Notes: generated by a model from the sequence alone, not told the origin. Positions 1-64,000 are shown, counted from the first letter of the stretch. The stretch is 64,000 nucleotides of DNA from Mytilus trossulus (GCF_036588685.1 NC_086380.1:24428001-24492000), one strand, 5' to 3'. A program made the numbers and translations.

Positions 1-1240
1 AGGAGAATAACAACTTCTCTTTCTATGAAAAACACTATCTTCAGATAGACGGTACTAGTATGAGCACAACAATGGCCCCGTCATTTGCAAACATATTTAT
101 GGGCAAACTTGAAAAACGCATCTTGGCTAGTGTTTCATTCTAGCCCTTATTATGGTTCCGATGCATTGACGAAATTGATTTCAAATGGATAGATTCACAA
201 GAACATCTTAATGGATGAACACTGTATCTCTTTTCACCATTGAAAAAATTTACATATGAATCATCTATGGAGAAAATAAATTTCCTTCGATACTACGAGT
301 TACATCAAGAACGGAGCCATTATAACGGACCTTCATACCAAACAAACGGACAAACATCAATCCCTTTCTCCTAAAAGTTGCCATCCTAAACATTGCTCCC
401 ATGGTATCCCATTCAGCCAGGCATTGCGAATCAAGAGAATATGCTCTACTGAAAATACGGAAAATGCTAGACTAAGACAACTACGTAAACATCTAGTTGT
501 TCGAGGATACAATAACAACCTCATCGATAGTGCTTTTGAAAGAGCAAACGGAACTAGTCGCCAAGAACTTCTAAAGATAAGAATACAGCAGATAACAGAA
601 CACCCCTTGTACTCACTAACCATCCTGATTTAAAAAATGTGTCATCCATTGTTTAGAAGCATTGTAAAATTATAGAAAATGATATAAATCTAAAAAAAGG
701 ATTTTCATCACTACCTGTCATGGCCTTCAGAAGACCTAAACACATCCGTGACAAATTAATGACATCTGTATTAGCAAAGCAGCCTACTCCATCTCCCAGT
801 TGCTACAAACAATGTGGTCGAAGGAATTGTTTGTGTTGTAAAGCTGCCAATACAAGCAGTTCTTTCATCAGCTCCGTTACTAATCAAAACTATACCATCT
901 ACTCAAATTCCAACTGTAAAACGGAGAACTCAATTTAGATATTAACATGTGACACTTGTGGCATTCAGTATGTGGGAGAAACAATGGAGAAATTCAATAT
1001 TCGGCTCAATAACCATCGTTCATCGTACACAACCAACAAAAACTGTCCTCTCACAAGACATCTTCGTTCAACGAAACATCCTTTTGATAATGTTACTTCC
1101 AAATCATAGAAGTCAACACCGAGTGGGACACCACGGCGAGAAGGAGAAGAGAACACTTTTGGATCCACCAACTCCACACTTTAGAACCTGATGGTCTTAA
1201 CGAAAAAGACGAGAAAAGATACAGGAAAGATAAAGAATAA
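1..1240 (+). mobile_element. Degraded Penelope-like retroelement (RT C-terminal half, thumb, Cys linker, C-terminal GIY-YIG endonuclease)
   Basis: Manual translation across stops and frameshifts gives [26 protein letters not shown] (RT motif), TDKHQ..SCHPKHC..GIPFSQALRIKRICS (thumb), CGRRNCLCC, and ILTCDTCGIQYVGET..RLNNH..FWIHQLHTLEPDGLN (GIY-YIG). Confidence 0.9.
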
Positions 1241-1320
1241 TTTACTACAAAGCATCGTCCTTTTTATCCCATAACATTGGCTAATGGACGTTGCTAACTT
1301 CAACTACCTATTATGTTTTT

Positions 1321-1432
1321 TTCAGGGTAGCTAAATCCAAGTGCAACATGAACATCGAATTGCAAAATTTTCTTATTTTCAAGGCAGCTAAATTCAAGTG
1401 CAACATAAACATTGAGCTGCAAAAGTTTCTTA
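1321..1432 (+). repeat. Two ~57-bp tandem copies in the Penelope 3' region
   Basis: ttcagggtagctaaatccaagtgcaacatgaacatcga.. is followed by ttcaaggcagctaaattcaagtgcaacataaacattga.. Confidence 0.8.
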
Positions 1433-1464
1433 TCATCTACATCCGATTTCACCTGGATAGATGC

Positions 1465-1508
1465 ACGCTTGTAAAGCTAGTTAACGTTGGTCTAGCGAAA
1501 TATTGCGT
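1465..1508 (+). ncRNA. Putative variant minimal hammerhead ribozyme in the Penelope 3' region
   Basis: ACGC-TTGTAAA-GCTAG-loop-CTAGC-GAAA-TATT-GCGT: stem I, stem II, GAAA and palindromic AATATT; core differs from CUGANGA. Confidence 0.5.
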
Positions 1509-2834
1509 TTATTTTTATCATTTTGTAAATATTTTAAACATTCTTATATTTACATACTAAATAGTATGTTAATTTTATATGGATAGGCAATCTGTAAAAC
1601 TATTAATTTTTATAAGTTATAAGATTACAAATGTGTTCTTTTAAATGAATATTCGCATTTGTTATCGCATGCCTGCATCAAATTTTGCTAACTGGATTGA
1701 AAATCTTTACCTTATGTTCTCTGTTTTTTTTTTACAATCCCAGATGGCGAAAGACACCCATACCGCATTAAATATTTGTCGTTCGAAATTAGTTTAACGA
1801 CATTGGATCATTCAAATTGGTGTGTTTGAGCTTTTATGTTTGAAGTTGACATATGCTTAGGGACTTTCCGTAATGAAGTGTCATCGGAGTTCGGTTTTTA
1901 GTTATTTTACTTTTCAATAATTAACTAAAACTAAAAGTTTAACTAATATATTTTGGGTTAAAAAATAGGTTTTAACTAACAATAATTTCCTATTGGTATT
2001 TTTGACTAAAAAAAGGTGTAGTGTGGTTTAAGCAACTCACATTGTTTATTATTATTCCTACCTAGTTTTAGTTCATTGTAAATCGATACAAAACTAGCTG
2101 TTTACGTAATATTGAATTATAAATTGAAGTCCTTGAATCGTATAACATGTATATTCAAATACTGAATGATACAATTTGTAGTTCATTACACATAAAGATC
2201 CGACCTATTTGTTTTGTTTTCTATATGAAAAGAATCAATCGACTGTATATAACACATCAAACCGAATACCAACTAAATTCAAAAGAACATATACATGAAT
2301 TGGAACAACTGGAACAATTAATTGCGATCGGAGTAATCTAATTTTATTTATGTTAATGAACAGAATCAGTACTTTTTTTCAGGTAAGTTATATGTTAGTA
2401 CTACAGAACTGAGCAAACATGTGTGTGTGCATGATACGGAAAGTTGTATTAACAATTTTCAGAGACCCAGTTGTGACTTCCGGCTTCATGTTGGGTTCGT
2501 GGCGAAAAAAAATGTTGATTATTATACACAAAAGCTAGAATGTAAAGGAGTTTTCACTACTTTACAGTTTGAAACTTAAAAGCATGACCAAATATACTGG
2601 ACTTCTCTTGAACTGAATATTTATGTGCGTATTGTTATGCGTTTACTTTACTACATTGGCTAGATGTATAAGGGAGGGTTGAGGTCTCAAAAACATGTTT
2701 AACCCAGCCGCAATTAAGCACCTGTCCCAAGTCACGAGCCCCTTGCCTTTGTTAGTCATGTATGATTTTTATTTTTAGTTTCTTGTGTATAATTCGGAGT
2801 TTAGTATGACGTCCATTATAACTGTACTACCTGT

Positions 2835-3757
2835 AGAAAACTTATTTCAAACGGGATAGCACATCCTCATTTTTACGGAAATGTTGTTAACCGTGCCCGG
2901 AAATTTAGAAATGATCCATGTAAACTTGTTGCTCCTTTAAATAAACTTATTCTTAAAGGTTACCTATTCATTACTGCAATAAGACCATTGAATATTGTTT
3001 TTATTGGTATAAATATTGACTTTGTTATCAGTAGATTAATAGCTAACTAAATATTACTAGTATGTTATATACATAATAGATCTACAATCTGTCGATACCT
3101 GTAACTTGGCATTGCACAAGTTCATGTTTTTCTCTGGCTGTTTATGACGTCTTTACACTAAATCCATTGTATGTTGGATGTGTACGGATTGATTGCTTAG
3201 TTTTAGAGGCATGAATTTTTTATTAGTTGTTAATGGCTTTGAACTAGCTGTCAGATAACTGAGAGTACTCTCAGATCTGTTCGTTGTGTCTTTTTGTGTC
3301 GGGATGTATAAGTACCCGGCCACGGCCACTTGTATTTTTTGTCTATCTGATGATTTAAGTCTTTTTCAACTGATTTTTATAGTTCTTTCTTATGTTGTAC
3401 TATTATGCCACTGTCCCAGGTTAGGGGGAGGGTTGAGTTCCCGCTAATATGTTTAACCCCGCCACATTATTTATGTATGTACCTGACCCAAGTCAGGAGC
3501 CTGTAATTCAGTGGTTGTCGTTTGTTTATGTGTTACATATTTGTTTTTCGTTCATTTTTTTTACATATATAAGGCCGTTAGTTTTCTTGTTTGAGCTGTT
3601 TTACATTGTCTTATCGGGACCTTTTATATCTGACTATATGCGGTATGGGCTTTGCTCATTGTTGAAGGCCGTACAGTGACCTATAAATGTTAATGTTTGT
3701 GTCATTTTGGTCTTTTGTGGATAGTTGTCTCATTGGCTATCATACCATATCTTCTTG
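2835..3757 (+). mobile_element. Penelope-like (Naiad/Chlamys-type) C-terminal coding fragment followed by a high-copy non-coding repeat tail
   Basis: RKLISNGIAHPHFYGNVVNRARKF..LNKLILKGY resembles the post-RT region of this group; it runs into the repeat ending ..gttgtctcattggctatcataccatatcttctt seen many times in the window. Confidence 0.6.
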
Positions 3758-3917
3758 TCTGCCCTATGGTCGGGTTGTTGTCGCTTTGACACATTCACAA
3801 TTTTATGGCTTTATCATATATCTGATAAAGAAAAATAAACGCATTAATGCAGTATCATTTATTTCCAGAGCCTGACATCTACATTTTGTACAGAGTTAAA
3901 AACGTAAGAAATCAAGA

Positions 3918-4874
3918 ATGGCAGAATTTCAACAATTTCAACATATACTGGATAAATGTGTTCAACAAAACCACGATCCAGCAAGTGTGTACCAGAGTCG
4001 GCATACAGCCTTCACAAATGATATGATATCTGCCTTTCCTAACTCTCCAACCGCCCAGAAATACAAAATTGCATATGAAATGTTCGAGAAAGGAAAATCG
4101 ATCCTTCGTACATATACGAAAACTAAAGTTGATTTTGACGATGAATGCGATTTCCTGCAACCAGCTTTTCATAGCTATGCTTATGGAGAAATGTCTGATA
4201 CTGTCTGGTTTGGTGAATTCAGACCTCCCAAAAATGCATCTGACCTTGTAAATCAATACCTTCAACATAGACCGAATGATGTATTATCGGAATACTGTAA
4301 GACCATTTTTGCCTATCGTTCGGAAATTGATGAACAAAATGGAAGCCAATTGTCAAAATTTCAACATTTACACATAGCTATTCGTACAACGGAAGTGTTC
4401 GCTATGAAAGTAAGGGATGCCACTCCCACATCAGATATTAAACATAAAATTCTTTCTAAATTGTACAATACGTTAGGTTCGTTTTATACAATAACAGACC
4501 AGGGGTTTCGTGCAATTGATGCTTTTCAGAATGCATATGATATTGACAATAACGATTACGATTCTCTCCTTGGCATTGCGTGGTGGCAAAGGGAGGAGAA
4601 TTCAGAAAAAGCCATCAATTTGTTCCATAAGTATTTAGACGTCGCACCAGAATGTGATAAGAAGTATTATGATGCATTTTATTCACTAGCAGTTATATAT
4701 CTCATGTCTTATAAGGACATACCAAAATTCCAAGAATATTATAACAAGGCACTAAACGCCGAAAAAAAGCAGTTGCCGTTTTATCCACTTCGCGATACAC
4801 CTATGAGACAATGTGCTAAGATGATGATGGCAGTTTGTAAAAATATTTTTATGAGAAAACAGTTACATAATTAA
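3918..4874 (+). CDS. TPR-like helical repeat protein, 318 aa, single coding exon
   Basis: Intact ORF; TPR-like helices (LYNTLGSFY..AIDAFQNAYDID, AINLFHKYLDVAP, AFYSLAVIY..YYNKALNAE); splice acceptor-like tttatttccag just upstream, conserved in the paralogue at ~29970. Confidence 0.85.
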   Translation: MAEFQQFQHILDKCVQQNHDPASVYQSRHTAFTNDMISAFPNSPTAQKYKIAYEMFEKGKSILRTYTKTKVDFDDECDFLQPAFHSYAYGEMSDTVWFGEFRPPKNASDLVNQYLQHRPNDVLSEYCKTIFAYRSEIDEQNGSQLSKFQHLHIAIRTTEVFAMKVRDATPTSDIKHKILSKLYNTLGSFYTITDQGFRAIDAFQNAYDIDNNDYDSLLGIAWWQREENSEKAINLFHKYLDVAPECDKKYYDAFYSLAVIYLMSYKDIPKFQEYYNKALNAEKKQLPFYPLRDTPMRQCAKMMMAVCKNIFMRKQLHN

Positions 4875-4943
4875 ACTACAATTTTGTGTGGTTCAACAGT
4901 TAAATTAAAAATCTGTTCAATTAATTCTTATAATTGACATTAA

Positions 4944-5334
4944 GGAGGTTCGCTACTCTGTTTCAAAATAACAAGTTTTTCATAACACTAGTATATATTG
5001 ATAGGCGATTATTACAGGAGCCAAAAAGAACAACTTAAAAACATAGGTCAATATGCTTGTTTTCAAGATATAAATCATTGAAATTTTGGCGGAAAATTTT
5101 TCTCTCTTGATATTTTTTATAGCTTTATCATTGACAAGTTTAAGTGCTCTAAAACTATTACAAAATAACAAGGATTTTATAAGACCTTTACAGATGACTT
5201 ATAGTTATACATGTAAAAGATTGATAAAAGGAAAAAGGGGGGTCAATGGGCAAAGTTTTAAGGCATTCGAATGGATAAAACCACACGATTTCGTAAATCT
5301 GACAAAAATCCCAAATCATGACAAGCGAACATCC
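4944..5334. mobile_element. TTAA-flanked MITE (Kolobok-like)
   Basis: TTAA|GGAGGTTCGCT ... AGCGAACATCC|TTAA; terminal inverted repeats plus TTAA duplication. Confidence 0.8.
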
Positions 5335-5700
5335 TTAAAGCTATTTTTTTCTTTATACATTCGGACATTCAATCGTTTATTAATAGTCACAAATCTAAAA
5401 AAAAAAGACCCATTTGAATGAAGGAAAATCATATCTTTTAGTTCAATATATAAGACTGCTACACTTCTGTCTTAAGTTTGAATTGTAGTTTTGCTATAAA
5501 TTCATTTTACCTTTGATGTCAATTGCATTCGTTTCATTTATTTGTCTATAACCGTGCCGCCCACTTTGTTTCTTTTCTTTTCGTTTCTTTTATTGACCAA
5601 TAGCAAACACTATGTTATTCCTTAACGATGGAAGGCAGAAGAAATATATGGCGTATGGATCCTCCTATTTACATATATGTGAAAATAGAACTTTCAGAAC

Positions 5701-5946
5701 TTCGTCTATCGCGACGTCTGTTCTGAATGATGTGGAATTTACTACTGAATATGGAATTTGGGAAATTCGTCTGTCGCGACGTCTGTTCTGAATGAAGCTT
5801 ATGTCAGTATGTTGAAATAAAAATTCGGAAATTCGTCTATCGCGACGTCAGTTCTGAATGAAGGTTATTTCAGATGATGAAAAAGAAAAAAAATGTGGAA
5901 ATAAAAATGTTGGGAATTCGTCTGCTGCGACGTCTGTTCTAAATGA
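5701..5946 (+). repeat. Four interspaced 30-bp direct repeats (consensus TTCGTCTRTCGCGACGTCWGTTCTRAATGA)
   Basis: Copies start at 5701, 5766, 5832 and 5917. Confidence 0.9.
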
Positions 5947-6252
5947 TGTGGAAATTAGTACTGAAAATTCTTGTCTCGCCAAGATTATTTCAGATGTTCT
6001 AATGTAAAATGGTATAACATGTTATTCAAATCCGAAGTTTTTGTGTCGCCAAAATTTGAGGAGGATGAGTAAATGTGAAAAGTGTCTTATGTCAGTTGAT
6101 ATGGAATCAACAGTCAGTGTTTTTGAAAATAAGTGTGATTTTGTGTATAATGTTTATGTCACTAGAAAATGTTTCTATCTGTATATTATAGGTCTGGATT
6201 AGATATTCTGTGTGATTTTTCGTGCAACGTAGATTTAGGAAGTTTTATTGTG

Positions 6253-7139
6253 TTAATGATATAGTTTACCATATTGAAGTTGTTTGACGTCATTGGGCTC
6301 CAAGACAGTTAAAAACTTTCGATCAAATCTTGTTAAAGAAATTTGTAAATTTATGAACATGAAAAAAACATTTACAACAGCATACCATCCTGAGACTGAT
6401 GGTTTAGTGGAACGTTTTAACGGAACATTAACTGCTATGTTATCCATGTATGTTGGTGGATACCAGCGTGATTGGGAATCCTTTATTCCCTTTGTTTTGT
6501 TCGCTTACAGAACTTCGTTACACGAAAGTATACAAGAGACTCCGTTTTTCATAATGCATGGCCGTGATCCGATACTACCAGTAGAAGCAGTGATGTGTCC
6601 GCTTACTATAACGTATACCTCGAGTGACGATTACAAATCAGAAATGGTAACTAGACTGCAAGAGGCATTTACACTAGCCAAAGACAATTTACAGGCAGCG
6701 CAGCAGAAGCAAAAAGAACAATATGACTGGAAGTCTGGTGTGATTAACTATGCTATTGGTGAAAAGATATGGGTTTTTAATCCAAGTACAAAACCAGGAC
6801 TATCAACAAAACTGTTAAATAATTGGCATGGACCATATATAATTATTGATAAACTTTCAGATATGAACTATAAGATTCAAATGTGTGATTAGAAAAAATC
6901 TGAACAAACGGTACATGTTAATCGTATCTAATAATTTGTTGATCCTGATGAGAGACCCATTACAGATGAAGGAGATATTGGTTCGAACATTGATTCAATT
7001 GAAAATAATTGGCAATGCAATTGTGAAAATTGTAGATACAATGCTATCACTAAATGAGTCTAAGAGATTAGAAAAACATTATTTTGTACAGTATGAGAAT
7101 GGTGAAACCAAGTGGGTAAAAGAGAATGATATAATTTAA
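6253..7139 (+). pseudogene. Ty3/Gypsy integrase C-terminal fragment (core E motif, GPY/F module, chromodomain-like tail)
   Basis: TTAYHPETDGLVERFNGTL, FAYRTSLHESIQETPFF, WHGPYII; then stops and frameshift; tail HYFVQYENGETKWVKENDI. Confidence 0.9.
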
Positions 7140-7346
7140 GATTTTGCTATTATAAATGATTTTCATATTTCGAATGAGAATGCATAGACTTTGAATTTGT
7201 TTAAGTGTGTTATGAAAAAAATAAAATATAATAATTAAAAAAAATAAAATAAAAAAATATTGTGTAAATGTATGTATATATATATTCATGATGTATTAGT
7301 AAGAGTGTGTATGTGTGTCGGGACGCCACAGTTAATTGGGGAGGTA

Positions 7347-7838
7347 TGTCATAGGGTGAAACTTGCATCTTTATATCTTATCTCAGATCCGTATTTAATT
7401 GCCTACATTAATTTTTTAAAGTAAAGAGTGTTAAGTATTTGTAAATTTATTGCTTTAGTGAACTTCAGCAGACTGTCTGATTGACCGTTAAATTTAATGT
7501 ATGATGCAGCTGTGTTTTGACTGTAATCATTTATGATTAGAAGCCATATACTTTATGTCTCTGTTTGTTTATATTCTATTCCTATACTTGTGTGATTTAG
7601 AAATAATGACGATGTAATGTGTGAGAAAGTCGTGAAGTAGCAGGGGCCTTTGCCATGGTAAAAGTGAGTGAATGTAAAGTTTAGTGGGAGTTGAGGATAG
7701 ATAATGAGAATGAATGGATGTGTCTTTATACCAAACAATGTAAATTAATCAAAGTGTATATTTTTGAACCTGTTTATAATAAAAATGTATATCTGAACAC
7801 AGTCTTAAAAGCCAGTGCGTTATAACAGCTCCACGACA
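7347..7838 (+). mobile_element. 3' LTR of the Gypsy element
   Basis: Purine tract GGGGAGG(TA) directly before TGTCATAGGG; ends CTCCACGACA (TG..CA, imperfect inverted termini); AATAAA near 7778. No matching 5' LTR seen. Confidence 0.7.
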
Positions 7839-8319
7839 GATAGAAAGAAACAGCAGGCAATCAGCTATACAAGATCCACAAACAAGTCAGATTCACATAA
7901 ATTTTCAAACGACTTCTTTAGGATCTGAATTAATCAACTTTCAATGACCCTTTCTTTTCGATTTGTATAGATTTTGCAAAAATAGGACAATTTATGCTCC
8001 CGAAGGCATGAATGACTATTCTTTCCAATTTAAGGCAGACAACGTTTGGGTACAAAATTGCCATCAATGATTTGCTTGGAAGAGCCAACCCGTCCCGAAA
8101 ATATAATGTTATTGTTTATTCTTAAATTGAATTCCTTATTGACAGCAAAATCTACATGTTTACTAACAAATTTCAGATTTTTTTCTCTCCAGGAATCTTA
8201 AAATACACGGTTGCTAGGCACTTTCTGTTATAAATAAATAATTGCCTAGATGCTGAGTTTTGAATTTGGAAAAAAATATATAATATATTTAGAATGCGCT
8301 TTGATTAACAACTATAGCA

Positions 8320-9790
8320 TGTATAGGCCACTGTACATCATTCAACAATGAGCAAAGCTCATACCGCAAATATTTCAAAAAAGGCATCGACATGACAAGA
8401 GTAAACTAATTCAAACTAAAAAAACTAGCAGTATGATTACATGTACAAAACAATGAACGAAAAATATTCTATATAGTCAACAAACGACAAACCCTGAAAA
8501 ACAGGCTCCTGACTTTGGAAAACACATACACACAGAATGTGGTGGGGTTAAACATGCTAGCAGGATCCAAAACCTCTAGCTCACCTGGGACGTTGATGTC
8601 ACAGTACAACATAAGAACTATAAAAATCAGTTGAAAAAGGCTTAACTCATCAGATTTATACATAATAAAATACATCTTACAAAAAAATAAAGTGGACGTG
8701 GCCAGATATCACAACAACAAAAAGACACTTAGTTACTGACAGATAGTTCAAAACCTTCCTAAAAGGTATCAAATATGGTGTCAAGAAAAAAACCCAAGCA
8801 TTTTAATGGTTTCTGTGTAACGGGTAGAGATATAATAAGTTTTGTATATTGAAAGATGCGAGAGACTATAATTGTTTGCACACTAACAGTTTTTAGGTTT
8901 TTATATATTCATATCTGATCCACATCATCCTGGTATAGGTTGATTGACACTAGCTATGCAACCTGGCTTTGACTACTGATAATATAGATAGTGTTGAGAG
9001 AAGTATTTTTGATAATTTACCAAACCCAGCTATAACACGTTTTTCATGCAAAGTTGGTATCCTGTACAGCGAGGGAAGATTAAATTCTTCAAGATTTTGG
9101 ATTAAATTTCAAAAGGCAGACCTATATTTGGTTATGATTTTCTTTTTGGATAAGTTTCTTGCAATATATTGAGGTTCCAGTGGATTGTGAGTACCTTTGA
9201 TATAATTTGCTATCAAAACGATGTTGTTCAGAGTTTATTATTTGGGGACATATATATAATAAATGTATAACAACATGTTGGCTAAGGGATATAGATTTAG
9301 GAAGTAGACTCATTAAATGTGTTAATTCTAATTTATAACAAAGATCTTACAGTTTGAATCCCCTCAGAAAGAGTATCATTTTTTTTTATCACTTTTCGTC
9401 TACTAACTTTTGTTTACTCGTTGATGCCAGTATCAGAAAGACAATTGATAAAGTATCTTTTTAAAAATTCAAAATGAGAGGAGTTACAATAATTAGCTGC
9501 TTATTATCTTAACATTTTGATATTTCATTTGTTTTATAAGTTTAGGATTTTTAGTTGTGCCACGTTTTACTGCTGAATTTGCTAATTACTTCTTATTTGC
9601 TGTTTACAAGAATTTTGATAGATATTTTAGTTAAATTATTGTTGGAGTATCCTGCTTTTTAAACGTTGATGGGGCCATTTCTAAATAATATATAATTTGA
9701 AAATGTTTCATTTTATATTCTTAACATCTAACCTTTTTGTAAGATTGATTGTTGTCTTTTTGCCACTGAAAGTAAAACTCTTTTTACATT
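8320..9790 (-). mobile_element. Degraded Naiad/Chlamys-type Penelope RT fragment joined to the high-copy repeat tail
   Basis: Minus-strand translation gives LNLPSLYRIPTLHEKRVIAG and KTYYISTRYT (cf. LPxLYWIPKLHK and KTYDFSTLYT); 8320-8755 is a reverse copy of the 3230-3690 repeat. Confidence 0.65.
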
Positions 9791-10643
9791 CAAGTAGTGG
9801 TAACACAAAATACGAAAAAAAACTTTAAAGAATTATACATTGTGACTTGGACTTGTCTCACTCATTGGTACTCATACCACATTTTCCTTTTTATATAAAT
9901 ATAAGAAAAACAACGAGAACAGCCCACAAAAGTACACACAAAAATGTATATAAAAAGTATCTTGATGCAACATGTACACATGAATGTGTCTTCATTTAAA
10001 AAAAGCGTCTGCTTTTAAGTTGAAATCGATGTTTACGTTTTATGTATTTTTAAAGGCCATTGAACTGAACAAAACAGTTTTTTGATCAATAAAATGTAAT
10101 GTACAGGTATTTCGTACGTATATTTGTTGATAAGTATCGGTGTGTAGAATTTTCAAGATACACTGTGTAGCACTGGTAAGTAATTTTTGACTGGTATGTA
10201 ATTATAATCAGATTTACAATATTGTATTTTGGTTGTCACCAAGAAGGTTTAGTTAGATATTGCTACAGTTATGAACAATTATCAGTAATATTAGCCAAAT
10301 AGCTTTGCAGTCTTTGCATTATGACAAGTGCACCGGAGACATCATTCGGTATGCGATTATTTCCTAATTCTATTACGATCTTCAGTTTCTATTCTTTTGT
10401 CTTTATCGAATGTCGACCGTTCTCTCTGATAGTCCGACTTCCTCAATTGACATAAACTGGCTCCCACAAACTAACACAACAGTGCTGATATTGACGTCAA
10501 TCAATCAAACAAACATTTATTTTTAAAATCAATCAATTGATTTCTCAATCATTTTGTCTTTTAACTTAACTGATAATTTGACGTGTTTATAAACATGTAG
10601 ATCTTTTATTATTAGCTTTCCAGATGAACTTAAATCCGGAAAT

Positions 10644-10647
<4 letters not shown>

Positions 10648-10681
<34 letters not shown>

Positions 10682-10692
10682 CTATATATATA
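10648..10692. repeat. (CT)n followed by (AT)n microsatellite
   Basis: Direct observation. Confidence 0.95.
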
Positions 10693-11399
10693 CATACGAG
10701 TCTAAATTGAAAACTACCTTCAAAACTATGATTGCGTTGGATAAAATATATATATTTACTTACAGAAGTAGTTTTTTGTCACAGAATGCAAGGAAGCAGA
10801 TTAAGTTTGTATGGGCAAATAAAAGGAGACAAACCAATTAAACTTGAACCAATTATTGTAGAAATTGCTAATGCAAAACAATCTCAAGGTGAGCCTATCA
10901 ATACATCTCGTGATTTGTTAAAACATTCTCTGTATGAGGGTCTGGATGATGAGACCTTAAGCTTTATATACTAAATTATATCGGAGCACTCAATTAGCCC
11001 CTTAATTTTTTTTATATCAAAGAACCCAATAATTTTCTGTTGTTTGTGCTAAAGAACCCCATTATTCTTTATTCATTATTTTTTGGTTAAATTTTTCTGT
11101 ACATTTGGTCGATTATTGTCAACTCTGTGAAGTCCCTTCAGACTCTACTGTTAACAAACAGAATAGTCACTTACCGTTTAATTGATTTATTTCTTAGAGT
11201 TTAAACGTTCGTTCTTGTATTTTAGAATTGAATGCTTCTTTTTGTAAATTCTTTTGGGTGTGTAACGTTTACCGAAGTACATTTTGTATGAAGCACGGAA
11301 GCGCTCTATTCTAAAAATGTGCGCACAGTCAACGCTTTTACAACCCTTTGAAATTACAAAAAGAAGCATAAAGTGCAGTTTATCAATAATTTGTATGCT

Positions 11400-11617
11400 A
11401 CATTTATGGGCATTATGTTTTCTGGTCTGTGCGTCTGTTCGTCCGTTAATTGGTGTTGTCGTCTTTTCAACTTGAAACTTAGAACACATGTTTCCTATGA
11501 TTCGATCTTTCAATTCTAATGACAAATTAGAGTTTTCACCCCAATTTCACGGTCCTCTGAACATAGCAAAATATAGTGCGATTTGGGCATCCGTGTACTA
11601 TGGACTCATTCTTGTTC
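11400..11617 (+). mobile_element. Helentron-associated (HINE)-like short repeat with GTCC-type microsatellite; relatives at ~35250-35395 (+) and ~40280-40485 (-)
   Basis: Shared atgggcattatgttttctggtctgtgcgtc.. start and ..gggcatccgtgt..cattcttgtt end. Confidence 0.55.
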
Positions 11618-12206
11618 TATATACAAGCAAACACTCTTACGCATAAATTGCAAATCTGTCTTAAATTTGCAGATTAAGGCAAAGGGTTAAAACGATGGTA
11701 AACTGTTTTTGTACATTCCAAGATGGCGGTATGCAATGAATCTACATTAATAGGCTTTGTTACTGAGCTATATTAACATGTAAGAATGTTGCAGAAGTGT
11801 GGTTGAATCAAACCTCGTTTTACTCTGATGATTCCTTTGCGTATGGCGTACAAACTTATAATGCTTGTATTTTTTAATGATTTATATTACACAATGGGAC
11901 TTGACATGCTTGATTATTAAAATGACCTTGAATAACCAACAGATATATTTGGATGTCTATCAAGTTTTATGTCATACAATTGAAAAACTTGTACAATTTT
12001 TATTTCGAAAATGTCAAATATATTATTTATAAATAAAGGCTAGTATGTCTCAAAAGATTGAAGAAATATTTTCTAGTAATTTAACAAAGACAACATTTTA
12101 AAGTATCCACTTCACCAGGAGCTGGATCGTAAAACATTCAGAATTTTCCCTAAGACTCTTATGTTTATAAATCGACGTCAAATGGAAACTGCTCTGCTCT
12201 ATTGTA

Positions 12207-12629
12207 GTGGTGACATCTGATTTAGAGGACACCAAGAAAAGATAGTTGGTTGTTGGTATATGTCTGCATAGCGTTGTTACACCAGTATTGAGACACTATG
12301 TTTCAAATTCAATGAATCAGGTGTTTAATACACTGAAGCGATCTCACAAGATAGATACACAATGCTATCCAAATCATCTAAGGTGCTACCCAAAGACAGC
12401 CAATCTCAATTATGAAGCTATCAACAACAACAGAATTGTTCGTTCTGGAAAGAACAAAGATTATCAGAACTATGATTATAAAATTCAGAATTCTGTGGAA
12501 TTTTCGAAGCTGTTCCTGAACACCAACATGGCTAAATACACAGGTTTTGATGATACGTGTGATTCGTCCGCTCTATTAAACATCATCATGTGTAGTGATA
12601 CATCTGTTGTAGGTCGACTTGCTGATCAA
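12207..12629 (+). CDS. STAND gene exon 1: N-terminal HEPN-like domain; in-frame TAG at 12243-12245; GTG at the presumptive start
   Basis: VVTSDLEDTKKR*LVVGICLHS..CDSSALLNII..LADQ, ending at phase-0 donor CAA|GTAAGT. The 5' boundary is uncertain (ttgtag at 12202-12207 could be an acceptor). Confidence 0.75.
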
Positions 12630-13523
12630 GTAAGTGTTTATAATTTTTAAGTAAAGTATGCCCAGTTAATGTCAACATTATGAATTTGCATATACATTTT
12701 CCACTTGAATAAGAAACTCAAGTATACAAAACATTTCTTATTCCCATCTTGAACAATGCTTCCATCGTCGTCTTCGAAAACCATTGTCATTGATATGTTT
12801 GAAGAGCGTAATCTACCTTTTTTTAGGAATTGTACGTCATCATCGTTAAATGTAAAAAGTCATCTCAAGTCAATAATAAAGAATGATAATTCATCAGTTC
12901 TACGAGGTCATTATCTATTTTATATGTAGCATAAGTGACTATAAGTATTTATTTTGCGAGTGTTTGTTATGTGTGCTTAAGCATGTGGTCACTTATGGGT
13001 TGAACCAATCTAATCTGATTATCGTAAACCACAATTATGACTGCATACACTGTAACGGTAGCTGGTGATAGTAAATGTTTAAGTCATGAATCCTCCACTT
13101 CGACCCCTTGGGTATTAACTCATCCTATTAATAATGTGTATCTTTTTTTTTTACCAAAAGAGGTGTACCGAACGAGCATTTAATAAGTGCTAGTCTTTTC
13201 ATTACAGTCTTTATATTTCTATACATATAAAATATATATATAATGGAGAATGATTGCATGTTGAATAAGTACAAAATGTTGCCTAACAACTAGTAAACTT
13301 TCAAAGAATAGTTATGCGAGTTTGAACTCATCGTATATGAGTCATCGAATTTAACGTTCACAATAAGACTAAACGTTGCTACGTATATTGCAAACAAAGA
13401 TCAACGTCAGCCGAAAATAAGCATGCATTTCAAATAAAAGACCCTTAACAATTTAAAGTACTTTTAAGATCCATACATGATTTGAAGTAGTATTTATATC
13501 CACCTATACTTACTCTTTAACAG

Positions 13524-13686
13524 CTACGAAATGATGTAAGAAATCAATGGGCACATTGCAATTTTTCCGAATGGGATGAAATGAAATACTTAGGATCAAT
13601 TCAGCTGATGCAACAACTTATCAGATATCTACACATGCCTACTGAAGTAACAGTGCTAGCAGATTTATCTCACTGGGAAGTTAATG
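13524..13686 (+). CDS. STAND gene exon 2: HEPN R-x4-H motif (RNQWAH); not in the ORF track
   Basis: Acceptor ctctttaacag; LRNDVRNQWAHCNFSEWDEMKYLGSIQLMQQLIRYLHMPTEVTVLADLSHWEVNG; 163 nt, phase 0 in, phase 1 out (G|GTACAG). Confidence 0.85.
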
Positions 13687-14500
13687 GTACAGTTTATATA
13701 ATTACAAGCTTATATCATACAACATAATTACAAGTGATAATATTGTCAATGATACAACTCTCTATCAGAAACCGAGTAAGCAATTACAGGTCAATATCTT
13801 GGGCTTTAAATTGATACAATATAATTTCTTCGTTTTCAAAACTTTGTCATAACCAAGGTTTCTTAATTGTATGACACATATATAAGCATTAGAATGAGAA
13901 AAAGGGGGAGGCGGACGATTCTTTTATGAATTATTAATTTATAACACGCAAAAATAAAATCCAAATGGTAAATAATCAACGTCTGTTCGCCATGCACCAA
14001 TTAAAATACATCAAATGTCCATTTTAATATTTTTCAGATAATCTAATGGCCAACTATTTTAACATCTGAACAAGAAAGAGACGTTAACAGATACCGAGAA
14101 TGAAAATATTTAGATAAACAAACTCGAATCCTGAACCAGATTATTTAACAAGAATTTTGTATTTACGTAATCATTTCTTGGTTTTGCACTACACATTTGT
14201 ACAAATTATATCCGTTTTATCATACCACAACCTAATCAGAGCATTCAGGCATTAATATACCATGTAAGTAATGTTCGTTTTAAAAATGAGTACTCGAAAG
14301 TTAATTCCCAATCCTGCAGAATCGTTAACGTCAATATCTAGTTTAAGTATAGGTTGGATGAAGTAATCACTGTATAAGATGGTAAACAAATTCAATTACA
14401 AAAGTAACAAATGTCTTGAAAGTATCATGGCATAATACCGAACTTCGAGGAAATAGTAAATGAAAATTCCATAAGAAATTGTCAGAATCAAAAGCTTAAA

Positions 14501-15215
14501 TAAAGGCAACAGTAGTATACCGCTGTTCAAAACTCATAAATCCATGGACAAAAAACAAAATCGGGGTAACAAACTAAAACCGAGGGAAACGCATTAAATA
14601 TATGAGGAGAACAAAGACACAACACTGAAATGTAACACACACAGAAACGGACCAAGCATCAGACAAAATCCCACGAAAATAACAAACATAACATCAAAAC
14701 CAAATACATGAATTTGGGATAGACAAATACCGTGACACGTCTTATCGCAATGTGAAATTACATTAAAAAATAAGAGAAAACAAACGACGCAACGTTAAAT
14801 TGTAACACACACAGAAACGAAAATAATACAACAATGGCCATCTTCCTGATTTTGTACAGGACATTTTTAAAGGGAAAAATGGTGGGTCGAACCTGGTTTG
14901 TGGCATGTCAAACCTCGCACTTTAATTGTCATGTTAAATATAACATTGAAATGACAATACAGTATTACAGAACTACAATACAAATAAATAGGAGAACATA
15001 TTAGACAAAGAAACATATGATTAATAGATAACTAAAAGCATCAGGTTTTAAATTCAATACGCAAAAAACGCGCCTTGTCCACACAAGACTCACCAGTGAC
15101 GCCCAGATATAAAAGATCGAAAGTGAAAAAAGTAAAAAAAGTTGTACAGCACTGAAGATCAAAAGTTGAAAAAAGGTTGTGTCAAATACCGCTATGTTTT
15201 TCTGCTTGGGATAAA
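14501..15215 (-). mobile_element. Composite non-autonomous element: retrozyme-like head with degenerate hammerhead plus ~550-bp tail (intron 2 of the STAND gene)
   Basis: Close to 21410-22060; reverse complement of 15059-15106 reads gcgtca-CTGGTGA-gtct-tgtgt-ggac-aagg-cgcg. Confidence 0.75.
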
Positions 15216-15605
15216 ACACATCAAACAAATGGACAACAACTGCCATACTCAAATATGTCATTTATACCTCCGTGTTTTGAAGATTTTACAGTTATAAAAG
15301 TTGATCATTTAACTTTTAACCAACTTGTCTAATGTGTCAGATATATTATTGTCACTTGTGTTAAAATATGTTAGGAGTGTGATATATATTTTATAAAAAT
15401 CATTGAGCATTATGTCCCCCTTTGATAAATTTAGGAACTTCCCCGGTCAGAGTAAAGTTTGGTTTCGATCGCTTATGAAATAGTAGCAAAGTTAAGAACT
15501 TTTTGATAATATATTCATTTAGGAACCAGAAGACTTGTAAAAAAAAAATATAAAGTGAACTCAGGTTTACATATTATTATAGGTATCTTATCCACTATAT
15601 ATATT

Positions 15606-15935
15606 TAAGAAAATATGGTATGAGTGCCAATGAGACAACTCTTCATGCAAGTCACAATTTTTAAAATTAAACCGTTATAGGTCAAAACTAGGTGTGAATA
15701 CGAAACCCTTGCTCACACCGAACAGGAGGTATAAAGAGAGTTCCAAAAAAGTAACTAGTGAAAAAACCATTCAAACGAGAAGACTAACGGTCTAATCTGT
15801 ATAAAAAAGGCGAAACGAGAAACACGTATGAACTACACAAACAAACGACAACTACGGAACATCAGATGCCTGATTTAGGATAGGTGTAAAAACATGCAGC
15901 GAGTTTAATCGTGTAAATAGGTATTAACCTTCACC
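15606..15935 (-). repeat. High-copy interspersed repeat (atgtggtatgagtgccaatgagacaact family)
   Basis: Reverse match to 25290-25610 and direct match to 46046-46370. Confidence 0.8.
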
Positions 15936-16099
15936 ATTAATAAGGTTAGAGTTAATAGAAATAGAAATTTTATGAAAATGCTATCCATCATGTGTTTTAG
16001 TTTCCAAAGCTAAAAAAGTTAAACATACGTTAGACAGAGGAAAGAGGGCGACAGGAATATATGTATATCATTCATTATCTGTCATACGTCTCTTTTTAG

Positions 16100-19000
16100 G
16101 TATCAACCTTTTCCAAGGAACAAGATTAGGTCTAGAAATAGTTGAAGAAGTCAATAAACACACTCAAAGTTTGGCCAAGTATGTACTCCAACTAAAATCT
16201 GAGACGACTTCCTATTCTGAAATGGTTCACAGTTCGTTAGTTCTGATATCTAATAATATTAGCAATGTCTGTAAATGTATTGACCAAACAAACAGAGATT
16301 TATCACGAATCACAAGCGAAGTAAGTTCGCTGAGGTTTCGAACTGATAACATCGAACAGATTGTAAATGAAAACGTCCAAGATATCAAAGATATAAGAAC
16401 TGATATAGAGAATATAAACAACTATAACTCGCATCAGAGACCCAAAGCAAAAGTTTTCTTTTATCCACCAGATAGAGTTATTGTTTTTGTTGGTAGGGAA
16501 GACAAATTGCTCTCATTAAAAGACAAGTTTGTACAGAATAAAGATGTGAACCACACAGAAGTAATATGCGGTTTGGGAGGATGTGGTAAAACTACTTTGT
16601 CCATAGAATTTGCATGGATGTTTCAGCAGTTCTATCCTGGTGGTGTCTTCTGGGTTTCTGCAGAATCAAATGACTCTCTAGAGGACACAATTACAACTCT
16701 TGCTATTGATGTAGGCACATTAGGACAGAACAGTAAAGAAACTTTCAAGAGAAGTATCAGTTGGTTAGGACAATTAACAAAGAGATGGTTGATTGTAATC
16801 GATAACGCAGATACAGCTATTATTTCTGGTCAAATGAAGGAATTACTTCTAGGAAAGTGGAAACGAGGCACAAAAGGGCATATTATAATAACATCAAGAC
16901 GAGAACCACTTGCTATAGAAGAGACTTTCCATGTCAGAACAATCGACTGCAATTATCTAGAAATATTCAACGACGTAGAAGGAGTTCAATTTTTGATGAA
17001 ACGAACTGGAATATGTGATGAAAAGTCCAATAGCAACATATCAAAATTAGTAAAAGAGCTTGGAGGTCTTCCTTTAGCTTTAGAACAAGCTGCTGCTCAC
17101 ATCAAAAGCATTAATTGTTCCTTCAAAGATTACCTATCCAGTTTTGAGAAAAAACGCCTCACATTATTATCGAAGACTACAAACCCTCCATTTGAAGCAA
17201 ATATAGATAGACTTGCAGTAATGACAACTTGGCAATTAAACATGGATTACATCAGATCTCAGTCAGAAGCAGAAGGGCTTGGGACGTCTGCTGTTATCAT
17301 TATGAAAGTAGCATCTTTCTTATTTGCAGACGACATGCCCGTTGAAATTTTCAATAGCGGGGAACCCACAATAAGTGTCGAAAACCTATATGAATCACTT
17401 ACAGACCCAATTGGAATAAAACACGCGGTTGAAATTTTAACTAGGTTTTCATTATTTCAAAGATATCGATCAGAAAGTTTATCAGTTCATAGATTAGTCC
17501 AAGAAGTAATAAGAGGCAACATTGAAAGAGACGAAAAAACATTCATTCTTCAATGTGCAATAAAAATGACTAATAAAGCACTAATGTCTACAACTACTCC
17601 CCACACAGCTATTCTAAAACCAAAAAATGAACCACAGGCTTCTAGAGGATTACTTAATATATGGAGTAAATTAGCTGCAAATGCAAATACATTAAAAAGT
17701 TATCTCAGTGTAGGCAAAGAGAGCCAGGAAAACAAAAATCTATATATTAGTTTGGAATCTGCAAGAGTAATGCAAGCATCAGCTATTTACAACAGTCTGT
17801 CTCAGAGACAAGATGTGGCCCTGGAGGATCAAAATCAGATGCTGAATATAATGGCGTCCTTAGATATGGATGAGCAAACTTATAATGAACTTACAAGTAT
17901 TAAAATACCACTTTTAGAGAGAGATCGTATTCGTGTCCAAAATAGCATTGCAACTGTATTACAAGATGAGGGTAATGAAAATATTAAAAGTTTTGCGGTA
18001 GTTCCTCTTACACCAGACAGATTGAGAGAAATAGGTAATAAAGCATTTCAGGAAAACCGATACGAGGACGCTCTACAATACTATACTGAAGCGTTGCGGG
18101 CATGTCCAAAGAAAGATTTCGACCATAGAATATTGACAAACAGAAGTTTAGCGTACCTGAAAGTTCATGAATACGCCTATGCTCTTGCCGATGCTAATGC
18201 TTCGATCGAAATAAATCCTCATTTGTGTAAACCGCATCTATGGAAATCATACGCCATTGCCGAGCTCAGGAATAAAGGCACATTGCAGTCGAAAATGGAA
18301 GGTTCGGGTATAGCAAGTGCTTCTATTGCAGCCTTTTTAAATAAGCTATGCTTACACGAATACAAAATGAAAGTTCATTATCCTATAATCATGTATGAAA
18401 TCATAGAATGTGAAAATCAGTACATCGATTTACCATCCAGGATTATGTCTATCGTAGATCGCCCTTTTACAACATACATGCTGAAAAAAGGACGATATAC
18501 CTTCTCACAACTTGTAAAAACAACAAAGAGTTGTCAAGTTATAGGGGTTGAAACCGGAGTAGAAATTGAAATGGAATTTGGGATTCAAATTTCAAGACCT
18601 TTAGACTATGAATTTGATTTCGAGCGAGAACGAGAAATAGCGGTTCATTTTGAAAACATATCGTTTTGTTCTAAAGGTAGTCAAGTAAAACATGTAAAAG
18701 TAAAAGAAGGTGGAATTGGAACTTTCTATAGATGCAATTTTTTGCACCAATATCTCAAAGAAGAAATAAAATTTGAAGAATGTATTGACACCTTTTATCA
18801 AAGGTTTTAAAGTATCATAACTATGGACGACAAAAAACATATCTCAAGCATCGTCTTATCACAAGGTGGTATGATTGTTTTAAACTTATGTGATATATAC
18901 TGTTATGGTGGTTGTGGCATTTTTGCACATGGTGAAACTTCTTTCCTGGATATTTCGAACTGCAATGTTCACAACTCAGTGATAGGAATAGTCGTTGGTG

Positions 19001-20142
19001 ATGGAGGAACAATGACAGCCGTAGACAATCGAATATGCAGTCACATATTGCATGGCGTAGCAATTGGTCCCAATGGTGCAGCACTTTTAAAAGGTAATAC
19101 TATTTCACAAAATAAAGCTGAGGGTATATGGTGTGGTGGAAAAAATAAATATAAAGAAATAAGTACTGCAAAAACTAAGGTCACTGCGCTTGACAATTTT
19201 ATATTTCAGAATGGTTTATCTGGAATTTGCCTAGACGGAGGATACTTTTTGTTAAAGAACAATATTATATCCGATAATTGGGCATGGGGAATTCTTATAA
19301 AAGAAAGATCCTCTGTTTTTGCTGAGAGCAATGACATTTCTTCTAACAAGTGTGGCGGCATAAGAGTCGGTATTAATTATTCTGCTTCAGTTATTATTGA
19401 TGGAAATACAATCAAAAACCACAGTGGACCAGCTATATTTGCTATCAATGATGAAATAAGCTATAATGCAAAGGCTACAGATTTAGATGAGACTGAAGTC
19501 TATTCAACCGCTCCAATCATGACAGACAGAAATCTTAGCTTATGTAATGATAAACTGATTCAATCTCCCAGAGATACAATGAAGTCATCAAAAACATGTT
19601 GTGGTTGCCAAAAAATGTCAGCAAGCTTGAAAGCATGTACCAATTGTAAAATTGCTCAATATTGTTCGAAAGGATGTCAGAGAAATCACTGGATCCTTCA
19701 TAAACATATGTGCCCGCTCTTATCAGAGAAATACACAATTCAAATTCGAATAACAGATACATTATCTTGTGCACCTTATATCACTAAAAACTATAAATCA
19801 GAATATGTAATTTCCACTCGACATTTTCATCCCTCACTTAAAGGAATATGCGAGGGGCTTCCCCCTGATGTTAAATCAACGAAGAGGTTCATCGTAAAAG
19901 TTCAATCTGACCACGATTATTTGCCGTACAATCCCAAAAAATATTTGACACTTTATGATCAAAGCGTAACTTTGGATATACAGCTGATAAATCCTGAACT
20001 TTATCATTTGTGCAGCGAATGTGGAAAACTCAGCGGTGATAAAATTACGTCTAAAAAGATTTTTTGCTGGGCCTCATATAAAAATGGGGGAGATATCCTC
20101 TGTATTCATACTGACGAATTTCCATCATTTCAAACATGGTGA
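16100..20142 (+). CDS. STAND gene exon 3: coiled coil, NB-ARC, TPR, beta-helix, MYND finger, C-terminal domain; one in-frame TAA at 18808-18810
   Basis: Acceptor tctttttag with matching phase; Walker A GLGGCGKTT (16570-16596), Walker B WLIVIDNAD, IIITSR, GGLPLALEQA, VHRLVQ; TPR LREIGNKAFQENRYEDALQYYTEAL; GN-x-I-x-x-N repeats; MYND C-x2-C..CTNC..YCSKGCQRNHW..HKHMC (19597-19713). ORFs 16171 and 18823 share a frame. Confidence 0.9.
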
Positions 20143-21189
20143 AAAAGATAAACGCATTGTTAATTTTTCAATTTGAAAAAAATGTTGGAAGTCTGAATGT
20201 AAATGTATTTTGCCTAGTTGTATTACGAATGCACCATGTTTTTTAATTACGTGGTTTTTAATAACCATTGTCGGATGACTGTCCTAGTCCATTTCCCTGG
20301 TTGTAGACTTCACGCTTTAAAAAAAAAATATAAGAAAATAAAAGCACAAAATATCCAATTTGTTAAACCATCATTTGAATTACAATTTATTAGGCAGCTA
20401 TTGTCACGGAACGAGCGAAACTATTCAGAAAACCAAAACTTGCATTTAAACGTATTAATTAATATACAGATAGGCAATTGAACAAGTGGTGAAATGCGCA
20501 CATAGAAAGCAAGTATGTGCCAAGGAAGCACTGCAAATTAATAAATATCTATCTTTTTAAACTTTTGCAATCCGTTTGGAGACAAAATTTACTCGTATTC
20601 AAACCAACTGCCATGAGCAAACGTAATTGTAAAGGTAAACTTAGATATGCAGAATACAAACTAGTCATTTACATCAAATAAAAGACTCCTATGCAATACA
20701 GCGCACACAGTTATATTCTCCAAATGAAAATCGTACGGATCACATATTCAATTTATCTCAACAAAGTAAAAACAGAAACAAAAATTAGATTAATAAAAGC
20801 TTTCAAATCTTGAGAAGCCTAAGATTGACAAGAGTAATTGCTCTACTTGTGACAACGGTGTTGCTTAAGATAAGCAAATGACTTATTAGATTTACAGACA
20901 TTTTTAATTGCCATGTGTTCTGTGTATACCTGTCATCGTTTTAATAGCAATGTTTGTAGATTTCGTAGATATAGAAACCCCAGGTTGTTGATGGGGATCG
21001 TGTTGATCAGTTTTTAGTTTTCTGTCATGATTTTGGTAAAATGTTGTTTTTTAGTCTTTCTTCGTTGTTGTTTTTTTACGTTACTTCATTGTTAGTTTGT
21101 TTGACTCATTATAAAACAGTTAGAAAATGAGATATGATTGCACTTAAGACAACTCTCGATAATAAACCATATGACAAAAGGTAAAACCA

Positions 21190-21340
21190 CAAAAATATTG
21201 AACTCCGAGGAAAATTCAAAACGGAAAGTCCCTAATCAAAAGCTCAAATACATCAAACAAATGGATAACAACTGTCATATTCCTGACTTGGTTTAGGCAT
21301 TGTCTTATTTAGAAAGTAGCGTATTGGACCTGGTTTTAAA
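21190..21340 (-). repeat. Second interspersed repeat (gaactccgaggaaaattcaaaacggaaagtccctaatcaaa family); also ~1855, ~14440, ~47490-47645, ~61395
   Basis: Five recognisable copies on both strands. Confidence 0.8.
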
Positions 21341-21409
21341 GGGCGAAAATTATTTTTTTTGGCTTGTACGACAAAATTTCATTATATCGAGAACGATGCA
21401 TGAATAAAT

Positions 21410-22060
21410 AAAAGCAACAGTAGTATACCGCTGTTCAAAACTCATAAATCGATGGACAAAAACAAAATCGGGGTAACAAACTAAAACCGAGGGAAACGCA
21501 TTAAATATAAGAGGAGAACATTGACATAACACTAAAATGTAACACACACAGAAACGGACCGAGCATCAGACAAAATCCAACGAGATTAACAAATATAACA
21601 TAAGAACCAAAAACATGAATTTGGGAAAGACAAGTACCGTGACACGTCTTATCGCAATGTGAATTTACACTCACAAATAAGAGGAAACAAACAACGTTAA
21701 AATGTAACACAATCAAAAACGAACTATAATATAACAATGGCCATATAGACTTGGTACAGGACATTTTTAAAAGAAAAATGGTGGGTTGAACCTGGTTTTG
21801 TGGCATGCCAAACCTCGCACGTTTATGGCCATGAGAAATATAACATCAAAATGACAACACAACACCACGGGAACACAGCCAACAAAAGGCAACAAGCTTA
21901 TATTTTAATACGTGAGAAGTGCATTTTGTCCACACAAGACCTACTAGTGACGCCCAGATACAAAAGTTTGAAAGCCGAAACAAATACAAAGTTGAACAGC
22001 ATCGAAGACCAAAAGATCAAAAAAATTGTGCCAAAAACGGCAAGGATGTTCTGATACCAG
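21410..22060 (-). mobile_element. Second copy of the composite hammerhead-headed element
   Basis: Same aaa(g)gcaacagtagtataccgctgttcaaaactcataaatc terminus as 14501; degenerate hammerhead at ~21912-21956. Confidence 0.75.
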
Positions 22061-23060
22061 AACATCCCCATGAACAAAACAAACAAACATAATGGCTAAA
22101 CGGTGCCTGAACAAAACAAGCAGACACTTACAACTATAGGTCTTGATCGAAGAGTAAGTCATATACCGCATAGTCAGCTATAAAATGTCCCTAAATGACA
22201 AATATTAAACAATGCAAAAGAGAAAACTCACGGCCCGATTTATATACATAAGAATGATCTATTTGTTTTAATATGGTATACAGCATCAAATGACTGCAAT
22301 AAATTCCAAGTTCCTCACTCGAGACAGACACATGTAAAGTGCGGCAGAGTTAAACTATTTTTAATGTTAATTTATTTAAAAATTATTCTCAGCTTGTATG
22401 CAGATTTGTAAAATATTCACGATAATGATATAACTCGTAGTATTGCTCTTAAGGTGACATTGGGGTCTTCCGCAATTTTTGGATTGTTAAAATGCAAAAC
22501 ATAATGGGTATTTGGGTATAAACACCAATGGTTTGATCCTATCAGTCTTTGTTTCATTTAAAAGAATACTTGTGACTCGAATTGGTTTATGCAATACAAC
22601 ACCCGGTTAATTTCTTAACACTTGGCATGTTTTGTACTAAACCGGATGTACGTTCTAAGTTTAAAAGTATAACATCAAGTCGTCACATTTAGACCTAGAA
22701 AGCAATTTACTGATAAAATAAGTGATTCATAAAAAAATTCGATACCGGAAATGTTTTTGTTTAAATATCTTAAAACTACTTGAAATGAATTTCTGATAAT
22801 GTTCATGCAATTTAATATTTTTTTTAATACTAACAAAAGATCTATTCAATTTATATTTGTTTTAGATATATAAATCTATGAAGAATAACAAAAGAACTTG
22901 GGTGTAAATATAATGACTACGTGATGTAAAAAATGTCTTTCCCTGTCTTTAAGGACATGCTCATTAATACAAAAATACATATACCAGGTTTAAATCAATA
23001 CAGATTGAGTTCAACTTATAAAGTTTAGATTCAATAATGTATAACAAACAATACCACTTT

Positions 23061-24355
23061 ATATTACGGATTGCAAATATGTCGAAGTTTGTGATTGGAT
23101 AACAACACATAGATGTCAGTATATATTCAGGAAACTGCCGAGGTATATACGATGTTTATATTCCCAATTAGAACCCCAATAACGTCATCATAACACCGGT
23201 TAATATGTGACGTAGTCAAAAGCTATACAGAAAACTAAGGAATGTCAGAGGCTCACGGAGGGAAAATAATGACATGCTTGAGTCAATAATACATTTTTAA
23301 TACAAAATTACGCAATTTACACTTTTAATACTTAAACTTAATATTGAAAGTGTTATCATAAATTATTGCATACACAATAACTTATGTTCACTGCAAATTA
23401 GAAAATCCTGCAATATATGTGTTGTAAAAAAGAACAAAGCCACACACACATACAAACACAAAATATGATATCTAAAAACTTTATTGAAATTATTTTTTAA
23501 CGGAAAAAAATTTGGTCAAGATAAACAATGTGCATTTAAATGTATTACTTAAACATTAGAAAGACAATAATCATGTACTGAATATACATGCTGCATTGTG
23601 GATGTTCATCAAATACCTGCACTGGAAAATAACATTAAGTCAGGGGTAATCCGTAATATATGTGTAATTCAGGTCTGAGACAGGGTATATACTGTGACAT
23701 TCGGCTCAGGGGATATAAACTCTAAGCCGGGCATGACACAGTATATTACGGATTACAAATGTGTCGAGGTTTGTGATTGGATAACAATACAGAGATGTCA
23801 GTATATATTCAGGAAACTGCCGGGGTATATACGACGTTTTCATCCCCAATTGGAACCTCAAAAACGTCATCATAACACCGGTTACTTTGTGACGTAGTCA
23901 AAAGCTATCAGACTTTCAGAGGCGCACAGAGGGAAAATAATTACGTGCTTCAGTAAATAATACATTTTTGATACAAAATCACGCTTTTAATACTTAAATT
24001 TAATGTTAAAAGTGTTATTATAATTTATTACATACACGATAAAATTATGTTTACAGTAAATAAGAAAATCCTTCACGTATGCCGAACATATCAGGTTTGG
24101 GTTTTCAACTTATATATGTGTTTTCAACAAATACCTGTACTGGAAAATAACATTTAGTCAGGGGTAGTCCGTACTATATGTGTAATTCAGGTCTCAGAAA
24201 GGGTAACACTGTGACATTCCCGGCTTAAGGCTTATATCGCCTTCGCCTTCGGCTCAGGGGATATAAACTCTAAGCCGGGAATGTCACAGTATATACCCTC
24301 TCTGAGACCTGAATAAAATATAATATACCCTGTCTGAGACTTGAATAACATATAA
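23061..24355. mobile_element. Tandem pair of ~0.65-kb units ending in a long hairpin with central GCCTTCGGCT (possibly Crypton-like non-autonomous)
   Basis: atattacggatt.caaat.tgtcga.gtttgtgattggataac at 23061 and ~23744; hairpin 24185-24314. Confidence 0.6.
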
Positions 24356-24464
24356 TGGTATATCCGTGATCACACAATTTGGATGAAACATGCGTTAAAG
24401 GTTTATCGGTCTTATTGTTTCATCTTCGAAAAGAATGTTTGTAGTATTTCAGAATAAACACAGT

Positions 24465-24620
24465 GAGTTTGGCACAACTTTTTGGATTTATTTTATCCTC
24501 AATGCTCTTCAACTTTGTACTTGTTTGTCTTTATAAATATTTTGATATGAGCGTCACTGATGAGTCTTATGTAGACCAAACGCGTGTCTGGCGTACTAAA
24601 TTATGATACTGGTACTATTT
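24465..24620 (+). ncRNA. Retrozyme fragment with type I hammerhead (GAAA changed to CAAA)
   Basis: gcgtca-CTGATGA(24557)-gtct-tatgt-agac-CAAA-cgcgt-gtc-tggcgt. Confidence 0.85.
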
Positions 24621-25139
24621 CTATTCTTTTTCAATTATTTTTAATTCTGATCTCTGCTATTTGCTATAAAATAATTAAATAATAACGAATAGATTAATAA
24701 TCATAACTATTTGCTACATGTTATGAAACATATTGATATCGTAGTCTTTCAAACGGTGTAATGGCTACAGAAACTCTTCATTGCTAAATAAAGAACTATT
24801 TTGGCGACTCTCTACAAACTAACGCCTCTAGTTGAAGCATAGAATTCTAGAAACAGACATATCTTTAGGTTAGGTAATTCACAGTTCCTGGTGTATTTCG
24901 GGTTCATCAAGTCTGTCTTTTGGCAAAAGCGGAGGGTCTGGTTCCACAAGTACACCTTTAATAAACTATATAGCATATTTATAGCATACATTCTCTGCTC
25001 AATCATAATTAAGAGTCTCTGTCTACAAAATGTGTATAACATTGATTGGTTAAATATTTCTCAGTGATGTCCTGTGTTTGAATTTGTTTGTTAGCTTTTT
25101 GGTCATGAATGTTTGTCTCTAATATTTTTTTAACTGTGC

Positions 25140-54454: not shown

Positions 54455-54663
54455 GGTGGAAGACCTAGGTTAAGGGAAATAACTCTTAAAATCATCAGTA
54501 CGTTTGTGTCAACCATTTTCATAAATATATTTGAAGCTTCTAGGTTAAATAGATTATTTTCAATCTTTTTCAGGTAAATGCTTAAAATACATTGATGAAA
54601 CGTGACTTTTACAAACACATAACTGATTTAAAGAGTTATCTCCCTGAACCAAGGTCTACCACC
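54455..54663. mobile_element. 209-bp TTAA-flanked MITE
   Basis: TTAA|GGTGGAAGACCTAGGTTAAGGGAAATAACTCTTAAAATC with its ~39-bp imperfect inverse ending ..GGTCTACCACC|TTAA. Confidence 0.9.
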
Positions 54664-55132
54664 TTAAACAGCTTTAACTTGAACCAGAAAGAGTAAGAAA
54701 TTCTGCTTGAACTGTGACTGGGAAAGATACCAATATTTCAATGATAATCTACGCCAATGGTATTCGGTATACACAAGTATGAAGACCATATAAACTGCTG
54801 AAGCAATGATCATTAGGAGGCATTAGTTCAAATCAGATAAGAATACGAAGACTGTTCAATAATAAGATTACACATATACGAATTACTTCAGTTTCAATCA
54901 TCCTTTCACTTGCCTGTATATCCAGGTACTTGTGAAACACTGTCAGTGTCTGTCTGAGCACACAAAAGATGACAAACAAAAGGTTTGAATAATTTAAATT
55001 GTACAATTGATGTTGTAAAATTAGGGAATTGTTGTTTTATTGACTGCTACAGAAAAATTTATGACCGCACTATTTGTCAGTAAACAATGCACTTCTTTTT
55101 TATGCTAATACATTGTTGTTACTGTTTTTTAG

Positions 55133-56713
55133 AGTGTCAGAGCTGTTCATGAATGAAAAAAATATATTCTTCGCTCTGTAAATCAGGATATTGCTTGTAA
55201 ATCTGTCCTAGAAAATCTGAAAGAAGACGAGATGTTAGTTGAACGTGATTGGGCCATGAAGTTTATTCCAATGCAATACAGAGAATCTCAATCTAATTGG
55301 TTCGGTAAACGGGGACTCAATTGGCATGTTACTGTTGCAACTTTCAAATACAGACAGGCCTTGACAATGCATACTGTTATTCACATCTTTGACAGTGCAC
55401 CCCAAGATGCTGAGACATCAAATGCTGTTCTTGGGAACAGTTTAGAGATTTTTCATCAAATTAATCCTTGCCTGACAAATGCCTCTCGATCTGATAATGC
55501 TGGATGTTTTCATGGAGCAGCATCTGTATGTGCCATGCCATTTCTTTCATCCATTGTTCAATGTAAAAGAATGGATTTTGCAGACCCTCAAGGTGGAAAG
55601 TCCATCTGTGACAGAAAAGCTGCCCATGTCAAATCATACATCAGACGATACGTCAATGAGGGCAATGATGTATGTACAGCAATGGATTTTAAAAATGCAT
55701 TAATGAAATCAAACATAAAGAAAGTGTCTGTGGTTGTTGCACTTCAACCTCCTAAATCTGACAGCAAGAAGAAAGAACCTACTGTTTTTAAACTGCCAAA
55801 GATCACAACTGTAAATAACTTTTCGTTCAAAAATGGTGGAGTGCAAGTTTGGAGGCAGTATGGAATAGGACAAGGCTGTCATATTCCTGCTGTTGATATG
55901 GCAACTACTAGGGATCTACCAGAACTAACCATTATTGAAACTTATCTAAATCAACAGACAGAAACAGATGTCAGACAGACAGAAACAGAAGTCGGACAGA
56001 CAGAAACAGAAGTTAGACAAGCAGGAATCATAGAAGCTGAAGTCCCTCTTCAGGAACCTGTAACACAAGAAAATGAAATTGAAGTTGAATCTTTAGTCAA
56101 TGACAACACTGTAACTACAGGTGACAAACCAAATGATGATGTTGATTCTGTCACAGAAGAAGAAATGTCTAATTTGTTTTCTTGTAATGAATGTACAAAA
56201 ACATTTAGCAAATATGGTAATCTGTTGCGTCATCTGGATATTGGAAAGCATAGTGTAAAAAAGGAAAATAAGAAACTTTCTGACAAATCAAAGATTGAAT
56301 ATTCCAGGCATATGGAAAAGGTCAATACTGTAACTGTTAATTCAAATAACTTTTCTTCTGGTAATTCTAACAGTGATCTTACACAGGGATGGGCATTAAA
56401 GATAAGGAGAACAGTCAAAAGGTTTACCCAGGACCAAAAGAAGTATCTTCAAGAAAAGTTCGACAGAGGTGAAAAAACTGGACAGAAGTTTGATCCGGAT
56501 GAAGTATCCCAGGATATGAGAATGGTAAGAACAACAAGTGGACGAAAACGTTTTTCCCAAGAAGAGTTCCTATCGACAACACAGATAGCTAGTTACTTTA
56601 GTCGTCTTGTATTAAATAAACGCAAATTATACAATCCTTTGTATACAGCAGATGATGAACAAGCAGAAACAGCTGAAGCAGAATTTATAGAACTGAATTT
56701 AGTAGCAGCTTAA
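55133..56713 (+). pseudogene. Sola3-like DDD transposase exon with C2H2 finger and C-terminal helical domain; in-frame TGA at 55154-55156
   Basis: RDWAMKFIP..RESQSNWFGKRG, RSDNAGCFHG, DPQGGKSICDR carry three acidic residues; FSCNECTKTFSKYGNLLRHLDIGKH; frame extends upstream as VHE*KKYILRSVNQD after a tttttttag acceptor. Confidence 0.7.
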
Positions 56714-58399
56714 TGACAAGTTTTATGAAGGTTTAAATCTTTCTGACAAAGATACACTACATATGATGTAAATTTTTATATTAATGAGTATTTTGATTGA
56801 TTAGAACATTTTCATGTTCAGGGGTTTATGTTTAATTGAAAATCAATATAAATTGTTTGCATCATTTGATTAGTAAATAAAAATATTAAGATTATTATTT
56901 CTACAAATAATTCAAAGTCAGACAATTCCTTATATGTGCAATGTTTTGCATTGTAATATACTTAAAAATAAAAAGCCTACAAGAACCAACAGTCACATTT
57001 TTTTTTAGAGTTTACCTCCCTTCTTTATTCAATTAAACTGTTCTCTCAAATTTTCAGAATTTACTGATAGTTTTATCAAATTTCTATCCATTTAGATATT
57101 TTTAAGAATTGGAAAAAAAGTTTTTGAACTTACAATTATTAGATTTGCAAGACAGATTAAAATGCACTTTATAAACAATTTTAAAGCATGATATCTATTT
57201 TGATTTAAAAGATTGAAACTGACAATATTAAAACGAAGTTTATATATTAATTTATCTTAAATAAATGTCAAATGTGTTTTATAAAATCATAATTATCAAT
57301 CACATCTATCACATCATAGTGTGTATATAAAAAGGACTAACAAATGAGTGTTTACAAGGTTTCATTATTCATATTTTTTTAATATAAGCAAAAATAAGGA
57401 ATCATATTGTTTTAAAGGTTATTTTTGTTTCATAACTAGGATATAGATATCATCTTTTTTTTCATTTATTGGTTAATACCAGGTGTGTTCTTTTCTGGCT
57501 GACCTGTTTTGGTAGTATAGATTTGGGTTCAGTGCTCAGTATTTTAGTAGCCTGCAGGGATAAATTCAGTTTAGTCTTCTTTAAATGTGTAGTTTGTTTG
57601 TAACTTGTGTAATTGAATGTTATATTCATTTCTCATGTTCAAATATATTTATTAACTGATTATGACTTTGTCTATTATTGATAGCTGTACACTTCGCAAA
57701 CTTTCGAAGATATAAAAGGATGGATACAGTTGCCAAGATATTCCTTCATTAGACAGAATCTGAAAGTGCATCACTGGTCGCTATCTTGTCATTATTGCAG
57801 TCACTTTAAGACTTGTAAATCTTTTAACAATTTGTTGATTAGAACACCAGATCAAATTAATCCAATGCATACAGACATATCATATCATATTATATTCTAA
57901 TCTGTAAAAGAAAAAATTTCACCTAACATTACCATGCAGTTACTGGAATAAGTTCAATTTCTATTTTGCTTATTTTATTGTTTTGTTCTTCTAGCATTCA
58001 CTCTATAAAAAAAAAGATGTGGTATTATTGCAAATGAGACAACTATCCACAAAAGATCAAAAATGACACAAACATTAACAACTATAGGTAACCGTATGGC
58101 CTTCAACAATGAGCATAGCCCATACCGCAAAGTTAGCTATAAAAGGCTCCGATAAGACAATGTAATACAATTCAAACGAGAAAACTAAAGGCCTTATTCA
58201 TGAAAAAAAACCAAATATGTAACACAAACAAACCACAACCACTGAATTACAGGTTGATTCAAATTTAAAGAACTTGATTCCTCATTTAAATTATCAAAAC
58301 CGTATAGTAAATCAATTGTAGTGCAAACACACTGAATGAAAAACATTTACAAGACAAAAATGGAACCAGCTGTTGTCAATCAATAAAAACACACAAACA

Positions 58400-59388
58400 C
58401 GTTTGGATTAAAAGAACTTTTAAGTTCACCCATTTGATGAAAAAATTTCCTTAAAACGGGCAAAATCAACAATTTTGAATTCCTTATGACACAGTTACAT
58501 GAGCATTTATACAGAGCACCCAGATTTTATGAAATATACCTTGAAAATATTTTATTGCAACATAATTTTGATTCAAATCAATATTATACCATGGATCTAA
58601 TTAATTTTTGAAAAACAAAATTAAAATTTCATTTTTGAAAATTTTACTATTTTTTTAATTTTTCCCGAACTTTTTGATATCACAGTGGCATAGTTTTGAC
58701 AGATGCCCACGAAAAACTTATAATTTCTGAAATAATAAGTATGTAAGAAGGATAAAATGATAAAAAATGGTTTGTGTTGAAAAAAAATCAAGACGGACCA
58801 ATATGGAGCTTTGTCCTACCTTTTCATACTTTTTTTCACAATTTTAAAAATGTCAACTTTTGATAATTTTTTTTTCAATTCAATTTTGATTTGCCAGCCA
58901 ATTTTATTTTATTTTTGGTAAATTGGGTCCAATATGAATTGATACATGTAACTCAGTAGACTGGATGTGGTTGTAGATAGATTTTAGAGCTCTTTAAAAG
59001 TTGCTAACTTAGCAATATAAGAAAAAAAAATCAAAATATGCTATTTTCATTTTGCCACGGTTACCAATTTGGTGCTTTTTAAAGAAATAAGTAAGGTAAA
59101 TCTGAAATGGTGTTTTCTTATACTATTTATGAAAAGAGACAGATTTATCTAAAAATGTCTGTTTTTTTTTTTAAATATTTTGGTCTAAAAATGGCAGCAT
59201 TTTCATAATTTTGTTACCAAATTGATGGTTTCCATGACAACAGAATTTTCATACTTGAAAATAGTACAAATAAAAAATAAATTTTTTTTTTTTGTTTTGA
59301 CCCAATATGAATGAAATAAGACCCAAACCATAATGATTTATTTTTTTTTACTTTCCATGTATTGCTTCATGGCTTCTGACTTCTTCTC
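58400..59388 (+). mobile_element. Probable right arm and terminus of the Sola3-like element
   Basis: Ends ..CTTCTGACTTCTTCTC|TTAA; Sola3 elements end in CTC and target TTAA. No left TIR found, and the inner boundary is approximate. Confidence 0.4.
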
Positions 59389-59454
59389 TTAAAGATCATT
59401 CAATGACAAGTAATTACATATTGGTCGGCTTTCATAATATCAAGATTATTTCAT

Positions 59455-59597
59455 AATCCTATGAACTATTTTCAAGACTAAGTAGTAAGAGTAGTTTCAA
59501 TTGTTATAAAGATGTAAAATAGTTGATTATATATGATAAGTTACAGATTAATTGAAACTTCTCTGACTACTTAGTCTAGAAATTAGTTCATAGGATT
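59455..59597. repeat. Inverted repeat, ~48-bp arms around a ~46-bp loop
   Basis: aatcctatgaactattttcaagactaagtagtaagagtagtttcaatt versus the reverse complement of 59550-59597, four mismatches. Confidence 0.85.
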
Positions 59598-60488
59598 TTT
59601 GCTGCAAACGTACAAGCGAGAAAATCGTTTGAAGACCTTGTCAGTGATTTATTAATTCTCATTTATTTCTTTTCCTGTTATCTTTTAATTGATTTTTTTT
59701 TGTTATTATATTTTATATATAATGCTGGCTGTTTGTAATTATATTTTATAAATAATGCTGGCATTACTTTGGATTAAGTTCCGTTAAAACACCCTGTAGC
59801 TAATCCGCATTTATCGAAATGTTTGAAAATTGGCATACGGTATGAGAAAGTTGTAATACTGCCAAATCAGATAATTTTTCGTGTAAATTGATCGTGCGTT
59901 TCTTGAAAAAAAATCGGTAGTAATGGAACTAAAATAGGGCTGTTTTTATGTATTTAGTTTTCTCCCTCGTGTAATCTAATTGCAACTGAATTTTACAGTT
60001 TGTCCTAATGCAATGAATCACTTATTTTTCTTTATACAAATAAGCGGTTTTACACATAAATTGCAAATCTGTCTCAAAATTTGAGGATTTAGGTAAAGAA
60101 CTAGACATATTGTGTACTGTTATTGTACAATCCAAGTTGGTGGTATACAGTAAATCTACCATAAAACGCATTTTAGTGCTATTTATCTTTTAGATATTGA
60201 ACGTACTCTGTAAATGGATATATCAATGAATTGTTTCATATTGTTCATGTCAGGACCTTTTATAGCCGACTATACAGTATGGGTTTTTCTCGTTGTTGAA
60301 GGTTGTACGTTGCATATTTTAGCTTCCATCTACTTCATTTGAACTTTGGTAGATAGTTTCTCATTTGCAGTCATACCCCATCTCCTTTTTATATACCAAA
60401 GATGTTTTTTAAATGAGGGTATTTTTATTGTACGTTTTTTGTTTTTGTTTTAGTTTATCTTTTTATTTTTCATAAACACATTGCGTAA

Positions 60489-61165
60489 AGGGGAATTAGC
60501 TGTCATATTCCAGCTCATCGATTTGACTCAAATTCAAATATTTGATTTATTACATACTAAAACGTATATTCAAATAATAAAAAAGTCTAAGATAAGAAAT
60601 TAACAATGCATGGACTCGATATTATGTATCAACATTTCGTGTGTATTTTAGTCTAGACGCCATCTAATTGGCCATCGAAGTGTCCTTCGAAGAATACCGA
60701 CGGTAATATAACCCGATATTAAAATAACATAGACATAAATAGATAGCGAACACGTGCAATTGATTTTCTCTAGGTCTGTTTGATTTCATAGTGTAGGTTA
60801 AAAAGTATGTTAATAATCGTTTTCACCTGTATTAGAATGCGTTTTTGTGAATCAAATCAGTCAACCAATAGGTAACCCTGGTTTCACTTTCAATGTTGAC
60901 TCACTTTTCCTTTTAACAGCTAAACAAGCCTAGTACATGGATAACCCATCTCCATCTAAGGCGTTGAATTGGAGATCACATGAATACGGATTCAATGAGG
61001 TCGGGTTATTCACTTGCAAGTGAATAATTCATCAGCGATGTTTCTTATCTTATTTTTACAAAATTGACCCAAGCAAATTATCATTTCACTTTTTCACTTC
61101 CATTAATGATTAAACAAACGAACATCATATTTTGATTTTTTGAATATCTCGTAGCTAATGCCCTT
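60489..61165. mobile_element. Older Kolobok-like MITE
   Basis: GTAA|AGGGGAATTAGCTG..ATATTC and GAATATCTCGTAGCTAATGCCCTT|TTAA. Confidence 0.65.
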
Positions 61166-62420
61166 TTAAAGTGTGTAATACAGTTAAACCATAAATGTTA
61201 CTTCTAATACAGCAAAGTTGACTGCTACATTATGGGCTAATCCCCGTCAATATATCTTTTACCGAGAACTCTATCTTTTTCGTCTCTATTAAAAATGAAA
61301 TATTTAATAAAACAGAATATTCTTGTTGATAAATGGAACAATATCTGATATTGCTTTTTATATATTCATATGAAAAAAGTGAATTCACACAAATACCGAA
61401 CTCCGAGGAAAATTCAAAAAAGGAAAGTCTCTAATTAAATGGCAAAATCAAAATCTAAAACACGTCAAACGAATGGATGACAGTATACATTGTAACATAT
61501 TTATTGAAAATAATTCTTTTTTTTTTAAATCAATTGCGCCACTCTAACTGCTACGTTTCTACATCATGTTAATCCAGAAAAAGTTTAATGGTTCAAACCA
61601 CCATTTTTTTCTTAAAATGTCCTGTACCAAGTCAGGAATATGGAAGTTGTTATCAAATAGTCCGTTTCTATGTCTGTTGCCTATTGTTTTTGTTGCAGAT
61701 CACTGTTTCTTTTGTTCCGTTGTTTTCTTCTTCCCGGATTTGTTTTCTCTTAATCGAATTATGACTTTGAACAGCTGTATACTACTATTGCCTATTTTTA
61801 AACTCAATTATGTCTTTTCGTTTCAATACAAAAACATTATCTTGTGTTTTAAAGTATTTTTTTTGGGCTGTAACGGGTTTTGTTTAATTGTATTTTAATT
61901 TTTGTTAAGTTATCGTTCATTGCCGACTTATTCCTGGCTAGTAACATTTACATTGGAGTTCGGTATATTTGTTCTACTTAGTTGTAAAAAAGAATCACGA
62001 GTTGCCAAGATACACATACCCAGTTCGTTAACAGAAGGTATTTGACATCTCCAAAAAGAGCACACTTGTTGCGTTGCCACCACAGGCGTGTATCTCCAGT
62101 CAGCGCATTGGCCGTTTATAGGACGACGACATATCAAGGTGTATATATATTAAACATATACTTCTAAATAGGGGTTCGATCTGCTGATATAAATCTAACT
62201 GCTAAGGCTTCACAGAGACATAAAACTGGTAAAAGTTCACACCCTGTTTATTTCAGTAGTAAGGCACAACATGAATTTATGCAGTGTGACAATAGTAAAT
62301 AATTATACTATATAAACTTATATGATATCTATATATAAACAGAAGGAGTCCCCAGAGGATACATAAAACTTAAAATGGTATGAGATTTATCACTCTCATA
62401 GCTAACTTGCTATATTTCCG

Positions 62421-62615
62421 ATGAGGTGCATATACACCTGAGGTTCAATCGCACCTAAGGTTTAGGTTACGGTATATAAATGAGGTGCGGTTGCACCAAG
62501 GTTCAATTAAGGTAAATGAGGTGCAGTTGCACCAAGGTTCAGTTACACCCAAAGTTCCTGTGCACCCGAGGTTCAAGTGACAGTATAAAAACGAGGTACT
62601 GTTGCACCAAGGTTT
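62421..62615. repeat. Degenerate tandem array of GAGGTGC-x-TTGCACC-AAGGTTCA
   Basis: At least four units, each with a GGTGC/GCACC dyad. Confidence 0.75.
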
Positions 62616-64000
62616 ACAATTTAGTTATAAATGGTCATCTTTAATCAAGGTGCCTTGCCGTTATACGGTGCAGAGACACCGAAAATAGATTTGGTGCGCC
62701 AAATTCAAACTTGGGAAGCACCGCTAAATTTAACTACCGCTATAAACGGATTAAATGCATTAACAGAATCAGTTGATTGGTAAAATCATCTAAATATAAA
62801 ATATAATTTATATTCATAACGTTTCTATAAAGGATCAATAATCCACGAAAGCTTTTAGATAAATATTGATGCACCCGGTGCAACTTCGTTTGACTCCCGG
62901 TGCCAATAAAATAAAAGAATGGTTTCTTTTAATAGAAACACTCAAATAAAGATCCCTAAAAAGGCATAATTATATTAAACTATTACGCGAACGTACCATA
63001 GCTAAATCTGATGCAATATTCTGCTGCGACATTATGAGAAATACTTTAAAAGTTAAACTTCAAGCGAAATAAAAATGAACGTGTCTCAAGAAAGTGAACT
63101 GAGAAGAGTGACGTCACGAGTACGCTGACGTCGCTTTATATATAGAATAATATTAACCAATCAAATAATTCGGTTGACGATCTCCGGGCAAACGTGCTCA
63201 TTTGCGCAAAGATGGTGGTTCTAAGTATCCTCCGGACACTTATGCACAATATTACAAATAATTCAGACTTCACAAAGGATTCACACCTAACTAGATGGAT
63301 AAATAAATGTATTAAAAAGTTAGTAATGCAGGATAAAAGTCATGATATAACAAAAAGTAAGTGAAATTTCATACTGAAGAGGTTCGGGTCCCGACAAAAA
63401 TGGACATTCTGAACGACAAGTTAAAAGTGAAAGTAGACTAAAAATTACAGTATGAGAGCTATTACATATATAAATAAGTATGCAAACAATAAAGAAGGAC
63501 ACAATTCTATGATTCCTACAACATCAAGTCATAATTATTACATAACAACCGTAAACTACTAATTTCGGGGTCCCTTCAACATGTATAAACGACATGTAAA
63601 CAAATCAATTTCCGGTGACATTCCAGAAATGTACTTTAACATCAGATGTAAACAAACGGATACTTACAATGGAACAAGATGGAGTTTAACAGGGATGTGA
63701 ATAACGAAATATCCTAACAACAATAAATAATAACAATATAACATTTAAGACCATTTTAACTCATGAATGGATCATAAAAATTACATATATGTACATACTG
63801 TATGATGTACATGTAAAAAGGAACCAATTTCTGGCCGGCACAACACTGCCCCCTCCTTAGTATGGATTGGTCTCCAATTGGATTGTAAGGTAAGATAAAA
63901 ATATATTATTATCTATACAAAGCCTAAGCGCTTTCTAGTAAGTTAAAAATGTGTACATTATTTTTCAACCATACAATAAGTTAAAAGAATATCTACAGTC

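Follow-up and report, generated by a model that had tools for sequence, protein, structure and literature searches.

HEPN RNases are metal-independent endoribonucleases that act as dimers, and genes for STAND proteins with a HEPN head make up some of the largest expansions in the genomes of bivalves. To our knowledge, none of these bivalve proteins has been tested experimentally, and we know of no function for CXorf38, the human relative of the N-terminal domain described below. Animal HEPN-STAND fusions, bivalves included, have already been published as predictions (PMC3710099, PMC9646362, PMC10236652), and as annotation HEPN-NLR fusions in bivalves are known. For the HEPN family CXorf38/DUF4559 (PF15112), of the Swt1-like clade, fusions with NACHT and Death domains have been predicted from amphioxus and cnidarians (PMC3710099). 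The DZIP3/hRUL138-like HEPN-NACHT genes of bivalves and corals, which are lineage-expanded, clustered and variable, were read as NLR-like immune receptors (PMC9646362, PMC10236652).

We compared with these systems a gene that encodes a large switch protein resembling NLRs, found in a 64,000-nucleotide stretch of Mytilus trossulus DNA (the window). With CXorf38/DUF4559 it has in common an all-helical domain in which the motifs D.SAL and RN..AH occur in the same order. However, the domain lacks the Cys-rich zinc-ribbon insert (the cysteines invariant in alignment A3 are missing from A1, an alignment of 30 diverse homologues), its partner is NB-ARC instead of NACHT, and the window's own exons stayed below the Pfam cut-off. 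A genome-wide scan with PF15112 matched 17 other loci, this gene not being among them. With the DZIP3/hRUL138-like proteins it shares an N-terminal Rx4H HEPN domain and a STAND NTPase followed by repeats, but the HEPN family is a different one, the NTPase is of the NB-ARC and not the NACHT type, and where those proteins have LRR or WD40 repeats, the tail here consists of a beta-helix, a MYND finger and a C-terminal domain. The bacterial Avs/HEPN-STAND-TPR proteins and the fungal NB-ARC-TPR NLRs follow the same logic, with a nuclease-type effector at the N-terminus, a STAND module as the switch and a sensor at the C-terminus; in contrast to them, the tail domains here have no counterpart in those systems, and PADLOC matched no defence family in either half of exon 3. 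Apaf-1 and CED-4 belong to the same NTPase family, and Apaf-1 was the nearest solved relative (E = 2e-5, a very weak match confined to the P-loop region), but CARD and WD40 domains are absent here. The protein also differs from the canonical animal NLRs of the NACHT-LRR type: NACHT was matched with E = 0.095 only, and no LRR, CARD, PYD or Death domain was detected with Pfam.

Gene structure and premature stop codons

The gene extends from 10786 to 20142 on the plus strand, on which all coding features given below are located, and consists of four coding exons that add up to 4731 nt (1577 codons, with the terminal stop counted). Searches were run exon by exon, and natural full-length homologues were used in place of the joined protein. 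The earlier note had proposed three exons, and these turned out to be real and their splice phases correct: they have GT/AG borders and compatible phases, and over all junctions the gene is colinear with two annotated proteins of Mytilus, P0001 and P0002. However, a 5' coding exon containing the ATG had been overlooked, and the start of exon 1 had been placed one nucleotide too early, at 12207 instead of 12208. The additional exon 0 (10786-10888; 34 codons plus 1 nt, phase 1) was located by tblastn with residues 1-34 of P0001/P0002; its ATG is at 10786 and its donor GT at 10889. Exon 1 (12208-12629), flanked by AG at 12206-12207 and GT at 12630, encodes the N-terminal two thirds of the HEPN-like domain and is 67-85% identical to residues 35-176 of P0002/P0001. 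The C-terminal third, with RNQWAH at 13539-13556, is encoded by exon 2 (13524-13686; 63% identity to residues 177-230 of P0002). Exon 3 (16100-20142; 4043 nt), preceded by an acceptor AG at 16098-16099 and ending with the terminal stop at 20140-20142, comprises everything from the coiled coil through the C-terminal domain and forms one tblastn HSP with residues 231-1564 of P0002, with zero frameshifts. A blastx search of the window against all fetched proteins detected no other family fragments outside 10786-20142. Intron 2 contains a dispersed repeat (14497-15123, no strand assigned) that is not part of the protein and has a second copy downstream of the gene at 21405-21974; it belongs to direct repeat families D1-D4, with 76-94% identity.

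Two in-frame stops that had been read through in the earlier note are real in the assembly. The TAG at 12243-12245 stands at a conserved Trp codon, which is TGG in 10 of 11 paralogues, TGT in the remaining one, and W in both P0001 and P0002. The TAA at 18808-18810 stands at a Leu codon, which is TTA in four of the five nearest paralogues, GTA (Val) in the fifth, and L in P0001 and P0002; a codon-by-codon paralogue alignment revealed that the frame is the same on either side. Judged from these comparisons, both stops are derived nonsense changes that are unique to this copy. Alternative splicing was considered and rejected for both of them, since an acceptor at 12245/12246 would be out of phase with exon 0, and around 18808 the gene can be aligned with its paralogues codon for codon.

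Because both stops appear to be unique and derived, and because the exon-3 frame is also interrupted at 5 of about 12 paralogous loci, we take this copy to be, most probably, a pseudogene of recent origin or a null allele, and a functional immune receptor, as had been proposed at this locus, was not supported. The absence of frameshifts, a dN/dS of 0.28-0.29 against paralogues and the intactness of all catalytic motifs suggest that the inactivation was recent. The same features may be taken to indicate a functional gene: its frame is otherwise open across 1577 codons, every catalytic motif is retained, dN/dS is about 0.29, and each stop is a single substitution away from a conserved codon. The stops could then be errors of the assembly consensus or one allele of a polymorphism, i.e. 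a null allele segregating beside an intact one, as is expected for the presence/absence-variable immune genes of mussels. We regard a functional gene as unlikely, because two independent nonsense changes are improbable as consensus errors (the assembly is chromosome-scale, with 541 contigs), several paralogues are broken too, and the best match in the database search was 85% identical over part of the length, no annotated intact orthologue being seen.

The N-terminal HEPN-type domain

RNQWAH has the R-x4-6-H spacing, with N after the R, that characterizes the HEPN superfamily. In A1 the R, N and H of the motif and a downstream W are invariant, such that the conservation of R-x4-H that the HEPN assignment demanded was indeed observed, as R-N-x3-H, and RNxW[A/G]H was found in every homologue long enough to show the motif. 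The Pfam profiles HEPN_Swt1 and DUF4559 matched 18 (best E = 9.7e-7) and 10 of the 30 family members, respectively, mostly under the curated Pfam cut-offs, and the window's exon 2 matched the last 30 positions of HEPN_Swt1 weakly (E = 0.011). A genome-wide scan with HEPN_Swt1 yielded no matches and was uninformative, as control genomes likewise yielded none. When A1 was compared by hhalign with 12 genuine DUF4559 ORFs from this genome, the probability was 88% and E = 3e-6; the match spans 152 columns and keeps the motifs D.SAL and RN..AH in register. Together with the HEPN_Swt1 matches, this shows that at the profile level the domain is significantly similar to a HEPN family that is already established. 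In addition, the neighbors of the domain in the ESM Atlas bear HEPN_DZIP3, DUF4559 or HEPN_Swt1. By motif and profile, the domain is a HEPN relative, and the N-terminal HEPN-type domain of the earlier note was thereby corroborated. A DZIP3-type identity was rejected: PF18738 matched neither the window exons nor the N-domain of the homologues, and its sole match, a strong one in P0265 (residues 248-308), concerns another domain that lies downstream.

Structure prediction added less. In the AF2 model of the homologue P0150 (pLDDT 89.3), R182 to H187 are located at the end of helix 168-186 and the start of the following loop, which is the position described for the HEPN motif (PMC3710099). The N-domain model matched the HEPN domains of Swt1 (Z 6.8; 123 of the 136 residues of the yeast domain aligned), Csm6 (Z 6.1) and AF_0298 (Z 6.0), but its fold matches (Z 6-8.5) were no better than those to unrelated helical bundles, and any four-helix bundle reaches such values. 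Foldseek searches of the N-domain against PDB and BFVD gave no significant match, and the A1 profile retrieved only chance coiled-coil matches from PDB. A homodimer prediction of the N-domain scored 0.02 and gave no answer, which speaks neither for nor against dimerization. The HEPN domain of yeast Swt1 is thought to be inactive (PMC3710099).

The same N-domain also heads nSTAND3-ankyrin, NACHT and Roc-COR proteins, and its presence at the head of these other STAND classes suggests an effector-like role.

The NB-ARC switch and the C-terminal modules

The HEPN-like domain is followed by a coiled-coil-like linker (16100-16461), which is heptad-like and gave only weak matches, to families of coiled coils, among them MCPsignal and Tup_N. 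The NB-ARC STAND NTPase (16498-17163) was recognized by Pfam with E = 1.2e-8 and 35 bits against a cut-off of 23.5, and DUF7779 (17269-17535), the helical/winged-helix part of the STAND module, with E = 1.1e-8 and 35.7 bits against a cut-off of 27. All of the NB-ARC motifs that had been reported in exon 3 could be located, namely the P-loop GLGGCGKT (16570-16593), the Walker B motif LIVIDNAD (within 16786-16812), GLPLA as part of GGLPLALEQAA (17062-17094) and the MHD-like VHR of SVHR (within 17482-17508, in DUF7779); a TSR motif is present at 16882-16902. With Walker A, Walker B, a GLPL-type motif, an MHD-type His and a score over the cut-off, the module has the features of the NB-ARC (AP-ATPase) clade. 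The fusion of a HEPN domain to an NB-ARC STAND ATPase and the order of the domains were thus as proposed, the Pfam succession being NB-ARC, DUF7779, TPR, Beta_helix/NosD and zf-MYND.

The TPR part of the tail is real, but it is not a long sensor array: Pfam TPR_1/TPR_2 delimited a single three-repeat module (18022-18267) of the Hop/STIP1 co-chaperone type, whereas Avs proteins and fungal NLRs contain a sensor solenoid. Its best solved relatives are STIP1 (E = 1.9e-22), SPAG1, RPAP3, SGT1, TOM70, PP5 and CHIP. In three-TPR units of this type, the residues of a carboxylate clamp bind an EEVD-type C-terminus. Of the clamp positions of Hop TPR1, which we take to be K8, N12, N43, K73 and R77, four are occupied by R, N, N and K in this module, as aligned to Hop TPR1, and the fifth by W.

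The parallel beta-helix, the MYND finger and the C-terminal domain that had been placed after the TPR were all found again. The right-handed parallel beta-helix of the PbH1/CASH type (18883-19452) matched Pfam Beta_helix with E = 2.6e-18 and NosD with E = 7.2e-9. The MYND zinc finger (19597-19713; E = 4.5e-7, 30.2 bits against a cut-off of 22.7) has the typical Cys/His pattern, and the nearest solved structures are the MYND fingers of DEAF1, SMYD1 and ETO. The conserved C-terminal domain (19735-20139) ends with FQTW; 94 fetched family members, including those of cnidarians, have it at their very C-terminus, with 30-65% identity. Its AF2 model is confident (pLDDT 85.9) and beta-rich; no Pfam family matched it, Foldseek and VIA-align gave no significant fold match (best Z 4.0), and the ESM Atlas no usable match.

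Family distribution and presumed working

Within this genome, exon 1 was matched by at least 56 paralogous sequences. Annotated proteins with the full layout also exist in several further bivalves, in horseshoe crabs and in amphioxus, and the core without HEPN reaches cnidarians and hemichordates. Sequence comparison thus places the gene in a multi-copy mussel family with a layout that is conserved in animals; the architecture is neither specific to molluscs nor new to the databases. The earlier note's remark that it knew of no characterized protein with the full layout did hold.

We consider it likely that the locus is a recently inactivated copy of a mussel HEPN-NB-ARC STAND receptor gene, the intact members of which are presumably oligomerization-gated RNase receptors. 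Their layout comprises a CXorf38/Swt1-type HEPN domain without zinc ribbon, a coiled coil, NB-ARC with DUF7779, a Hop-like TPR module, a linker, the beta-helix, the MYND finger and the C-terminal domain. We infer that in intact members the C-terminal modules would hold the NB-ARC switch in its off state and would also be the part that binds a trigger or partner, that nucleotide-dependent oligomerization would then bring the N-terminal HEPN domains together, and that the joined domains would form a composite R-x4-H site, as is typical for HEPN RNases. The cleavage of RNA might then result in an abortive or stress type of defense. In the copy studied here, the changes of TGG to TAG in exon 1 and of TTA to TAA in exon 3 prevent formation of the full protein.

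Alternatively, the N-domain could be an RNA-binding or protein-interaction module and not a nuclease, roles that have been proposed for the HEPN domains of Swt1 and sacsin, and the TPR module and MYND finger could serve chaperone- or transcription-linked signaling instead of immunity. The closest relatives of the TPR module are TPR domains of Hsp70/Hsp90 co-chaperones, and those of the MYND finger occur in transcriptional co-repressors. Furthermore, conservation of the core without HEPN extends from cnidarians to chordates and is high in the C-terminal domain, and no defense-system profile was matched. However, the invariance of the catalytic-motif R, N and H in 30 diverse members argues for catalysis. 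Moreover, the N-domain has been shuffled between several classes of STAND proteins, has expanded to at least 56 loci and occurs in clusters that include broken copies, a combination that is typical of defense genes. A non-nuclease role therefore seems distinctly improbable to us, and an oligomerization-gated RNase receptor remains the preferred reading for the intact members.

More tentatively, these members may constitute an ancient class of intracellular receptors, distributed from protostomes to amphioxus, in which NB-ARC oligomerization would activate a HEPN RNase of the CXorf38 type without zinc ribbon, and the beta-helix together with the C-terminal domain would read the trigger. If this were true, the class would be an animal counterpart of bacterial HEPN-STAND defense. 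In this family an NB-ARC switch is combined with a HEPN domain of the CXorf38 type, and its intact paralogues, such as the neighboring gene at G000:C8:24515807-24522633 or P0276, represent a defined set for asking whether animals use oligomerization-gated RNases as bacteria do. As a broken copy, the locus itself is less important, yet it illustrates the birth-and-death turnover of such genes.

Gene structure and premature stop codons

In tblastn searches against the window, two annotated Mytilus proteins, P0001 from M. edulis (1436 aa) and P0002 from M. coruscus (1564 aa), were colinear on four blocks with a single gene on the + strand. Its exons are located at 10786-10888 (exon 0, phase 1, which carries the ATG), 12208-12629 (exon 1), 13524-13686 (exon 2) and 16100-20142 (exon 3). 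All exon borders are GT/AG, and the summed exons comprise 4731 nt, or 1577 codons. An earlier note had described three exons; these exons and their phases agree with the borders and with the tblastn blocks, except that exon 1 had been started one base too early. The first coding exon had been overlooked. The observation of the gene and its layout was confirmed, and the interpretation as a ligand-gated RNase immune receptor was partly supported. Exons were queried one at a time, and natural full-length homologues were used in place of the spliced product.

Two in-frame stop codons interrupt the gene, a TAG at 12243-12245 in exon 1 and a TAA at 18808-18810 in exon 3. At the first site, TGG (Trp) is present in 10 of 11 paralogues from the same genome and TGT in one; at the second, of the five nearest paralogues four carry TTA (Leu) and one carries GTA (Val), and the surrounding reading frame is unaltered on either side compared with the paralogues. 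The paralogue codons and the unaltered frame therefore identify both stops as derived single-base nonsense changes and rule out introns or frameshifts as their cause. The remaining frame is intact, with one tblastn HSP spanning 1334 residues, the NB-ARC and HEPN motifs are all preserved, and dN/dS is 0.28-0.29 (versus three paralogues, about 630 codons). Among about 12 genome loci with the family C-terminal domain, the exon-3 frame is open for more than 1300 aa in seven and interrupted in five, including the window gene. Most simply, these sequences are read as a window gene that was inactivated recently, or as a null allele, in a family with birth-and-death evolution.

Intron 2 contains a copy of a dispersed repeat (14497-15123) of about 600 nt that resembles SINE- or MITE-like elements; another copy lies about 1.3 kb past the terminal stop codon (21405-21974), in the same orientation and with 76-94% identity.

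The N-terminal domain

With exon 2 alone, Pfam gave no more than a weak match (E = 0.011), at the last positions of the HEPN_Swt1 profile. A phmmer search with exon 1 against 1.84 billion representatives yielded 258 clusters, and every sufficiently long match contained RNxW[A/G]H about 20 residues past the end of exon 1. In an alignment of 30 short homologues of the domain, the R, N and H as well as a downstream W are invariant. Scanned singly, 18 of the 30 matched HEPN_Swt1 (best E = 9.7e-7) and 10 matched DUF4559 (best E = 1.1e-6), the majority of these matches being below the curated cut-offs. DUF4559 is the CXorf38 family (PMC4554924). True DUF4559 genes are found at 17 loci of the same genome, and a profile of 12 of them matched that of the 30 homologues over 152 columns (probability 88%, E = 3e-6), with the D.SAL and RN..AH motifs in register. 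The 30 homologues lack the cysteine-rich zinc ribbon characteristic of DUF4559.

An AlphaFold model of the homologue P0150, built with the 30-member alignment, is confident (pLDDT 89.3, pTM 0.80) and all-helical, and places R182-H187 where a helix ends and the following loop begins, precisely the position described for the HEPN motif by Anantharaman et al. (PMC3710099). Foldseek returned nothing significant with the domain model. The matches of a wide VIA-align search included the HEPN domain of yeast Swt1, aligned over 123 of 136 residues (Z 6.8), as well as Csm6 (Z 6.1) and a HEPN protein from an archaeon (Z 6.0), but unrelated helical bundles scored equally high; these model-based searches are only consistent with HEPN, not decisive. 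ESM Atlas neighbours were mollusc clusters with HEPN_DZIP3 or DUF4559 and a bacterial Swt1-like HEPN cluster. A DZIP3-type HEPN was rejected because the lone strong PF18738 match is a separate domain downstream of the N-domain in one homologue. We conclude that the N-domain is related to the CXorf38/Swt1 HEPN clade, as a divergent form that lacks the zinc ribbon, and that its catalytic-type motif is intact; the invariant residues and the profile match bear out the HEPN-type domain proposed before.

The homologue P0265 carries two HEPN types in tandem, a Swt1/CXorf38-like N-domain and a DZIP3-like HEPN at residues 248-308 (E = 2.3e-14). The CXorf38-like ORFs of M. trossulus (at least 17 loci, e.g. 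C2:38513643-38514284 and C2:47022519-47023205) are mostly intron-free, encode 300-360 aa with zinc ribbon and RN..AH motif, and several are in tandem.

The STAND core and tail

Pfam matches to NB-ARC, DUF7779, TPR_1/TPR_2, Beta_helix/NosD and zf-MYND were all near or above the cut-offs. The NB-ARC part weakly resembles Apaf-1 and matched none of the PADLOC defence profiles. TPRs are present in the tail, as had been noted, yet they form one three-repeat unit of the Hop type and therefore no long sensor solenoid. The best solved relatives, STIP1/Hop (E = 1.9e-22), SPAG1, RPAP3, SGT1, PP5 and CHIP, are Hsp70/Hsp90 co-chaperone TPR domains. The Hop-like TPR is a candidate docking site for the C-terminus of a chaperone, four of the five positions that we take to form the TPR clamp being conserved in the alignment with Hop; this is a lead and not a result.

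The MYND finger is closest to those of DEAF1, SMYD1 and ETO. A domain of ~135 residues closes the protein and is shared, with 30-65% identity, by 94 fetched family members, among them cnidarian ones, in which it likewise occupies the extreme C-terminus. Its AlphaFold model is confident (pLDDT 85.9) and beta-rich. Pfam has no family for it, and structure searches gave nothing significant (Foldseek E > 0.1; VIA-align top Z 4.0), which does not prove a new fold.

Distribution, paralogues and proposed action

The core of about 1380 aa (coiled coil, NB-ARC, DUF7779, TPR, beta-helix, MYND and C-terminal domain) occurs in bivalves, horseshoe crabs, hemichordates, amphioxus and sea anemones. The HEPN-headed version is annotated in Mytilus edulis, M. 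trossulus, M. galloprovincialis, M. coruscus, Mercenaria, Ruditapes, Mya, Tachypleus and Limulus, with a related form in Branchiostoma. One homologue, P0281 (1622 aa), is encoded on a public contig of 5070 nt, which leaves no space for introns and is thus transcript-like. The N-domain also heads nSTAND3-ankyrin, NACHT + beta-helix + MYND, Roc-COR and TPR-only proteins, and has at least 56 matches in the M. trossulus genome.

Paralogues of the same architecture neighbour the window about 11 kb upstream (C8:24410432-24417292, -, frame interrupted) and about 24 kb downstream (C8:24515807-24522633, -, intact 1361-aa exon-3 frame, 90-97% identical to P0001). Together with C8:24681742-24690040 (+) on the same contig, they form a cluster flanking the window. 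The N-domain has been shuffled between STAND classes, and its copies are expanded and lie in clusters; this pattern is that of effector domains of defence receptors.

A second contig contains a pair, C17:1732199-1740461 (+) and C17:1812774-1819734 (-), in the order, orientation and spacing of the window gene and its downstream neighbour. In the exon 1 stretch examined, the downstream members of both pairs are near-identical, whereas the copy in the window-gene position has only ~63-70% identity. Either a divergent haplotype or a segmental duplication in which a gene was replaced could account for this arrangement.

For animals, fusions of CXorf38-type and DZIP3-type HEPN domains with NACHT, Death and TPR, expanded in oyster, were predicted by Anantharaman et al. 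(2013; PMC3710099). More than 50 HEPN-NACHT genes were reported in pearl oyster (Takeuchi et al., 2022), and coral NLRs with HEPN heads by Noel et al. (2023). A literature search for the NB-ARC, TPR, beta-helix and MYND layout found no paper. The layout is already in databases, as uncharacterised proteins, and the window locus is a broken example; the family is of moderate interest, the window copy itself of low interest.

The proposed action is modelled on Apaf-1, on plant and fungal NLRs and on bacterial HEPN-STAND proteins. In this scheme, the NB-ARC switch would be held closed by the tail as long as no trigger or partner is bound. On binding, the protein would oligomerise and its HEPN domains would pair to form the R-x4-H active site, and the predicted RNA cleavage would follow. 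In the window copy, both stops would block this action.

Three further ORFs, 3918-4874 (+, 318 aa) and 30535-30957 (+, 140 aa) with weak TPR matches and 55232-56713 (+, 493 aa) with a single zinc finger of the C2H2 type, showed no relation to the STAND family in blastx. The ORF 6284-6892 (+, 202 aa) is probably a retrotransposon remnant; its end matches the C-terminal domain of the retroviral-type integrase p58 (E = 1.1e-5).
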